DNA from: Gammaproteobacteria bacterium
Lineage (GTDB): Bacteria; Pseudomonadota; Gammaproteobacteria; Eutrophobiales; Eutrophobiaceae
Assembly: GCA_030835405.1 (NCBI GenBank)
Contig: JAURPG010000097.1
Coordinates: 8,479-72,478, forward strand
Length of the DNA stretch: 64,000 nucleotides
Direction of reading: 5' to 3'
Shown here: piece after piece, positions 1 to 64,000 of the stretch
Position numbering within the stretch: position 1 is the first letter of the stretch
Layout of the letters: every line of letters starts with the position of its first letter
Translations under genes and position numbers: made by a program
The notes under the pieces: generated by a model
Database searches by the model: none
Seen by the model: only the letters and a program-made list of their open reading frames with translations
What the model was told of the DNA's origin: nothing

Positions 1-22
1 TTTGATAAATTTCAGTTAACCT

Positions 23-1318
23 TTATTTCAACCAGTCACATAGCTGGTTGATGCCATTGATAACATTGGGGCAATACATCTCCAGAAACTCCGTCTTAAT
101 TTCCTTGCCATCTTGAAGTCCATCAAAGGCACAGAGTGCCTGGGCACCATCAAAGTCCACGTACGCCAAGCGAAGTGTCATTTCAGTTGCTGGGCGGCCG
201 AATTCATTACCCGGCAAGGTGGCCACACCGGTCTGTTCCAGTAATGTCTTACATAATGTCGGACTGTCGTGAATTCCTCTTTCAGCCAAACGTTCCTTAA
301 GCGGACTAAAATCAGGGAACAGGTAGAAACCACCGGTAGGAGGAGAGAGTGTAGCCCCGGCTTGTTTTAATCTCATGTAAATATATTTACCCAGATAACG
401 CAGGACTGTGCGGGAACTAGTGAGATAGTTCTCTATTTCCATGCCGCCGGAAAATGCTCGGATGGAGGCATACTGTATAGGTGCGCTGGTGGATGTATAG
501 GTTTCACTGGCGACCACGGCCATGGCATCCAGTAACCAACGGAGGTTGGCTGGAAACGTAAACGTTCCTAAACGCCAGCCTCCGGCACCACACCATTTGC
601 TGAGACCGCTGCTGATAACAGTGCCTTCCGGGTAATATCTGGCAACAGACACATGTTGCCCACGGTGATGAAGCTCGCCATAAATTTCATCTGAGAGTAA
701 AATTATTTTGTATTTTCTGGCAATCTTTGCGATTTGTTTTAATTCATCACTGGTATAGGTGTCACCTGTGGGGTTGGATGGGTAGTTCAGGATAACAATC
801 CTGGGACGGCTGGGGTCATCGCTGCAAATCTTGTCCAGTTCTTCAGGCATCAAGCGCCAGTCATTTTCCGGCGTGGTTTGTGCCCAATTTATTTTGCGGC
901 CGATAATCTGGGCCTGGGGCGCATATGAAACCCAGCTGGGAGTGGGAATAACCAGATCACCGTAATAGACAAGCTGCAACAAAAACATCAATTCCTTGGA
1001 GCCGGGACCGATCAGGACGTCTTGCCCGGTGCAATCTATCCCCTGGCGGCGGCGGTTAAAATCCGCCACGGCATCGCGTAATTCCCTAAGGCCTCGGACG
1101 GGCAGATAATCCTTCTGGTAGGCATTGACCTTGAGTTCATCCACCACTGGTTGCGGGACAGGGAAGGGTGACTGGCCAAGGCCAAGTTTATATATGGTCT
1201 TGCCTTCATGGGCCAGCTTTGCACTGAGTTCATTGATGGCAAGGGTGGCGGATTGTTTCAGACCCCGTACATTCAGGTTTATATGCATGTCCGGAGAACG
1301 GTTTGAACGTGTTGCCAT
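23..1318 (-). CDS. PLP-dependent class I/II aminotransferase (alanine/aspartate transaminase-like)
   Basis: 431-aa ORF with the class I aminotransferase fold pattern (N-terminal 'LGQSPFP', PLP-lysine region 'SGLSKW'). The length is typical of AlaA/AlaC-type enzymes. Confidence 0.8.
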   Translation of the reverse strand: MATRSNRSPDMHINLNVRGLKQSATLAINELSAKLAHEGKTIYKLGLGQSPFPVPQPVVDELKVNAYQKDYLPVRGLRELRDAVADFNRRRQGIDCTGQDVLIGPGSKELMFLLQLVYYGDLVIPTPSWVSYAPQAQIIGRKINWAQTTPENDWRLMPEELDKICSDDPSRPRIVILNYPSNPTGDTYTSDELKQIAKIARKYKIILLSDEIYGELHHRGQHVSVARYYPEGTVISSGLSKWCGAGGWRLGTFTFPANLRWLLDAMAVVASETYTSTSAPIQYASIRAFSGGMEIENYLTSSRTVLRYLGKYIYMRLKQAGATLSPPTGGFYLFPDFSPLKERLAERGIHDSPTLCKTLLEQTGVATLPGNEFGRPATEMTLRLAYVDFDGAQALCAFDGLQDGKEIKTEFLEMYCPNVINGINQLCDWLK

Positions 1319-1401
1319 AGGTCTATTTGAGCTTATTTATACTTTTCAAACGGTATATTCATTTAACTGTATAATAGGATAATTTAGTCATAATATATAT
1401 C

Positions 1402-2718
1402 ATGGATCTCGAATCAATAAACCGGCAACTGGAGCTTCTGGTCCAGGGTATACTTGAGTGGTCTACCAGCCCGCAGTTTTACTCACAGATAGGGATCATA
1501 TTTCTTACTGTCTGTATCGCATTCATCATTGACCGGATTTTTACCCAGACTATCCCCCTGCTCAAGACTGAACCCACATCCGGGCGCTTACTGGCGCTGA
1601 GAAAACAGATGCATCATGCGGGAGATCTAATCATTCCCGTATTGTGTATATTACTTTTAAATATTGCAGATGAAATCAGCATGCTGCTGATTCATCAAAG
1701 CTGGTTAATCAAGCTGGCTGAAAGTATCGCCATCATCATTACCCTGTACCTGATTATAACCCGGTTTACCAAGAAGAAACTGGTCCGCTCCATGATTAAA
1801 TGGATTGTAATTCCCATTGTTCTTCTTCAGGTCTTTGGCTGGCTAGATGAAGTAACGTCTTTCCTGGATTCCATCTATATGCAGATCGGTAATATCCGAT
1901 TATCACTATATGGTATTTCAAGGTTGCTCGTATTTGGCGTTATCCTGTTTTGGCTGGGACGTATATCCAATAATATTGGTGTGCAGGTGATCCGCAATCA
2001 GGACGACCTTGAAATTGGAACCCGTGAAGTCTTTGCAAAGTTATTTCAGGTCACACTTTATTTTATTGTCTTTATTCTGTTACTGCAGTTAATGGGAATA
2101 AATTTTACAGCCCTGGCAGTGTTTGGTGGAGCGCTTGGTGTGGGACTGGGGTTTGGCCTGCAGTCCATTGCCTCGAATTTCATCTCTGGAATCATCATAC
2201 TTTTGGATAGATCGATTACCGTAGGAGATTATATTCAGCTTGAAGATGGACGTGCGGGAAAGATACGCGAATTAAATATGCGGTCCGCCATTCTTGAGAC
2301 CTATGATGGCAAGGACATCATGGTCCCGAATGAACAGTTCATTACCACCAATTTTGTCAACTGGACCCACAAGAACCAGAAGCAACGTTACCCTATTGAG
2401 TTTACCGTAGCCTATGACACGGACCTGGACCTGTTGTTTGAAGAAGTACGAAAGGTAGTCGCCAGCCATCCAAAGGTCATCAGTGGGGAAGATGTTCCCA
2501 TAGAGGAGCGGCCTGATGCGGAAATTGCGGGTTTTGGCAATGATGGTATTGATATCCTGGTGGAATTCTGGATGGAGGGTATCGACGATGGTGAAAACCG
2601 GGTGGGTGCAGACCTGTTACATATGATCTGGAAAGTCTTGCAGGAGCACAATATCGAGATCCCCTATCCGCAACGTGAGGTTCGTGTTCTCAATCCGGAA
2701 GATTTATCAAGAACGTGA
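1402..2718 (+). CDS. MscS-family mechanosensitive ion channel
   Basis: 438 aa with multiple N-terminal TM helices followed by the MscS pore/beta-domain signature 'GVGLGFGLQSIASNFISGIIILLDRSITVGDYIQL...GKIRELNMRSAILETYDGKDIMVPNEQF'. Confidence 0.85.
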   Translation: MDLESINRQLELLVQGILEWSTSPQFYSQIGIIFLTVCIAFIIDRIFTQTIPLLKTEPTSGRLLALRKQMHHAGDLIIPVLCILLLNIADEISMLLIHQSWLIKLAESIAIIITLYLIITRFTKKKLVRSMIKWIVIPIVLLQVFGWLDEVTSFLDSIYMQIGNIRLSLYGISRLLVFGVILFWLGRISNNIGVQVIRNQDDLEIGTREVFAKLFQVTLYFIVFILLLQLMGINFTALAVFGGALGVGLGFGLQSIASNFISGIIILLDRSITVGDYIQLEDGRAGKIRELNMRSAILETYDGKDIMVPNEQFITTNFVNWTHKNQKQRYPIEFTVAYDTDLDLLFEEVRKVVASHPKVISGEDVPIEERPDAEIAGFGNDGIDILVEFWMEGIDDGENRVGADLLHMIWKVLQEHNIEIPYPQREVRVLNPEDLSRT

Positions 2719-2819
2719 CTTCGATAAAACAATTTCAGAAATTAATGATGGAACTAGTGATATTTCTGTTTATGTAAAAAAATATCTGAGTTAATTTTTT
2801 CTCATAATATATATTCAAT

Positions 2820-3296
2820 ATGACTCCACAACATGATTTTCAGATAATCGGCTGGCGGGAATGGATCGCCCTGCCGTCGCTTGGTATTCCTGCCATTAAA
2901 GCCAAGGTGGATACCGGCGCGAGGACGTCTGCATTACACACCTTTTATATAGAAGAGTATGCTGTAAATGGTAAACCATATGTGAAGTTTGACATCCATC
3001 CGGTGCAAAAAAGAACAGATATCGTTATCTGCTGCGAGGCGAAAGTTAAAGATAAACGCAATGTTCGGGATTCCGGTGGTCATGAAGAAGAAAGGTATGT
3101 CATCGAAACTGATGTCAAAATTGGTGATTTTCAGGAACCCATAGAAGTTACTTTGACAAGCCGTGATGATATGAAATTTAGAATGCTGATAGGAAGGTCT
3201 GCACTTGCATACCAAAAATTTTGTGTTGATCCGAACCAATCGTATTTACTTGGTGAGCGGATTAGAAAACACGCCTTAATGTTTAAGGAAAACTAG
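2820..3296 (+). CDS. RimK-associated ATP-dependent zinc protease-like (retropepsin-like, DUF785) protein
   Basis: 158 aa, '[31 protein letters not shown]' is typical of the Zn_protease/DUF785 family. It sits directly upstream of rimK, as is commonly the case. Confidence 0.7.
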
Positions 3297-3297
3297 A

Positions 3298-4203
3298 ATG
3301 AAAATAGCTGTACTTTCAAGAAATAAAAATCTTTATTCCACAAAAAGGCTGGTGGAGGCCGCACAGAACCGTGGACATGAAGTACGTGTCCTGGATGTGT
3401 TGCATTGTTATATGAATATCACCTCAAAAAAACCTGAAATACACTTGAAGGGTGAAGTACTGGAGGGATTTGATGCCGTTATTCCCAGAATAGGTGCATC
3501 GGTGACATTCTATGGAACTGCGGTACTGCGACAATTCGAAATGATGGGTACATACCCTTTAAATGAATCAGTGGCTATTTCCCGTTCCAGAGACAAATTA
3601 AGGGCGTGCCAGTTACTTTCACGAAAAGGGATTGGTTTGCCCATCACAGGATTTGCTAACAAACCTGATGACATACAGGACTTGATTAAGATGGTGGGTG
3701 GAGCTCCGTTAGTAATTAAACTGCTTTCCGGCACCCAGGGCATTGGTGTGGTGTTGGCGGAAACAAAAAAGGCAGCGGAAAGTGTGATTGAGGCATTCCT
3801 TGGTCTGAATGCCAGCGTCCTGGTGCAGGAATTTATCAAGGAGGCTGGAGGAGCTGACATTCGCTGTTTTGTAGTAGGCGAACGGGTTGTTGCGGCGATG
3901 AAGCGTCAGGGTCAGGAAGGAGAATTTCGATCAAATATACACCGGGGAGGGACAGCTGAAATTGTAAAACTTACTACTGAAGAGAGGAAGACAGCGTTGC
4001 GGGCAGCAAATACCATGGGGTTAAATGTTTGCGGTGTGGATATATTGCGTGCAGATCGAGGACCGGTGGTAATGGAGGTAAATTCTTCTCCCGGACTTGA
4101 AGGAATCGAGGCAGCCACGGGGAAAGACATCGCCGGTAGTATTATTCAATTTATTGAAAAGAATGCCAAGCAGGGCAAGACCCGTACCAAGGGTGGCCAG
4201 TAG
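3298..4203 (+). CDS. rimK: ribosomal protein S6--L-glutamate ligase RimK (ATP-grasp)
   Basis: 301 aa with the canonical RimK N-terminus '[29 protein letters not shown]' and an ATP-grasp core. Confidence 0.9.
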
Positions 4204-4206
4204 TTC

Positions 4207-5253
4207 ATGCGAGACGTTTTTAAAATCGGTGGCATATCTATAAAGCCCGGTGAAAAATCTTCCGTAGATTTTCGAGTTCCTGATCTTTATACCCATACAG
4301 GCATTACCATGCCTGTATCTGTTATCCATGGTAAAAAACCCGGCCCTGTATTGTTCATATCGGCAGCCATCCATGGTGATGAGATCAATGGGGTGGAAAT
4401 AATACGCCGGGTCTTGCATTCAAAAAAAATAAAATATCTCAGAGGGACATTGGTTGCTGTCCCGGTGGTCAATATCTATGGTTTCATAAACAAGACCCGC
4501 TATCTTCCAGATAGACGAGACTTGAACCGCTCCTTCCCGGGGTCGGATAAAGGATCGCTGGCAGGACGTATGGCTGACATATTCTTACAGGAAATCGTTT
4601 CCAGGTGTGACTATGGAATTGACCTGCATACTGCTGCCATACACCGGGACAACCTGCCCCAGGTCAGGGCGGTCCTGGATGATCCCGAGACGGAACGTAT
4701 TGCCAGGGCATTTTCTGTACCAGTTATTCTGAATACCAATATTGTGGAAGGTACTTTACGACAATCAGTCGAAGAAATGGACATACCTGTGGTGGTATAT
4801 GAGGCAGGTGAGGCCTTGCGGTTTAATGAAGTTGCAATACGGGCCGGATTTGAAGGTGTGATTTCAGTGATGCGTGAACTGGGCATGTTAAGAAAGCAGG
4901 TACGTCGTAAAGCCAAGCCTGAACCTTTGGTTGCTAAATCCAGCACCTGGGTCCGAGCTTCACAAAGTGGTCTTTTAAGGGCAATTGCACCATTAGGCGC
5001 CAGTGTGAAAAAAGACGAAGTCCTGGGGATCATCTCTGATCCCTTTGGAGAAAAAGAAGAAAATGTCTTTGCATCAGCAAGAGGAATAATAATTGGTAAA
5101 ACCAATATTCCATTAGTCAATGAAGGTGAGGCCCTGTTTCACATCGCCCGATTTGAAACTAAGGACAACGCTGCAGAACAGGTTGAAGAATTTTTGCATG
5201 AAATGAATCCAGCTACAGATCAGACCCCGGCAGGCGAGATACCCATTGTCTAG
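4207..5253 (+). CDS. succinylglutamate desuccinylase/aspartoacylase (AstE/AspA) family protein
   Basis: 348 aa with Zn-carboxypeptidase-like 'HGDEINGVE' and the AstE_AspA pattern. It is the third member of the conserved rimK neighbourhood and is separated from rimK by only 3 nt. Confidence 0.8.
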   Translation: MRDVFKIGGISIKPGEKSSVDFRVPDLYTHTGITMPVSVIHGKKPGPVLFISAAIHGDEINGVEIIRRVLHSKKIKYLRGTLVAVPVVNIYGFINKTRYLPDRRDLNRSFPGSDKGSLAGRMADIFLQEIVSRCDYGIDLHTAAIHRDNLPQVRAVLDDPETERIARAFSVPVILNTNIVEGTLRQSVEEMDIPVVVYEAGEALRFNEVAIRAGFEGVISVMRELGMLRKQVRRKAKPEPLVAKSSTWVRASQSGLLRAIAPLGASVKKDEVLGIISDPFGEKEENVFASARGIIIGKTNIPLVNEGEALFHIARFETKDNAAEQVEEFLHEMNPATDQTPAGEIPIV

Positions 5254-5317
5254 ATAGAAATTCCAGGTCTCTGTTAGCTTGAACTAATTCTTTAGATATC
5301 TTATCGAAGTATTCCAA

Positions 5318-7048
5318 ATGCGATTATTAAATCAAATTATATTCATCATATTACTCATTCAGATTCCTTCATATGTGAATGCAGATCTTGTTATTGAGGT
5401 TTCAGGTGTCAATAACGGACTTAAGACGGTTCTACTGAATAATCTTTCTATTTACAGGCAGAGAGATAATGAAAAACTAACGGATACCAGTATAAGGGCC
5501 TTATACCTCAGGGCAGATGATGAAATCGTAAATTCATTACGGGCCAATGGATACTATCAACCAGAAATAGAGCAATCGCTGGAACAGGTTGAGGAAAACT
5601 GGACGGCGAGGTTTAACGTTAACCCGGGTGAACCGGTACTAGTTAAAAGTATCGAGCTAAATATCATCAGTGATGAACCCGATGCTGATTTCATATCTCG
5701 TCTGAAGTCATTATTCCCATTGAAGACTGGAGACCGTCTGATACATGGTCAATATGAATCTGGAAAAGTTGCTATTCAGGATGCAGCGTTACAAAGAGGG
5801 TATTTTGATGGGCAATGGGGAACGCATACACTACAAGTCTCAACTGATGACTATTCCGCCGATATTATTTTAACCTTTAATGCAGGCACCAGATACCGGT
5901 TTGGGGAAGTGATTATAGCTGATACTGTGATCAATAGTGATCTGGTCAATAACTTGCTCGCTGTTAAGACAGGTGAGTTATATGAGGCTGAAAAACTGGT
6001 TGAAACCCAGAATACACTTCAGAATACCAGATATTTTGAACAGATTGTTGTTCGTACCGGTGATGTTGATCACCGGGAAAAAACCATACCTGTATCCATT
6101 GAGATTCAGGAGCGCAATAAACATGCCTACCGCGTGGGAGTTGGATACGGCACTGATACAGGAGCCAGGCTGGTGGGTTCCTGGGACACCCAGTATCTGA
6201 ACATGAAAGGCCACAGGCAGGAGACGGATTTGCGTCTTTCGCTGGTCAGGAGTTCATTGTCCTCTGCCTACCTGATTCCATTTTTCAGAGAACAGGATGC
6301 GGAACTGGGTATTACCGCTTCCGTATCAAGAGAAGATACCGATACCTCTGTGAGTAATAAATTTGATTCCAGTGTGCAACATCTGAATCAACGATGGGGC
6401 TGGAATGAGACTATTAGCCTTACCTATCAATATGAAGACTATAGAGTAGCTGATTTAAGTGATGCCAGCCATTTGCTGATCCCATCGATCAACTACTGGC
6501 GTTCGGTGAGTGATAATCCACTTTATCCCCGACGAGGTTATCGTTTAAGCGCAGATTTAAAAGGCTCGGTAAAAGGACTGATATCCAATGTCCACTTTCT
6601 GCAACTACGCTTGAGAGGGAAGTATATCCATCCTGTGGGTAATGATGGGCGCCTGATCGGGCGCAGTGAGGTTGGTGCGTTACTGGCGAGTGAATTTTCA
6701 AACCTGCCTTCAAGCCTGAGGTTTTTTGCTGGTGGTGATGACAGCATCAGAGGTTTCGACCTTAATACGCTGGGACCGTTAAATGCATCCGAAGGAGTTA
6801 TTGGCGGTACTTACCTGGCTACAGGTAGCGTTGAGTATGAACACAGATTATTTGGCAAATGGAGTGCTGCTGTATTTTCAGATTTCGGTAATGCATTTGA
6901 TGACTTCTCTGAAAAGTTTGAATACAGTGTCGGCACAGGTTTGCGATGGCAGACCCCTGTAGGTCTATTCCGGCTTGATGTCGCCGTTGGACTATCCAGA
7001 GACGATAACCCCATCAGGCTTCATATCATCCTGGGGCCTGAATTATGA
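5318..7048 (+). CDS. tamA: translocation and assembly module outer-membrane subunit TamA (Omp85/BamA family)
   Basis: 576 aa with a signal peptide, POTRA-like N-terminal region and a C-terminal Omp85 beta-barrel ending in an aromatic residue. Its stop overlaps the tamB start (ATGA). Confidence 0.8.
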   Translation: MRLLNQIIFIILLIQIPSYVNADLVIEVSGVNNGLKTVLLNNLSIYRQRDNEKLTDTSIRALYLRADDEIVNSLRANGYYQPEIEQSLEQVEENWTARFNVNPGEPVLVKSIELNIISDEPDADFISRLKSLFPLKTGDRLIHGQYESGKVAIQDAALQRGYFDGQWGTHTLQVSTDDYSADIILTFNAGTRYRFGEVIIADTVINSDLVNNLLAVKTGELYEAEKLVETQNTLQNTRYFEQIVVRTGDVDHREKTIPVSIEIQERNKHAYRVGVGYGTDTGARLVGSWDTQYLNMKGHRQETDLRLSLVRSSLSSAYLIPFFREQDAELGITASVSREDTDTSVSNKFDSSVQHLNQRWGWNETISLTYQYEDYRVADLSDASHLLIPSINYWRSVSDNPLYPRRGYRLSADLKGSVKGLISNVHFLQLRLRGKYIHPVGNDGRLIGRSEVGALLASEFSNLPSSLRFFAGGDDSIRGFDLNTLGPLNASEGVIGGTYLATGSVEYEHRLFGKWSAAVFSDFGNAFDDFSEKFEYSVGTGLRWQTPVGLFRLDVAVGLSRDDNPIRLHIILGPEL

Positions 7049-10000
7049 AAAAAATCCTCACAGCCATCTCTGTGCTAGTGCTGGTGCTACTGGTATCCGG
7101 ATTTTGTATACTGAATAATCAAGCTGGACTGAACGTACTACTTGCACTGATAGACAAGGGGGAGTTATCTGTCTCGGCAGAGGTCCGCTCCGGTTCCCTG
7201 ATGTCTGGATTCGAACTGGAAAATGTAAAGCTTTCTATTGATGCAGGGGATGTCTCGATAAACCATTTCCGGCTTGAATGGGACCTGCTAGATTTTCTTT
7301 TTACCGAGAAGCGGATTCAATTGCTATTGCTGGAGGATGTTATCTACCTTGCAAACATTGAGGAACAACCTCCCGAGCAGCCACCCCTGGAATTAAATAT
7401 ACCGGACTTGTTGTTTGATAGTTTTATCATAACTAACCTACAGGTCCAAAATGCCGATGAAAGCGGATCATTCCAGCTCGAACATCTACAAGCCAGTTTT
7501 CAGGTTGTAAATAACGTGATTTCCCTTTCAGATTTTATGGCCAGAATGCAAAATCTGGAATTGAACTCAAATGGCTCTTTTCTGTTACAACTTCCTTATA
7601 CAATTAACCTGTCTACAGATGTAATATATACCACCGGTTCAGGAAGGCAAATTACTGGAAACGTATCCATTGGTGGCGAACTGAATCAAATCCAGACAAC
7701 AATAGACATCCCGCATGGTAATGCCACCATATCAGTAGCGGACATTTCCACGTCCCCGGTCTGGACAGCAAACTTATCGCTGTCAGAATTCAGGCCTGAC
7801 GAGATCGATATAACCTTGCCCGAAGTAGGTGTGAATCTTGATCTGAATATGCAGGGAACGGCCACAACGGCAACAGGTAACAGCATGATAAACCTGGACT
7901 ATTCTAGTCTAACTGTTGCCGAAGGTGGGGTGGCTGGAGACCAGGGATCAATTATAATCCCGGATGAGTTCCAATTAGGATTTGATACCCGATTGGATAC
8001 TGATAACCAGCTCATTACCATTAATGAAATTTCGATCTCCACAGGTGATATTCGCATTAACTCATCAGGAGTTTTCAATTTCCTGGAAAAGCAATTCAAT
8101 ATCGCTATCAACTGGTCTGATTGGCTAATCAATATTAGTGAAGACCTGCCACCTGTCGCTGCCAGTGGAAGAATGACCCTGGATGGAGAACTGGATTCCT
8201 ATAATATCAGTTCAAGTGTGTCTATAACCGGTTCAGGCCCAATACCTTCCACCTCATTGTCTATCAATGGTGAGGGCGACCTGGATGGATTACGAATTGA
8301 ACCATTAGACCTACAATTACTTGACGGCGCAATATCTGCAACAGTTGGTGTCAACTGGGCTGATAGCATCGAAGCCGGGATTACCTGGGAAGGAGAAGCC
8401 CTGAACCCGGCGGTAATCTGGATCGAATGGCCGGGACGTTTAAATACTTCTGGAAACCTGAGATTAACTCAAATGAATGAGACATGGTCCTGGGTAGCGG
8501 ATGGGATAGACATATCTGGGTTTTTGAAAGATGCCCCATTAACTGTGAACCTGGTTGGTGACTCCCAGATAGCAGCTGAAATCAATCTTTCGGCCAGAGC
8601 AGACTATGCCAACATGGACATGATATTTGATGGTACGATCAGTGATGAACTGGATATCAACTGGGAGATCAATACCCCGGATCTTTCCCGCGTCGATGAA
8701 TCTTTGGCTGGCGAAGTATCCAGCACCGGGAATGTAACGGGAACACTGGATTTCCCTGAAATTAATGCACAAATATCCGCAAATAACGTTGATTCACCCT
8801 GGGGGAGTTCCAGGCAGGTTGCCGTTTCCATGAATACAGGTGTCGATATAGCGAGTGATATTAATGCGGCTATATTCCTTGAGGGAATGACTATGGATGA
8901 AACGGAGCTGGAATCACTGCAGGCAGACCTGACCGGGACAAGAGCTGCTCATTCATTCAGTGTTGCTGCCAAATTACCTGACCTGGATTTGAATGTCAGT
9001 GGACTTGGTAATTATATTGATTCGAACTGGCGTGGTGAAATCCAGGTCATTGAACTGGCACATGAACGGTTTGAGACATGGACCCTGGCTGATACGACTG
9101 CGTTGGCAATTTCAAACAGCCGTTATGCATCAGGACCGTTATGCATGCGTCATCCCAGTGGATCGATATGTCTCGAAGGAATGTATGAACCAGAAACTGG
9201 CTACTGGTCTATTGATGCGAAATCAAGTCGCATACCTTTATCTTTGCTCCAGTCAGAATTACCTGGCGCACCGGAGATAGATGGTCGGGCGGATGTTTTT
9301 TTACAGCTGAACGGAAACAATTCCCGCCCCGAAACCGGAATAGTGCGACTGGATATTCCAGATGGCCAAATTTCTATGGCGCACTCTGATAATAGTCAGC
9401 ACATCATACCGCTTGAAGGGACCTTCCTGGAAGTGAAACTGGAGGCTGCCACATTAACAGGCGTAGCTACAGTTCCAGCGTTGAATGAAAATTTCAAACC
9501 AGTGCTGGTGAATGTTGAGATGACCGGGTATGAAGATTTGAGTGCATTGCCTTTAGACCTGCCAATCAAGGGAAAACTTGTGGCCGGTGGAGATGACCTG
9601 TCGTTGTTATCCCTTATCACGCCCGAACTTGAAAGTCTTCTCGGGAGTTTTGATATAGATATTAATATTGCCGGGACACTGCACGAACCACAATTTCAGG
9701 GTAAGGCGGAGATTACAAATGCAAGTTATCAATTTCTCGACCTTGGCATTGCTATCGATGATATCAACCTGGTGGGTACAAATATGCCTGATTTCGGGTA
9801 TGAAATTAATGGTCAGTTACGCTCCGGGGATGGGATCATTCAGGCGGAAGCAAGTGTCCAGCAAATTACAAGGGAAGGGATTGAGTTAACAGCCGAGTTG
9901 TCAGGTGAAAATTTTGAAATGGTAAACCTGCCGGAGCTATGGGCGATTGTAAATCCGACGATTCAATCCAGACTTAGTGTAGGTAATCAGTATTATCAGG

Positions 10001-10821
10001 GAGATATCATGATCCCGGCTGCCTTAATTGATCTGGATGAGGCAGTTAATACCGCGGCCATTTCCGATGATGAAATCGTCGATGGAAAGAAACTCAATGA
10101 CCAGACTGAAGTAGTTAACCAGCATATCAGTGTGAATGTTAGCCTGGGGGATGAGGTTGAAATCAGGGGGATGAGAATTACCGGAAAACTCAGTGGTCAG
10201 TTATTTTTGTCTAATATCAATACCAATAATATTCTGGTTGCCGATGGTGAGATTGCCATTATCGATGGTAAGTTTGCCGCCTATGGGCAGGAACTGACTA
10301 TTTCCGAAGGCAGGCTAATCTATAATAAGGTCTCCATCGAAAATCCCACGTTATCCGTCAAGGCAATTCGAAATGTTGACGATATCACTGTTGGTGTATC
10401 CGTAAGTGGTTATTTGTCATCCCCAACCGTGACACTTTTTTCGTCGTCAAGCCTCCCACAGGAAGAGATTTTGTCTTATATTGTTTTTGGACGGCCATTG
10501 AATTCTCTTACCTCGGGAGAAGGCCAGGACCTGATTGGCGCGGCTACGGCACTGGGTATCTCCAAAAGTGGTTTACTCACGGAGAAAATTGCCTCTACCT
10601 TCGGACTGGACCAGTTCAGCCTTAGTGGCTCGACAGCACAGGATGCCTCTATTGTGGTTGGAAAATATATCAATCCCAGACTGTATTTAAGTTATGGTCT
10701 TGGAATAGTCGATCGGATCAGTACCGCTAGATTAAATTATAAACTCTCAAACAGTTTTTCCCTGGAAGCCGAGAGAGGCCAGGAAGCAGGGGTTGACGTT
10801 TTCTATAATATCGAAAAATAA
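7045..10821 (+). CDS. tamB: translocation and assembly module inner-membrane subunit TamB (DUF490)
   Basis: 1258 aa with an N-terminal signal-anchor and a long beta-rich periplasmic body. The C-terminal DUF490-like region ends '...GVDVFYNIEK'. It is translationally coupled to tamA. Confidence 0.8.
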   Translation: MKKILTAISVLVLVLLVSGFCILNNQAGLNVLLALIDKGELSVSAEVRSGSLMSGFELENVKLSIDAGDVSINHFRLEWDLLDFLFTEKRIQLLLLEDVIYLANIEEQPPEQPPLELNIPDLLFDSFIITNLQVQNADESGSFQLEHLQASFQVVNNVISLSDFMARMQNLELNSNGSFLLQLPYTINLSTDVIYTTGSGRQITGNVSIGGELNQIQTTIDIPHGNATISVADISTSPVWTANLSLSEFRPDEIDITLPEVGVNLDLNMQGTATTATGNSMINLDYSSLTVAEGGVAGDQGSIIIPDEFQLGFDTRLDTDNQLITINEISISTGDIRINSSGVFNFLEKQFNIAINWSDWLINISEDLPPVAASGRMTLDGELDSYNISSSVSITGSGPIPSTSLSINGEGDLDGLRIEPLDLQLLDGAISATVGVNWADSIEAGITWEGEALNPAVIWIEWPGRLNTSGNLRLTQMNETWSWVADGIDISGFLKDAPLTVNLVGDSQIAAEINLSARADYANMDMIFDGTISDELDINWEINTPDLSRVDESLAGEVSSTGNVTGTLDFPEINAQISANNVDSPWGSSRQVAVSMNTGVDIASDINAAIFLEGMTMDETELESLQADLTGTRAAHSFSVAAKLPDLDLNVSGLGNYIDSNWRGEIQVIELAHERFETWTLADTTALAISNSRYASGPLCMRHPSGSICLEGMYEPETGYWSIDAKSSRIPLSLLQSELPGAPEIDGRADVFLQLNGNNSRPETGIVRLDIPDGQISMAHSDNSQHIIPLEGTFLEVKLEAATLTGVATVPALNENFKPVLVNVEMTGYEDLSALPLDLPIKGKLVAGGDDLSLLSLITPELESLLGSFDIDINIAGTLHEPQFQGKAEITNASYQFLDLGIAIDDINLVGTNMPDFGYEINGQLRSGDGIIQAEASVQQITREGIELTAELSGENFEMVNLPELWAIVNPTIQSRLSVGNQYYQGDIMIPAALIDLDEAVNTAAISDDEIVDGKKLNDQTEVVNQHISVNVSLGDEVEIRGMRITGKLSGQLFLSNINTNNILVADGEIAIIDGKFAAYGQELTISEGRLIYNKVSIENPTLSVKAIRNVDDITVGVSVSGYLSSPTVTLFSSSSLPQEEILSYIVFGRPLNSLTSGEGQDLIGAATALGISKSGLLTEKIASTFGLDQFSLSGSTAQDASIVVGKYINPRLYLSYGLGIVDRISTARLNYKLSNSFSLEAERGQEAGVDVFYNIEK

Positions 10822-10866
10822 AATAGTTCAGGCACTTTATTTCGCTATCACGTAGAATTCAGTCTT

Positions 10867-13428
10867 ATGCATCAAATCGCATTAGACCTATTATTACTGC
10901 TCTCTGGAGTATGGATTGTCGCTGTTACCCTGCGTCCCCTGGGCCTGCCCACGGTGATGGGGGAGTTGATTGTAGGTGTACTCCTAGGACCTGCGGTTTT
11001 TGGCCTCATTACCCCCAACGACGCAATACAATTATTGGCGGAACTGGGTATCTTTTTCCTGATGTTCCATGCTGGAATCGAAACCCAGCCGGTCGAGTTT
11101 TATGATTCATTAAAAAAATCATTTGGCGTGGCCGTGGTAGGTGCATTAGGTCCGTTCATTGTCAGTTTTGGTGTTGCCAAGCTATTTGGCCTGGATACCA
11201 CCGGTGCCATCTTTATTGGCCTGACTATGGCCGCGACCGCTGTAGTCATTACCCTGAAAACACTGAAAGATCTTGGGCTGGCAAATACCCGGATAGCGAG
11301 AATATTTCTTGCCAGTTGCGTGATAGACAACCTGATTACGCTGATCTTTTTTGGTCTGGTGATAGGTGTGCTAACGGGAGGGACCTTCGAACCTGTCAGC
11401 ATAATCATTAGCCTGGCTAAGGTGACCGGCTTTTTTGTTGTTGCCATGGTTATGGGCAGGTTCATATATCCCCGTTTAACAATGCCGTTCCGGTCCAAGG
11501 GTGGTAAAGGCTTTACATTTGTGCTGATGGTGGCATTTGGGTTTGGTTTATTTGCTGAGGCCATTGGGTTACATATGATTATCGGTGCCTATCTGGCAGG
11601 CCTGTTCTTTGAAGCAAAAGTTGCTCATCCCAACCTGGTGAGGATTGTTAAAGACCGGACCTATGGGATTGCCTATTCTTTTCTGGGGCCAATATTTTTT
11701 ATTTCCCTTGGATTTTCAATTACCTTTGATATCAGTCTATCAGGATTGGGTTTTATTATCCTGCTGACTATAGCACTCATCATTGGTCAGATTGTCAGTG
11801 CCGGGAGTATGGCATTGCGTATAGGCTTACCGTTTCGGGAGGCATTAACAGTCGGAGTAGGGCTTTGCAGCCGGGCTGAGATGTCATTTATTATTGCGTC
11901 TTTGGCCCTGGCTCAGGGCGCAATCGACCAAACGATTTTTTCATCATTGATCCTGACTGCATTTGTATTGAACATATTTACCCCACTGGGCCTGAAAGGC
12001 TGTGCGGTTTTACTTGCAGGCAAGGCGGCCAGGGACATCAATGCCACCAGTGGTGTCCTGCAACTGGATACCTTTGATGAACCCTTGATTGACGAAAGTA
12101 TAGAGGGTGAATTGCTCAGGTCTTTGCCTGATCTAACTGATACGATAGTCATCTTTGGTCATGGCCCGGAGGTGGATTCCTTTATCGATGAACTGGCGAG
12201 TCGAAATATTTCCTTTGTTATTGTTGTGGATAATGAAGATCAGGGTCGTAAACTATCAGGTAGACACTATCATACGGTCTACGCATCATTATCAGATGAA
12301 CACGATCTGGATCTTTCTCCGGTTGTTGAGGCCAGGGCCATCGTCGCCAATGCCCGGGATGAAGATGATGCAACGCTAGCCATGCGTGCCCGCGAACTGG
12401 GTTTTAACGGGCCGCTAATCGCACTTATCGATAATCCTAACCGCCGGGCACCCATGCAAATGGCTGGAGCAACAACCGCATTTACCCCAAACCATGTCCT
12501 GGCAGCAGTGGCAGCGGTTAGGGCCAGTGACAAGATTGGACCTCGTATTACTGGGGTCCAACCGTTAAAACACCATCTTGAAATTGCTGAGATCCGTATT
12601 CATAACAACAGCCCGTTAAACAACAAGACACCCACCGACCCTATCTGGAAAAATACAGGCGCACATATTGTCGCGCAATGGAAAAACAATGCATTATTAC
12701 CAGGACCTGGCACAGGGGAATACTTCAAGATTGGAATGATACTCGTTGCTGCCGGGACACCAGACAGCATCAGACGTATCAGTGAAATATCCCATCCCAT
12801 TACCAAGCAGGGCCCTATTGTTGTGGTCGGGTATGGTGATGTGGGTAATAAACTGGTGGAGATGTTACAGGCAGCGGGTGAAACAGTCTGTGTTGTAGCC
12901 AGCGAGGAGGTCGATGGAGTCGATGTGGTTGGTGACATACTTGATACTGATGTGTATGACCATGCCGACGTGTTGGATGCAAGGGTTGTGATACTAACTT
13001 GTGAAGATGATAATACCTCGGTACTGGCGTCTACTGTGATTAGGAACTATGCACCGGATGTCCCAATTATTGCCTGTACCCAATTAGAGGAAAGCGTAGG
13101 TCGTAGCCAGCAGGCCGGTGTGGATTTTGCAGTATCCGTCAGCGAGGTGTCTGGTCAGTTACTTGCCCACCATATTCTGGGTGATATGGTTTCACAGCAG
13201 ACGCATGTGAAGTTGGTAAGATTGGCAGCAGGTAATCTTGCAGAATCTCACCCGTCTCAAACTAAAATTCATGACAGGACGTGTTGTACTATCATTGGTA
13301 TTGTGAGAAAAGACACCGTTATTATTGATTTTCCTGAATCATTTAAAATTGAAGAGTCTGATGATATCTATATCTGTGGTCTGACTGGTTCCTTCGACTC
13401 CCTGTATCGGGAGATTGGGATAAATTGA
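10867..13428 (+). CDS. cation:proton antiporter (Na+/H+ exchanger family) fused to two RCK/TrkA-N domains and a TrkA-C domain
   Basis: 853 aa. An N-terminal ~400-aa polytopic Na_H_exchanger-like domain is followed by two Rossmann-like RCK segments ('IVIFGHGPEVDSF', 'IVVVGYGDVGNKL') and a TrkA-C-like tail. Confidence 0.8.
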   Translation: MHQIALDLLLLLSGVWIVAVTLRPLGLPTVMGELIVGVLLGPAVFGLITPNDAIQLLAELGIFFLMFHAGIETQPVEFYDSLKKSFGVAVVGALGPFIVSFGVAKLFGLDTTGAIFIGLTMAATAVVITLKTLKDLGLANTRIARIFLASCVIDNLITLIFFGLVIGVLTGGTFEPVSIIISLAKVTGFFVVAMVMGRFIYPRLTMPFRSKGGKGFTFVLMVAFGFGLFAEAIGLHMIIGAYLAGLFFEAKVAHPNLVRIVKDRTYGIAYSFLGPIFFISLGFSITFDISLSGLGFIILLTIALIIGQIVSAGSMALRIGLPFREALTVGVGLCSRAEMSFIIASLALAQGAIDQTIFSSLILTAFVLNIFTPLGLKGCAVLLAGKAARDINATSGVLQLDTFDEPLIDESIEGELLRSLPDLTDTIVIFGHGPEVDSFIDELASRNISFVIVVDNEDQGRKLSGRHYHTVYASLSDEHDLDLSPVVEARAIVANARDEDDATLAMRARELGFNGPLIALIDNPNRRAPMQMAGATTAFTPNHVLAAVAAVRASDKIGPRITGVQPLKHHLEIAEIRIHNNSPLNNKTPTDPIWKNTGAHIVAQWKNNALLPGPGTGEYFKIGMILVAAGTPDSIRRISEISHPITKQGPIVVVGYGDVGNKLVEMLQAAGETVCVVASEEVDGVDVVGDILDTDVYDHADVLDARVVILTCEDDNTSVLASTVIRNYAPDVPIIACTQLEESVGRSQQAGVDFAVSVSEVSGQLLAHHILGDMVSQQTHVKLVRLAAGNLAESHPSQTKIHDRTCCTIIGIVRKDTVIIDFPESFKIEESDDIYICGLTGSFDSLYREIGIN

Positions 13429-13433
13429 GATCC

Positions 13434-14096
13434 TTAAAGTTTGAGGACTTTAATTAACCAGTCAGAAATATCCGCTATCTCTTCAGCGCTGACGCTATGT
13501 TGAATAGGATAGGTCAGGTATTCAGGGTGATACCCCAGGTATTCAATCGCTTCAACTGCTTTTTTTCCCAGGGGCTCCGGCACCACCATATCATGTGTAC
13601 CATGGCAGATAATTATAGGTAACGACTGGTTTGCCTGATGGGGCTTGATGGTTTCAGAGGTGGCAAGATAGGTAGACAGTGCCATTAATCCTGCCAGTGG
13701 CTCAGGGTAGGTCAGGGCCACCTGGTAGGCAACTGCACCACCTTGTGAGAAACCGGCAATGACGATGCGTTCTGATTTTACTCCGCGCTCAATTTCACGT
13801 TGAATAAGTTTATTAATCTCAACAGATGATTTCATAATTTGATCATGATCAATGTGCCTGTCCATTGTCATGTCGATAATGTCGTACCAGGCGGGCATGA
13901 CCATGCCGCCATTAATTGTGACAGGAATAGAGGGTGCATGTGGAAATACAAATCGGACACCGGCTGAGGCTGGGAGCCTCAGCTCTGGCACAATCGGTTC
14001 AAAATCATGACCGTCCGCCCCAAGGCCGTGTAACCAGATGACACTGGAATCGATATGGTGAGATGTTTCAACTTCTACTGCGGGTAAATATTCCAT
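13434..14096 (-). CDS. carboxylesterase/phospholipase-type alpha/beta hydrolase
   Basis: 220 aa with the nucleophile elbow 'GFSQGGA' and the catalytic His region 'HGTHDMVVP', in a length typical of the Abhydrolase_2 family. Confidence 0.75.
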   Translation of the reverse strand: MEYLPAVEVETSHHIDSSVIWLHGLGADGHDFEPIVPELRLPASAGVRFVFPHAPSIPVTINGGMVMPAWYDIIDMTMDRHIDHDQIMKSSVEINKLIQREIERGVKSERIVIAGFSQGGAVAYQVALTYPEPLAGLMALSTYLATSETIKPHQANQSLPIIICHGTHDMVVPEPLGKKAVEAIEYLGYHPEYLTYPIQHSVSAEEIADISDWLIKVLKL

Positions 14097-14152
14097 TTGT
14101 AAACAAGTTCCTGGTATTTTAATGGTTAATCAATGCTACACTTTTAATTATC

Positions 14153-14890
14153 ATGAATGAAAACGCACAGGATATCAGACAAAGCCCCGTGACGGTATTT
14201 CGGACCCTGGGATTGACCAAGACCTATGAGATGGGAGATGTAAAGGTCCATGCCTTGCGCAGAGTTGATTCTGAATTATATTCAGGTGAACTGGTAGTGT
14301 TATTGGGTGCTTCCGGGAGTGGTAAGTCTACCTATATGAACATCCTGGGAGGTCTGGATAGACCGACCACGGGTGAGGTGTATTATGAAGAACATGATCT
14401 CACCAATGCTACAGAATCTGAACTAACAGAGTATCGAAGAGAGCATGTGGGATTTGTGTTCCAGTTTTACAACCTGATTCCCAGTCTAACAGCCCTGGAA
14501 AATGTCTCAATCGTCACTGAGATTTCAGAAGATCCCCTGGATCCCAAAGATGCCCTGGGGTTAGTCAATCTGACACAACGCATGGATCACTTTCCTTCAG
14601 AATTGTCAGGTGGTGAACAACAGCGGGTAGCAATTGCCCGGGCCATCGCCAAGAATCCTACTGTTTTATTGTGTGATGAACCCACCGGTGCACTGGACTC
14701 TGAAACCGGAAGCCTGGTGTTGTCCGCCATAGAACAAATCAATAGAGAACTAAATACAACGACAGCGGTTATCACCCACAATATTGCCATTAGTAGAATG
14801 GCAGATCGAATCATTCATCTGGCCGATGGGGTAATAACAGATGTAGAGGTGAATACGAATAAAGTTCACGTAAAAGACATTAAATGGTGA
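14153..14890 (+). CDS. ABC transporter ATP-binding protein (MacB/LolD/YbbA-type)
   Basis: Walker A 'GASGSGKST', ABC signature '[14 protein letters not shown]' and Walker B '[11 protein letters not shown]'. It is separated from the FtsX-type permease gene by 4 nt. Confidence 0.9.
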
Positions 14891-14894
14891 GCAT

Positions 14895-17258
14895 TTGAGG
14901 GCTATTAACCGAAAACTTTATCGTGATTTACAGGATACCTGGGGTCAGGCCCTGGCGATCATTCTTGTTATTGCTGCGGGGACATCCACATTTGTTATGT
15001 CTATCTCTACCTATGACACCCTCGTACAAACCCGCGATGCATATTACCGTGATTATCGATTTGAAGACATATTTGCGTCCTTAAACCGCGCACCGGAAAG
15101 TCTGCGGGAGGTTATCGAGTCTATTGAAGGTATTAACAAGGTTGAGACCCGTGTCGTTGCCTCAGCCAAGTTGACCGTGGCAGATTTTCCGGAGCCTGTA
15201 TTGGGGGAGGTTGTATCCATTCCTGATTTTGGTGAGCCGACGGTAAACCGTTTATATCTTTTACAGGGAAGGTATCCAGACCCGGTCAGGGATGATGAAG
15301 TCATATTAAACCAGGTGTTTGCTAATGCCCATAATCTTGTTCCCGGTGACAGCTTTGAAATGATTATCAAGGGTCGACTTGAAACTATGCGGGTAGTAGG
15401 AATTGCCCTGTCACCAGAATATATCTATCAGGTTGCGCCCGGGGCGATCATGCCGGATTTTAAACGTTTTGGTGTTATATGGATGTCCCGAGATGCAGTA
15501 GGTAAGGCATTTGATATGGATAATGCTTTCAATAATGTGGTAATGACCTTACAACCCGGCGTAAACCCCAAAGACATAATTGAAAGGCTGGATTTACTTC
15601 TGGAACCCTATGGTGGTCGTGATGCACAGGAGCGGGAATGGCAGGTTTCTCATCGTATATTTAAAAGTGACATTGACCAGTTAGAACAGATGGCCGGCAT
15701 GTTCTCCAGCATTTTCCTGGGGGTTGCCGCATTTCTTCTCAATATTGTCGTGTCCCGGTTAATCAATACGCAACGGGAGATTATCGCGGCACTGAAGGCG
15801 TTCGGGTATAGCAATATCGATATCGGGTTACATTATCTTGGTTATGTAGGAGTTATTATTACCATCGGCTTATTATTGGGGATTGCCGGTGGTATTTGGC
15901 TGGGCATAGCCTTAAGTAATCTATATATGGAATTTTACAGGTTACCCTATATGGAATTTGAGTTTCGCCTGAGTATTATTACTATTGCCGTAATGATCAC
16001 CTTTCTGGCAGCTTCAGTGGGGACCTTGTTTGCAGTCAATCGCGCCGTCAAGTTACCACCTGCCCAGGCAATGAAACCAGAACCACCTGCAAAATTCAGA
16101 AAGACCCTGATTGAAAAGCTCAAGGTTTTTAGCCTCTTGCCTCAGATGGCCAGAATGGTAATACGCCACCTTTCAAGAAAACCGGTTAAGGCCAGTTTGT
16201 CAATTGCAGGCATTGCACTGGCCTGTTCCATTCTTGTGGTCGGTTCCTTCTTCCGTGATGCCCTGGAGTTTCTCATAGACATTGAATTTGGTCTGGCACA
16301 ACGGGAAGACATGACCATAGTTTTTACTGAGCCCAGTTCAAGGAATGCTTATTATAATATATTGAATCTTGAGGGAGTCGATTATGGAGAAGTATATCGC
16401 TCCGTACCGGTTCGTCTGGTCAATGGTCATAGGACATATCTCACGGGTATCAATGGTTATCAAGAACAAAGAGACCTGCATCGACCTCTTGATACCAACC
16501 ATGAACCAATTGATATTCCAACACAGGGTATATTACTGACAGATTACCTGGGGGAATTACTGGATGTAGAAGTTGGCGATATAGTAAATGTGGAAGTTCT
16601 TGAGGGCAGGCGACCGGTTGATCAGCTGAGGGTAGCCGGGCTGGTTAACCAGTATTTTGGTATCGGCGCCTATATGGATATCAATAGTTTGAATCGTATG
16701 ATGCGGGAAGATGATGTAATCTCCGGAGTTTATCTGAAGATAGATCCAGCTTATGAACAACAGATCTATCATCAGCTGAAAGATATGCCCAGGGTAGCTA
16801 ATTTTGAAACAAACCGTCATATCGTTCAGGCATTTAATGATACCTCCGCAGAAATGGTCTATATCTTTGTTGGGTTTATTTTTGGTCTTGCAGTAATTAT
16901 TACTTTTGGTGTGGTATATAACACTGCACGTATTGCGCTGTCAGAACGTGGCCGGGATATGGCAAGCCTCAGGGTACTCGGATTTACCCGTGGAGAGATA
17001 TCTTATATCCTGCTGGGGGAATTGGTAGTATTAACCTTGATTGCTATACCTGTAGGGATGATCATTGGCAGGTTACTTTCCTGGTATATGATCCAGGAGA
17101 TCCCTAAAGAGATCTTCCGAGTGCCTTTAATTATCGAAAATTCAACCTACGCGATTTCAGCAACTGTTGTCATTATTGCATCAATATTGTCCGGTCTGGT
17201 GGTGAGAAACCGGCTCGATCATCTGGATTTGATTGGTGTATTAAAGACAAGGGAGTAA
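14895..17258 (+). CDS. ABC transporter permease with two FtsX/MacB-like domains (YbbP-like)
   Basis: 787 aa. Each half has one TM helix, a large periplasmic domain and three further TM helices, the duplicated FtsX topology. Confidence 0.85.
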   Translation: MRAINRKLYRDLQDTWGQALAIILVIAAGTSTFVMSISTYDTLVQTRDAYYRDYRFEDIFASLNRAPESLREVIESIEGINKVETRVVASAKLTVADFPEPVLGEVVSIPDFGEPTVNRLYLLQGRYPDPVRDDEVILNQVFANAHNLVPGDSFEMIIKGRLETMRVVGIALSPEYIYQVAPGAIMPDFKRFGVIWMSRDAVGKAFDMDNAFNNVVMTLQPGVNPKDIIERLDLLLEPYGGRDAQEREWQVSHRIFKSDIDQLEQMAGMFSSIFLGVAAFLLNIVVSRLINTQREIIAALKAFGYSNIDIGLHYLGYVGVIITIGLLLGIAGGIWLGIALSNLYMEFYRLPYMEFEFRLSIITIAVMITFLAASVGTLFAVNRAVKLPPAQAMKPEPPAKFRKTLIEKLKVFSLLPQMARMVIRHLSRKPVKASLSIAGIALACSILVVGSFFRDALEFLIDIEFGLAQREDMTIVFTEPSSRNAYYNILNLEGVDYGEVYRSVPVRLVNGHRTYLTGINGYQEQRDLHRPLDTNHEPIDIPTQGILLTDYLGELLDVEVGDIVNVEVLEGRRPVDQLRVAGLVNQYFGIGAYMDINSLNRMMREDDVISGVYLKIDPAYEQQIYHQLKDMPRVANFETNRHIVQAFNDTSAEMVYIFVGFIFGLAVIITFGVVYNTARIALSERGRDMASLRVLGFTRGEISYILLGELVVLTLIAIPVGMIIGRLLSWYMIQEIPKEIFRVPLIIENSTYAISATVVIIASILSGLVVRNRLDHLDLIGVLKTRE

Positions 17259-17260
17259 TC

Positions 17261-18457
17261 ATGTACTTAATTAAAAAGCATCCTGTTTTGGTTTTTTCCA
17301 GCCTGGTGATAATTATCATCATTGGAATTGGTTTCATACCACGGCCGGTCCTGGTAGATACGGTAGTTGTCAGCCGTGATTCATTGGTTGTTACCATTGA
17401 AGAGGAAGGTAAGACCCGAATTATTGATCATTATGTTCTGTCAGCACCGGTGGATGGCTATGCCCGTCGAATTGATTTGGATGTTGGCGACCCGGTAAAT
17501 ATGGGACAGGAGATCGTCAGTCTTGAACCATTGCGTTCCAATGTGCTGGATCCCAGAAGTCGGGCCGAGGCCGAGGCCAAGGTTTCAGCTTCAGTAGCGG
17601 CATTAAATGCTGCAGAGCGAGATGTCCGTGCTGCTGAGGCGGATGCACAATATGCTACAGAGGAAGCCGAAAGGCTAAAACGACTATTTGATACCGGTGC
17701 TATTCCATTGGATCGCCTGCAGCAAAGTGAGGCAGCAGCAAGACGGACAACGGCAAGACTGGAATCGGCCAGGTACTCGGTACAGATCGCAGAATATGAA
17801 AAAATTTCTGCAGAAGCTGTACTAAAATATTCTACCGGTGAATCTGCAGAGGAAAATCTCGAGACAGTTTATATCAAGGCACCGGTGAGTGGGCAGGTAT
17901 TGAAAATCCATCATGAGAGTGAAGGAGTTGTCTATAAAGGTGAAACTCTAATTGATATTGGTGATCCACTGTCTCTGGAGGTAGTTGTAGAAGTCCTGTC
18001 ACGCGACGCGGTGAGGATTAGTCCCGGGACCAAAGTCATGTTATCACGTTGGGGTGGTGAGGAAATTCTGGACGGGGTTGTACGAACAGTAGAACCTGTG
18101 GGATTTACCAAAATTTCGGCATTAGGGGTTGAGGAACAGCGGGTATTTGTCATTGTTGATATCACTACACCGAAAGACAGATGGATGCGGTTGGGAGATA
18201 GTTATCGAATTGAGACTGCATTTGTACTTTGGGAAGAAGAAAATGTTTTGCAGGTACCATCAAGTGCACTGTTTAGGATCAATGATGATTGGGCCTTATA
18301 TGCCATGGTGGACGAAGTTGCTGAACTGAGGATGGTAGAAACCGGGAAAAAGAGTGGCTTAATGACCCAGGTATTATCGGGGATTGATGAGGGAGACGTT
18401 ATCATTAACCATCCAGGGGATAATCTGGATGAGGGTAGTCGGGTCCGCTCCAGGTAA
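17261..18457 (+). CDS. HlyD-family periplasmic adaptor (membrane fusion protein)
   Basis: 398 aa with an N-terminal TM anchor, a coiled-coil region rich in A/E/R, and a beta-barrel/lipoyl region 'VYIKAPVSGQVLKI'. It is separated from the permease gene by 2 nt. Confidence 0.8.
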   Translation: MYLIKKHPVLVFSSLVIIIIIGIGFIPRPVLVDTVVVSRDSLVVTIEEEGKTRIIDHYVLSAPVDGYARRIDLDVGDPVNMGQEIVSLEPLRSNVLDPRSRAEAEAKVSASVAALNAAERDVRAAEADAQYATEEAERLKRLFDTGAIPLDRLQQSEAAARRTTARLESARYSVQIAEYEKISAEAVLKYSTGESAEENLETVYIKAPVSGQVLKIHHESEGVVYKGETLIDIGDPLSLEVVVEVLSRDAVRISPGTKVMLSRWGGEEILDGVVRTVEPVGFTKISALGVEEQRVFVIVDITTPKDRWMRLGDSYRIETAFVLWEEENVLQVPSSALFRINDDWALYAMVDEVAELRMVETGKKSGLMTQVLSGIDEGDVIINHPGDNLDEGSRVRSR

Positions 18458-18508
18458 AAGGCTGTATAAATCACTGTTCGGGATAGACACTATTTAGCGT
18501 ATGATGCA

Positions 18509-19288
18509 GTGAGTATGGGAAAGATATCTCAATTCGTAAGATCTCATCTACGTTTAATCACCGTATTTTTGTTCCTGTCCTTTTTAGCCATTACAGCCTA
18601 CTCTCAGGGTTACCGGGGCAGTAGTTATGGCAGATATATTATTCCCCAGCATGCACCACCAAAAACGGAACTGGTGGTTGCCCGTTGGCGTTTTGGTACA
18701 AATGGCTGGTTTGGACATCGTGGCTGGTCCCATAATTATCCGGAGTCAGACCAGAATCTGAATGAATTTATTCACCGTACTACAGGTATAAATGTCGATG
18801 TCATGTCTTACCAGATTGTAGATCTCGCCAGTGATGAGATTTTTGAATACCCATTTGCTTATGTATCAGAGCCGGGAGAAATGGAATTGACCCTGCAAGA
18901 AGTCAGAAATTTGCATGAATATGTCGCCAGGGGAGGTTTCATACTAATGGATGATTTTGATGGTCCTGCGCAGATAGGTAATATGAAAAATCATGTACGC
19001 AGGGCATTCTCTGACAGAAATTTTATTGCACTGGATACTTCACACCCGCTGTTCAAGGTACATTTCAACCTTGAAGATTTAAACGGCATGGCACCATATG
19101 TGCCCGGGGGAGACATCAGTTATCATGGTATCTTAAATAACGAAGGCAACGTTGGCATTGCAGCTGGGTTTAATAATGACCTGGCCAATTTCTGGGAGTG
19201 GTATTATCAGGGATGGATGCCATTAAAACCCTCAACTGATGCATTTCGGTTGGGGGTAAATGCTGTAGTGTATTCCATGACCCACTAG
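18509..19288 (+). CDS. DUF4159-like exported protein
   Basis: 259 aa with a signal peptide. 'VRNLHEYVARGGFILMDDFDG' and 'DTSHPLF' resemble the conserved DUF4159 blocks as I recall them. Confidence 0.5.
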   Translation: MSMGKISQFVRSHLRLITVFLFLSFLAITAYSQGYRGSSYGRYIIPQHAPPKTELVVARWRFGTNGWFGHRGWSHNYPESDQNLNEFIHRTTGINVDVMSYQIVDLASDEIFEYPFAYVSEPGEMELTLQEVRNLHEYVARGGFILMDDFDGPAQIGNMKNHVRRAFSDRNFIALDTSHPLFKVHFNLEDLNGMAPYVPGGDISYHGILNNEGNVGIAAGFNNDLANFWEWYYQGWMPLKPSTDAFRLGVNAVVYSMTH

Positions 19289-19604
19289 AACCAATATCAA
19301 AATTGATATTTCAGCTTTCTGCTTCATTATCGCCTTTTGTCCTGGCACATAACCCAGTACACCTCAATTAATATGACTTAATTATAAATATTGTAAGGAG
19401 TTCCAGGTGTAACTTTAAGTGTAATTTAATATAATACCGCTCTGATATGGATGTAAACTACTGACCGGATGTATACTATAATTTCCTACCCGCGTTAGAT
19501 AATGCATTATTAATAAGAAATCCATTTGCATCTGGTTGGTATGATTTAAAAATGTGTTCGCAAAACATTAAATAACACCACCAGAACCAGCCCGGGAGAA
19601 TCAG

Positions 19605-21347
19605 GTGTTTAAAAGAGGATATGGACAAGTGAAAAAATTACTGACACTGGCAGGATTGCTATTGTTATCGATTCAGGTGAATGCCATTGTCATGGTTGTT
19701 GAAACGCCATTGGGTGACTTTCAAATTGATTTACTTGAAGATGAAGCCCCTAACACTGTTAATAATTTTATCAGCTATATCAATGATGGCAGTTTTGAAA
19801 ATTCTTTTGTCCATCGAAGCTCAACCGGGTTTGTTATTCAGGCGGGGTCATATACCTTGGTTGACGAGACTCTGGAAGAGATAGAGAAAAAGGACCCTGT
19901 TGTGAATGAGTTCGGTCGTTCCAATATCAGGGGCACGGTTTCAATGGCCAAGGTAGGTGGTGATCCCAATAGTGCCACCAGTTCCTGGTTTATCAATATG
20001 GCAGATAATTCAGAAAATCTGGATAATCAGAATGGTGGTTTTACGGTATTCGGTGTCGTCCTCGGTGATGGGATGGACATTGTCGATGAAATCCATGCCT
20101 TATCTCTATTTGATGCCTCAGAGACTTCAGGAGCCGATTTTACTGAGCTCCCCTTGATAGATTATTCAGGGACCGGTGTGATCACCGCAGAGCACCTGGT
20201 CTTTACCCAGATAAGTCTTCCCGATGATTTGAATGAAATTACCGATCTTGCCATTACCAAATCGGTAAATATCACTGCACCTGCCCCGAATAATTCCGTC
20301 GAGTTTACTGTGACGGTATCAAATGATGGGACTGATGACGCAAATAGTATTGAGATTACTGATCCATTACCGGAAGGTATGGAGGTTCCCACGGGTATGG
20401 CGCCATTCACCAGTCTTGGTAGCTATGATACTGATACCGGTGTCTGGTCTATTGACACCTTATCGGCAGGTTCAAATGCCACCTTAAACCTGCCGGCGAT
20501 TCCCCAGCAATTTGCCGACCCAGAATGTTTCGTAAACACAGCAGCGCTTTCTGACTTTGCCGGAGTGGATACAAATTTCGATAATAATAGTGCGAACTCT
20601 ACAGTATATGTAGGTGGTATCTCTACATGTTCAAACCTGAGACTTAGTGTTTCCACAGATACATTCTTTGAGGCACGATGTTCAACAAGCTTCTCAGATG
20701 CTTTTGATTTTTTTGTGGAGGTAACAAATGATGGTCCGGATACGGCAGAAAACGTGGTGGTTACCATATCGGGTAGCCTGGATAGTACAGCCCAGGACGA
20801 TATTGTCATTGATTTTGGGGAAATATTAGCCGATGCATCTAAGAGCCAGTTAAGAAGTTGGACGCTGGCGTGTAACAGGCCAGATAGTGTCGCAACTTAT
20901 TCAGTTGTTACGACAAGTGATAGTAATGTATCAACAGGTAGTGTTCTCTCTGTTACGGGTGAAGATGATGTGCCGGACAATCCACCGACAGATGATACAA
21001 GTGATAACCCTACACCTGATAACAATAACAATGGTGGCGGTGGTGGGTTATGTTTTATTGCCACGGCAGCATATGGTTCTTATATGCACCCTCATGTGAA
21101 AGAATTAAGAGACTTTCGTGACGATGTATTACTGCATACAGAAATAGGCAGGCGTTTTGTTGCCTTGTATTACCAGTATTCGCCACCTGTTGCAGATATA
21201 ATCGCTGATAATGTAGTGCTGAAAAGTATTACCCGGATATTGTTGACACCTGTGGTCTATGCTGTCATTTACCCGCTTGCTGCGTCATTTATTATACTGT
21301 TGTTAATGGGCGCACTGGTATTTAGGCATACACGCAAAGCCAGGTAA
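19605..21347 (+). CDS. secreted mosaic protein: cyclophilin-type peptidyl-prolyl isomerase domain + two DUF11 repeat domains + acidic Pro/Asn linker + poly-Gly + conserved C-terminal 'CFIATAAYGS' module ending in a hydrophobic helix and basic tail
   Basis: GTG start with a GGGAGA ribosome-binding site and a signal peptide '...LLLLSIQVNA'. Residues ~30-170 align block by block with PpiB ('APNTVNNFISY', 'VHRSSTGFVIQAG', 'NIRGTVSMAK', 'SATSSWFINMADN', 'VFGVVLGDGMDIVDEI'). DUF11-like repeats follow ('TVTVSNDGTDDANSIEITDPLPEGMEV', 'FVEVTNDGPDTAENVVVT'). The C-terminus reads 'NNNNGGGGGLCFIATAAYGSYMHPHVKELRDFRD...TPVVYAVIYPLAASFIILLLMGALVFRHTRKAR'. Confidence 0.8.
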   Translation: MFKRGYGQVKKLLTLAGLLLLSIQVNAIVMVVETPLGDFQIDLLEDEAPNTVNNFISYINDGSFENSFVHRSSTGFVIQAGSYTLVDETLEEIEKKDPVVNEFGRSNIRGTVSMAKVGGDPNSATSSWFINMADNSENLDNQNGGFTVFGVVLGDGMDIVDEIHALSLFDASETSGADFTELPLIDYSGTGVITAEHLVFTQISLPDDLNEITDLAITKSVNITAPAPNNSVEFTVTVSNDGTDDANSIEITDPLPEGMEVPTGMAPFTSLGSYDTDTGVWSIDTLSAGSNATLNLPAIPQQFADPECFVNTAALSDFAGVDTNFDNNSANSTVYVGGISTCSNLRLSVSTDTFFEARCSTSFSDAFDFFVEVTNDGPDTAENVVVTISGSLDSTAQDDIVIDFGEILADASKSQLRSWTLACNRPDSVATYSVVTTSDSNVSTGSVLSVTGEDDVPDNPPTDDTSDNPTPDNNNNGGGGGLCFIATAAYGSYMHPHVKELRDFRDDVLLHTEIGRRFVALYYQYSPPVADIIADNVVLKSITRILLTPVVYAVIYPLAASFIILLLMGALVFRHTRKAR

Positions 21348-21481
21348 ATGTCTTATTTGATCCTGATTGCAAAATAACCACTGGTAGAGCCACCTTCAAC
21401 ACTGCTGCATTGATAGACCTTTCCGTGACGGCTGGTGGGGATCATGATGTCAGTCCTGGGTTTGCAGACAGCATCCGTCTA

Positions 21482-21571
21482 TACCAGTTCCCTGTAGGAT
21501 TTGTCCAGCACTTCAATGGCATCACCCATGGTCAGGACAATCGCAACGTCATCGTTGTTTATAATCAGCAT
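21482..21571 (-). pseudogene. 30-aa N-terminal remnant of an ornithine cyclodeaminase/mu-crystallin family gene
   Basis: The minus-strand ATG at 21571 lies 14 nt downstream of the symporter stop. It encodes 'MLIINNDDVAIVLTMGDAIEVLDKSYRELV*', which matches the N-terminal consensus of ornithine cyclodeaminase (OCD)/mu-crystallin enzymes (compare the archaeal alanine dehydrogenase 'METLILTQEEVESLISMDEAMNAVEEAFRLY'). It then terminates, and I found no convincing continuation in other frames. Confidence 0.45.
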
Positions 21572-21585
21572 AATTTAGTTAAATG

Positions 21586-23184
21586 TTACAGTACCGAGAA
21601 GTCAGCAAATATACCATAAATTATAAGCACAGTAATTAAGAGTATGACACATGCCCGCTTCACCATCGGCCAGGGAGTCATATCCACGGCACTCTCAGCA
21701 GAGTCATTTTGGCTGTCTACCATGGGTATTAACTTACTGAATCCAAGTAATATCATGACCAGCAACAAAAATACCAGGCCAAGGAAATGGAATTCATGAA
21801 TGGCATTGACCAGTCCGGTAAACGGCTTGACGAAATACCCCAATCCAATGATGGTGATACCTGTCAGTAGTGCTATCTTTGCGGCTATAGGTGGGACCTT
21901 CTTAAACAACATGCCACAAATTACAATGGAAAATATAGGAATAAAGTAAAGGCCGTTCATCTTCTGCAGGTAGGCGAAAATACTTTCATGGCGCATCAGT
22001 AATGGTGCGGTAGACATGGAAAAGATCGCCAGTACCCAGCCGAAAATTTTGCCGCTTTTGACCACCTGTTCGTTACTTGCCTCTTTATTAATGATCTTTT
22101 TATACAATCCAAGACTGAAAAGGGTACAAGTGCTGTTCAGTGCTGAGTTATAACTGGACAAAATAGCCCCCATCATGACCGCAGCAAAAAAACCCGCAAG
22201 CCCGGCTGGCAAGACACGGTTTACCAGCATGCCATAGGCTTGATCGGCATTTTCATTGCCAAGATCTGGAAACATGGAATAGGCGACAATGCCGGGTAAC
22301 ACCAGGAAAATGGGGCCGAGTAATTTCAACAGGCCTGTAGCGACGACTCCTTTTTGCCCTTCTGCTAATGATTTCGCGCCAAATGTCCTTTGTATTATCT
22401 GCTGGTTAGATGTCCAGTAGAAAAAATGTAATAACAACACACCACTGAACAAGGTGCTGAAGGGGACTGAACTGTCCCGGCTGCCAATGGAATTCAATCG
22501 TTCAGGGCTGGTATTTACGAGGACCTCAATGCCATTTGATAAACTGCCATTTCCCAATGTTGACAGGCTAAACCAGGCAATCATTAATCCACCCACTAAA
22601 AGCCCGATACCATTGATGGTATCAGACACCGCTACTGTCCTTAAACCTCCAAATAGCGCATAGAGTGAACCGATAATACCAACGGTCCAGACTACTAGCC
22701 ACAGAAGGATTGCCCTGGATTCGATCCCAATGATGCCTGGAAGATCCAGTATCCCCATGAGACCAGTTGCGCCAGTGTAGAGGATAATAGGTAACAAAAT
22801 AAATGCATAAGCAGATAAAAAAATGATATTAGTGATGACCTGGGTTTGATGATCGTACCGGATTTCCAGATATTCCGGGACAGTTGTGACACCATATTTA
22901 AGAAATCTTGGCAGAAAAAACAACGCCATGACCACCAAGGCAATAACGGCGATCACTTCCCAGGCCATTACCGACATCCCATCGATAAATGCTGCCCCAT
23001 TAAGACCGACCATTTGTTCCGTTGATAGATTAGTCAATAATAGCGAACCTGCGATGAGCGGCCATGAGAGAGTCCTGCCCGCAAGGAAGTAACCCGTGAT
23101 GGTTTTATGGTCATCTTTACGTGTAAAAAATAGGGTAAGGGCTGCAACCAGTGTAGTAAAAAAAATAAAAGAAATGATTGTCAT
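21586..23184 (-). CDS. sodium:solute symporter family (SSF/SLC5) transporter, PutP/PanF-like
   Basis: 532 aa with 13-14 predicted TM helices and typical SSF blocks ('GLLKLLGPIFLVLPGIVAYSMF'). Confidence 0.85.
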   Translation of the reverse strand: MTIISFIFFTTLVAALTLFFTRKDDHKTITGYFLAGRTLSWPLIAGSLLLTNLSTEQMVGLNGAAFIDGMSVMAWEVIAVIALVVMALFFLPRFLKYGVTTVPEYLEIRYDHQTQVITNIIFLSAYAFILLPIILYTGATGLMGILDLPGIIGIESRAILLWLVVWTVGIIGSLYALFGGLRTVAVSDTINGIGLLVGGLMIAWFSLSTLGNGSLSNGIEVLVNTSPERLNSIGSRDSSVPFSTLFSGVLLLHFFYWTSNQQIIQRTFGAKSLAEGQKGVVATGLLKLLGPIFLVLPGIVAYSMFPDLGNENADQAYGMLVNRVLPAGLAGFFAAVMMGAILSSYNSALNSTCTLFSLGLYKKIINKEASNEQVVKSGKIFGWVLAIFSMSTAPLLMRHESIFAYLQKMNGLYFIPIFSIVICGMLFKKVPPIAAKIALLTGITIIGLGYFVKPFTGLVNAIHEFHFLGLVFLLLVMILLGFSKLIPMVDSQNDSAESAVDMTPWPMVKRACVILLITVLIIYGIFADFSVL

Positions 23185-23296
23185 ACTTCTTCCCCAAGAC
23201 AGGTCTGAATACCAGGAAAAGGTTTCAGTAATTCATGTAATTAGTATTATTATTGAGTTTATCTTACATTATCATATTAATAATTAGTATCTGGAA

Positions 23297-23746
23297 ATGG
23301 TTATGCGTAAAACAATCAGTGTATTGATTTTCTTGCTTATATTGTCTATGCCGGGATATGCAGATCCAGTAGATGATGCCCTGGCAGTATTGAATAAATG
23401 GTCATTGGCATTTGCTGCGGCCGACGTGGATGGCATAGTAAAATTATATTCACCTGATGCCCTGTTTCTTGGTACTGGTAGTCCGTCAGTTGTTACCCAG
23501 ACTGAGGGTATCCAAGAATATTTCGAGAGGGCTTTGTTAAATGATCGTCCCAGGACGGCGAGGCTAAAAAGTTATTCTGCCTTGGCGTTATCTGATTCAG
23601 TGGTGGTATTTTCAGGCCTGGACACCATTACCGGCACCCGTAACGGCAAACAGATGATATCTAATGGACGGGTTACGATTGTGGTGGCAAAGCGAGAAGG
23701 AGAATGGAAGATCGTCCAGTTTCACCGCTCCAGGTTACCGGGATAG
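23297..23746 (+). CDS. exported NTF2-fold protein (SgcJ/EcaC / DUF4440-like)
   Basis: 149 aa with a signal peptide. 'AVLNKWSLAFAAADVDGIVKLYSPDALFLGT...' matches the SnoaL/DUF4440 pattern. Confidence 0.6.
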   Translation: MVMRKTISVLIFLLILSMPGYADPVDDALAVLNKWSLAFAAADVDGIVKLYSPDALFLGTGSPSVVTQTEGIQEYFERALLNDRPRTARLKSYSALALSDSVVVFSGLDTITGTRNGKQMISNGRVTIVVAKREGEWKIVQFHRSRLPG

Positions 23747-24418
23747 CTCTTCAAGGTGATGTGAGAAATCGGTTAACGTACTGATTGTTATCGTAGGCGT
23801 AGCGTCCCAGGGGTCAAAGACCATTTTATCTGATCGTTTTACCCACGCGGTTTTCATCCCCACGTTCAGGCCTCCAAGAACATCAAAGGGGTTGCTGGAT
23901 ATTAGCCAGGTATTGTTGGCATCTGCACCAGTTTGTTTCAGAAAGTATCGATAAACCTCGGGGTTTGGCTTGAATGTTTTTACATCATCCACACTGATAA
24001 TTGCTTTAAAAAAATTGCGTATACCTGCCGCTCTTAATACCTGGTCAACAGATTCTGGATCACCATTCGAAAATGCAAAACAATGATGCCCTTGCGATTG
24101 CAAGCGAGACAATGCCTCTAGAGCATCTTGAAAGGCCGGAAGCGAATTATATTTTGATAGAAGGTCGTTTTTTTGCTGGGTGGTTAAATCCTGTCCAACG
24201 GATTGACATGTAAAGTCCAGTGCCTGGCGAGTACATTCAGAAAATTTTACATAGTCCTTCATTAAGCCTCGGCGAAAAGAATACTCCAGTTGCTTATTGC
24301 GCCAGTTATCGGAAAATTGCTGTGCTTTTTCTCCAACCATATCTGTTAATAGTTCCACTACACCACTTGTATCCACTAGCGTGCCATAAACATCAAATGC
24401 AAAGGTATTGACCGTCAT
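23735..24418 (-). CDS. haloacid dehalogenase type II (HAD superfamily hydrolase)
   Basis: 227 aa with HAD motif I 'AFDVYGTLVD' at the N-terminus and the later motifs 'SNG' and 'ISVDDVKTFKPNPEVY'. Confidence 0.8.
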   Translation of the reverse strand: MTVNTFAFDVYGTLVDTSGVVELLTDMVGEKAQQFSDNWRNKQLEYSFRRGLMKDYVKFSECTRQALDFTCQSVGQDLTTQQKNDLLSKYNSLPAFQDALEALSRLQSQGHHCFAFSNGDPESVDQVLRAAGIRNFFKAIISVDDVKTFKPNPEVYRYFLKQTGADANNTWLISSNPFDVLGGLNVGMKTAWVKRSDKMVFDPWDATPTITISTLTDFSHHLEELSR

Positions 24419-24520
24419 TTGTTTACATCTTCATTCTGGGAACTGAAATCGGTGATTTTACCAACGGAAAAATATTGTTTGCGTGGATTGATGATGGAAG
24501 GTCGGGAGATAAATAAATTA

Positions 24521-25009
24521 TTAGGATAAAGTATATTCTCGATCCTCAGTGATGAGCCATATATTGAACATATTTATTTCGGCAATATATCCTTCGATAT
24601 AATTATCAATATCAATAATTCTGATATAGTTTCCACGCCTGAAAGTTGGATGTAAAAGGATAATAAAAAAAGCTGTGACGTTACTAAGAATTGACCAGTT
24701 TGCAAATAATGCGACACCAGTTAACGTCAAAATTCCGGTCGAAAGTAATAACAGGTTCCTGAAATCAAAACCCCAGATTAGTAATAATATCGGGATCGCA
24801 AATAATAACAGGATGCCGTTAGCGTAATGGCTGGCAGTATTCAGTAATTCATCCTTGAATTTACTCGTTTCGATGGATTCCTTTATCTTGGGCCTGGTTG
24901 ATTTGCTTATGAGATAAATACATATAAGTACAAGTAATGTAAGAAACACGTTTAAGGAATAAGTATTGTAAAAGATAGCCAGGCTATCCAGTATTTCTCC
25001 AAAGCTCAC
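24521..25009 (-). pseudogene. C-terminally truncated MscS-like channel (mini-MscS remnant)
   Basis: 162 aa with TM helices, then 'LLLSTGILTLTGVALFANWSILSNVTAFFIILLHPTFRRGNYIRI', which matches the MscS TM3 pore-helix region. The ORF stops about 35 aa into the beta-domain. A downstream frame (around 24440-24500, minus strand) reads 'KQYFSVGKITDFSSQNED', which is weakly like the continuation 'IPNGKIIAGNIINFSREP'. Confidence 0.45.
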
Positions 25010-25078
25010 ACAAATACCTCAATAATAAAATATAAAATCATCCGAATAGATAGATTGAACCGTCTTTAAACAAGAAAG

Positions 25079-25771
25079 TCATTTCTGATCTGTTGCAAAA
25101 CAGTAAAATCTTCCTGCACCGCCTGTTGATCTGAAATCATCCAGAGAACAGCCCCGGGTTGCATGGGATGAATTCCAGGACGTATTCCAGCCACTTAGTC
25201 TGTCATGATGGCCAATCATGGCACTACCGTCGGAACCATCATAGGTCCAGTTATTACAGGTCAGATTATTACCTGCAGAAGTGGTGCCGGGAGGAAAGGC
25301 ACGGCCATGAGAATCAGAGCCTGTAATTATGTCGTGTTCATTGCCAGTGCCCTCGGGTCGTACACGTCCATTTACCAGTTCGCCTCTTTCCGTCAGTGCA
25401 GTCTCCCGGTAGATTAGATTACTGTCACGTTGTATATCACCATGTAGATCGACAAGGCTGGCAGCGATCATCACGCCTTCGGCGTTATACCAGGGGCCAT
25501 TGCCTATCCGGTCACGTGCATTAACAGCCGGTGTGGATTGTGTACCATGGGTGCTGAGATAGGCCCGCCAGGTATGTTGGCCTGCGCCTGCAGCCGAGGC
25601 GAGTTTCTGGCAAATGGCATCGGCACCTTCAAGCCCGCCTAAATTACCATTTTGCGTAGTACTGGTTACAAAAAATGTCATTTCATGCGCACGATTCGAT
25701 TGCCCTGCTACCATATTTGAAATCAGCAACATAATTATTGTCATCACGAATATAATTGGATTGTTTTTCAT
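25079..25771 (-). CDS. secreted DUF1554/endostatin-like (C-type-lectin-fold) protein
   Basis: 230 aa with a signal peptide. 'GGLEGADAICQKLASAAGAGQHTWRAYLST' parallels the endostatin '[28 protein letters not shown]'. Conserved Cys spacing near the C-terminus ('LTCNNWTY...RGCSLDD...RFYCFA') parallels the endostatin disulfides. Confidence 0.55.
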   Translation of the reverse strand: MKNNPIIFVMTIIMLLISNMVAGQSNRAHEMTFFVTSTTQNGNLGGLEGADAICQKLASAAGAGQHTWRAYLSTHGTQSTPAVNARDRIGNGPWYNAEGVMIAASLVDLHGDIQRDSNLIYRETALTERGELVNGRVRPEGTGNEHDIITGSDSHGRAFPPGTTSAGNNLTCNNWTYDGSDGSAMIGHHDRLSGWNTSWNSSHATRGCSLDDFRSTGGAGRFYCFATDQK

Positions 25772-25995
25772 TTACTCATCCCCCGTTCTTTAACTATATA
25801 TTTCAAATCTAACTAACAAATTAGTGTATAGAAATTTTCTATTTTAGTTTGCTGCTACAATCTGGAAATTACCATCAAATAAGGGATAATTCAGATCGAA
25901 AGGGCCATTCTTACCCCAAAGACTATATATGAAGTATCTTACACCCTTAGGATATAAGATATAAATCTATATCAACAAACTTAAATTAGATATCG

Positions 25996-26415
25996 ATGTT
26001 GATAATTAACCGACAAATATCCATTGACGAATCTGAACTGAAGATTACAGCTATCCGGGCTCAGGGACCCGGTGGGCAAAATATCAATAAGGTGGCATGT
26101 GCAGTACATCTCAGGTTTGATATTCCAGGTTCTTCATTGCCTGGGCCGATAAAGAATCGTTTACTGGCATACAAGGACTATCGAATATCTAAAGACGGTG
26201 CCATTGTCATCAAGGCGCAGAGATATCGAAATCGGGAACGAAATATTGATGATGCTCGTAATCGACTCAGGGACCTCATACGGTCTGCTATTGAAGTACC
26301 CAAAAAACGTATTGGCACCATGCCCAGTATCGCTGCAAGACAAAGGCGCCTGGATGACAAGACAAAAAGAAGCAAGATAAAACGTTACAGGACAAAAGTG
26401 GACCCTCATGAATAA
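25996..26415 (+). CDS. arfB: alternative ribosome-rescue factor ArfB (peptidyl-tRNA hydrolase, YaeJ)
   Basis: 139 aa with the GGQ motif 'RAQGPGGQNINKV' and a basic C-terminal tail. It is near-colinear with E. coli YaeJ ('ITAIRAQGAGGQHVNKT...LRFDI'). Confidence 0.9.
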   Translation: MLIINRQISIDESELKITAIRAQGPGGQNINKVACAVHLRFDIPGSSLPGPIKNRLLAYKDYRISKDGAIVIKAQRYRNRERNIDDARNRLRDLIRSAIEVPKKRIGTMPSIAARQRRLDDKTKRSKIKRYRTKVDPHE

Positions 26416-27004
26416 ACCTTATGCACAAGCCTGTGATCGAAACCGTGATCCTATTTTATCGGTTATAAAGTCACTATTGGCTGATGCCGGTTCAGTTCTT
26501 GAGGTGGGAAGCGGTACGGGACAACATGCCGTTTACTTTGCCGGACATCTACCTCACCTGCAATGGCAGTGTTCCGACCTGCTTGATAACCTGCCTGGAA
26601 TCAAAATCTGGATAGATGAATCTGACTATGCAAACCTGCCATTGCCAGTTGAATTGGATGTTTCATCTATCAATTGGGCGGCACTGGAATATGATGCAGT
26701 TTTTTCCGCTAATTCTGTCCATATTATGAGCTGGGAGCATGTGAAGGCCTTTATTTCCGGGGCAGGCCTTGCACTGAATCAAAATGGTTTATTGATACTC
26801 TACGGGCCATTTAATTACCAGGATAATTATACCAGCGATAGCAACAGGGTATTTGATGGCTGGTTGAAAGAGCGTGACCCGGTAAGTGGGATCAGAAACT
26901 TTGAAGACCTGGACAGGTTGGCGAACGAAGCCGGGTTTATATTACAGGGTGATATCGAAATGCCCTCCAACAATAGAATCTTATATTGGCAGAAAACTGT
27001 CTAA
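26408..27004 (+). CDS. DUF938 family protein (class I SAM-dependent methyltransferase-like)
   Basis: 198 aa. 'CDRNRDPIL...VLEVGSGTGQHAVYFAGHLPHLQWQCSDL' is the characteristic DUF938 N-terminus. It overlaps arfB by 8 nt. Confidence 0.7.
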   Translation: MNKPYAQACDRNRDPILSVIKSLLADAGSVLEVGSGTGQHAVYFAGHLPHLQWQCSDLLDNLPGIKIWIDESDYANLPLPVELDVSSINWAALEYDAVFSANSVHIMSWEHVKAFISGAGLALNQNGLLILYGPFNYQDNYTSDSNRVFDGWLKERDPVSGIRNFEDLDRLANEAGFILQGDIEMPSNNRILYWQKTV

Positions 27005-27600
27005 TGAAGATTGTAGAGAAAAATATCTGTTATCGTAATGCCGCAATTTCTGATTGCTCTCATATTGTCCGTCTCTATAGTATCGCATCAGATGGCATAG
27101 CGAATTACGTGTGGTCCACGATGGCAGCACCTGGACAGGACCTGGAAGAGGTTGGGGTACGCCGTTACCAGAGGGAGGATACGATTTACAGTTACTTAAA
27201 CTGTATCATGGCGGACGTCGATAATCAGGTGGCCGGGATGATGTTATCTTACCCCATGCAGGTTGATAAGGACGAAAATTATAGCGATTATGATCCTGTT
27301 TTACTTCCATACGCCAGACTGGAAGAGGACAACAGCTATTACATTTCGGGGATGGCTATATATCCTGAATTTCGGGGCAAGGGTATTGGTACACGCTTTA
27401 TGGCCCTGGCCGAGCAGCGCGCAACCGAGCAAGGCTATGACAAGCTTAGCCTGATAGTGGTTGAGGAGAATACTACCGCCCTGAACCTGTATAAAAAAAC
27501 AGGATATTATGAGGCTATGCGTCAGGCCATTGTGCCCCATCCATTAATACATTGCATTGGAGATGCTATGTTAATGGTAAAACAATTGTCTACTTCATGA
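27004..27600 (+). CDS. GNAT family N-acetyltransferase
   Basis: The acetyl-CoA binding motif 'FRGKGIGTRFMALAEQRA' is present. The likely start is the ATG at 27004, which overlaps the upstream stop (TAATG). Confidence 0.8.
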   Translation: MKIVEKNICYRNAAISDCSHIVRLYSIASDGIANYVWSTMAAPGQDLEEVGVRRYQREDTIYSYLNCIMADVDNQVAGMMLSYPMQVDKDENYSDYDPVLLPYARLEEDNSYYISGMAIYPEFRGKGIGTRFMALAEQRATEQGYDKLSLIVVEENTTALNLYKKTGYYEAMRQAIVPHPLIHCIGDAMLMVKQLSTS

Positions 27601-28413
27601 TGCTGCCGGGTGCCAGCCGGCATCCGCCCAGAGATTGCCGCTTACTGCCGAGTTGGCAATCATAAAACAGATAGCTTCAGCAATCTCGTCAGGTCTTATT
27701 AATCTGCCAAGCTGGGTATATTGGAGTATATGCTTGTTGATATAGTCATCACCCAGGGCGCGCACCATGGGAGTATCAGTAAATCCCGGATGTATCACGC
27801 CACAACGTACACCATGGAATATTGCCTCTTTGGTTAAGGTCGCTGCTGCACCTTCAAGCCCCGCCTTGGTACTGGCATAAGATATCTGACCCTTGTTTCC
27901 CTGTGATGAGACCGAACCGATAAAAATGATGGTACCCTGAACATGTTCATCGGGACTCCACTTTTTCAAGCCTTGCTTTGCCCGTAGTTCTGCATGTCTG
28001 GCAACCATTTCTATTGCCCAATAAACAGGTGCAATTAAATTAACATCCATAACCAGTTTAAATTCTTCCTCTGGATAGATCTCGGCGTTGCTGGTCTCTT
28101 TATTAATTTTGACAGCCAGGGCATCCCTGGTAATCCCGGCACAGGGGACACAAATATTGACTAACTTATTATCACTGCAAAGTGTGTCATAGACATCCTT
28201 TCTAAATTTCCCATCTGTGGTGTCACCCGTAAATGAAATGGCTATATCCGTTCCCAGTTCATCATTAATAGTATTGGCGGCATCATTCACGTTCTGATCA
28301 ATGTCCACCATGCCAAGTTTACTGACACCTAACCTGGCAAGGTGCCGGCTGACCGCCAATCCAATACCGCTACCGGCCCCGGTGACTACAGCAACTTTAT
28401 TTTTAATTTCCAT
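27595..28413 (-). CDS. SDR family NAD(P)-dependent oxidoreductase
   Basis: 'VAVVTGAGSGIGLA' forms the Rossmann motif and Y-x3-K lies in 'YASTKAGLEG'. The probable start is 'MEIKNK' at 28413, preceded by GGAAGGG. Confidence 0.85.
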   Translation of the reverse strand: MEIKNKVAVVTGAGSGIGLAVSRHLARLGVSKLGMVDIDQNVNDAANTINDELGTDIAISFTGDTTDGKFRKDVYDTLCSDNKLVNICVPCAGITRDALAVKINKETSNAEIYPEEEFKLVMDVNLIAPVYWAIEMVARHAELRAKQGLKKWSPDEHVQGTIIFIGSVSSQGNKGQISYASTKAGLEGAAATLTKEAIFHGVRCGVIHPGFTDTPMVRALGDDYINKHILQYTQLGRLIRPDEIAEAICFMIANSAVSGNLWADAGWHPAAS

Positions 28414-28508
28414 TTGTTCCCTTCCTTTTTGTCTGTGATATATTGATATCTGTATTTTTCGGGTAGATATTGTACGCTCAAAATGAACCATACATTAGGT
28501 GTAATTTT

Positions 28509-29234
28509 ATGAGACTGGCCAAATTTAGCGCGTTCCTGTTTTTGAGTTTATTCCTGAGTATCTGGGTGTTGTCTGCCAGCGGCACCCATTGGCGTGATGC
28601 AGATCGCTCCAGTGCAGGGCTCGCCCCATTACCAGATGAGCATGAAGAAGCAGTTTTGCAGATTTACGCTGCCCGGACATTCGGTTGGCGGGGCAACCTG
28701 GCTGTTCATACCTGGATCAGTATCAAGGAAAAGGCCGCACAAAATTATACCGTACACCATGTTCTCGGGTTTCGTAGCCGTCGTGGTTTACCTGTCGTTG
28801 TCTCCAGTAATGATCTGCCTGATCGCTTCTGGTATGGCAATGAGCCAGAGGTCCTGGTGGACTATCGTGGTGAAGAGGCAGAAGAGTTAATACCAGGTGT
28901 CATGGCAGCGGTTAAATCCTATCCCTATCAAAAGAAATATGTCATGTGGCCAGGACCTAACAGTAATACCTTCACCGCCTATGTCGGCAGGCAAGTACCT
29001 GAATTGAAATTGGATCTACCGTCTACTGCTATCGGTAAAGATTACCTTGGGGACAGTATTGTGGGGTCAACACCGGGGGGGAGTGGTTATCAATTGTCTC
29101 TATTTGGAATACTGGGAATGAGCCTGGGGATGGAAGAGGGTATGGAGTTGAATATACTTAGCCTAAACTTCGGCATTAACCCTTTGAAATTACAAATGAA
29201 ATTGCCTGCAGTCGGCACGCTGGGTATAGATTAG
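28509..29234 (+). CDS. membrane-anchored/exported hypothetical protein (possibly DUF3750-like)
   Basis: The probable start 'MRLAKFSAFLFLSLFLSIWVLSA' is a signal-anchor, and the soluble domain contains 'HTWISIKEKAAQNYTVHHVLGF'. I am unsure of the family name. Confidence 0.4.
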   Translation: MRLAKFSAFLFLSLFLSIWVLSASGTHWRDADRSSAGLAPLPDEHEEAVLQIYAARTFGWRGNLAVHTWISIKEKAAQNYTVHHVLGFRSRRGLPVVVSSNDLPDRFWYGNEPEVLVDYRGEEAEELIPGVMAAVKSYPYQKKYVMWPGPNSNTFTAYVGRQVPELKLDLPSTAIGKDYLGDSIVGSTPGGSGYQLSLFGILGMSLGMEEGMELNILSLNFGINPLKLQMKLPAVGTLGID

Positions 29235-29264
29235 ACCTTAATTAATTCCACCTGAAAATACCAA

Positions 29265-29302
29265 GGCCCGGGTCCATTTAGGGGGGAGGAGGGACCCGGG
29301 CC
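29265..29302. repeat. GC-rich hairpin element, copy 1 (11-bp perfect stem GGCCCGGGTCC/GGACCCGGGCC with a purine-rich GGGGGGAGGAG loop)
   Basis: A perfect inverted repeat can be read directly from the sequence. No U-tract follows on the + strand. Confidence 0.6.
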
Positions 29303-29444
29303 ACTCGTTCATTATCGGGGGGGATAATGTCGATTTGGTAAACCAATATTCATACACATCTATAAAATAATTACACTTTCTTATGACAGCTGTATGAATG
29401 ATTTGTTCCAATATTTTTGATTTTTTTTAAAGATAAATAAAAAT

Positions 29445-29480
29445 GGCCCGGACGGGAGGAGGATAGGAGGAGTCCGGGCC
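29445..29480. repeat. GC-rich hairpin element, copy 2 (9-bp stem GGCCCGGAC/GTCCGGGCC with a GGGAGGAGGATAGGAGGA loop); probable rho-independent terminator for the minus-strand antiporter gene
   Basis: It has the same stem core and GGAGG-rich loop as copy 1. On the minus strand it is followed by a T-rich tract (the complement of 'ttttttttaaagataaataaaaat'). Confidence 0.55.
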
Positions 29481-29604
29481 ATTAGGACTACCATAGGGAG
29501 ATGATAGTCTATGGCCAGATGATAGTACTCACCGTCTCAAATAGCTGTGATACTTTTCACAAAAGCGATAGAAAATCTATTTGCCTCATAATCTGTGATC
29601 TATA

Positions 29605-31354
29605 TCACGTTTTATCGTGAGTTTCTTTTTCCTCTTCGGTTTGTCTTTGATATTCAACGCCCTCTGGCAAGAGCAACGAAATGATGGTCCAGTCTGATTC
29701 CAGTTCGGGTGTACTGGTGGCAGTAAAACAATGAAGTTTGGATTTGGGATCGATGGCAAATAGAGGAATGACCCGGTTATTATACTTAATCAGGTAGTCC
29801 TCGAAGCCAAATTCCGCTTTTAAACGGGTAGATTTAATTTCCGCACCACTTCTAAGCCATCCTGCCATCGTCCCATAGGTTATCCCCGGACCAAATAAGG
29901 GCCTGCCACGGTGACGAATTGAGATCTTATGTTTTTCAGGTAGAGATGATTCACTGGAACTGATTAACTCATAGACACTGTTAGCACCAAATTCCGGGGT
30001 ATATTTAATACTCGCAAGGGTATCGGCATTGATCCGGCCGGACATGCCTAACATAGTCCCAATACCCGTCAGGTCCAGATGATGTTCGGCATGTTCTGAC
30101 ACAGGGTTACCGTAAAATGTGGGGAGTCCATCCATTCTTGCCTGACTGATATGGTCCCATCGCGTATCTGCCAGAATAACTTTTATGCCCTGATCATGTA
30201 TTGCTTTGCCGATTTTTCTTGCTACATTTCCACAGCCGATAATCAATGTACCATTGGTATCGGGTTCTCTTACTCCAAGCAGTGAGGCCATAAAACGGGA
30301 AGTGGCACTTTGAAAGACAACGGTGCCTATTATGACCATGAAGGTAAGTGGTACCAGAAGCTCAGCCCCTGGTAGATAATTCCGATCCCAATCCGGATAT
30401 GAAAACACCAATGGGTCGGGCAATAAACATCAGTACAATCAGAACTATCAGAGCACGCCACCCAAGCGTCAGGAACTCATTAAAATCCACCCGGGCTGCC
30501 AGGATTATAAATAAACCAGAACGTAAAAGTACGCTCAACGATTCTTTAAATTCAAGAATATCCTGAATATCTGTATTTCGCATGTTTCCCAGGACCATGC
30601 CCATAATGGTCACGGCCAAAAGGCCTGATTCATGTTGAAAAAAATCCGATATTGCATAGACACCCATGACCAGGGTAACGGTGAGAACATTTCGCAGATA
30701 TTCGGGGACAAGATGTTTGCGCAATGTATGGCCTAATAAATAGGCGAAGCAGAATCCCGTTAAGGTTCCAACAAGCAAGATTCCGCCAAAGGTCGTAAGG
30801 ATTGTTGTATAGGCATTGGCGGATTCAGATGAAATAATAAAGTTAAATACAATCACAGCAAACAGTGCCCCCAGCGGATCGATTACGATACCTTCCCACC
30901 TTAAGACGTTACTGATATTGGCATTGGGTCTGACCGTTCTTAGCATGGGTATGATGACTGTAGGTCCGGTGACGGTAACTACCGCACCGAATAAAAATGC
31001 AATATTCCAGTGTAGCCCTATTATATAATGGCTTGCCGCAGCAGTTACCGCGAGGGTAATGAGTGCACCGGTAGATATGAGATTTCTGACGACTGAACGA
31101 AGATTCTTAATTTCATCCAACTTCAGAGTTAAGGCCCCTTCAAACAGAATAATTGCTACCGCAAGAGAAACCAATGGAAACAACAGATCTCCAAATAAAC
31201 TGTCCGGGTCAAGTTGCTGTGTTACCGGGCCGGCAATAATACCTCCCAGTAACAGAAAAAGTATAGCAGGGAGTTTTATCCAGTTAGCAAGGAGTTGACA
31301 GAGTATACCCAGTATCCCGATGCCAGCCAGTGTGATCAGGATATTTGGTTCCAT
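29605..31354 (-). pseudogene. NhaP2/CvrA-type cation:proton antiporter with C-terminal RCK domain, split by a frameshift
   Basis: ORF 30362..31354 (-) encodes the N-terminal CPA1 membrane domain ('AILFLLLGGIIAGPV'). ORF 29605..30423 (-) begins with further TM helices, then has an RCK/TrkA-N domain ('LIIGCGNVARKIGKAIHDQGIKVILAD') and a C-terminal domain. The two overlap by 62 nt in different frames, and together they are about 580 aa, the length of an intact NhaP2. Confidence 0.6.
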
Positions 31355-31381
31355 CAGTTGTATACCAATGTGCTTGGCGTA

Positions 31382-32617
31382 CTACTGATTAAATTTCTGA
31401 AATAGTAATGTCGCGTTGGTACCACCAAAGCCGAAACTGTTAGACATCACAACATTGAGGCCAGCCTGGTCTATACGTTCAGTGACCACTGGCATTCCTT
31501 CAGCTTCAGGGTCAAGGTTGGAAATATTCGATGAGGCACAGACAAAATCCTGTTCCATCATTAACAGTGTGAAGATGGCCTCGTTAACACCTGCGGCGCC
31601 AAGTCCATGGCCGGATAATGCCTTGGTAGAACTGATATAAGGTATTTTGGAATTTTCAAACACACTCTTAATTGCAGCTAATTCCCCGGAATCACCGGCA
31701 GGCGTGCTGGTAGCATGGGCATTGATGTAATCAACTTCAACCTCTGATGTTGACAAGGCAATATTCATACAGCGCATTGCGCCTTCGCCAGATGGTTTGA
31801 CCATGTCAAAGCCGTCTGAAGTAGCCCCGTAGCCAATAACCTCAGCATATATTTTGGCATCACGATTTAAGGCGTGTTCAAGTTCTTCCAATACCAGAAT
31901 GCCTCCACCACCTGAGATCACAAAACCATCTCGATCGACGTCAAAGGGTCGGGAAGCAATTTCCGGTGTATCGTTATATTTAGAGGAGAGTGCTCCCATA
32001 CTGTCAAACAGCAAGGTACCGGTCCAGTGTAGTTCGTCACCACCACCGGCAAATACAATATCCTGTTTTCCACATTGAATGGATTCATAGGCATTACCTA
32101 TGCAGTGTGCGCTGGTGGCACAGGCAGAACTAATTGAGTAGTTCATGCCTTTAATTTTAAAAGGGACAGCAAGACACGCGCTGCAGGTGCTGGACATCAC
32201 CCGGGGCACCATGGTGGGGGGGACTTTTTTCGCACCCCTTTCACGAAGAATATCCGCGCTTAATACCATGTTCTCGGTGGATGAACCACCGCTACCGGCT
32301 ACCAGGCCTGTTCGCGGGTTTGATACCTGTTCTTCATTGAGCCCCGCATCTTCAATAGCATCTTGCATAGCGAGATAACAATAGGCTGCTGCACCACCCA
32401 TAAAACGTTTGAGCTTTTTATTGATTAATTCATCCAGATCCAGATCGATTGGGCCATACACATTTGTACGGTATCCAAGTTCTGCATATTCTTCTGAAAA
32501 CCTGATGCCGGTCTTATTCTCACGAAGTGAGTTAATGACCTCTGCCTTGTTGGTTCCAATGCTGGATTTTATCCCTAATCCGGTTATAACGACTCTTTTC
32601 AAGTTTCCCCCATTCAT
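31382..32617 (-). CDS. fabB: beta-ketoacyl-ACP synthase I
   Basis: 411 aa with the '[13 protein letters not shown]' N-terminus. The active-site Cys context and the C-terminal '[11 protein letters not shown]' are typical of KAS I. It lies immediately downstream of fabA. Confidence 0.9.
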
Positions 32618-33133
32618 TTAAAAATCATCCGTTCGGGTAAACAATCCTACTCTTAGATCATTGGCCTCGTAGATAACCCGTCCATCTACTTCCATGACCC
32701 CATCTGCCACTCCCATGACCAGACTGCGTAGGATAACCCGCTTCATGGTAATTTTATAGGTAATCAGCTTGTTTTTTGGGGTCGCCTGGCCGGTAAACTT
32801 GACCTTTCCTGCCCCCAGTGCCCGGCCTTTACCGGGTGCCCCGGTCCATCCTAGAAAAAATCCTACCAATTGCCACATGGCGTCCAGTCCCAGACAGCCT
32901 GGCATCACCGGATCGCCTCTAAAATGGCAATCAAAAAACCAGATATCAGGCGAAATATCTAGCTCGGCAACGATTATTCCTTTACCTGCTTCCCCGCCTG
33001 TATCGTTAATCTCGGTAATCCTGTCGAACATTAACATATTGGGTAAGGGTAATTGGGCATTTCCCGGTCCAAATAGATTACCGTTGCCACAGGCAAGTAA
33101 TTCTTCCTTATTATAACTGTTCTTTTTGTTCAT
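32618..33133 (-). CDS. fabA: 3-hydroxydecanoyl-ACP dehydratase/isomerase
   Basis: 171 aa. '[31 protein letters not shown]' is the FabA active-site region. fabA and fabB form an operon. Confidence 0.9.
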
Positions 33134-33345
33134 AGGAGTTGTGGGGGTTACGTAATTTTTTCCGCGGGGAATATCATGTAATATGATATAAACAGCTGGA
33201 ACTCAATTATTTATTTTTATGTTTTTATACAGAAATTAAATTTTAAAATGGTGAGATATTGTACCTTTACATAAATTCAATTTGCAAAAGTAGCTAAATC
33301 TTAATTCACATAGTTGTAATTTCTCTAATATATACTGGAATTCTA

Positions 33346-34578
33346 ATGAATGCACTAATAGGCCCACAAAGCAGTCACAATACCGTTGGGGTGAAAGTCG
33401 GAGATATCTGTATTGGTGGAAAATCGCCGGTCGTTGTACAGTCTATGACCAATACGGATACAGCCGATGCCGAGGCAACCGCAAAACAGGTCAAAGAGCT
33501 TGCAGATGCAGGATCTGAACTGGTCAGGATCACGGTAAATACCGAAGAGGCCGCCAGTCAGGTAGCAAAAATCAGGGAAATTCTTGATGCAAAAGCTTGT
33601 AATGTACCGATCATTGGTGACTTTCATTATAACGGTCATTTATTGCTGACCAAGTACCCTGAATGTGCGCAGGCATTGGCAAAGTACCGGATCAATCCTG
33701 GTAATGTTGGCTTTGGCAAGAAAAAAGATACCCAGTTCAGCACCATGATTGAAAAAGCCATTGAATACAATAAACCGGTTCGTATCGGCGTGAACTGGGG
33801 TAGCCTGGACCAGGAACTGCTTACAGGTCTCATGGATGAAAATGCCGGCCAGGAAAATCCTAAAGAAACTGATGAAGTTATGCAGGAAGCCTTGATCGTT
33901 TCTGCTTTGAGCAGCGCGGAACGCGCGGTGGAACTGGGGCTTCCCAAAGATCATATTGTCCTGTCCTGTAAGGTCAGTGGTGTACAAAAATTAATCAGTG
34001 TGTATCGTGACCTTGCCAGCCGCAGCGACTATGCGTTACACCTGGGGCTTACAGAAGCCGGTATGGGCTCCAAAGGCATTGTTGCCTCAACCGCCGCTAT
34101 CGGAGTGCTCTTGCAGGAGGGAATCGGTGATACCATCAGGATTTCATTGACACCTGAGCCTGGTGGTGATCGTGCCCGCGAGGTGATCGTTGCCCAGGAG
34201 ATTTTACAGACGATGGGACTAAGATCATTTACCCCGCAGGTAACCGCCTGTCCAGGGTGTGGCCGCACTACCAGTACGGTGTTTCAGGAGCTAGCAGAAA
34301 ATATCCAGAGTTATGTCAGAAACCAGATGCCAGTGTGGCGGGAAAAATACCAGGGTGTGGAAGACCTGAGCCTGGCGGTGATGGGGTGTGTGGTGAACGG
34401 TCCGGGAGAAAGTAAACATTCCGATATCGGTATCAGTCTGCCCGGTACCGGAGAGGCGCCGGCGGCACCGGTGTTTATTGACGGCAAAAAGTTTACCACC
34501 TTAAGAGGCGACAACATTGCCGGAGATTTTCAGAAACTTGTTGATGAGTATATCGAGCAGCGGTACGGACAGTCATAA
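33346..34578 (+). CDS. ispG: 4-hydroxy-3-methylbut-2-enyl diphosphate synthase (flavodoxin) IspG/GcpE
   Basis: 410 aa with a TIM-barrel N-domain and the 4Fe-4S C-domain with 'CPGCGRT'. Confidence 0.9.
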
Positions 34579-34632
34579 GTCTGCCGGATATCTGTATTAA
34601 ACCAAATTAACAACAATACGGAGATAGTGTAT

Positions 34633-36570
34633 ATGTCTGAAGTAAAAACCTATCCAGTATCACAGTCAGCCAAACAACGTGCATGGATTGATGATGATAA
34701 ATATCTTTCCATGTACCGCCGCTCTATTGAAGACCCGGACGGTTTCTGGGCAGAGCAGGCTGAAGAATTTATCAGCTGGTCAAAGAAGTGGGACAAGGTC
34801 CAGGAATGGGATTACGACCAGGCCAATATCAAATGGTTTATTAATGGAAAATTGAATGTCACATACAATTGTCTGGACAGACACCTGGAATCCCGTGGCG
34901 ACCAGGTAGCTGTACTTTGGGAAGGGGATGACCCTGATACAGACAAGAAGATTACCTATCGTGAATTACACGAAATGGTATGTCGTCTGGCTAATGTTCT
35001 GAAACAGCGTGGTGTAAAAAAGGGAGATCGGGTCTCTATTTACATGCCCATGGTTCCCGAGGCCGCAGTGGCCATGCTGGCCTGCGCCCGGATCGGTGCG
35101 ATTCATTCGGTGGTATTTGGTGGTTTTTCCCCCACCGCCTTAAAAGACCGTATCCTGGATTCAGATTGCGAAGTGGTTATTACTGCTGATGAAGGTGTTC
35201 GTGGAGCAAAAACAGTACCACTGAAGGCCAATGTTGATGAGGCATTAAACGATTGTCCGAATGTCCATACCGTGGTGGTCTATAAGCGTACCGGTAAAGA
35301 GATTAACTGGGTTGATGACCGTGATATCTGGTATCAAGATGCGATAGCAGCGGCCAGTTCCGATTGTCCGCCAGAGGAAATGGATGCAGAAGACCCGCTT
35401 TTTATTCTTTATACATCAGGGTCAACCGGCAAGCCAAAAGGTGTTTTGCATACCACCGGCGGATATATTCTATATGCTGCCATCACTCATAAATACGTCT
35501 TTGATTATCACGATGGTGACATCTACTGGTGTACCGCTGATGTGGGTTGGGTGACTGGTCATACCTACATGATTTATGGACCACTTTGCAATGGTGCCAC
35601 TACCTTGTTGTTTGAAGGTATACCTACTTATCCCGATGCTGGTAGATTTTGGCAGGTGGTGGACAAGCACCAGGTGAATATTATTTACACTGCCCCAACG
35701 GCGTTGCGGGCACTGATGGGGCAGGGTAATGATTTCGTCACCAAGTATTCCCGCAGTAGTCTGCGTACCCTGGGCACTGTGGGTGAACCCATAAACCCCG
35801 AGGCATGGGAATGGTATTACCATGTGGTGGGTGATGAACGTTGTCCTGTGGTGGATACCTGGTGGCAGACCGAGACCGGAGGCATCCTGATTACTCCCTT
35901 ACCGGGGGCCACGGGACTAAAACCGGGATCGGCAACACGGCCGTTTTTTGGTATTGAAGCCGCCATCGTCAATGAACAGGGTGAGATTCTGGAGGGAGAG
36001 GTTGAGGGAGCATTGTGTATCATCCGCTCATGGCCGGGTCAGATGCGTAGTGTTTATGGCGATCATCAACGATTTATTGACACCTATTTCAAGACCTTTC
36101 CTGGCAAGTACTTCAGTGGTGATGGTGCCCGGCGTGATGCCGACGGTTATTACTGGATCACTGGCCGCGTTGATGACGTACTTAATGTTTCTGGCCATAG
36201 AATGGGAACGGCGGAAGTCGAAAGTGCCTTGGTTTTACATGATGCCGTTGCCGAGGCAGCTGTTGTGGGTTACCCACATGATATCAAAGGGCAGGGGATC
36301 TACGCCTACGTGACCTTGATGGCTGGTGTGGAGTATCAAGACCAACTCAAAAAAGAACTGGTTCAGCATGTGCGAAAAGAGATCGGTCCAATCGCCAGTC
36401 CGGACATTATCCAGTGGGCGCCAGGTCTACCCAAGACCCGTTCAGGCAAAATCATGCGCAGGATATTAAGAAAAATTGCCGCCAATGATATCGACAACCT
36501 GGGGGATACCAGTACCCTGGCAGATCCCGTGGTGGTTGACCACCTGATCGAAAATCGGGTCAATCGCTGA
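34633..36570 (+). CDS. acs: acetyl-CoA synthetase (acetate--CoA ligase)
   Basis: About 645 aa. '[11 protein letters not shown]' is the AMP-binding motif, and the Acs N-terminal region '[10 protein letters not shown]' and the C-terminal Lys region '[11 protein letters not shown]' are present. The GTG at 34627 is an alternative start. Confidence 0.9.
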
Positions 36571-36805
36571 TCTAATAAACAATTAAGGGGATGGAAATTA
36601 ATCTATCCCCCTGATTTAATTAAGTATTATAGATTTCCACGTCGCTGGTTAACATACAATTAATTGGTATTTCATTGACTCTTTGCCTCAGCTACATTAT
36701 GTTGCATTGCAACAGAGCCGAAGGTGTTTTATAGTTCGACTCGATAATGAACATCAGGGATAAACCAAATATGGTTGGTTGCTGACAAAAAAACGGGAAG
36801 ATTAG

Positions 36806-37921
36806 ATGGCTACTGAAAATAATTTTTTTAATGACGTGGATTGGACAAAACTGCAACAGCAGTATGTGGACGCAGTTTCTTCATTCTATTCAACGCCCAC
36901 GCAGAAATCCAGCAACCCCTGGCAAGAGGCCATGGAATTCTGGTGGCAATCCGTGGGCGGACAGCTCCCTGATAAAAATAAAACAGTCTTCAACTCTGTA
37001 CTGGACCAATCCAAGGTGTTTTATTCCATTGCAAATCAGTTTACATCCATGTTGAATGATATCAGCAAACAGCCCAGTGGTCAGGATGATTGGCAGGGGA
37101 TTATGTTTTCTCATCTGGAGAAAATGAAATCCATGTTTGATTTGTTCCAGCAAAATTCAGATCTTTCATCCATGGTCCCAGGCATGATGTGGGCATCCCC
37201 CATGGACATGTGGAACCAGGTCATGTCATCAATGATACCGGATGAATCGGCCAGTAAATTACTGGAAATTCCGGGAATTGGTCTTACTAGAGACCTGCAG
37301 CAAAAGAGCCAGAAGACCATCCGCCTATGGAATGATTACCAGCAGAATAGCAATAAATACAATGCAACATTTGCCATGCTGGGTAAACAGGCATTAGATA
37401 AACTGGGTCAGGATATTCTTGTAATGGCAGAATCTGACAAGAAAATTACCTCGCTAAAAGATCTTTATAACATGTGGGTAGATGCCAATGAAGAGATGTT
37501 TGCCGAGTACGCACAAACTGAAGAATATTCAAAATTATATGCCGACCTGGTGAATTCTCTGGTGAGATTCAAGAAACACTATAACGAGATGATGGATGAT
37601 GTACTGAAGAACTTAAACCTGCCCACGACACAGGGTATGGGATCCATTACCAAACAACAACATGACATCAAGAAAGAATTACATCATAACCGGCAAGCCC
37701 AGGAGAAACTTCAGTCAGCCATGAAAAAGCTTCAGTCTGAGCTGGATGAAATGAATAGAACAAAGAAAACAACTGTTCAAAAGAAAAAAACCGGGAAGAA
37801 AGCAACCAGTAAAAACAATAAAATGACAAAGCCATTGGCTAAAAAGCCTTCTAACAAGGCGACTAAAAAAGCTGCTAAAAAAACTGCAGCGAAAAAGAAA
37901 CCTGTTAAAAAATCTAAATAA
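36806..37921 (+). CDS. phaE: class III poly(R)-hydroxyalkanoate synthase subunit PhaE, with a Lys/Ala-rich histone-H1-like C-terminal tail
   Basis: The N-terminus 'NFFNDVDWTKLQQQYVD...NPWQEAMEFWWQSV' parallels PhaE of Allochromatium-type class III synthases. The last ~45 aa read '[46 protein letters not shown]'. Confidence 0.8.
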   Translation: MATENNFFNDVDWTKLQQQYVDAVSSFYSTPTQKSSNPWQEAMEFWWQSVGGQLPDKNKTVFNSVLDQSKVFYSIANQFTSMLNDISKQPSGQDDWQGIMFSHLEKMKSMFDLFQQNSDLSSMVPGMMWASPMDMWNQVMSSMIPDESASKLLEIPGIGLTRDLQQKSQKTIRLWNDYQQNSNKYNATFAMLGKQALDKLGQDILVMAESDKKITSLKDLYNMWVDANEEMFAEYAQTEEYSKLYADLVNSLVRFKKHYNEMMDDVLKNLNLPTTQGMGSITKQQHDIKKELHHNRQAQEKLQSAMKKLQSELDEMNRTKKTTVQKKKTGKKATSKNNKMTKPLAKKPSNKATKKAAKKTAAKKKPVKKSK

Positions 37922-37939
37922 TCATTACCTGGAAAGCAT

Positions 37940-39004
37940 ATGAATCCTTTTGAACTCAACCCCCAATCTATCACAGAAGAAATTCTGGATTTTAATACCA
38001 AGTTGGCAGCAGGGATCAATACCCTCACAGAAATGGGAGAATTTGATGAGGGTGTTTCTGAAAAAGACGCAGTCTATTCAGAGGATAAGCTGGTTCTGCA
38101 CCACTATCAGTCACGTACAGATAAGCAGAATAAAGTACCTATCCTGATTGTCTATGCATTGGTGAATCGACCTTATATGGCGGATTTGCAGGAAGACCGT
38201 TCATTAATCCGTGGGCTGTTAGATGCGGGCATGGATGTGTATTTAATAGACTGGGGTTATCCCGATGATGCGGATCGTTATCTCAGTCTGGATGATTATA
38301 TAAATGGTTATATAGACCGGTGTGTGGATGTAATTCGCCAGCGTAGTAAACAGGAAAAGATCAATCTATTGGGAATATGCCAGGGTGGTGCATTCAGTCT
38401 ATGTTATACAAGTTTGCATCAGGACAAGGTAAAGAATCTTATCACGACAGTGACACCAGTAGATTTTCAAACAAAAAATGATATGTTGAGTCACCTTGCC
38501 CGGAATATTGACACAGATGCTTGTGTGGATGCCCTGGGGAATGTTTCTGGCGATCTCCTGAACTGGTCTTTTATGATGTTGAAGCCCTTTCGCTTAATGG
38601 GGCAGAAGTACATGGACCTGGTGGATATTGTTGATGATAAAACCAAATTGAAGAATTTTCTCACGATGGAAAACTGGATATTTGATAGTCCCGATCAGGC
38701 GGGCGAGGCCTACCGGGAATTCATAAAACAATTCTATCAGGAAAATAAATTAGTCAAGGCTGAGGTTAAGATTGGAGAGGACACTGTCGACCTTGGCAGG
38801 ATTACCGTACCTATCCTAAATATCTATGCCAGGGATGATCACCTGGTTCCACCGGATTCTTCCCGTGCATTACAGGGCTGTATCACTTCGGATGACTATT
38901 CCGAAATGGAATTTCCTGGTGGCCATATCGGCATCTACGTCAGTTCCAGGGCCCAAAAGACCCTGCCACCTGCCATTGCAGACTGGATCAACAAGCGTAC
39001 CTGA
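37940..39004 (+). CDS. phaC: class III poly(R)-hydroxyalkanoate synthase catalytic subunit PhaC
   Basis: 354 aa with the lipase-box 'GICQGG' carrying the catalytic Cys. Long identical blocks match Allochromatium vinosum PhaC ('AVYSEDKLVL', 'LIVYALVNRPYM', 'DVYLIDWGYPD', 'LDDYINGYIDRCVD', 'KWIFDSPDQAGE', 'FPGGHIGIYVS'). Confidence 0.9.
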   Translation: MNPFELNPQSITEEILDFNTKLAAGINTLTEMGEFDEGVSEKDAVYSEDKLVLHHYQSRTDKQNKVPILIVYALVNRPYMADLQEDRSLIRGLLDAGMDVYLIDWGYPDDADRYLSLDDYINGYIDRCVDVIRQRSKQEKINLLGICQGGAFSLCYTSLHQDKVKNLITTVTPVDFQTKNDMLSHLARNIDTDACVDALGNVSGDLLNWSFMMLKPFRLMGQKYMDLVDIVDDKTKLKNFLTMENWIFDSPDQAGEAYREFIKQFYQENKLVKAEVKIGEDTVDLGRITVPILNIYARDDHLVPPDSSRALQGCITSDDYSEMEFPGGHIGIYVSSRAQKTLPPAIADWINKRT

Positions 39005-39019
39005 TAAAATCATGAACGG

Positions 39020-39056
39020 CCGGAGTAGTTTATTAAACTACTCCGGTTTTTGTTTG
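39020..39056 (+). terminator. rho-independent terminator downstream of phaC
   Basis: A 13-bp perfect stem CCGGAGTAGTTTA / TAAACTACTCCGG is followed by TTTTTGTTTG. Confidence 0.75.
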
Positions 39057-39216
39057 AAAACTCCCGCCCAAACCACGGGTAAAAATCAAAGCCTGTATCC
39101 CATAATTCCTTAACTTCTTTACTTCTATTCAATTAAGTGTTTTATAATTACCCTGCAACAGGTGACTAAAATTAGCCCCTATTTTCTATAGTCACCACAT
39201 TGACTGGTAAATAATT

Positions 39217-39759
39217 ATGGAGAGGATAATGAAACGATTACTTCTGCTGTGTGCATTAACATCCTTAAGTACGATTGTTATTGCTGATCATGACAAGGTG
39301 GTGGGTAAACCGACACCGGGTATTCGCAATCTGCAGGTAGTTGACAGTAAGGTGGCCTGCGCCGGAGCGATCACCCCTGAGACTGTGCCCAGTATCAAGG
39401 AAATGGGATTTGTCTCCATCATCAACCTGCGTCGTGCTGAAGAGCAGGGTGCAAGAGTTGAAGAAGAAACAGCAGCAGCCACGTCTGCCGGGCTGAATTA
39501 TTTCCACATACCCTTTAACAGTAGAGATCCGGATCCTGCAGCAGTGGACGATTTTATTGCGGCATTAGCTGAGCCTGGCATGGAACCAGCCTTTATTCAC
39601 TGCGCGGGAGGAACCCGTGCCGCAGGAATGTGGTATGCAAAACGGGTGATCCAGGACGGACTGGACAGGGACCATGCCCTGGAAGAGGCCAGGGCACTGG
39701 GTCTGGGTAGCGAAACATTGCAATCTTTTATGGATGACTATATCGATTCAAAGCTTTAA
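39217..39759 (+). CDS. exported DUF442/protein-tyrosine-phosphatase-like (CX5R) protein
   Basis: 180 aa with a signal peptide and the P-loop 'HCAGGTRAAG' (C-x5-R). The domain is of the type fused to beta-lactamase-like sulfur dioxygenases in sulfur oxidisers. Confidence 0.55.
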   Translation: MERIMKRLLLLCALTSLSTIVIADHDKVVGKPTPGIRNLQVVDSKVACAGAITPETVPSIKEMGFVSIINLRRAEEQGARVEEETAAATSAGLNYFHIPFNSRDPDPAAVDDFIAALAEPGMEPAFIHCAGGTRAAGMWYAKRVIQDGLDRDHALEEARALGLGSETLQSFMDDYIDSKL

Positions 39760-39782
39760 TTAGTCTTTAACACACAATAACG

Positions 39783-39818
39783 GCCGGAATGAATATGATT
39801 CATTCCGGCTTTTTTTTC
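39783..39818. terminator. bidirectional rho-independent terminator between convergent genes
   Basis: A 12-bp perfect stem GCCGGAATGAAT / ATTCATTCCGGC with loop ATG is followed by TTTTTTTTCTT on the + strand and by a U-rich run on the - strand. Confidence 0.8.
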
Positions 39819-39847
39819 TTGGGAATATTATCCTAAGATAACTTCTG

Positions 39848-42475
39848 TCAGGCCTGGTTATTCTTCTCTGCTAACAAACCTGGTAATACCACAAGTGTCG
39901 CCACTAATGTCATGCCGATGCCGATGGTCAATAATTTACCCATGCTTGCAGTTCCGGTATGTGGTGAAAAGGCGAGGTTACCGATACTGCCCATGGTGGT
40001 AAAAGTACTGACGATCACTGCCCTTGCGGAACTGGTAGCGAGGACATTCTTATCATCAGGCAATGCCGTTCTAAATCGGTGAAGGATATGAATGGCACTG
40101 TCTACACCAATGCCCAGTAGTAATGGCAGGGCGATGATATTGGCAAAGTTTAGCGGGATATCAAACAATACACTGATACCACCCGTGACGATTACAGCAA
40201 ACATTAAGGCAGCCATGCAGAGAATGGCATCTATTTTCCTGGGTAGCAGAATTAACAGGATCCCGGCAATGGCTATGATGGCGTAGGTTAAGGCCTGTTT
40301 GAATGCACTGATGACGGCATCACCCGCTTCTATATTGATTACCGGTGGCCCGGTTAGTCTTGAATCCAGATCATAAAGTTCTTCAACAAAGTCACGCATG
40401 GCGGCACTCTCATTGAGATCCTCTGCAGGAGTGATATTCAACAGATAATTGCCATGGGGACTTAACCACCTTGCAGTCATCTCGTCGGGTAGACTCTCCA
40501 GGGAGACATAGTCGGCATTTAAGGATGCGTTTAATTGTTCTAGGCGGCCGGGCAGGGATGCCAGCATAGTTATGGAAAATTTATTTAACTTTATGTCTCG
40601 TTGTTGTTGTGATGCTGATTGTAATTGCTCATGGAATCTTCCCAGGTTGGTCATGAAGGTTGCTATCTCTGGGGAATTTTGCACAAGGGTAGAGGCAGTA
40701 TGTGTATTGATAAAGTCAGACAAAATGGCCAACTTATCGTTGCTGTTTAATTCCTGGCTGAGTTGAGTATTGGTAAAACCACCGGCCACTAACAGGTTCA
40801 TCTCATCAATAATAAATAATTTTTCATCTTGATCGTCAGGGACGAAATCTTCCAGCCAGATGACAGAGTCTACTACCGGGCTGTTCCTGATTTTCTCTCG
40901 GGTGTTGATGGCGTCATCACGGTTGTCGGTGACGATTACCCCGTTCCAGGGGGAGGTCTCGCTGTCTTTTAAAAGGTCCACATAGGTCTGTACCGATTCA
41001 TTATTGGGATCCTGGAGGTTCAGGATGTTGTGGTCAAATCGGATTTTGGTAAAGGCAATACCACCGGTAATGACACAAATAAGGGTAATGATTTTTATCA
41101 TGCCGTTATGGGAAACAGGGAAGTTTGAAATAGCTAAACCAAAGCTATTTATCGGTTTACGTGTTGGTGTGGCATTCGCTTTTAGCGGGAATAGACCTAA
41201 TATGGCCGGTAGCAGGGTTAGGGTCACAAACAAGCTGATAAACATCCCTACACCGGAGATGAGACCCAGCTCGGCCACACCTTGATAATCCGTTGGCACA
41301 AAGGCAAAAAAGCCAACTGACGTTGTAATAGTACAGATAATTAAGGATTGCCCGAGATTACGTGAAGATTCCTCAATGGCCATATGGTTTGCATTGCCTT
41401 GGTTGATCAATTCCCGGTATCGCAACGTGTAATGGATAGCAAAGTCGATGCCCAGGCCAATATACAGTACCGCGAAGGCTACGGAGATAAGGTTCAATTC
41501 GCCGATGGCAAAGGTGGCAAAGGCTGCTGTAAATAACAGCCCCGTCACCAAAGTAATCAAGGTATAAGATACCAGTCGTACAGACCTGATTCCGGTAAGC
41601 ATAATGATGGTCACCAGACACAGGGACAGGATGATTGCCAATTCGGTCCCACGACTGACACTGAGTAGTTCTTCCTGTGCCAGGACTTCACTACCGGTAA
41701 GTCTTACCGTTGCCCCGGTACTGGTAATATCTTCTGAGACTGCAATGTCGCGGATTATCTCAATGGCACGATCAGCCGGCAACATTGCATCAGGGTCCAG
41801 TACTGGCTGCAGGATTATAAAGTCACGGTAGATGGAATCACCAGCGCTGGTTTCTGCATCAATGAGGTTTTGCCAGGATACCCGGTAGGGAGTGTTGTTT
41901 ATTATGGATGCTGCACCCTTGTTGAGTTCCTGTATTAACGGAACAATATCAAAGTCTTCACCGTCTTCAATGGCGTCCATGGCGTCGGAGATCATGTTAA
42001 ACAGCCCACGTATGCTCATGTCATCTGTCAGCCGGGTCAAAAAGGGCTGGATCTTTGCCAGGTTGTCCGAAAGCTCATAGAGTTTATCAGTGGAGAGGAA
42101 CAGCAGGGCGTCTTCCCTGAAGATGGGAAGTGCCCGCGGATAATAAATGTTTTCAAACCACTCGGACTGTTCCTGAAACTTTCGGTTTAACAGTGTAGCG
42201 GCATCGCTGGCCTGATCTGGTGTTGTGGCTTCGGTAACTACCAGGATGGTATCCAGGAACTGGGGAAAGTGTTTTTCATAATTGAGGTCCAGTTGTCGCC
42301 AGGGAAGTTCCGGTGATAGCATCTCCCGGGTATCTGTATTCATGCCCAGGTTATTAACCGTATAGAGTCCTGCACCAATCGAACTGATCAAAAATAATAC
42401 TACAATGGGAAAACGCAAACGTTCCACCAGCATGATGTAGTTAGTTAACAGCTTAAGTCCGATTTTTTTAAGCAC
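39848..42475 (-). CDS. MMPL/RND-superfamily lipid exporter (HpnN-like)
   Basis: 875 aa with two 6-TM bundles, each preceded by a large periplasmic domain. Its length and context match hopanoid-associated HpnN. Confidence 0.75.
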   Translation of the reverse strand: MLKKIGLKLLTNYIMLVERLRFPIVVLFLISSIGAGLYTVNNLGMNTDTREMLSPELPWRQLDLNYEKHFPQFLDTILVVTEATTPDQASDAATLLNRKFQEQSEWFENIYYPRALPIFREDALLFLSTDKLYELSDNLAKIQPFLTRLTDDMSIRGLFNMISDAMDAIEDGEDFDIVPLIQELNKGAASIINNTPYRVSWQNLIDAETSAGDSIYRDFIILQPVLDPDAMLPADRAIEIIRDIAVSEDITSTGATVRLTGSEVLAQEELLSVSRGTELAIILSLCLVTIIMLTGIRSVRLVSYTLITLVTGLLFTAAFATFAIGELNLISVAFAVLYIGLGIDFAIHYTLRYRELINQGNANHMAIEESSRNLGQSLIICTITTSVGFFAFVPTDYQGVAELGLISGVGMFISLFVTLTLLPAILGLFPLKANATPTRKPINSFGLAISNFPVSHNGMIKIITLICVITGGIAFTKIRFDHNILNLQDPNNESVQTYVDLLKDSETSPWNGVIVTDNRDDAINTREKIRNSPVVDSVIWLEDFVPDDQDEKLFIIDEMNLLVAGGFTNTQLSQELNSNDKLAILSDFINTHTASTLVQNSPEIATFMTNLGRFHEQLQSASQQQRDIKLNKFSITMLASLPGRLEQLNASLNADYVSLESLPDEMTARWLSPHGNYLLNITPAEDLNESAAMRDFVEELYDLDSRLTGPPVINIEAGDAVISAFKQALTYAIIAIAGILLILLPRKIDAILCMAALMFAVIVTGGISVLFDIPLNFANIIALPLLLGIGVDSAIHILHRFRTALPDDKNVLATSSARAVIVSTFTTMGSIGNLAFSPHTGTASMGKLLTIGIGMTLVATLVVLPGLLAEKNNQA

Positions 42476-42510
42476 AGGGTGCCCGGTATTTATTGAGGGA
42501 TTTAATAGGA

Positions 42511-43260
42511 TTATACCCTGAAGACATATTCCTTATCAGGTTCACGTTCACAATCGGGAGGATAGTTCTTACGCTTATCATCATAGTACTGCTGGCGAGC
42601 ATCTCCTTCAGATGATTTATTATATGTGACATATAGTATGCGCCGGGGTTCATTTGTGAGATTGGGTTTGGAACGGTGTGGAGCATAGGAATCAAAGAAT
42701 ACAGCATCACCGGCTTTGGTCTCCACAGGCACATATTCAAGTTCATCTTCATTTAACGGTTTCCATATATCGCCGATGACACCGGAACGATGTTGCCCAC
42801 CGGCCATCTCCAGGCAACCGTTCTCGATAGTCGTGTCATCGATACTCACCATGGCAGTGATATGAATGCTGGCATACTTGTCCCAACCTGCCTGAACGTC
42901 CTGATGGGCCTTAAAACCGTCACCACCGGCAAGTTTGAAATTTATCTTGTCTTTGTAGAGGACCGCTTCTTCGGCAAAAAGGTCGCTCACGGCATTACGC
43001 AGTTTCCCGTCCATAAATACCTGGCTGAATCCTTTATGAAAGGGCTCAATATTTTCCATTCTGCAAAGGATGCGTTTGTCCTGGTCCTGCAGGCTTTTTT
43101 CAAAATACATCATGTATTTCCCCGGGACTTCAGGGTAATTCAATACCTCATCGGTCCATTTTTTAAGGTCGGCCATTTCATCCTGAGAGTAAAATCCAGG
43201 TGCCACTAAGTAGCCATTGTCATTGAAAAAATTGATTTGTTCTTGAGTTAATATGGACAT
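42511..43260 (-). CDS. phytanoyl-CoA dioxygenase (PhyH) family Fe(II)/2-oxoglutarate oxygenase
   Basis: 249 aa with the H-x-D motif in 'FKAHQDVQ' and a distal His in 'DSYAPHRS'. Confidence 0.8.
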   Translation of the reverse strand: MSILTQEQINFFNDNGYLVAPGFYSQDEMADLKKWTDEVLNYPEVPGKYMMYFEKSLQDQDKRILCRMENIEPFHKGFSQVFMDGKLRNAVSDLFAEEAVLYKDKINFKLAGGDGFKAHQDVQAGWDKYASIHITAMVSIDDTTIENGCLEMAGGQHRSGVIGDIWKPLNEDELEYVPVETKAGDAVFFDSYAPHRSKPNLTNEPRRILYVTYNKSSEGDARQQYYDDKRKNYPPDCEREPDKEYVFRV

Positions 43261-43309
43261 AGTTGTTCTACCTGTTTTAATGCTAGCGAATCATACCAAA
43301 AAATTACGA

Positions 43310-44023
43310 TTAATGATGAGATGCTATTAAGTTTTCAGGTCTTTTAGACAGAATTTTCAGAGTTTCACTGGCATGGTGATAAAAATTCAGCAATTGAATT
43401 AGCTTATTAAGCTGTTGTGGGTGGGTGAGTGCGGTCATTATCAAACGTAATACAGGGACATCACCAAATTCATTCGTCAGTGTCAGAAGGTAGTCAGGGA
43501 AACTGTAGTTTGCGGGGTCAATAATGACGCGCATCACAGTGCTTGGGACCTTCTGTTCGTTGGCCAGGGCGACAACGGCAGAGGATTCCATGTCTACTGC
43601 ACAGACATTAAATTGATTGTATAGACCTATTTTATCTATTGAATTTGTTATGACCTCATCTGAGGTGAATAGCGGAGAATTAGTGATTTTATTTTTTTTT
43701 AATTTATATTTTTCACGTAATTGCTCGGACCACTCAAGATGACAATGAAAAACCCGGTTAGAATCAGTCATAATATTGTCCGGAATAACCAGATCGCCTG
43801 ATGACAGTTCCGGGGACAGGGCACCTGCCATACCTATGACCAATAATCCGTCTGCGCCATTATTCAGCAGGGCAAGAGCAGCCTCTCGTGCATTTACCTT
43901 CCCTTCGCCGGAGACAATGAGGCTGATATTCTCCGTTAGCGAAACAGGTTTTTTTAATATACTCGGTTTTGTAAACCACCTTGCTTCAGTGGTGAGCGGT
44001 GTAATAATACCAAGGTGTTTCAC
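43310..44023 (-). CDS. purine/MTA nucleoside phosphorylase-family protein (HpnG-like hopanoid-associated phosphorylase)
   Basis: 237 aa with the PNP_UDP_1 fold pattern ('LVIGMAGALSPELSSGDLVIPDNIMTD', 'VDMESSAV'). Confidence 0.6.
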   Translation of the reverse strand: MKHLGIITPLTTEARWFTKPSILKKPVSLTENISLIVSGEGKVNAREAALALLNNGADGLLVIGMAGALSPELSSGDLVIPDNIMTDSNRVFHCHLEWSEQLREKYKLKKNKITNSPLFTSDEVITNSIDKIGLYNQFNVCAVDMESSAVVALANEQKVPSTVMRVIIDPANYSFPDYLLTLTNEFGDVPVLRLIMTALTHPQQLNKLIQLLNFYHHASETLKILSKRPENLIASHH

Positions 44024-44031
44024 AATCTAGT

Positions 44032-45072
44032 TCAGTTAAAGTTTTGCGTAAGCGGTTTGCTGTAATAGTTAAATAACTTCTTCAGCATATAGTCATTGCT
44101 TGTAAACAGATTGGACAGGGCAATTACTGTCTTGACGTTAGCCCTGGATATCTTGACCTCCTGGCCAGACGCAAAATTACGATGCTGATTAATATTTCGC
44201 AATGTCAGCACTGCCATGCCCAGTGCCCATAGACAGAAACGACGGATGCCTTTTTCTTCCGGCGGGATAAGCAATGTGTATTCCAGTGCATTGCCCAGAT
44301 GGTGCTGAGCCACACTGACCAGATGTCCCAATGCCTGTTGAACAGCTGCATCGGATGTGCCCGGGGTAAGTTCCCTCAGGTCTGTACCATACTGTTTAAA
44401 GACTTCGTTTGGTAGCCAGCACATATGGCGATCCTGGTCGTCCCAGATATCCTTGAGGATGTTGGTCATCTGTAGGCCCTGTCCAAAGGACACGGCCAGT
44501 GTCATTAGTTTATCGTAATGTGTGTTGATGGTTTGCGAATAATCACAGAACAGATCAGTTAACATTTCACCTACCACACCAGCAACATAATAACAGTAGT
44601 TGTCCATATCCTGTTGAGTCTCAAGACCGTTCTTTACATCGGCCTCCTGGAATTTTGACATGCCATCCGCCATGATGCGAATACAACGAGTAAGGGCTGC
44701 CCGCTGCCTGTCATTAAAACTGTGCGTAATGCGAATGACGGCTGGGGTTTCTTCAATCAGGTATTTTTCCTGGGCAGGCGTTGAGTCAGATAACAGAGGC
44801 GCAAGGGTCTTTGCAAACGCCTCCGCTGAATGCCCATTAGCCACTACCTGAATGAACATGTCAGAGAATTCCCGTTTGCGGGTAAAGACCATGTCCTTAT
44901 CATCTTCAATGGTATCGGCAATGCGGCACAACAGATAAGCATTGCCGACAACGCGGGATAGTCCATCTGGAAGTTGTGGAATGGTCAGTGCAAATGTACG
45001 GGAAACGTCGTCCAGTATCTTTGTTTGGAATGCTTCGTCCTTTTGTGTTGGTAGATCTGTTTTATCCAGCAT
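44032..45072 (-). CDS. squalene synthase-like (farnesyl-diphosphate farnesyltransferase, eukaryotic-type SQS/PSY family)
   Basis: 346 aa. The first Asp-rich motif 'YLLCRIADTIEDD' resembles the SQS 'LRALDTVEDD', and a second Asp-rich region 'YYVAGVVGEMLTD' follows. It is longer than HpnC/HpnD. Confidence 0.7.
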   Translation of the reverse strand: MLDKTDLPTQKDEAFQTKILDDVSRTFALTIPQLPDGLSRVVGNAYLLCRIADTIEDDKDMVFTRKREFSDMFIQVVANGHSAEAFAKTLAPLLSDSTPAQEKYLIEETPAVIRITHSFNDRQRAALTRCIRIMADGMSKFQEADVKNGLETQQDMDNYCYYVAGVVGEMLTDLFCDYSQTINTHYDKLMTLAVSFGQGLQMTNILKDIWDDQDRHMCWLPNEVFKQYGTDLRELTPGTSDAAVQQALGHLVSVAQHHLGNALEYTLLIPPEEKGIRRFCLWALGMAVLTLRNINQHRNFASGQEVKISRANVKTVIALSNLFTSNDYMLKKLFNYYSKPLTQNFN

Positions 45073-45112
45073 ATTTCAAATTATTAGATATCAAAAGCGA
45101 ATTCTATCAGGA

Positions 45113-46108
45113 TTATGGGCCCTGGTCAGAGGCGACCTGTTGTTTTCTTTGCAGGTGTTTATGTTCCAGGTGATGTAATGCAATTAATCCCATAGGGTCA
45201 AAAATAAAATCATGAATACGGATGGCGATTGACAACACCAGGGCAACATCTGGTGGTATACCCAGAATACTGCCTATCAATATGAATGCCCCCTCCTGGA
45301 TGCCATAACCGTTTGGAATGATAAAGGCGATTTCACTTAAGGTCATGGTGAGGCTTTTCAGCATGATGGCCTCCATCAGTCCGATGGGATGGTTTAGCAG
45401 GTAACAGGCCAGCCATAGTTCAGCGGTTTGAAATGCCAGGCTGAATGTACGAAGTGCGATAGCACTTACCAGTTTACCTTTGGCGTGGTATATCTCACGG
45501 ATACGATGGTCAATTTGTTCTGCATTGATGCTGAATTCATTCCAGGTCTCACTGTCAGTAAACATCCCGCCGAGTTTGGCCATGATCCCAAAAAATCCTT
45601 TTCTTTGCAGAATGGCAAAGCTCACGACACAGACCATTAACACAGCAAATCCCATGGTGGCATACAAGGCAAGCTGGGTGTCAGTCGACAATAATAATAA
45701 TGTCCCGACTCCAACCATCCCCCACAGGGCAAGAGACAATGCCTGGGAAATCTTGTCCACCATCACTGAGGCAATGGCATCAAGTCCAGGGATTCCCCAT
45801 TGATGCAGTAGTCTGGCCTTAACCATTTCACCTCCAATAGATGCCACCGGCAGCAGGTTATTAACGGATCGGCCGATCCAGGTGGCAATGAGTGCGTCGT
45901 AAAATCGAGGTGGTGCGTGATTGCCAAATAATAGTCGCCAACCCTGGGTGGCCGGCAGCAGGCAGGGAAACCAGATTAAGGGTAACAATAATAAAGACCA
46001 CCCGGATTCAACTAACAGGTTGAGTGAATCCATTGTGCCTTTCCATAGAAACAGGATCAGCAGCAGGATGAGACCAGCGAAAGAACCGAGTCGGGTGATG
46101 ATATTCAT
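45113..46108 (-). CDS. lysylphosphatidylglycerol-synthase-TM-like flippase-like membrane protein (HpnL-like, UPF0104)
   Basis: 331 aa with 8 predicted TM helices and a conserved 'RLLFGNHAPPRFYDALIATWIGRSVNNLLP' block. Confidence 0.6.
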   Translation of the reverse strand: MNIITRLGSFAGLILLLILFLWKGTMDSLNLLVESGWSLLLLPLIWFPCLLPATQGWRLLFGNHAPPRFYDALIATWIGRSVNNLLPVASIGGEMVKARLLHQWGIPGLDAIASVMVDKISQALSLALWGMVGVGTLLLLSTDTQLALYATMGFAVLMVCVVSFAILQRKGFFGIMAKLGGMFTDSETWNEFSINAEQIDHRIREIYHAKGKLVSAIALRTFSLAFQTAELWLACYLLNHPIGLMEAIMLKSLTMTLSEIAFIIPNGYGIQEGAFILIGSILGIPPDVALVLSIAIRIHDFIFDPMGLIALHHLEHKHLQRKQQVASDQGP

Positions 46109-46130
46109 AGGAATATTAATCAGGTCGTCT

Positions 46131-47120
46131 TCAGGCGGCCTGCATATATTTCAGGGCGTCTTCAATGACTTCGATGCCGGAATTATCTCGGTAGACATTT
46201 TCGCTTAAATATCTACGCCATTTTCTTGCACCAGGCTGGCCCTGGAACAGTCCCAGGATATGTCTTGCCATTCGCTGCAGTGCATCTCCCTCGGCCAGGC
46301 GATTTTGCATATAGTTCATATAACGTATGACGATTTCGTCCCGGCTAAGCGGGAGTGTTTGGTCATCAAAAAACTGACTGTCTGCATAGGAGAGAAGATA
46401 CGGATTATGACACACGGCGCGGCCAATCATAACACCGTCGACCTTGTCCATGTGTGGCTTTGCTTCTTCAAGACTGTTGATACCACCATTAATAATAATT
46501 TCCAGATCTGGAAAATCTGTTTTGATGTTGTACACCTTGTCATAGGTCAATGGCGGTATTTCTCTATTTTGCCTGGGACTCAGGCCACTCAACCATGCCT
46601 TGCGGGCATGAATAATGAAGGTCTTGCAACCGGATGATACGGTATGAATGAAATGCGTGAGGAATTCATAGTCATCCATGTGGTCGATCCCTGTTCGAGT
46701 CTTTACAGTTACCGGTATAGAAACACTTTGTTGCATACTTTGCACGCATTCGGCAACCAGATCTGGCTGTGACATCAGGCAGGCACCAAATTGTCCATTT
46801 TGTACCCGGTCACTGGGACATCCTACATTTAGATTGATTTCATTATATCCCATGTCTTCAGCAATCTTTGCACATTGGGCCAATTCCTGTGGATGACTTC
46901 CTCCCAGTTGCAGGGCCACGGGATGTTCAGAGTCATCATATGTCAAGCGATGAAATTGTTTGCCATAAATAATGGCGCCAGTAGTTATCATCTCCGTGTA
47001 GAGCAGGACATGCCTTGAGATTAACCGCAGGAAATAACGAAAATGCCGGTCGGTGTGCGTCATCATGGGCGCAATACATAGGCGGTGATTGATTGGCGAT
47101 GAATTCATGAAAGGAATCAT
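46131..47120 (-). CDS. dusA: tRNA dihydrouridine(20/20a) synthase DusA
   Basis: Near-colinear with E. coli DusA ('APMMTHTDRHFRYFLRLISR', 'HPVALQLGGS', 'NLNVGCPSDRVQNGQFGACLM', 'IIHARKAWLSGLSPRQNREIPPL'). Confidence 0.9.
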   Translation of the reverse strand: MIPFMNSSPINHRLCIAPMMTHTDRHFRYFLRLISRHVLLYTEMITTGAIIYGKQFHRLTYDDSEHPVALQLGGSHPQELAQCAKIAEDMGYNEINLNVGCPSDRVQNGQFGACLMSQPDLVAECVQSMQQSVSIPVTVKTRTGIDHMDDYEFLTHFIHTVSSGCKTFIIHARKAWLSGLSPRQNREIPPLTYDKVYNIKTDFPDLEIIINGGINSLEEAKPHMDKVDGVMIGRAVCHNPYLLSYADSQFFDDQTLPLSRDEIVIRYMNYMQNRLAEGDALQRMARHILGLFQGQPGARKWRRYLSENVYRDNSGIEVIEDALKYMQAA

Positions 47121-47247
47121 ACTATAAAGTGTGAGGAGATAGGAGTAAGGTGTGAGTGAGGGATTAGGATGCTAGTTTATGTCTTGATTAATATTTCCAG
47201 CTTCCCGGTTAAACAGATTCACCTCCTCACTTCTTACCCCTTACGCC

Positions 47248-47916
47248 TCACTCGAAGAGCGTTCGTGTAAAACTTGTTCTTAAATAAAACCCCCGTGGCA
47301 GGGTGGTGGTTGGTCTTCCGTCTTCGGCATAACTCTTTCCAAGAGACTTTGCGGTTGCCGCTTTTGGGCGGACCTGAAGGTATGTCCCCAATGAAGATGA
47401 AAGCTTGTCCAATTCTCCCAGCGAGACCAGATCCATGATCTCTTCCCAGTCATTTTTCAGGACACGTTTCTGTTCGGCATTGGGACTCCAAAGGGTGGCA
47501 CTGCCAAATCGCCTGTCTTTGATTGCAATTGTCTGATCGGATTCCACGGGTAACCACAGTACCCGTTTTAATTTACTATATACTGTTGATTTTTCCCAGA
47601 TAAGCCCGGTAGTCTCAGTAAGATTCAGTGTGCAGACATAAGTAGACTCTTTGGGAATACCTGGTTTGGACATGGGAACAGTTTTTAATTCAACCCCAAT
47701 GTATTGAAAGTCCGGTTCTGACTGGTTGTTTGCGGTGGCACCTAAATAGGTTTCAGCCAGGTTACCTACCCAGCCCTTGTGATGGTTTTGATTAATGGGG
47801 ACAGGCAAGCATAGCTGGTTTGCAATTTGAGCAATGGTTTTGCCAGCAATGTGTGCTGCACTATCCAGCAATTCCTTTTCTGTTGTAGGGGCTGAGAATT
47901 TTATATTTTGATTCAA
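47248..47916 (-). CDS. mutH: DNA mismatch repair endonuclease MutH
   Basis: 222 aa, colinear with E. coli MutH ('GVELKTVPM', 'KLKRVLWLPVE', 'LWSPNAEQ', 'DWEEIMDLVSLGE', 'LQVRPKAA', 'TLPRGFYLR'). Confidence 0.9.
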   Translation of the reverse strand: MNQNIKFSAPTTEKELLDSAAHIAGKTIAQIANQLCLPVPINQNHHKGWVGNLAETYLGATANNQSEPDFQYIGVELKTVPMSKPGIPKESTYVCTLNLTETTGLIWEKSTVYSKLKRVLWLPVESDQTIAIKDRRFGSATLWSPNAEQKRVLKNDWEEIMDLVSLGELDKLSSSLGTYLQVRPKAATAKSLGKSYAEDGRPTTTLPRGFYLRTSFTRTLFE

Positions 47917-47929
47917 TGGTTATAGAAAT

Positions 47930-50566
47930 TTATTTCTCAAGGGCATTAAAGATTTCATTTTTTAGCAGTTCAAAATCCGCGTCATTCTTTATCATTTCAT
48001 TATCTTTATTATGAATAAAGAATATATCTTCGATTCGTTCACCATAGGTGGCAATTTTAGCACCCAGTATTCTGGTTTTGCTTTTTTCCATGGCTGTCCC
48101 AATCGCTGCCAGAAAGCCTGGCCGGTCACTGGCGATGACTTCCATGATGGTGCGATTATTTTCCTCGTCCTGGGAAAAAATGACCCGGGTCTCAATGGGA
48201 AAATGCTTAAGTTTTCTTGAATTAAACCGTTTTGCGGTATTGATGGGATTATCAAAGAATGTTAAGTGGTTTTTTAATGTGGTGACAATTTGGTCTTTTC
48301 TGTCCTTTCCGGAGATCGAGTCTCCATCTTCTTCCAATACAATGAAAGTATCCAGGGTATATCCGTTTGAAGAGGTGATGACACGGGCATCAAGAATATT
48401 AAGATTCAATTGTCCCATGGATTTAACTGCCCTGGAAAAGATATTGTCATGATCATGCATGTAGATAAAAATTTCACTGGCACCACGGTCGGTCATTTCT
48501 CGAATCAGGATTAAGGGCAGTTTGTCATCACTAATCCTGGTGATGGCTTTTGTATGCCAGGCAATTTCATCAGGTGAATGCTGTATGAAATAGTCTTCAC
48601 CTAACTCGGACCAAAACTGAAAAATTTTATCAGATGATTTAAACTTGCCACCGAGTTGTTTAACTGCCTCAGCCTTTTGTTCCTCTATCCGTTCTTCTTT
48701 ATCAATCGGGTTTTCAAGGCCCCGTCTCAATGCTCGTTGTGTATTTTTATACAGGTCGATCATGAGAGCGGCTTTCCAGTTATTCCACAATTTTGGATTG
48801 GTCCCATTAATGTCTGCCACTGTCATGACATAAAGATAATTTAAATGCATTTCATCGCCAACGATACTGGCAAACCGATTTACTACCTCTGGATCGCTGA
48901 TGTCTTCACGTTGTGATGTTTTGGACATTAATAGATGGTTTTCCACCAACCATGCAACCATTCTGGAATCAAATTCACTCAATTGGTGATTGCGGCAAAA
49001 ATATAAAGCATCCTGCTTTCCCTGTTCCGAATGATCACCACCACGGCCTTTGGCAATATCATGAAATAAACCGGCCAGGTAAAGGATTTCCTGTTTTGGC
49101 AATTCCTGCATTAGCTGGCAGGCCAGGGGGAACTTCTCCATATAACTTTCCATGGAGAAGTTTCTCATCTTTTGTACCACTGAGAGGATATGTTCATCCA
49201 CGGTATAGACGTGAAACAGGTCAAACTGCATGAGTCCTTCAATAGCGGAAAATTCTGGCAAATATGCCCCCAGCACACCATAGCGGTGCATGCGACGAAG
49301 TTCGTGACCAATTCGCCTGGGTTGTCGAATGATTTCCATGAACAGACTCTTGTTTCTTATGTCGTTTCTAAAATCATCATCGATCAGATCCAGAGACTCC
49401 CGGATTTTTCTTATGGTGCTGGCACGAACACCGACTATTTTCGGTTTTTGCTGTTTGATGAGAAACAATTCGAGCAAGGCAAAGGGATAATTTTTAAATA
49501 TGTTTTCATGTGTGACTTCCAGGAAATCATTCCTGATCTGAAAGCGTTTATTAATAGTAACTATCTTTTCTTTTCTTTTTGCATAGATAATCACTTCTTC
49601 AAAATGCTGTAAAAGCATTTCATTTAACCGGCTTAATTCAGAAATCGTTGAATAATACCTCCGCATAAAATTTTCTATAGCGGAATTATCTTGCGATGAA
49701 TATCCAAATTTTTCCGCAACCATACGTTGAAATTCAAACAGCAGTCTGTCCTCGCGTCGCCCGGTCAGGTAGTGCAAGGCATACCTGACTTTAGACAGAA
49801 AGTTATGGCCGGAATTGAGAATTTCAAATTCTTCCCGGGTTAGAAAATTATGGGTAACCAGGTCTTCAAGTTTTTCCACGCTGAAATGGCGCATGGCTAC
49901 CCAGTAAATCATCTGAATATCGCGCAGCCCACCAGGTCCTTCCTTGATATTTGGTTCAAGGTTGTGATCGGTATCATTAAAGCGCTGATGTCTTTCTTTC
50001 TGCTCGTTATATTTGGATTCAAAAAACTTTCTGGTTTTCCAGATTTTATTGGGACCAGTTTGTATTTTCATGCTGGAATACAGATCTTCATGTCCCGTTA
50101 GAAGGCGTGATTCCATAATATTGGTAGCCACAGTGATGTCAGATTTAGCTTCCCGTATACAATCTTTGACTGCTCTCACACTGTGACCAACCTCCAGGCC
50201 AATGTCCCATAGAAATCTGACAAAAGACTCAATCTCCGACTGGATATCAGGCTTGATTTTTGGCGGTTGAATTATCATAAGATCGATATCAGAGCCGGGA
50301 TAGAGTTCCCCACGGCCATATCCACCTACAGCGGCCAGAGATAACTGATCATTATGAATATTGACGTTCCAGGCCTTGAGTAAAATCAGGTCAATCAGCC
50401 GTGCACGGTCAGATAGTAGACTGACGATTGCCACCCCATCATCAAACTGCTTATTAAATACTTCATTTCCTTCTCTTAATACTTGCTTAAACAAGGGCAG
50501 GGCAGACGCAGTTGTCTTAAAGTCCTGATCCAGGACTTCTAAATTAAACAGTTTGGAATTTTTCAT
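47930..50566 (-). CDS. glnD: [protein-PII] uridylyltransferase/uridylyl-removing enzyme GlnD
   Basis: 878 aa with an N-terminal nucleotidyltransferase ('GGYGRGELYPGSDIDL'), a central HD domain ('LFHDIAKGRGGDH') and two C-terminal ACT domains. Confidence 0.9.
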   Translation of the reverse strand: MKNSKLFNLEVLDQDFKTTASALPLFKQVLREGNEVFNKQFDDGVAIVSLLSDRARLIDLILLKAWNVNIHNDQLSLAAVGGYGRGELYPGSDIDLMIIQPPKIKPDIQSEIESFVRFLWDIGLEVGHSVRAVKDCIREAKSDITVATNIMESRLLTGHEDLYSSMKIQTGPNKIWKTRKFFESKYNEQKERHQRFNDTDHNLEPNIKEGPGGLRDIQMIYWVAMRHFSVEKLEDLVTHNFLTREEFEILNSGHNFLSKVRYALHYLTGRREDRLLFEFQRMVAEKFGYSSQDNSAIENFMRRYYSTISELSRLNEMLLQHFEEVIIYAKRKEKIVTINKRFQIRNDFLEVTHENIFKNYPFALLELFLIKQQKPKIVGVRASTIRKIRESLDLIDDDFRNDIRNKSLFMEIIRQPRRIGHELRRMHRYGVLGAYLPEFSAIEGLMQFDLFHVYTVDEHILSVVQKMRNFSMESYMEKFPLACQLMQELPKQEILYLAGLFHDIAKGRGGDHSEQGKQDALYFCRNHQLSEFDSRMVAWLVENHLLMSKTSQREDISDPEVVNRFASIVGDEMHLNYLYVMTVADINGTNPKLWNNWKAALMIDLYKNTQRALRRGLENPIDKEERIEEQKAEAVKQLGGKFKSSDKIFQFWSELGEDYFIQHSPDEIAWHTKAITRISDDKLPLILIREMTDRGASEIFIYMHDHDNIFSRAVKSMGQLNLNILDARVITSSNGYTLDTFIVLEEDGDSISGKDRKDQIVTTLKNHLTFFDNPINTAKRFNSRKLKHFPIETRVIFSQDEENNRTIMEVIASDRPGFLAAIGTAMEKSKTRILGAKIATYGERIEDIFFIHNKDNEMIKNDADFELLKNEIFNALEK

Positions 50567-50584
50567 CAGATGGATAGAAAAAAT

Positions 50585-51352
50585 TTAAAATACTTCATCA
50601 GGACGTCGGGTGAGAACTTCTACTCCATCATGAGTAACGAGTACGGTGTGTTCCCACTGGGCAGATAACGAGCGGTCTCGGGTTACCACCGTCCAGTTAT
50701 CAGGGAGTAGTTTTACCTGCCGATTACCACTATTTATCATGGGTTCAATGGTAAATGTCATCCCCTCGGCCAGTTTCAGCCCGGATCCTGCCTCGCCATA
50801 ATGCAGGACTTGTGGATCTTCATGAAACACCCGGCCAATTCCATGGCCGCAATATTCCCTGACCACGCTATAGTTAGCCGCTTCAGCATGTTTTTGTATG
50901 GCGTGCCCAATGTCCCCCAGATGAACTCCTGGTTTGACCATTGAAATCCCCAGTTTTAGACATTCATAAGTGGTCTCTACCAGACGTTTGGCCTTGATTG
51001 ACGGGTTCCCAACAAAGAACATTTTACTGGTGTCGCCATGAAAATCATCTTTGATAACAGTAATGTCTATATTGATGATGTCACCATCTTTCAGCTTTTT
51101 GTCACCTGGTATGCCGTGACAGACGACATGATTGACTGAAGTACAAATGGATTTTGGAAATCCTTTATAGTTCAGGGGGGCAGGTATTGCCTGTTGCACA
51201 TTGACAATATAGTCATGGCAGATCTTGTCCAGTTCATCGGTGGTAATACCCGGATTTACATGTTCTTCGATCATTTCCAGGACTTGTGAAGCCAGTTTCC
51301 CGGCAACCCTCATTTTTTCGATTTCATCCAAATTTTTTATTGTAACAGCCAT
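50585..51352 (-). CDS. map: type I methionine aminopeptidase
   Basis: 255 aa with metal ligands in 'DIINIDITV', 'YCGHGIG' and 'FTIEPMI'. It is adjacent to glnD and divergent from rpsB, as in E. coli. Confidence 0.95.
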   Translation of the reverse strand: MAVTIKNLDEIEKMRVAGKLASQVLEMIEEHVNPGITTDELDKICHDYIVNVQQAIPAPLNYKGFPKSICTSVNHVVCHGIPGDKKLKDGDIINIDITVIKDDFHGDTSKMFFVGNPSIKAKRLVETTYECLKLGISMVKPGVHLGDIGHAIQKHAEAANYSVVREYCGHGIGRVFHEDPQVLHYGEAGSGLKLAEGMTFTIEPMINSGNRQVKLLPDNWTVVTRDRSLSAQWEHTVLVTHDGVEVLTRRPDEVF

Positions 51353-51534
51353 TTTTCATCCATTTTAAGCAAGAAAGTTGTTGCCAGCGCCCGTCTATGG
51401 TATAAAGCGCCCGCTAATTAGGCAATCTTAAACAACACACGCACAGACAAATTCATATATGGGGTGCTCATCCGGAATACCGGCAGGGTCATTATATGAA
51501 ATGTGCGGAGGCTTAACCCTAAAGGAGAATAGAA

Positions 51535-52653
51535 ATGTCAACTGTCAGCATGCGTGAAATGCTGGAAGCGGGTGTGCATTTTGGCCACCAAACACGCTTC
51601 TGGAACCCCAAAATGGGGCCTTATTTATACGGTCAACGTAATCGTATTCACATCATCAATCTGGAAAAAACCCTACCTCTTATTAACGATGCAGTCAATT
51701 TCGCCGGAAAGACCGCATCAAAAAAAGGCAAAATCTTATTTGTTGGTACTAAACGTGCTGCACAGAAGATTGTACATGAGGAGGCAGCTCGATGTGGGAT
51801 GCCCTATATCAATCGACGCTGGTTAGGCGGTTTATTAACAAATTTCAAAACAGTTAAGCAATCGATTAACCGTCTTAAAGTGTTGGAAGCCATGGAATTA
51901 GATGGCAGTTTTGAGAAAATCAGTAAAAAGGAAGGACTGTTGCTGCAACGTGAAAAAGAAAAGTTGCATAACAACCTTGCCGGAATTAAAGATATGCCCG
52001 GCATACCTGATGTGATGTTTGTGATCGATGTAGGATATGAAGATATCGCTGTGAGTGAAGCGGTAAAACTTGGAATACCGGTGATCGGCGTCGTCGACAG
52101 TAATAATGATCCAAAAGGTGTTGATTATGTTATTCCGGGGAATGATGACGCTATCAGGTCTATACAACTATATTGCAAGTCAATTGCTGATGCAGTTTTA
52201 GAAGGAAAAGAATCCATTTCTCACCTCGGTGATTCTGGTGATGCTGACGACTTTGTTGAACTTGACGAAGAAGGCGCACCGGTGATGAAAGATGATTCAA
52301 AAAAACCAAAAGCAACTGTAAAGAAAAAACCTGTCAAGAAAGTCTCAGCCCCTGTTGAAAAGACTGAGTCTGATAAAGTTGAAGAGACTCCTGCAGATCA
52401 GACAGAAAGCTCTACTGAAGACGAAAAAGCATCTGCCGGTGATACTAACAGTGATGCAGAGGTAAAGGCTGAAACCAAGGCTGACGATCCAACTGACGAT
52501 TCTTCAGAAGAAGAAGCCGAAAAGAAGGTAACCAAGAAAAAGGCTGCAAAAAAGAAGACTGCCAAGAAAACCACAACAAAAAAAGCAACTACAAAAAAAG
52601 CAACTACAAAAAAGACAGCAGCCAAAAAGAAAACCACTAAAGCAAGTGATTAA
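51535..52653 (+). CDS. rpsB: 30S ribosomal protein S2 with ~130-aa acidic-then-basic low-complexity C-terminal extension
   Basis: The core (about residues 1-235) is canonical S2 ('[14 protein letters not shown]'). The extension '[14 protein letters not shown]...[15 protein letters not shown]...[38 protein letters not shown]' contains a tandem DNA repeat ACAAAAAAAGCAACT x2. Confidence 0.95.
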
Positions 52654-52677
52654 TTAATCATATATACAGGATACAAA

Positions 52678-53556
52678 ATGGAAATAACTGCATCACTAGT
52701 TAAAGAATTACGTGAACGCACCGGCGCCGGAATGATGGATTGTAAAAAGGCCCTTACGGAAGCTGATGGTGATATTGAAACAGCAATAGAGAATATGCGT
52801 AAATCAGGAATGGCCAAAGCTGCAAAAAAGGCCGGTCGAGTCGCCGCTGAGGGCGTTGTCATCATCCAGCAATCTGCAGATAAAAAACAGTCGGTAATTC
52901 TGGAGACCAATTGTGAAACTGATTTTGTTGCAAAGGATGATAATTTCACCGCGTTTGCAAATGCTGTTGCTGAAGTAATTCTAGAAGAAAAACCGGCATC
53001 AGTGGATGATCTCTTACAGTTGTCGATAAATGGTAAAACAATCGAAGATCAACGAACAGAACTGGTTTCGAAGATTGGCGAAAATATTTCTATTAGACGA
53101 TTCATGAATATTTCGCATGATGGGGTCGTCGGCAGTTATCTTCATGGCGTGAGAATTGGTGTAGTCGTAGACTTAACCGGGGGTGATAGTGAGCTCGCAA
53201 AAGATATCGCCATGCATATAGCAGCCAGTAAACCGGTGTGTGTGAAATCAGAAGATGTGCCCGAAACTTTACTTGAAAAAGAAAAGGCTGTTTTCAAGGC
53301 TCAGGCAGAAGAAAGTGGAAAACCGGCTGACATAATAGAAAAAATGGTAACTGGTCGGGTCAACAAGTTTCTTAAGGAAGTGACCTTGCTGGGACAACCT
53401 TTTGTAAAAGACCCAGACATGACAGTAGAAAAATTATTAAAGTCAAAAGATGCGACTGTTAATATGTTTGTTCGATACGAAGTTGGCGAGGGTGTGGAAA
53501 AGAAAGAAGATAACTTTGTGGAAGAAGTTATGGCGCAGGCCAAAGGATCTGATTAA
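52678..53556 (+). CDS. tsf: elongation factor Ts
   Basis: 292 aa with the N-terminal UBA-like '[20 protein letters not shown]' and EF-Ts dimerisation domains. Confidence 0.95.
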
Positions 53557-53561
53557 ATACT

Positions 53562-54287
53562 TTGACTGAAAACTCCCCAGAAATTAAGTATAAAAGAATT
53601 CTGCTCAAGCTCAGCGGCGAAGCCCTTATGGGTGATGCTGAGCATGGTATTGATCCTGGTGTTCTGAATCGAATTGCTGGAGAGGTTAAAGAATTAAAAG
53701 CTGTAGGGGTAGAAGTTGCCATAGTAGTAGGCGCAGGTAATTATTTCCGCGGTGCAGGCCTTGCAGCATCAGGAATTGATCGGGTAACTGCGGACCAAAT
53801 GGGTATGATTGCAACGATTATTAATTCCCTTGCCATGCAGGATGCCCTGGAGCGAATTGATTTATATGCTCGAGTGATGTCAGCTATAAAAATTAACCAG
53901 GTCTGTGAGGACTTTATACGTAGGCGGGCAATCAGACACCTTGAAAAGGGCCGAGTGGTCATTTTTGCCGCAGGAACAGGAAATCCTTTTTTTACTACAG
54001 ACTCTGCAGCTAGTCTCAGGGCTGTTGAGATTAATGCAAATCTATTAATTAAGGCTACAAAAGTTGACGGGGTATATTCGGCAGACCCTGTAAAAGACCA
54101 GTTAGCAACCCGTTATCAAACCCTTGAATATGATGAAGTCATAGAGAAGAAACTCGAAGTGATGGACACCACTGCGGTAGTCTTATGCCGTGATAATGGA
54201 ATGCCACTGCGAGTACTTGATATGATGAAACCGGGTGCACTAATGCGCGCCGCAAAAGGGCTGGACGAAGGAACTCTGGTCTCTTAA
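53562..54287 (+). CDS. pyrH: UMP kinase
   Basis: 241 aa with '[11 protein letters not shown]' and '[10 protein letters not shown]'. Confidence 0.95.
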
Positions 54288-54357
54288 GGCATACATTATA
54301 TAATAATGCTAAAGTAATTCTTAGATTAACCATTATGAGCCATTCTGGAGAACTTGC

Positions 54358-54915
54358 ATGATCGAAGATATTATTCATGACGCCGATAAGCGGATGAAAA
54401 AAAGTCTCGATAATCTGAAAAATGAATTATCCAAAATCAGGTCAGGCCGCGCCCATCCCAGTTTATTGGAACATGTGACCGTTTCATATTATGGCAGTGA
54501 CGTTCCCATTAGCCAGGTGGCGTCGGTAAGTGTGCTTGATGCCAGGACACTGAATGTATCAGTATGGGATAAAGGCGCTTATGCAGATGTAGAAAAGGCT
54601 ATTCTAACCTCAGATCTCGGACTAAATCCTGTCTCGACTGGAGACTCATTGAAAGTTCCATTACCACCATTGACTGAAGAACGACGAAAAGAGTTAATAA
54701 AAGTTGTTCGCTCTGAAGTGGAACATGGCCGTGTTGCTGTAAGAAATATACGCAGGGATGCAAATAATCATCTAAAGGACCTGGTGAAAGAAAAAGAAAT
54801 ATCTGAAGATGAACAGCATCGCGCAGAAGACAGGGTGCAAAAAATCACAGATGCCAGTATTGATGAAATAGAAAAATTACTTAATACCAAGGAAGAGGAA
54901 TTAATGGAGATCTAA
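54358..54915 (+). CDS. frr: ribosome recycling factor
   Basis: 185 aa with '[11 protein letters not shown]' and '[11 protein letters not shown]'. Confidence 0.95.
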
Positions 54916-54985
54916 CCTGAGATAAACTGAGTAATCAAATTACGTTTAATCCAATAATTTTCAGTTTTTTCAGAGTATTTCCAAC

Positions 54986-55714
54986 ATGCCAGATACCACC
55001 CCACCTAAACATATTGCGATAATAATGGATGGTAATGGTCGTTGGGCAACCCAACGCGGCCTGCCGAGAAGTGCCGGACATAAAAAAGGTGTCAACGCAT
55101 TAAAAGACGTTGTTAAATTTTGTGCCAAAGAAAAAATAGAAGTACTTACGGTTTTTGCTTTCAGTAGTGAAAACTGGAAAAGGCCAAAACAGGAAGTTGA
55201 AGTATTAATGGACCTGTTCCTGTCCGCATTAAAAAGCGAAGTAGATGAACTTCATGTGAATAATGTGACTTTGAAGTTTATTGGAGATCGCAATGGTTTT
55301 CCTTCAAAGCTCACAGACATGATTCGTAATACCGAATTACAAACAGAAAATAATTCCGGGTTAAAATTATTTGTTGCTGCCAATTATGGTGGTAGGTGGG
55401 ATATTGTACAGGCCTGCAGGCATTTGGCTGATGATGTTCTAAATGGGAAATTGAGCGTTTCTGAAATTGATGAATCAAGGATATCAGATCAACTGTCCCT
55501 GTCAGAATGTTCTGAACCGGATCTCTTCATTCGTACCGGTGGGGAACAACGAATCAGTAATTTTCTATTATGGCAATGTGCCTATTCTGAATTATATTTC
55601 TGTGAAGATTTGTGGCCGGATTTTTCACCGGCACATCTACAGAAGGCTCTTCAATGGTATGCAGGGCGGCAACGTCGATTTGGTTTGACTACGCAACAGA
55701 TTGAAAGTCATTAA
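54986..55714 (+). CDS. uppS: ditrans,polycis-undecaprenyl-diphosphate synthase
   Basis: The N-terminus 'HIAIIMDGNGRWA' and the C-terminus 'RFLLWQCAYSELYF' are diagnostic. Confidence 0.9.
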   Translation: MPDTTPPKHIAIIMDGNGRWATQRGLPRSAGHKKGVNALKDVVKFCAKEKIEVLTVFAFSSENWKRPKQEVEVLMDLFLSALKSEVDELHVNNVTLKFIGDRNGFPSKLTDMIRNTELQTENNSGLKLFVAANYGGRWDIVQACRHLADDVLNGKLSVSEIDESRISDQLSLSECSEPDLFIRTGGEQRISNFLLWQCAYSELYFCEDLWPDFSPAHLQKALQWYAGRQRRFGLTTQQIESH

Positions 55715-56543
55715 TATGCTTTGGCAAAGGGTAATTACCGCACTGATTCTGGTTCCGCTGGTATTGTTTGGATTAATTTACGGGGGCACACAGTGGGTTG
55801 CATTGGTAACTGGTATCATTATTGCTGTTGCCGCCAGGGAATGGGCTAACCTTTCAAAATTGACCAAACCCTACCAGTATATTTGTTATATTTTAGTCAT
55901 ATTGCTCTGTCTAGCCGGCACATACTTTATCCGCCAGCAACAATTTTCCATGTTAGTCATTTATGCAGGAGTAATATGGTGGTTAATGGCGTCTGGTCTG
56001 ATTATTAAAGCTGAAATATCTGGTGAATTACCCCTTTTAAACCGCCAGGTTAAGGTGGTTGCCGGCATGTTAACCCTGGTGCCATCCTGGTTAGGCCTGG
56101 TTATCCTTCACAGAGGCGGTGACTTTGGTGATCGATTTTTACTGATATTCTTATTTATGCTGATTTGGTCAGCAGACATATTTGGTTATTTTTGTGGAAA
56201 AAAATGGGGTAAACACAAGATTGCGCCGTTGGTCAGTCCGGGAAAGACCTGGCAAGGGGCTGCAGGTGCCATGATAGGGTGTAGTGCGATCAGTATTGGC
56301 TTTTCCATTAACAAACAATTTCAACTATCTGAAACTATTATATTTTTGGTAATATGCCTGGCCACAGTCCTGATATCAATAATTGGTGATTTAATGGAAA
56401 GCCTCCTAAAACGTAATGCAAATGTCAAAGACAGTGGCACCCTGTTACCGGGCCATGGTGGTGTGCTGGACAGAATTGACAGTTTTACAGCTGCTAGCCC
56501 GGTATTTTTGGCTTTGATTAGCCTGTCAGGTGTTTATACATGA
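55701..56543 (+). CDS. cdsA: phosphatidate cytidylyltransferase
   Basis: 280 aa and polytopic, with the C-terminal CTP-transferase signature '[28 protein letters not shown]'. It overlaps uppS by 14 nt. Confidence 0.85.
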
Positions 56544-57721
56544 AGGGTATCAGTATATTGGGAGCCACCGGCAGTATTGGTCTTAGTACCCTTAGTGTTC
56601 TCGAGCAGCATCCCGGGAAATTTCAATTGATCGCCCTGACAGCGGATAAAAATGTAGAAAAGCTCCATGAGCTATGCCTCACCTGGCATCCAAAATATGC
56701 GGTAATGGCAGATAAAAAATCTGCGGATAAATTGAGAGATTTATTGTCTAACTACGATACGGACATCGAAGTACTCGGTGGCCAGGATGGCCTTGTCACC
56801 GTGGCCAGTCTGCCTGAAACGGATTATGTCATGGCGGCTATTGTTGGTGCTGCCGGGCTCATACCCACCCTGGCCGCTGCCAGGGCAGGGAAAAGGGTAT
56901 TGCTGGCAAATAAAGAGTCACTGGTGATGTCCGGGCAATTATTTATGGATGCCATACATGAAAATGGGGCTGAGTTACTACCCATTGACAGTGAACATAA
57001 TGCAATTTTTCAGTGTATGCCAACAAACCTGGACAAGAATCTCAACAATATGGGAATTACGAAAATTTTAATCACAGCATCAGGCGGCCCATTCAGATGT
57101 ACTCCCATTCAGGAACTCTCTGCTGTGACACCGGAACAGGCCTGCAATCATCCAAACTGGGACATGGGTAAAAAGATCTCGGTGGATTCTGCAACCATGA
57201 TGAACAAGGGGTTGGAGATCATTGAAGCCTGTTGGTTATTCAATGCTGAGCCTGAACAAATTCAGGTAGTCATTCACCCTCAAAGCGTGATCCATTCCAT
57301 GGTGGAATATGAAGATGGGTCAATCCTTGCGCAACTGGGTAATCCTGATATGCGTACACCTATTGCTCATGCCCTGGCCTGGCCGGAAAGAATTCCATCA
57401 GGTGTCAGGTCTTTAGATCTATTTGATATTGCGAGACTTGATTTTGAGGAAGCAGATCTGCAACGGTTTCCCTGTTTGAATCTTGCAGCTGATGCTATGC
57501 GGGCAGGTGGAACATCGACAACTATATTAAATGCAGCCAATGAAGTGGCTGTATTTCAATTTCTGCAAGGCAGTATCAAGTTTACGGATATTTCCAGAAT
57601 AGTTGAAATGACATTGACTCATATACAACCGGCCATCGCTGATAGCATAGAATGTGTACTTGATGCAGACATGTCAGCCAGGCGACACTCAGAACAGCTT
57701 GCAAGGGAACTGGCAGCATGA
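56540..57721 (+). CDS. dxr: 1-deoxy-D-xylulose 5-phosphate reductoisomerase
   Basis: '[15 protein letters not shown]', 'LANKESLV' and '[10 protein letters not shown]' are present. It overlaps cdsA by 4 nt. Confidence 0.95.
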
Positions 57722-59169
57722 TGGATTTAATTCAATCGATTCTGGCTTTTATCCTGGCTCTGGGCATCCTCATTACCTTTCATGAATTTGGACATTACTG
57801 GGTAGCCAAAAAATGTAATGTCAAAATACTCAGATTTTCAGTTGGATTTGGGAAACCGATTTGGCGCTTTGATTTCAATGCACCCTGGTGGCATCTTGGG
57901 TTTACCAATCCCCCCTGGAAATCCGGCGTCACCAATATTTTTAAACAACGGGATTTTGACCCCGAGGAGACAGAATTTGTCCTGGCCGGATTGCCGTTGG
58001 GTGGATATGTGAAAATGCTGGATGAACGTGAAGGTACTGTTTTGCCTGATCAGCTTGATCATGCGTTTAATCGTAAACCGCTGGTTCAACGCCTGGCTAT
58101 TGTACTCGCCGGACCTGTTTTCAATTTTATCTTTGCGATTTTTGCCTACTGGATGATTTACATGATCGGTGTATCTGGATTAAAACCCATAATCGATGAA
58201 GTCGATCCTCAATCTCTAGCAATGGAGGCGGGATTTCAGGACGGTGATCAAATTATTGAGATTGACTCAACACCTGTTCGTACCTGGACATCAACCGTTG
58301 ACATGCTGGTTCCTGGGATTGTGGATGCCAAGACACTCCAGGTACAGGTAATGAATTCAAATAATGCCAGTCGTTTCCTTGAGCTGGATTTATCCGGTAT
58401 CAGTATTGATGATATGGCATCGGGAGGGTTATTGAGTAAAATCGGTATGGAGCCACGGGTCCCGGAACTTCCGGCGGTATTAGGTGAAATCTCTCCAGGT
58501 GGTGCAGCAGAACTGGCAGGACTGCGCCCGGGAGATAGAGTCATCGGTATGGATAATAACCGGATTTCCACATGGCTGGAATGGGTGGAATATGTCCGTG
58601 CCAATCCTGAAACCTTGATAAACGTAGAAATTGAGCGAGAAGAGGCAACTTTGTTGCTGGAACTCACTCCACAGGCCATCGAACAGGACAACGGAGAAAT
58701 TATTGGTAGAATAGGCGCGGCATTTGATACCAGTTTTCGTCCAGATGGGACATATTATGCACTGGATTCCTATTCACTAGTCCCGGCCCTGGTCAAGGCA
58801 TTTGATAGGACATTGGAAGTATCTGTGATGACCTTGCAAATATTAGGTAAAATGCTGGTTGGTGAAGCATCTGTAAAAAATCTGAGTGGACCAATAACCA
58901 TTGCCAAGTATGCCGGAGATACCGCCGGGCTTGGAATCGTCGCCTTTTTAGGATTTCTTGCGATAGTTAGCGTAAGCCTCGGGGTATTAAATTTACTCCC
59001 TATACCATTACTGGATGGTGGGCATGTGCTGTTTTATCTGATTGAGGGAATAAAAGGTAGCCCACCTTCAGAATCATTACAGGTTATGGGGCAACAGCTG
59101 GGTCTGGTATTATTGCTCAGCCTGATGGGACTGGCCCTGTATAACGATATTATCCGGGTGATTGGATAA
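57718..59169 (+). CDS. rseP: sigma-E regulated intramembrane zinc metalloprotease RseP
   Basis: The '[10 protein letters not shown]' zinc motif, PDZ domains and the C-terminal '[12 protein letters not shown]' are present. It carries a ~28-aa insertion relative to E. coli between 'FGKPIW' and 'LPLGGYVKM'. Confidence 0.9.
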
Positions 59170-59206
59170 TTAAAAATAAAACGTAAACAAAAACCATAAA
59201 CATACG

Positions 59207-61615
59207 TTGGCTCAAGTATTCATGATAAAAAATTCATGCAAAATTATTTTTCTCGTTCTATTGTTGAATACGTTTAACGTTTCAGCCATAGAAGAGTTCG
59301 TTATTGAAGATATTCGCATTGCCGGTCTGCAGCGATTGACTCCAGGAACAATCTTCAATTACCTCCCCGTTGAGATTGGTGATGTATTTAATGATCAGAC
59401 TGCCTCCGAATCCCTTCGCGAATTATTCAGGACCGGTTTTTTTGATGATATCAGCATTGAAAAAGAAGGAAATATTCTCCTGATAACAGTTGATGAAAGA
59501 CCCACTATTGGCAGCCTTGAAATAGACGGGAACAAGGACATTACAACAGATAATCTCATGGAAGGTCTGGAAGAGGCCGGCTTTGTTGAAGGTCGGGTGT
59601 TTGATCGTTCACAGGTGGAAAAATTACAGATTGAACTTGAACGACAATATCATGCTAATGGTAAATATGGTGTGCGCATTACCTCTGAGGTTGAAGAACT
59701 GCCTAATAACCGGGTTGGTATCTCAGTGACGATATCAGAAGGTGATGCTGCAAAAATCAGAAGCATCAATATTGTTGGTAATACTGTCTATTCTGAAGAT
59801 GTATTACTTGATGAATTTGAGCTGGGGACTGGCGGAATCATGAACATGTTGACCAAGGGAGATCGCTATTCCAGGCAAAAACTTGGTGCAGACATCGAGA
59901 CACTCCAGTCTTACTATCAGGATAGGGGGTATATCAATTTTGATGTTGAATCCACCCAGGTCACCATTACCCCTGATAGAAAAGATATCTATATCACCAT
60001 TAACATAAGCGAAGGTGAGCAGTTCACGGTCTCAGGTGTAAAACTTGCGGGGGAATTTGTAATAAATGAACGCCAATTGTTCGGTATGGTTTCAGTCAAT
60101 GAAGGCAGTTTATTTTCAAGGGCACAAATGACCTCTACCAGTGAGCGTTTAACCAGCATTCTGGGATCAGTTGGTTATGCGTTTGCAAATGTCAATGCGG
60201 TACCTGATATTGATGAAGAAAATAACACCGTCGAGATAACTTTTTTTATAGACCCGGGTAAGCGTGTATATGTCAGGCGGATAAATTTTATAGGTAATGT
60301 TCGTACCCGGGACGAAGTTTTACGGCGTGAAATGCGACAACAGGAAGGGGGTTGGCTGTCAACACCCCTGGTAGAACGAGGCAAGATCAGGTTACAGCGG
60401 TTGGGTTTTTTCGGCGATGAAATCAATTCAGAAACACCTGCCGTTCCAGGTTCGGCCGACCAGGTGGATGTCGATTACACTGTCGAGGAACGGCCATTTG
60501 GTACCTTTACTGCAGGACTTGGATACTCTCAACTTGATGGTCTGATAATCTCAACCAGTATTTCGCAGAATAATGTGTTCGGAACAGGTAACAGGATTGC
60601 CTTTGCTTTTAACAATAGCAGTTTTAGCAGGAATTTTAGCCTGGGTTATTTTAATCCCTATTTCACAGATGACGGCATCAGTCGGGGTTATAATTTAAAT
60701 TATTCACAAACCAATGGTCGGGAGGCAAACCTGACGGCGTTTGATAGCCGTATCATTGGTGCAAGCATTAATTTTGGTTTTCCCATCTCGGAATTCAACG
60801 CCATCAGTACTTCCTTTGGTTATGAAAACAATAAATTGTCTGGAGACGGATTTTTTGCCAACCAGGTGCTGGATTTTATTCAACGAGAGGGTAATGAGTT
60901 TGACATTTTAAGGGTAAGTGTGGGGTATTCTTTTGATACCCGTAACAATACTATATTCCCCAGTCGAGGTATGTTTTACACTGTGGTTGGTGAGGTCGCA
61001 GTTCCTAACCCATTGAATTCTATTGAGTTTTATAAATTATCCTATCGTGGCCAGTACTTTCGGCCACTGGGTAGAGGATTTGTATTCGCGTTAAAGGGAG
61101 ACCTTGGTTATGGCAATGGATTTTTAGGTACAGACAGGTTGCCATTTTTCGAAAACTATTATGCTGGCGGCCCCCGATCGGTGCGTGGATACCAGCAAAA
61201 TACCCTCGGGCCGCTGGATAATTTCGGCAATCCCCTGGGCGGTAATATCAAGGTTGTGACTGGCGCAGAATTGATAATTCCGATACCATTTCTTGAACAA
61301 TTTGACCAATTTCAGTTTTCTGCCTTTGTTGATGCTGGTAATGTATACTGTACAGGCTCTGGTCTGACTGATATTGAAGAAGATCAGGTTATTGGGCCTA
61401 TTGGGTTGAATACCCCACAAAATATCGTTAATAATAGCCCTTTTTGCCGTGAGGCAGACAAATTTAACCTGGCAAATTTGAAGGGGTCAGCGGGGCTGGG
61501 CGCAGTATGGATTTCACCCCTGGGTGTGATGAGTTTTAGCTTGTCTACCCCGTTTAATAATACTGTGAGGGACCGTACGGAGCAGTTTCAGTTTAATATT
61601 GGGACAAGTTTTTAG
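59207..61615 (+). CDS. bamA: outer membrane protein assembly factor BamA
   Basis: 802 aa with a signal peptide, five POTRA-like repeats and a C-terminal Omp85 barrel ending '...IGTSF'. Confidence 0.95.
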   Translation: MAQVFMIKNSCKIIFLVLLLNTFNVSAIEEFVIEDIRIAGLQRLTPGTIFNYLPVEIGDVFNDQTASESLRELFRTGFFDDISIEKEGNILLITVDERPTIGSLEIDGNKDITTDNLMEGLEEAGFVEGRVFDRSQVEKLQIELERQYHANGKYGVRITSEVEELPNNRVGISVTISEGDAAKIRSINIVGNTVYSEDVLLDEFELGTGGIMNMLTKGDRYSRQKLGADIETLQSYYQDRGYINFDVESTQVTITPDRKDIYITINISEGEQFTVSGVKLAGEFVINERQLFGMVSVNEGSLFSRAQMTSTSERLTSILGSVGYAFANVNAVPDIDEENNTVEITFFIDPGKRVYVRRINFIGNVRTRDEVLRREMRQQEGGWLSTPLVERGKIRLQRLGFFGDEINSETPAVPGSADQVDVDYTVEERPFGTFTAGLGYSQLDGLIISTSISQNNVFGTGNRIAFAFNNSSFSRNFSLGYFNPYFTDDGISRGYNLNYSQTNGREANLTAFDSRIIGASINFGFPISEFNAISTSFGYENNKLSGDGFFANQVLDFIQREGNEFDILRVSVGYSFDTRNNTIFPSRGMFYTVVGEVAVPNPLNSIEFYKLSYRGQYFRPLGRGFVFALKGDLGYGNGFLGTDRLPFFENYYAGGPRSVRGYQQNTLGPLDNFGNPLGGNIKVVTGAELIIPIPFLEQFDQFQFSAFVDAGNVYCTGSGLTDIEEDQVIGPIGLNTPQNIVNNSPFCREADKFNLANLKGSAGLGAVWISPLGVMSFSLSTPFNNTVRDRTEQFQFNIGTSF

Positions 61616-61641
61616 TAATTTAAACAATTGGAGTTTAGAAC

Positions 61642-62169
61642 GTGAGAAGATTTAATCGATTAATCGTCATATCAACGATCATCAGCATATTCAGTGCTGT
61701 CACAACAGCGGTTCAGGCACAGGAGTACAAGATAGGTGTCGTGAATGCAGTACGAATTCTAGAGCAATCACCCCAAGCGCGTAAAACAACCGCATTAATT
61801 GAAAATGAATTTTCTCCGCGTAACAAGCAATTGGTAGAAGAGCAAAAAACTCTACAGACCATGGAAGAACGCCTCGCTAAAGACGCCGCAGTTATGAGTG
61901 AAAATGAACGTCGTAATCTTGAGCGTGACATTATCAATAAGCGCCGTGAATTAAAACGTGACGAAGATGAGTTTCGTGAAGATCTGACTTTCAGGCGGAA
62001 TGAAGAATTGGCAAAGATCCAGACTGAAATTGTCAATGCCATACAAATGGTGGCTCGTGACAATAATTTTGATCTGGTCATGAGTGAAGGTGTGATTTTT
62101 GCCAGTGCAAAAGTCGATATGACTGACATGGTCATTAAATATCTGTCAGATCAGGCGGCTGCCGAATAA
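61642..62169 (+). CDS. skp: periplasmic chaperone Skp (OmpH)
   Basis: 175 aa with a signal peptide and coiled-coil OmpH composition. It lies between bamA and lpxD. Confidence 0.85.
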   Translation: MRRFNRLIVISTIISIFSAVTTAVQAQEYKIGVVNAVRILEQSPQARKTTALIENEFSPRNKQLVEEQKTLQTMEERLAKDAAVMSENERRNLERDIINKRRELKRDEDEFREDLTFRRNEELAKIQTEIVNAIQMVARDNNFDLVMSEGVIFASAKVDMTDMVIKYLSDQAAAE

Positions 62170-62196
62170 GGCGAATGAAATACGCCATTACCAGTA

Positions 62197-63213
62197 ATGG
62201 AATACAGTCTTGGGGAAATTGCCAGGCTAATTAATGCAGAATTAATTGGCAATGCAGATGACCTCGTTAATGGTGTCGCTTCGCTCTCAACTGCCACAAA
62301 CCAGCAAGTAAGCTTTTTTGTAAATTCAAAGTTCCAATCACACCTGAAAAATACAGGAGCAGGCGCCGTTATCCTGTCTTATGATGATGTGGATATGTGT
62401 CCCGTGCATAGTCTGGTTTGCAAAGAACCTTATGTTGCATATGTGAAAGTCGCAAATTTATTAAATCCCTTACCAGAATATAAACCAGGTATACATCCAT
62501 CTGCGGTTGTAGATGGGTCCTCCTCAATTGCTGAGTCTGCCTGTATAGGCGCAAATACCTATATTGGCCCCGATGTTGAAATCAAGGACAATGTCTTTGT
62601 TGGACATGGTTGTATTATTGATAGTGGTTGTCTTATTGATGATAATTCCAGATTAATGGCTAATGTGAATTTGTATCATAAGGTGAAAATTGGGAAGCGT
62701 GTTGTAATACACTCCGGTGTAGTCATTGGATCGGATGGATTTGGACTGGTTAATGATGAGGGTCGTTGGCTGAAAATTCCCCAGTTAGGAACCGTGCAAA
62801 TAGGGAATGATGTAGAAATTGGTGCCAATACTGCGGTAGATCGAGGTGCATTGGACGATACCCGGATTGAAGATGGCGTAAAGATCGATAATCTGGTGCA
62901 GATTGGACATAATGTTATTATAGGTGAGAATACCGCTATCGCCGGAAGTGCGGTGATAGCAGGAAGTGTGGTCATTGGAAAGCGCTGTATGATTGGTGGT
63001 GCGAGCGCAATTGCCGGTCATCTCAAGATAGTCGATGATGTGATAATCACCGGGCTTTCTGGTGTCACAAATTCTATTAATAAGCCCGGAAAATACTCTG
63101 GCTCAATGACGACAACTGAGAACATGACCTGGCGAAAAAATATGGTCCGATTGCGTCATCTGGATGAATTGGCAAGAAAAATCAATGCATTGGAAGATAA
63201 GAATAAGGCCTAA
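62197..63213 (+). CDS. lpxD: UDP-3-O-(3-hydroxyacyl)glucosamine N-acyltransferase
   Basis: 338 aa with left-handed beta-helix hexapeptide repeats and the LpxD N-terminal domain. Confidence 0.95.
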
Positions 63214-63230
63214 ATGAACAGGGAAATAAC

Positions 63231-63686
63231 ATGACTGAATTAAGTACAAATAAAATAAAGAATTATCTGCCTCATCGTTATCCCTTTTTATTGTTAGACA
63301 GGGTGCTGGAGGTAAAACCAGGAGAATCAATCAAGGCCTTGAAAAATGTGACGGTGAATGAACCTTTTTTTCACGGGCATTTCCCCGAGCAGGCATTGAT
63401 GCCTGGGGTATTAATTATTGAGGCCATGGCCCAGGCAGCTGCGATACTTGGCGTCATTTCAGGTGCAGAATCCAGGGACGATTTGGATAATATTTTGTAT
63501 TACCTCGTTGGTATTGATAAAGCTCGGTTCAGAAAAACTGTTATTCCGGGAGACCAGTTAATCATCGAAGTTAAATTTATGACAGTGAAACGTAATATCT
63601 GGAAATTTTCTGCTACAGCCAGCGTTGATGACAAAATAGTTGCAAATACTGAATTATTAACGACTGTAGCGGAAGTAGAAGCTTGA
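63231..63686 (+). CDS. fabZ: 3-hydroxyacyl-ACP dehydratase FabZ
   Basis: 151 aa with '[13 protein letters not shown]' and '[23 protein letters not shown]'. Confidence 0.95.
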
Positions 63687-64000
63687 TCCATAATACCGCG
63701 ATTATCCACCCAGATGCTGAAATTGATAACGATGTAGAAATAGGTCCCTACTCGGTAATTGGTAATAATGTCAAAATAGGGGCTGGTACCAGGATTGCAT
63801 CTCATGTCGTTATCAATGGCCCAACAAAAATAGGTGAAAATAATCAATTTTTTCAGTTTTCTTCAATAGGTGATGCCCCCCAGGACAAGAAGTACTCAGG
63901 GGATGAAGAATCTACTCTAATCATGGGTAACAACAATGTTATCCGTGAATCCTGTACGATTAACCGCGGGACTGAGGCTGGTGGTGGTGTGACACGGCTT
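63683..64000 (+). CDS. lpxA: acyl-ACP--UDP-N-acetylglucosamine O-acyltransferase LpxA (5' partial, runs off window)
   Basis: A TTG start overlaps the fabZ stop. The translation '[63 protein letters not shown]' is colinear with E. coli LpxA. Confidence 0.85.

What the first reader, a model, noticed from the sequence alone, without database searches (positions are those of the whole stretch)
19605..21347. Secreted cyclophilin fused to DUF11 repeats and an anchor-like C-terminal domain
Bacterial cyclophilins are almost always small stand-alone PPIases. Here a bona fide PpiB-like domain, matching E. coli PpiB block by block, is followed by two DUF11 surface-repeat domains. Next come an Asp/Pro/Asn-rich spacer ending in NNNNGGGGG, and then a roughly 100-aa C-terminal module ending in a hydrophobic helix plus basic tail (RHTRKAR). 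The architecture suggests a cell-surface-anchored or secreted foldase, or possibly an adhesin. The gene is preceded by about 300 bp of AT-rich non-coding DNA and uses a GTG start, which fits a horizontally acquired accessory gene.
Basis: partly seen in the sequence, partly recalled or inferred. Interest (0 to 1): 0.75.

Follow-up and report, generated by a model that had tools for sequence, protein, structure and literature searches.

The report
Membrane-tethered cyclophilin on an Ig-like stalk
This gene encodes an exported protein-folding enzyme (a cyclophilin) mounted on two Ig-like domains and a common but unstudied C-terminal membrane anchor (the "CFI-box"); it is real and conserved, but it is assembled from known modules, so it is moderately rather than highly surprising.

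Summary
ORF 19605-21347 (+, GTG, 580 aa) encodes, in order:
- a signal peptide;
- a cyclophilin domain (Pfam 5.6e-30), with the catalytic H54, R55, F60, Q63, F113 and L122 equivalents invariant in 16 orthologs;
- two DUF11/CLIPPER Ig-like domains (the first strong, the second divergent);
- an Asp/Pro/Asn/Gly linker;
- a C-terminal module that is a full-length match to the curated NCBIfam domain CFI_box_CTERM (NF041770, 101.6 bits against a cutoff of 40), followed by a hydrophobic helix and a basic tail.

It is not an assembly chimera: 16 collinear orthologs (47-100% identity) come from independent assemblies of uncultured Gammaproteobacteria, the closest being Ca. Eutrophobius. It shows no sign of recent horizontal transfer: composition is typical and synteny is fully conserved at 72% identity.

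The DUF11x2 + linker + CFI-box block is a reusable cassette. It also occurs alone, on a 1,598-aa subtilase, and behind another head. The CFI-box matches about 30,700 protein clusters, almost always at the extreme C-terminus of Ig-repeat-rich proteins. It has no literature and no relative among solved folds.

Best reading: an inner-membrane-anchored, periplasm-facing prolyl isomerase on a short stalk, analogous to the membrane-tethered foldases of Gram-positive bacteria. Surface exposure is not shown.

The parts
19289..19604 (+). Upstream intergenic spacer (316 bp, GC 0.342), with a Shine-Dalgarno-like GGGAGA at 19594-19599
   Evidence: Promoter-like hits are not enriched over shuffles (8 found against 6.5 +/- 2.9), and there is no Rfam match. 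The AT-richness is within the range of the window's other spacers.
19605..19685 (+). Sec-type signal peptide, aa 1-27: basic n-region K3/R4/K10/K11, h-region LLTLAGLLLLSI, and a predicted VNA|I cleavage site
   Evidence: This is one of only two hydrophobic segments in the protein. A27 at position -1 is invariant, and position -3 is V/L/T/S/A in the 16 orthologs. The NCBIfam PpiA model aligns from residue 1, which includes PpiA's own signal peptide. No dedicated signal-peptide predictor was available.
19686..20219 (+). Cyclophilin-type PPIase domain, aa 28-205 (Pfam core 30-168 plus the final beta-strand region FTELPLIDY...HLVFT)
   Evidence: PF00160 scores 105.1 bits, E 5.6e-30. The best solved relative is E. 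coli PpiA (8xck, 1j2a), E 1.7e-22. H70, R71, F76, Q79, F129 and L139 (human CypA H54, R55, F60, Q63, F113, L122) are invariant in 16 of 16 orthologs. Q111 is replaced by S127, H126 by F146, and W121 by N138.
20238..20612 (+). DUF11/CLIPPER Ig-like domain 1, aa 212-336, with a candidate isopeptide triad K219/D253/N311 and invariant C308 and C342
   Evidence: PF01345 scores 90.2 bits over model positions 1-114 of 114. A profile of this domain finds 9IFR at E 0.046, with K219 aligned to the isopeptide Lys and D253 to the Asp (PMC12617251). K219 is conserved in only 8 of 16 orthologs.
20613..20969 (+). Divergent DUF11-like Ig domain 2, aa 337-455, with C359 and C423 and no candidate isopeptide Lys
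   Evidence: PF01345 scores 23.6 bits alone (cutoff 24.6), E 6.6e-5, and is counted as the second stretch. AF2 predicts seven beta-strands at pLDDT about 74-88. The only Lys in this region is K413.
20970..21050 (+). Low-complexity linker, aa 456-482: VPDNPPTDDTSDNPTPDNNNNGGGGGL
   Evidence: AF2 pLDDT is below 50 for residues 463-498. A Gly-run before the Cys occurs in 61% of 223 CFI-box proteins.
21051..21257 (+). CFI-box-CTERM domain, aa 483-551, starting at the invariant C483 (CFIATAAYGS...LRDFRD...YYxYSPPxA)
21237..21323 (+). C-terminal hydrophobic stretch, aa 545-573 (LLTPVVYAVIYPLAASFIILLLMGALVF): the predicted transmembrane anchor, overlapping the end of the CFI-box model
   Evidence: Kyte-Doolittle 19-aa window values reach 2.47. 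It is helical in the AF2 model. A TM-like segment follows the box in 84% of 223 family members.
21324..21347 (+). Basic tail RHTRKAR (aa 574-580) and the stop codon; predicted to be cytoplasmic under the positive-inside rule
   Evidence: At least 2 K/R occur in the last 15 residues in 91% of 223 CFI-box proteins.

Best explanation
The gene encodes an exported prolyl cis-trans isomerase that stays tethered to the cytoplasmic membrane by its C-terminus and works in the periplasm.

Proposed steps:
(1) The N-terminal signal peptide sends the chain through Sec and is cut after VNA27.
(2) The C-terminal hydrophobic helix (aa ~545-573) acts as a stop-transfer anchor, leaving RHTRKAR in the cytoplasm.
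(3) The helical CFI-box (aa 483-551) sits at the outer face of the membrane.
(4) A flexible 27-residue linker and two Ig-like DUF11/CLIPPER domains hold the cyclophilin head some nanometres above the membrane. The Ig domains are stabilised by disulfides, and the first copy in this particular protein may also carry a Lys219-Asn311 isopeptide bond.
(5) The head catalyses proline isomerisation in newly translocated envelope or secreted proteins.

The DUF11x2 + linker + CFI-box block is a general stalk-and-anchor cassette that this lineage also uses alone and with other heads, such as a subtilase. The cyclophilin is one payload of that cassette.

Shown: the domain identities, conservation of the catalytic residues, collinearity across orthologs, reuse of the cassette, and the regular layout of the CFI-box family.
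Inferred: the cleavage site, the membrane topology, the compartment, the enzyme activity, the covalent cross-links and the substrates.
For: Domain calls: PF00160 at 5.6e-30, PF01345 twice, NF041770 at 101.6 bits.

Catalytic positions H54, R55, F60, Q63, F113 and L122 are invariant in 16 of 16 orthologs. According to PMC4898713, R55, F60 and Q63 are the residues most important for catalysis.

The closest solved relative is the periplasmic E. coli PpiA.

Only two hydrophobic segments exist, at the N-terminus and the extreme C-terminus, and the tail is basic.

Sixteen collinear orthologs were found.

The same cassette occurs behind a signal peptive alone (L009-L012, L038), on a Peptidase_S8 protein (L007), and behind another head (P0076).

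The CFI-box matches 30,743 cluster representatives, nearly always at the extreme C-terminus. Among 223 members, 84% have a TM-like segment and 91% a basic tail. Carriers are rich in Ig-like and extracytoplasmic repeats.

Membrane-anchored extracytoplasmic cyclophilins with PPIase and chaperone activity are documented: L. lactis PpiA (PMC3307742) and the streptococcal SlrA-type lipoproteins (PMC11853100).
Against: No activity, localisation or expression data exist.

Three of the nine active-site positions differ from human CypA (Q111S, H126F, W121N). In AquaCyp300, substitutions at Q111 and H126 accompany low activity and narrow specificity.

The signal peptide and topology were judged by hand, not by a dedicated predictor.

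The cyclophilin part of the full-length AF2 model is poor (pLDDT 24-53, from an alignment of only 16 sequences).

The nearly invariant Cys after a Gly-run at the start of the CFI-box is not explained by a simple passive-anchor model. It could mark processing, lipidation or cross-linking that changes the final location.
Confidence: 0.55

Rival explanations
1. The CFI-box is a processed sorting signal rather than a permanent anchor. An unidentified enzyme, or self-catalysed chemistry at the Gly-Cys junction, cleaves or modifies the protein at or near C483. The cyclophilin and stalk are then released or transferred to a lipid or to the outer envelope, ending up on the cell surface or secreted.
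For: The Cys is invariant or nearly so across the whole family. It is preceded by Gly in 61% of members and by a Gly-run in 61%. The overall layout of conserved motif, TM helix and basic tail at the extreme C-terminus recalls known C-terminal sorting signals, by established knowledge of LPXTG, PEP-CTERM and GlyGly-CTERM. The window protein has five Cys. Four of them lie in the two Ig domains and probably pair (inferred), which would leave C483 unpaired.
Against: The conserved motif lies about 60 residues upstream of the TM helix, not directly next to it as in the known sortase, exosortase and rhombosortase signals. No known sorting-signal model hit the protein. No neighbour family recurs in more than 2 of 9 cassette loci, and none recurs across four phylogenetically diverse CFI loci. 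The 69-residue box folds confidently as a helical domain, which suggests a structural role.
Confidence: 0.22
2. The cyclophilin fold serves as a binding module (a cyclophilin-like domain) rather than as an enzyme. The protein would then be a short adhesin or a receptor for proline-containing ligands.
For: DUF11/CLIPPER domains typically form the stalks of fibrillar adhesins (PMC12617251). Three active-site positions are substituted, including the H126 equivalent.
Against: The residues most important for catalysis are invariant over 47-100% sequence divergence, which is what selection on enzyme activity predicts. The F146 position is Tyr in the active E. coli enzymes. The stalk has only two Ig-like domains, unlike long fibrillar adhesins. 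In a diderm the predicted topology does not reach the cell surface.
Confidence: 0.1
3. A recently acquired horizontal accessory gene, or an assembly or annotation artefact such as a chimeric ORF.
For: The gene has an AT-rich 316-bp upstream spacer and a GTG start. More distant orthologs sit in different neighbourhoods.
Against: Composition and codon usage are typical of the window. Gene order is identical around the 72%-identical ortholog. A downstream block is shared at 52% identity. Sixteen collinear full-length orthologs come from independent assemblies. The other spacers in the window are equally AT-rich.
Confidence: 0.03

Closest known systems
Membrane-tethered extracytoplasmic cyclophilins of Gram-positive bacteria (Lactococcus lactis PpiA, PMC3307742; streptococcal SlrA-type lipoprotein cyclophilins, PMC11853100)
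   Same: A cyclophilin-type PPIase is exported and held at the outer face of the cytoplasmic membrane. It is presumed to act on newly translocated proteins. PPIase and chaperone activity have been shown for a soluble form of L. lactis PpiA.
   Different: Those proteins are tethered at the N-terminus, by a membrane anchor or a lipid, and have no stalk. This one is tethered at the C-terminus by a CFI-box plus TM helix, carries two Ig-like domains and a linker, and is from a diderm, where the same topology faces the periplasm rather than the outside.
E. coli periplasmic cyclophilin PpiA (PDB 8xck, 1j2a, 1clh) and cytoplasmic PpiB
   Same: PpiA is the closest solved sequence relative (E 1.7e-22, about 35-37% identity). 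Both have a signal peptide and the same catalytic Arg/Phe/Gln core.
   Different: The window protein scores far below the NCBIfam equivalog cutoffs (93 against 308, and 83 against 297). The E. coli proteins are soluble single-domain proteins of 164-190 aa. The H126-equivalent residue is Tyr in E. coli and Phe here, and the Q111 equivalent is Ser here.
AquaCyps, extended cyclophilins of marine Alphaproteobacteria found as homologues of the periplasmic E. coli cyclophilin (PMC4898713)
   Same: These are bacterial cyclophilins enlarged by extra modules, with partly substituted active sites. They are an example of lineage-specific elaboration of an envelope cyclophilin.
   Different: The AquaCyp extensions form a compact NIC domain packed onto the cyclophilin. 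There are no Ig-like repeats and no membrane anchor.
DUF11/CLIPPER stalk domains of fibrillar adhesins (PF01345; PDB 9IFR; PMC12617251)
   Same: They share the CnaA-like Ig fold family. Copy 1 here has Lys, Asp and Asn at the positions of the 9IFR isopeptide triad. Disulfides are common in proteobacterial members.
   Different: There are only two copies here rather than long tandem arrays. The triad Lys is lost in half of the orthologs, and copy 2 lacks it altogether. The head is an enzyme, not an adhesive domain.
CFI-box-CTERM domain proteins (NCBIfam NF041770)
   Same: The match is full-length and above the cutoff. It lies at the extreme C-terminus, has a Gly-run before the invariant Cys, and is followed by a TM helix and a basic tail. 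This is the family's standard layout.
   Different: Pro_isomerase is not among the 25 most frequent Pfam families in 78 sampled carriers, so the cyclophilin head is at least uncommon. The family has no published function, no solved structure and no fold relative.

Membership tests
Cyclophilin-type PPIase (Pfam PF00160) | Profile match above the gathering cutoff | tested here: met
   105.1 bits against a cutoff of 21.7, E 5.6e-30, aa 30-168 covering model positions 2-142 of 159.
Cyclophilin-type PPIase (Pfam PF00160) | Catalytic core Arg55, Phe60 and Gln63 (human CypA numbering) | tested here: met
   R71, F76 and Q79 are invariant in 16 of 16 orthologs. Their importance is stated in PMC4898713.
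Cyclophilin-type PPIase (Pfam PF00160) | Auxiliary active-site residues His54, Gln111, Phe113, Trp121, Leu122 and His126 | tested here: inconclusive
   H70, F129 and L139 are conserved. Q111 is replaced by S127 (Q in 3 of 16), H126 by F146 (Y in 1 of 16; Tyr in E. coli), and W121 by N138 or a gap.
Cyclophilin-type PPIase (Pfam PF00160) | Measured prolyl isomerase activity | not testable with these tools
   This requires a protease-coupled peptide assay on purified protein.
PpiA / PpiB orthologs (NCBIfam PRK10903 / PRK10791 equivalogs) | Score above the equivalog cutoff | tested here: not met
   93.2 against 308, and 83.1 against 297. It belongs to a distinct subfamily.
DUF11 / CLIPPER (Pfam PF01345) | Profile match above the cutoff, copy 1 | tested here: met
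   90.2 bits over model positions 1-114 of 114.
DUF11 / CLIPPER (Pfam PF01345) | Profile match above the cutoff, copy 2 | tested here: inconclusive
   23.6 bits alone against a cutoff of 24.6, E 6.6e-5. It is counted as a second stretch in the whole-protein scans. AF2 predicts a seven-strand beta-sandwich at pLDDT 74-88.
DUF11 / CLIPPER (Pfam PF01345) | Intramolecular isopeptide triad Lys-Asp-Asn, as in 9IFR | tested here: inconclusive
   Copy 1 has K219, D253 and N311. K219 and D253 align to the 9IFR Lys and Asp, but only at E 0.046. K219 is conserved in 8 of 16 orthologs, D/E253 in 16 of 16 and N311 in 15 of 16. Copy 2 has no candidate Lys. Bond formation needs mass spectrometry.
CFI-box-CTERM (NCBIfam NF041770) | Profile match above the curated cutoff, full length | tested here: met
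   101.6 bits against a cutoff of 40, aa 483-551 covering model positions 1-69 of 69.
CFI-box-CTERM (NCBIfam NF041770) | Extreme C-terminal position, invariant Cys in the CFIATAAYG motif, then a hydrophobic helix and a basic tail | tested here: met
   C483 is 98 residues from the end, compared with a family median of 101 from the Cys to the C-terminus. The TM-like segment is aa 545-573 and the tail is RHTRKAR.
Known C-terminal sorting signals (LPXTG/sortase, PEP-CTERM/exosortase, GlyGly-CTERM/rhombosortase, archaeosortase signals) | Signature motif immediately before the TM helix, matching a curated model | tested here: not met
   No such NCBIfam or Pfam model hit the protein at E <= 1. The conserved CFI motif lies about 60 residues upstream of the TM helix.
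Known C-terminal sorting signals (LPXTG/sortase, PEP-CTERM/exosortase, GlyGly-CTERM/rhombosortase, archaeosortase signals) | A dedicated processing enzyme encoded nearby or co-distributed | tested here: inconclusive
   No neighbour family recurs in more than 2 of 9 cassette loci, and none recurs in four diverse loci. Genome-wide co-occurrence could not be computed.
Bacterial lipoprotein (lipobox) | Cys at +1 directly after a signal-peptide h-region with an L-[AS]-[GA]-C box | tested here: not met
   The N-terminal signal peptide has no Cys; the first Cys in the protein is C308. C483 follows a hydrophilic Gly-run 455 residues after the signal peptide.
Fibrillar adhesin | A long tandem array of stalk domains carrying an adhesive tip domain | tested here: not met
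   There are only two Ig-like domains, and the tip is an enzyme fold with conserved catalytic residues.

The most novel reading that the evidence does not exclude
The CFI-box-CTERM may be more than a passive anchor. It may be a widespread, uncharacterised protein-sorting or covalent-attachment signal, present in about 30,000 protein clusters across Bacteria and Archaea. Its nearly invariant Cys, usually preceded by a Gly-run, would be the site of chemistry such as lipidation, thioester or Gly|Cys autoprocessing, or intermolecular cross-linking. Under this reading the cyclophilin and stalk would be delivered to a location other than the inner-membrane face. This protein would also be a convenient reporter for working out the pathway, because its enzymatic head is easy to assay.
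Probability: 0.2. Interest if true: 0.75.

Novelty: new variant of a known kind. Interest (0 to 1): 0.38.

Why it matters
Membrane-tethered envelope foldases are well known, but with other anchors. Examples are PrsA and SlrA as lipoproteins, L. lactis PpiA with its membrane anchor, and PpiD with an N-terminal TM anchor (PrsA and PpiD from established knowledge). A cyclophilin held off the inner membrane of a Gram-negative bacterium by an Ig-like stalk and a C-terminal anchor would be a new way of positioning folding catalysis within the periplasm.

The analysis also shows that the stalk and anchor form a portable cassette that carries different enzymes. It draws attention to the CFI-box, a very common C-terminal domain with an invariant Cys. 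No paper on it was found in the searchable library, it has no solved structure, and it has no detectable fold relative.

The practical value is modest unless the CFI-box turns out to be a true sorting or processing signal.

Tried and rejected
- The PDB sequence search with DUF11 copy 1 alone returned only spurious matches to designed 'Pizza' propellers. A profile was needed to reach 9IFR, and even then only at E 0.046.
- The full-length AF2 model built on 16 orthologs was poor (pLDDT 56.8, cyclophilin part 24-53). It gave only generic tandem-Ig matches such as transglutaminase barrels, SdrD and RbmA.
- The afdb50 fold library was not available.
- Literature searches for CFI-box, NF041770 and the motif strings found no papers.
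- The promoter and terminator scan was not above shuffles, and Rfam found nothing in or around the gene.
- I asked whether the abundant ~345-aa cyclophilins are 'cyclophilin + CFI-box' proteins. They are not: they carry a different, unannotated C-terminal domain.
- Clustering the neighbours of 9 cassette loci, and inspecting 4 diverse CFI loci, found no recurrent partner.
- The assembly-chimera and HGT ideas were rejected on ortholog collinearity, synteny and composition.
- The lipoprotein idea was rejected because C483 does not follow a signal-peptide h-region.
Full report
**1. What is there**

It starts with GTG and is 580 aa long. A GGGAGA motif lies 5 nt upstream of the GTG. Orthologs that begin with ATG start at the same alignment column, so the start codon is credible.

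Pfam finds Pro_isomerase at aa 30-168 (E 5.6e-30) and DUF11 in two stretches (E 2.6e-28).

NCBIfam finds four things:
- Two TIGR01451 (DUF11-type) repeats.
- A match to periplasmic PpiA at 93.2 bits.
- A match to PpiB at 83.1 bits. Both are far below their equivalog cutoffs of 308 and 297.
- A full-length match of aa 483-551 to NF041770, CFI_box_CTERM, at 101.6 bits against a cutoff of 40.

The last point matters most. The 'anchor-like' module is a curated, named domain rather than an anonymous tail.

Scanned separately, DUF11 copy 1 (aa 212-336) is a complete match at 90.2 bits. Copy 2 (aa ~337-455) is divergent, at 23.6 bits against a cutoff of 24.6.

The spacer is aa 456-482, VPDNPPTDDTSDNPTPDNNNNGGGGGL. 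The protein has only two hydrophobic segments, at aa ~12-30 and aa ~545-573, and it ends in RHTRKAR.

**2. It is a real, conserved gene**

A search of 5.8 billion proteins found 16 full-length, collinear homologs of 573-591 aa at 47-100% identity. They come from NCBI, JGI, ENA and Logan assemblies. Where named, they are called 'peptidylprolyl isomerase' or 'uncharacterized repeat protein (TIGR01451 family)', from uncultured Gammaproteobacteria. All modules align without breaks, which rules out an assembly chimera.

The closest species-representative genome is the MAG Candidatus Eutrophobius brisbanensis (Gammaproteobacteria, Ca. Eutrophobiales), at 81% identity.

**3. There is no sign of recent horizontal transfer**

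- Gene GC is 0.436, against a window mean of 0.447 +/- 0.029.
- GC3 is 0.383, against 0.430 +/- 0.048.
- The codon-usage distance is 4.27, against 5.68 +/- 1.56.
- The 316-bp upstream spacer has GC 0.342, within the range of the window's other spacers (0.21-0.45).

Around the 72%-identical ortholog the gene order is identical over more than 20 kb: TamB, Na+/H+ exchanger, hydrolase, ABC/FtsX/HlyD, DUF4159, this gene, SSF symporter, SnoaL, HAD. At 52% identity a downstream block is still shared (RF-1 domain protein, DUF938, acetyltransferase, SDR, DUF3750). A 49%-identical ortholog sits after tilS instead. No neighbour is conserved throughout, so the gene appears to act on its own.

**4. The cyclophilin head**

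The best solved relatives are E. coli PpiA entries (8xck, 1j2a, 1clh; E about 2e-22).

Conserved in all 16 orthologs:
- CypA H54, R55, F60, Q63, F113 and L122 correspond to H70, R71, F76, Q79, F129 and L139.

Substituted:
- Q111 is replaced by S127 (Q in 3 of 16).
- H126 is replaced by F146 (Y in 1 of 16; Tyr in the E. coli enzymes).
- W121 is replaced by N138 or a gap.

The AquaCyp study states that R55, F60 and Q63 are the residues most important for catalysis and that H54, Q111 and H126 contribute. In AquaCyp300, changes at those contributing positions accompany low activity and a preference for hydrophobic substrates (PMC4898713).

I therefore infer an active PPIase, possibly with reduced rate or narrowed specificity.

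The same search returned hundreds of signal-peptide-bearing cyclophilins with other C-terminal modules or with FG-GAP, PKD or cadherin-like domains, and some with tandem cyclophilin domains.

**5. The stalk**

PF01345 (DUF11) was recently renamed CLIPPER. It is a CnaA-like Ig fold that typically forms adhesin stalks. In PDB 9IFR it carries a Lys715-Asn806 isopeptide bond catalysed by a nearby Asp. Some members lack the bond, and disulfides are frequent in Pseudomonadota (PMC12617251).

A profile of copy 1 reaches 9IFR only at E 0.046. In that alignment K219 pairs with the isopeptide Lys and D253 with the Asp. N311 lies at the expected spacing. Across the orthologs, however, K219 is Lys in only 8 of 16 and Asn or Ser in the rest, whereas C308, C342 and C423 are invariant and C359 is present in 14 of 16.

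So the family appears to rely on disulfides, and the isopeptide is an optional extra that this particular protein may have. Copy 2 has no candidate Lys.

AF2 on the 16-sequence alignment predicts both copies as beta-sandwiches (pLDDT about 75-88). It is poor elsewhere (mean 56.8), and Foldseek returns only generic tandem-Ig proteins.

**6. A reusable cassette**

A scan of species-representative genomes found loci that match only residues ~191-580. Reading them shows the same DUF11x2 + Gly-rich linker + CFI-box block in three other settings:
- Directly behind a signal peptide, with no head, in proteins of 390-420 aa (L009-L012, L038; Steroidobacteraceae, Halieaceae and uncultured Gammaproteobacteria).
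- At the end of a 1,598-aa Peptidase_S8/BACON_2 protein (L007).
- Behind an unrelated head (P0076).

All were confirmed with the curated models. The cyclophilin is therefore one payload on a shared stalk-and-anchor cassette.

**7. The CFI-box**

A profile built from 85 sequences, searched exhaustively against 1.84 billion cluster representatives, finds 30,743 proteins at E <= 1e-3 and 24,289 at E <= 1e-10. In almost every listed hit the box lies at the extreme C-terminus, on proteins of 130 to more than 2,000 aa.

Among 78 carriers, the commonest partner domains are InlB B-repeat-like, Big_5, ASH/HYDIN-type Ig, DUF1573, fn3, DUF11, PKD and beta-propellers. Pro_isomerase is not among the top 25. 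Members come from Geobacteraceae, Clostridia, Zixibacteria and Methanosarcinales, among others.

Over 223 members:
- The Cys lies a median 101 residues from the C-terminus (5th-95th percentile 82-121).
- 84% have a TM-like segment after the box.
- 91% have at least 2 K/R in the last 15 residues.
- The residue before the Cys is Gly in 61%.
- A Gly-run (at least 4 Gly in the preceding 12 residues) is present in 61%.

The window protein is thus a textbook member.

No neighbour family recurs across 9 cassette loci or across 4 diverse CFI loci. In one Clostridia contig, a 7,253-aa PKD/CARDB protein is followed 52 bp later by a 136-aa CFI-box ORF. This fits the box being the anchor of large surface proteins.

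**8. Mechanism**

*Shown:* the domain identities, conservation of the catalytic residues, reuse of the cassette, and the regular box-TM-basic-tail layout.

*Inferred:*
- Export through Sec, with cleavage after VNA27 (A27 is invariant).
- Stop-transfer anchoring by the C-terminal helix, with the basic tail in the cytoplasm under the positive-inside rule.
- Hence, in a Gammaproteobacterium, an inner-membrane protein whose cyclophilin faces the periplasm on a stalk of two Ig-like domains plus a flexible linker. From general knowledge of Ig-domain dimensions this is roughly 10 nm.
- Action on newly translocated proteins.

The closest functional analogues are the membrane-tethered cyclophilins of Gram-positive bacteria. 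L. lactis PpiA is surface-exposed and active as a PPIase and chaperone in soluble form (PMC3307742). The streptococcal SlrA-type lipoproteins are the other example (PMC11853100). Those proteins differ in anchor type and lack a stalk.

'Cell-surface' and 'adhesin' are not supported for a diderm. No autotransporter, T9SS or other outer-membrane signal was detected.

The main open point is the invariant Cys after the Gly-run, which a purely passive anchor does not explain. A processing or attachment role is the most novel reading that the evidence does not exclude (I put it at about 0.2).

**9. Verdict**

Every module belongs to a known family, and the architecture is already present in public databases with automatic annotation. 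No member has been studied, however, and the anchor domain is functionally unknown.

I classify it as a new variant of a known kind, the membrane-tethered extracytoplasmic PPIases.

Noticed in passing
P0022, P0027, P0065, P0090, P0102 (hits); for example Elongatibacter sediminis P0065: Hundreds of ~343-370-aa secreted cyclophilins, 45-58% identical to this head, share an unannotated C-terminal domain of about 150 aa. Its motifs include NSGLNDAWFNP...GQGFF...FLAWFTYD...GEPGHRWLTAxG, and it ends near a conserved Cys. Pfam finds only Pro_isomerase in P0022. This looks like a large uncharacterised cyclophilin-fusion family.
   Followed up: partly
L007:6335-11131 (+): A 1,598-aa Peptidase_S8 (subtilase) protein with BACON_2/Ig-like domains and Asp-rich repeats ends in the same DUF11x2 + GGGG + CFI-box cassette as the window protein.
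   Followed up: partly
L009:2331-3866 and L009:9671-11206 (+); also L019:10448-12416: Two paralogous headless cassette genes (signal peptide + DUF11x2 + CFI-box) lie about 6 kb apart in one uncultured gammaproteobacterial contig. In L019 the CFI-box hits fall in two overlapping frames, which suggests a frameshift or a duplication.
   Followed up: no
L086:1-6949 and 7001-7411 (+): A 7,253-aa PKD/CARDB giant protein in a Clostridia MAG is followed 52 bp later by a separate 136-aa ORF that consists of a CFI-box plus TM helix. This is either a split gene (a sequencing or real frameshift or stop) or a separately encoded anchor.
   Followed up: no
window 14153-19288 (+): An ABC ATPase, an FtsX-type permease (787 aa) and a HlyD-family adaptor (a MacAB-like tripartite efflux set) are followed by a DUF4159 protein with an N-terminal hydrophobic segment. 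The four-gene arrangement is conserved in L001, immediately upstream of the cyclophilin gene, but not in more distant orthologs.
   Followed up: partly
window 24521-25009 (-): This 162-aa ORF has the lowest GC in the window (0.348) and the second-largest codon-usage distance (9.32). It has no Pfam hit and sits in an AT-rich stretch. In the syntenic locus L001, the corresponding position holds a 192-aa MS_channel_2nd gene.
   Followed up: partly
window 51535-52653 (+): The ribosomal protein S2 ORF is 372 aa, but the Pfam S2 domain covers only aa 9-224. This implies a C-terminal extension of about 150 aa, or an over-long ORF call. The adjacent rpsB-tsf...uppS block has markedly low GC3 (0.32-0.36), which fits codon bias in highly expressed genes.
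   Followed up: no
P0017 and P0018: These are multi-cyclophilin proteins. P0017 (536 aa, Pseudomonadales MAG) has two tandem cyclophilin domains. P0018 (921 aa) has four cyclophilin-like domains alternating with PKD-like repeats.
   Followed up: no
L003:14547-21722 (+): About 3 kb downstream of the 49%-identical ortholog lies an integrase followed by primase/DnaB-like and small unknown genes, a probable integrated mobile element. Nothing comparable flanks the gene in the window.
   Followed up: no

What the first reader, a model, noticed from the sequence alone, without database searches (positions are those of the whole stretch)
25079..25771. Secreted endostatin/DUF1554-like lectin-fold protein
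The mature domain opens with 'GADAICQKLASAAGAGQHTWRAYLST', a close parallel to the N-terminal disulfide region of collagen XVIII endostatin. It ends with a Cys pattern matching the second endostatin disulfide. The bacterial counterpart of this fold (DUF1554) is best known from Leptospira and a scattering of environmental bacteria, and its function is unknown. Here it is divergently transcribed from arfB, behind an AT-rich 224-bp promoter region.
Basis: partly seen in the sequence, partly recalled or inferred. Interest (0 to 1): 0.55.

Follow-up and report, generated by a model that had tools for sequence, protein, structure and literature searches.

The report
Secreted bacterial endostatin-fold DUF1554 protein

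Summary
The ORF at 25079-25771 (-) is real: 230 aa with a Sec signal peptide, four invariant Cys, and divergent from a confirmed arfB across a 224-bp spacer of 29.5% GC.

Evidence for the endostatin fold:
- On its own the protein only grazes Pfam DUF1554 (27.7 bits, cutoff 27.5) and misses Pfam Endostatin (18 bits, cutoff 29.4).
- A diverse family profile hits endostatin structures by sequence (E 8.7e-8; hhalign 95%).
- A high-confidence AlphaFold model (pLDDT 91.6) matches only the five endostatin PDB entries (TM 0.67-0.73).

Endostatin's Zn ligands and heparin-binding arginines are absent, and the protein is acidic (pI 6.0 against 9.3).

The family has its own conserved site. H146, D147, H188 and H203 are kept in over 90% of diverse members and are lost together. 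D190 (85%) lies next to them.

The family is huge: at least 578 species genomes and 6,961 clusters. It has no conserved operon. In relatives the domain is joined by Pro/Ala linkers to GH5 glycanases, a subtilase, an esterase-like hydrolase and T9SS tails.

Best reading: a stand-alone, exported, lectin- or CBM-like binding module, possibly metal-assisted. Function is inferred, not shown. It is a new member of a known kind, of modest interest.

The parts
25079..25771 (-). Complete CDS (230 aa plus stop) of the exported endostatin-fold / DUF1554-family protein
   Evidence: ORF list. The exact protein is present in public collections. GC3 of 0.42 matches the neighbours, so it looks like a resident gene.
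25703..25771 (-). Predicted Sec signal peptide, residues 1-23 (MKNNPIIFVMTIIMLLISNMVAG | Q). No lipobox Cys.
   Evidence: Read from the sequence. Hydropathy peaks at 3.25 over residues 6-17. All 32 close homologues have an equivalent N-terminus ending ..A-Q. None of the 32 has a lipobox. The cleavage site is inferred; no predictor was available.
25550..25627 (-). Residues 49-74, GADAICQKLASAAGAGQHTWRAYLST: helix alpha-1 carrying C54, followed by the WRAYLS strand. This is the segment shared with endostatin and the DUF1554 model.
   Evidence: Pfam hits. Alignments to endostatin with C54 opposite C33. Helix 46-60 and strand 68-70 in the model.
25100..25612 (-). Span holding the four conserved cysteines: C54 (25610-25612), C172 (25256-25258), C208 (25148-25150), C224 (25100-25102). 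Inferred nested disulfides C54-C224 and C172-C208.
   Evidence: 98-100% conserved in 109 diverse domains. C54 and C172 align to endostatin C33 and C135. Endostatin pairing is taken from PMC5426730. The pairing here is inferred, not measured.
25163..25336 (-). Family-specific His/Asp signature: H146-D147 (NEHD), H188-H189-D190 (GHHDR), H203 (WNSSH). Candidate metal or ligand site.
   Evidence: H146 0.91, D147 0.91, H188 0.91, D190 0.85 and H203 0.94 conserved across 109 diverse domains. H146, D147, H188 and H203 are lost together (Fisher p 5e-9 to 1.6e-2). In endostatin H146 and D147 correspond to K and S.
25772..25995 (.). 224-bp AT-rich divergent intergenic spacer between this gene and arfB. 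A Shine-Dalgarno-like GGGGGA lies 7 nt upstream of the ATG.
   Evidence: Coordinates and GC of 0.295. Upstream mRNA reads ...AACGGGGGATGAGTAA-ATG. Promoter-like hits are not above the shuffle expectation.
24521..25009 (-). Context only: a 162-aa membrane ORF 69 nt downstream on the same strand. Possibly co-transcribed, and lineage-specific.
   Evidence: No terminator-like site on the minus strand in the gap. Conserved immediately downstream only in L004, L005 and L006. Weak sub-threshold MscS beta-domain hit.

Best explanation
The gene encodes a Sec-exported protein of about 22 kDa made of a single endostatin-fold domain. It belongs to a highly conserved, stand-alone subfamily of Pfam DUF1554.

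Proposed steps:
1. After signal-peptide cleavage near G23/Q24 (inferred), the domain folds in the oxidising periplasm or outside the cell.
2. It is held by two nested disulfides, C54-C224 and C172-C208 (inferred by analogy with endostatin 33-173 and 135-165).
3. It acts as a non-catalytic binding module of the lectin or CBM type for a glycan or other extracellular polymer.
4. The ligand site is most likely formed by the family-specific, jointly conserved residues H146, D147, H188 and H203, with the adjacent D190. It may act through a bound metal ion, as Ca2+ does in C-type lectins.

It does not work like endostatin in detail: there is no N-terminal Zn site, no basic heparin patch and no collagen context. 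It is not a Leptospira Len-type lipoprotein adhesin.

What is shown: the ORF, the export signal features, family membership, homology and fold, absence of endostatin's functional residues, conservation and co-loss of the His/Asp residues, and domain fusions in relatives. What is inferred: the cleavage site, disulfide pairing, metal binding, glycan binding, and final location.
For: Fold and homology:
- Foldseek against the PDB returns only endostatin entries for two independent models. The second model has pLDDT 91.6 and pTM 0.86.
- Profile against PDB sequences gives E 8.7e-8. hhalign gives 95% probability and E 4e-8.
- DUF1554 hits in all 32 homologues, and full-length DUF1554 alignment in relatives.

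Export:
- Hydrophobic N-terminus in the query and all close homologues.
- Four invariant Cys.
- Relatives carry T9SS sorting tails or lipoboxes.

Binding-module role:
- The same domain, with its signature intact, sits N-terminal to Pro/Ala-rich linkers and GH5 endoglucanase-like domains in four independent 50%-identity cluster representatives (P0176, P0214, P0217, P0232).
- Two of these were verified as single genes on independent contigs.
- It is also fused to a subtilase and to an esterase-like alpha/beta hydrolase, and occurs in tandem or triple copies in giant surface-type proteins.
- The only characterised bacterial relatives, the Len proteins, are binding proteins (PMC2063517).

Joint site: conservation and co-loss of H146, D147, H188 and H203.
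Against: - No binding or metal data exist for any member of this subfamily.
- Fusion to GH5 would also fit a second catalytic domain.
- About 70% identity between phyla and five conserved His are more typical of an enzyme or a metal centre than of an adhesin or lectin.
- Spatial proximity of the His/Asp residues could not be measured.
- No canonical C-type lectin or CBM was detected by Pfam or Foldseek.
- There is no conserved gene neighbourhood to point to a substrate.
Confidence: 0.6

Rival explanations
1. It is a metal-dependent enzyme. The His/Asp cluster on the endostatin scaffold would form a catalytic Zn, Fe, Cu or Mn centre acting on an extracellular substrate. The GH5 fusions would then be bifunctional enzymes.
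For: Unusually strong conservation: 84 invariant columns among 32 sequences from several phyla, and about 70% identity between Gammaproteobacteria and Acidobacteriota. H110, E128, H146, D147, H188, D190 and H203 are 85-94% conserved. Coupled loss of H146, D147, H188 and H203. An acidic protein with 9 His.
Against: No similarity to any enzyme family in Pfam, NCBIfam or the PDB. No enzyme is known on the endostatin fold, though that statement is from my own knowledge. Copies in multi-copy giant proteins have lost the signature yet are retained, which suits a scaffold or binding module. The domain sits where CBMs sit, at a terminus and separated by a Pro/Ala linker.
Confidence: 0.2
2. It is a periplasmic or extracellular metal-binding protein for metal buffering, scavenging or delivery. 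It would have no glycan ligand.
For: A conserved His-rich signature in an exported protein. Endostatin itself binds Zn, though at a different site (PMC5426730).
Against: No metal-homeostasis genes recur in the neighbourhoods of 79 loci. Fusions are to glycanases, a protease and secretion tails, not to metal transport domains. A single site in a 22-kDa, two-disulfide domain is a costly design for buffering.
Confidence: 0.1
3. It is a host-interaction adhesin like the Leptospira Len proteins or endostatin, binding laminin, fibronectin, heparan sulfate or complement regulators.
For: It shares the domain family with the Len proteins, which bind laminin, fibronectin and factor H (PMC2063517). It shares the fold with endostatin.
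Against: Carriers are free-living aquatic and soil bacteria, mostly MAGs. NCBIfam Len models score 16 bits against cutoffs of 300-400. There is no lipobox. pI is 6.0, and the heparin-binding arginines and Zn ligands of endostatin are absent. Len binding is ionic and heparin-competed, which an acidic protein does not suggest.
Confidence: 0.05
4. It is not a functional gene but a chance ORF or pseudogene.
For: None found.
Against: More than 8,000 homologues with strong purifying conservation. Intact start, SD-like sequence and stop. High-confidence fold.
Confidence: 0.01

Closest known systems
Endostatin (C-terminal NC1 domain of collagens XVIII and XV; PDB 1KOE, 1BNL, 1DY0-2; Pfam PF06482)
   Same: Same fold: the only PDB matches, with TM 0.67-0.73 normalised to the target. 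Detectable sequence homology (E 8.7e-8; hhalign 95%). Shared GADxxC helix, WRAYLS/FRAFLS strand, 'GSDxxGR' and 'C-x-x-W' motifs. Four Cys in the same order.
   Different: A bacterial, stand-alone, signal-peptide-bearing protein, not a collagen fragment. Pfam Endostatin is below threshold (18 against 29.4 bits). The Zn ligands H1, H3, H11 and D76 are absent (H11 aligns to F33, D76 to G99). The heparin-binding arginines are absent and the protein is acidic (pI 6.0 against 9.3). About 25 residues longer, with insertions. Has its own His/Asp signature, which endostatin lacks (H146 and D147 correspond to K and S).
Pfam DUF1554 (PF07588), domain of unknown function
   Same: The query and all 32 close homologues hit the model. 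Relatives of the same family align across the whole model (4-135 of 136). Precomputed Pfam tags on many homologues are PF07588.
   Different: The query passes by 0.2 bits and only over the first 40 columns. This roughly 228-aa subfamily is much more conserved than the model suggests. It extends about 35 residues beyond the model (WNSSH...C...C).
Leptospira interrogans LenA-F endostatin-like outer-membrane proteins (NCBIfam NF047482, NF047483; PMC2063517)
   Same: Bacterial exported proteins with an endostatin-like (DUF1554) domain, and the only experimentally studied bacterial relatives. They are binding proteins. There is a weak hit over the same N-terminal motif (E 0.004).
   Different: Len proteins are reported as outer-membrane/outer-surface proteins (evaluated there for lipoprotein signals) of a pathogen that bind laminin, fibronectin and factor H. 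Here there is no lipobox, the hosts are free-living, and scores are far below the Len cutoffs (16 against 300-400 bits). Whether Len proteins carry the His/Asp signature was not tested.
C-type lectin-like domains (CTLD superfamily)
   Same: From my own knowledge of Hohenester et al. 1998 (listed as reference 24 in PMC2063517), endostatin is distantly related to the C-type lectin CRD and the Link module. That includes the alpha-1 to last-strand disulfide and a second disulfide across the beta-3/beta-4 region. The order 'NEHD ... C ... WNSSH ... C ... C' parallels 'EPN ... C ... WND ... C ... C'. Several NCBI records call homologues 'lectin'.
Carbohydrate-binding modules of secreted glycoside hydrolases
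   Same: In relatives the domain occupies the CBM position: signal peptide, domain, Pro/Ala-rich linker, GH5 endoglucanase-like catalytic domain.
   Different: It is not in any CBM family that Pfam recognises here. In the window it is a stand-alone protein. Binding has not been demonstrated.

Membership tests
Pfam DUF1554 (PF07588) | Whole-protein score at or above the gathering threshold (27.5 bits) | tested here: met
   27.7 bits, E 2.6e-6. Marginal. All 32 aligned homologues also hit, with best E 3.3e-7.
Pfam DUF1554 (PF07588) | Alignment over most of the 136-column model | tested here: inconclusive
   The query aligns only to columns 2-40. The homologous domain of relatives P0132, P0135, P0125, P0201 and P0238 aligns over columns 4-135, 6-126 or 4-130. 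The domain is therefore the same but divergent in this subfamily.
Endostatin (Pfam PF06482; collagen XV/XVIII NC1) | Pfam score at or above the gathering threshold (29.4 bits) | tested here: not met
   18.0 bits, E 0.0024, columns 8-57 of 170.
Endostatin (Pfam PF06482; collagen XV/XVIII NC1) | Endostatin three-dimensional fold | tested here: met
   Foldseek against the PDB: the top five hits are all endostatin, prob 1.00, E 2.9e-8 to 7.8e-5, TM to target 0.62-0.73, and nothing else below E of 1. Model pLDDT is 91.6.
Endostatin (Pfam PF06482; collagen XV/XVIII NC1) | Two nested disulfides (Cys33-Cys173 and Cys135-Cys165) | tested here: inconclusive
   Four Cys are conserved in the same order. 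C54 aligns to C33 and C172 to C135. The register of C208 and C224 and the actual pairing were not measurable because no coordinates were accessible.
Endostatin (Pfam PF06482; collagen XV/XVIII NC1) | N-terminal Zn site (His1, His3, His11, Asp76) | tested here: not met
   H11 aligns to the conserved F33 and D76 to G99 (at least 90% Gly). The H1/H3 segment has no counterpart. Ligand identities are from PMC5426730.
Endostatin (Pfam PF06482; collagen XV/XVIII NC1) | Basic heparin-binding arginine patch | tested here: not met
   R24, R27 and R139 align to L44, E48 and T176. Mature pI is 5.96 and the family median 5.8, against 9.3 for endostatin.
Endostatin (Pfam PF06482; collagen XV/XVIII NC1) | C-terminal domain of a collagen chain, released by proteolysis | tested here: not met
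   A stand-alone 230-aa bacterial ORF with its own signal peptide.
Leptospira Len family (NCBIfam NF047482 LenA/B, NF047483 LenF) | Equivalog HMM score above the cutoff (300 or 400 bits) | tested here: not met
   16.5 and 15.9 bits.
Leptospira Len family (NCBIfam NF047482 LenA/B, NF047483 LenF) | Lipoprotein signal (lipobox Cys) and outer-membrane anchoring | tested here: not met
   No Cys in the N-terminal 53 residues. None of 32 close homologues has a lipobox, although 9 of 57 more distant relatives do.
Leptospira Len family (NCBIfam NF047482 LenA/B, NF047483 LenF) | Binding of laminin, fibronectin or factor H | not testable with these tools
   Needs protein biochemistry. The property is described in PMC2063517.
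Canonical C-type lectin domain (Pfam Lectin_C) | Profile or structural match to CTLDs, with Ca2+/sugar motifs (EPN/QPD and WND) | tested here: not met
Carbohydrate-binding module (functional class) | Non-catalytic domain appended by a linker to a carbohydrate-active enzyme | tested here: met
   This holds for relatives, not for the window protein. P0176, P0214, P0217 and P0232 have the layout domain, Pro/Ala linker, GH5. Their nearest solved structures are endoglucanases. Two are single genes on independent contigs.
Carbohydrate-binding module (functional class) | Demonstrated carbohydrate binding | not testable with these tools
   No experimental data were found in two literature searches.

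The most novel reading that the evidence does not exclude
The roughly 228-aa stand-alone subfamily, present in hundreds of free-living bacterial species, could be a new class of metal-dependent glycan-binding module: effectively a new CBM or lectin family built on the endostatin scaffold. Alternatively it could be the first enzyme on that scaffold. In either case it would use a His/Asp site (H146, D147, H188, H203, with the adjacent D190) that has no counterpart in endostatin. It would also give a bacterial context for the origin of the metazoan endostatin domain.
Probability: 0.3. Interest if true: 0.55.

Novelty: new member of a known kind. Interest (0 to 1): 0.35.

Why it matters
For this window the result is mainly a sound annotation: an exported endostatin-fold DUF1554 protein, likely a binding module.

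The wider value is that the subfamily is abundant, exceptionally conserved and wholly uncharacterised. It carries a jointly conserved His/Asp site and recurs as an appendage of GH5 glycanases. That gives a concrete hypothesis that can be tested cheaply: metal-assisted glycan binding.

Cultured carriers and a confident structural model are both available. If confirmed, it would assign a function to DUF1554. It would also show what the ancestral activity of the endostatin fold may have been before collagens XV and XVIII recruited it.

Tried and rejected
- Single-sequence searches were weak and partly misleading. The best PDB hit by phmmer was a penicillin V acylase-like protein at E 0.055. I rejected it as chance once profiles and fold search pointed only to endostatin.
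- The first AlphaFold model from a shallow alignment was mediocre (pLDDT 74.7). It was replaced by a model from a diverse alignment (pLDDT 91.6).
- Gene-neighbourhood analysis of 79 loci found no conserved partner. Sporadic neighbours were a divergently oriented PQQ-type glucose/sorbosone dehydrogenase (5 loci), an aldo-keto reductase, an amidohydrolase and an unknown secreted protein. I judged these too weak to use.
- A functional link to arfB was rejected. The synteny exists only in the two closest genomes.
- Recent horizontal transfer, suggested by locally higher GC, was rejected. GC3 equals that of the neighbours and the excess lies in codon positions 1 and 2.
- The promoter scan was not above chance.
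- Literature searches for DUF1554, or for endostatin-like domains outside Leptospira, found nothing functional. A citable open-access statement of the endostatin-CTLD relationship was not found.
- hhalign's C-terminal tail, which puts C208 opposite C173, was not accepted. It has low confidence and would leave C224 unpaired.

Full report
**1. The observation**

The minus-strand ORF 25079-25771 is present exactly as described: ATG start, 230 codons, stop at 25079-25081.
- An SD-like GGGGGA lies 7 nt upstream of the ATG.
- The quoted peptide GADAICQKLASAAGAGQHTWRAYLST is residues 49-74.
- The N-terminus (MK, then a 15-residue hydrophobic core, then ..VAG|Q) has the features of a Sec signal peptide without a lipobox. 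The motif therefore lies about 26 residues into the mature chain, not at its very start.
- The upstream neighbour on the other strand is a true arfB (NCBIfam equivalog, 176 bits against cutoff 100).
- The spacer is 224 bp at 29.5% GC. Promoter-like matches there are no more frequent than in shuffled sequence.

**2. What it is**

The protein alone gives only borderline database signals.
- Pfam DUF1554 scores 27.7 bits against a cutoff of 27.5, over the first 40 of 136 model columns.
- Pfam Endostatin scores 18 bits against a cutoff of 29.4.
- NCBIfam Len models reach about 16 bits against cutoffs of 300-400.
- phmmer against PDB sequences finds nothing significant.

The protein belongs to a very large family.
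- The word-indexed search saturated at 8,000 hits. The best 120 were all about 228 aa and at least 67% identical.
- An exhaustive profile search found 6,961 50%-identity clusters at E of 1e-3 or better, and 482 at 1e-30 or better.
- A scan of species-representative genomes found at least 578 carriers. They span Gamma-, Alpha- and Betaproteobacteria, Acidobacteriota and Gemmatimonadota, and include cultured Vibrio, Phaeobacter, Bosea, Microvirga, Alsobacter and Salinarimonas strains.
- The closest genome is Candidatus Eutrophobius brisbanensis (Gammaproteobacteria), at 82% identity.

With family profiles the endostatin relationship becomes significant.
- hmmsearch against PDB sequences improves from E 0.0035 with the shallow alignment to 8.7e-8 with a diverse one. 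Collagen XV endostatin also appears, at E 0.004.
- hhalign of 110 diverse domains against human endostatin gives 95% probability and E 4e-8 over 163 columns.
- Pfam DUF1554 aligns over its full length to this same domain in several relatives. This is therefore a divergent subfamily of DUF1554, not merely a motif match.

The fold agrees. A first AlphaFold model (pLDDT 74.7) and a second from a deeper alignment (pLDDT 91.6, pTM 0.86, all five models at or above 89.6) were each searched against the PDB with Foldseek. In both searches the only hits below E of 1 were the five endostatin entries (1KOE, 1BNL, 1DY0, 1DY1, 1DY2). They had probability 1.00 and TM up to 0.73 normalised to the target.

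**3. Same as and different from endostatin**

Shared features:
- the GADxxC helix, with C54 opposite endostatin C33
- the WRAYLS strand opposite FRAFLS
- 'TGSDSHGRAF' opposite 'HGSDPNGRRL'
- 'TCNNW' opposite 'YCETW', with C172 opposite C135

Endostatin's disulfides are 33-173 and 135-165 (PMC5426730). The four Cys here are 98-100% conserved and lie in the same order. I therefore infer C54-C224 and C172-C208. The last two cysteines could not be placed by sequence with confidence, and I had no access to model coordinates.

Differences:
- Endostatin's Zn ligands (H1, H3, H11, D76) are not conserved. H11 aligns to the near-invariant F33 and D76 to G99.
- The arginines R24, R27 and R139 of its heparin patch correspond to L44, E48 and T176.
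- The mature protein is acidic, with pI 5.96 and a family median of 5.8, against 9.3 for endostatin.

**4. The family's own signature**

Across 109 diverse domains, several residues besides the Cys and four Trp remain 85-94% conserved: H110, E128, H146, D147, H188, D190 and H203.

H146, D147, H188 and H203 are lost together in the few copies that lack them, with Fisher p from 5e-9 to 1.6e-2. The sequences are related to each other, so these p-values overstate independence. H110 varies independently of the others.

In endostatin, H146 and D147 correspond to Lys and Ser. This points to one joint functional site specific to the bacterial family, plausibly a metal site.

The order NEHD ... C172 ... 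WNSSH ... C208 ... C224 parallels EPN ... C ... WND ... C ... C of C-type lectins. That parallel is a recollection-based lead, not a test.

**5. Context**

- Synteny (GNAT-DUF938-arfB | this gene - 162-aa membrane ORF - HAD - SnoaL - SSF) is kept only in the two closest genomes.
- Across 79 loci there is no conserved partner.
- GC3 equals that of the neighbours, so the gene is resident rather than recently acquired.
- The arfB adjacency therefore carries no functional information.

**6. Functional clue from fusions**

Among the best 150 cluster representatives, the domain occurs with its signature intact in these architectures:
- N-terminal to Pro/Ala-rich linkers and GH5 endoglucanase-like domains in four independent representatives. 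Two were checked as single genes on contigs from different samples.
- With a subtilase.
- With a dienelactone-hydrolase or esterase-like domain.
- With DUF6152.
- With FlgD-Ig and T9SS sorting tails.
- In tandem, or in triplicate in proteins of 6.5-6.9 thousand residues.

Some more distant relatives are lipoproteins. The only studied bacterial relatives, the Leptospira Len proteins, are surface binding proteins (PMC2063517).

This is the architecture expected of an extracellular binding module of the CBM or lectin type.

**7. Verdict**

The window protein is a stand-alone, Sec-exported, disulfide-stabilised endostatin-fold DUF1554 domain.

My best mechanistic reading (confidence about 0.6) is a non-catalytic glycan or polymer binding module that uses the His/Asp site, possibly through a metal. 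Rivals:
- a metal-dependent enzyme (0.2)
- a metal-handling protein (0.1)
- a Len-like host adhesin (0.05)

It is a new member of a known, uncharacterised family. Public records already tag homologues as DUF1554, 'lectin' or 'hypothetical protein'. Interest is modest for the window itself. The subfamily is nonetheless a good target for characterisation.

Noticed in passing
window 24521-25009 (-): A 162-aa membrane ORF with a GTG start, 69 nt downstream of the endostatin-like gene on the same strand, with no terminator-like site between them. It has only a sub-threshold MscS beta-domain hit (PF00924, E 0.0028). It is conserved immediately downstream in L004, L005 (89% identity) and L006 (82%), which is better than arfB in the same genomes. 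It is absent next to the family gene elsewhere.
   Followed up: partly
window 25996-27600 (+): arfB, DUF938 (a methyltransferase-like protein) and a GNAT acetyltransferase overlap by 8 and 19 nt. They are syntenic in L001, L005 and L006, so they are probably one operon. An ArfB-DUF938-GNAT linkage might be worth a look.
   Followed up: partly
window 19605-21347 (+): A 580-aa protein combining a cyclophilin-type peptidyl-prolyl isomerase domain (residues 30-168) with DUF11/CARDB repeats (residues 213-334). This is an unusual PPIase architecture of the surface-protein type.
   Followed up: no
relatives P0122 (6506 aa) and P0123 (6876 aa): Giant proteins with Asp/Gly/Pro-rich repeats carry three copies each of the endostatin-like domain. 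Some copies have lost the H146/D147/H188/H203 signature while keeping all four Cys.
   Followed up: partly
L008, L012, L014, L018, L022 (upstream of the family gene): In five loci a PQQ-type glucose/sorbosone dehydrogenase (PF07995) lies directly upstream and divergently oriented. In four of these (L008, L012, L018, L022) a Tat-signal aldo/keto reductase is nearby. This is probably lineage synteny.
   Followed up: partly
window 23735-24418 (-) and 23297-23746 (+): A type II haloacid dehalogenase (TIGR01428, 192 bits against cutoff 125) converges on, and overlaps by 12 nt, a secreted SnoaL/DUF4440-like protein.
   Followed up: no
L011, L024, L044, L045, L046, L076 and others (neighbour cluster 2): A secreted protein family of about 310-365 aa with no Pfam match occurs in 1-3 copies per locus. 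It is found near the family gene in 11 of 79 loci.
   Followed up: partly
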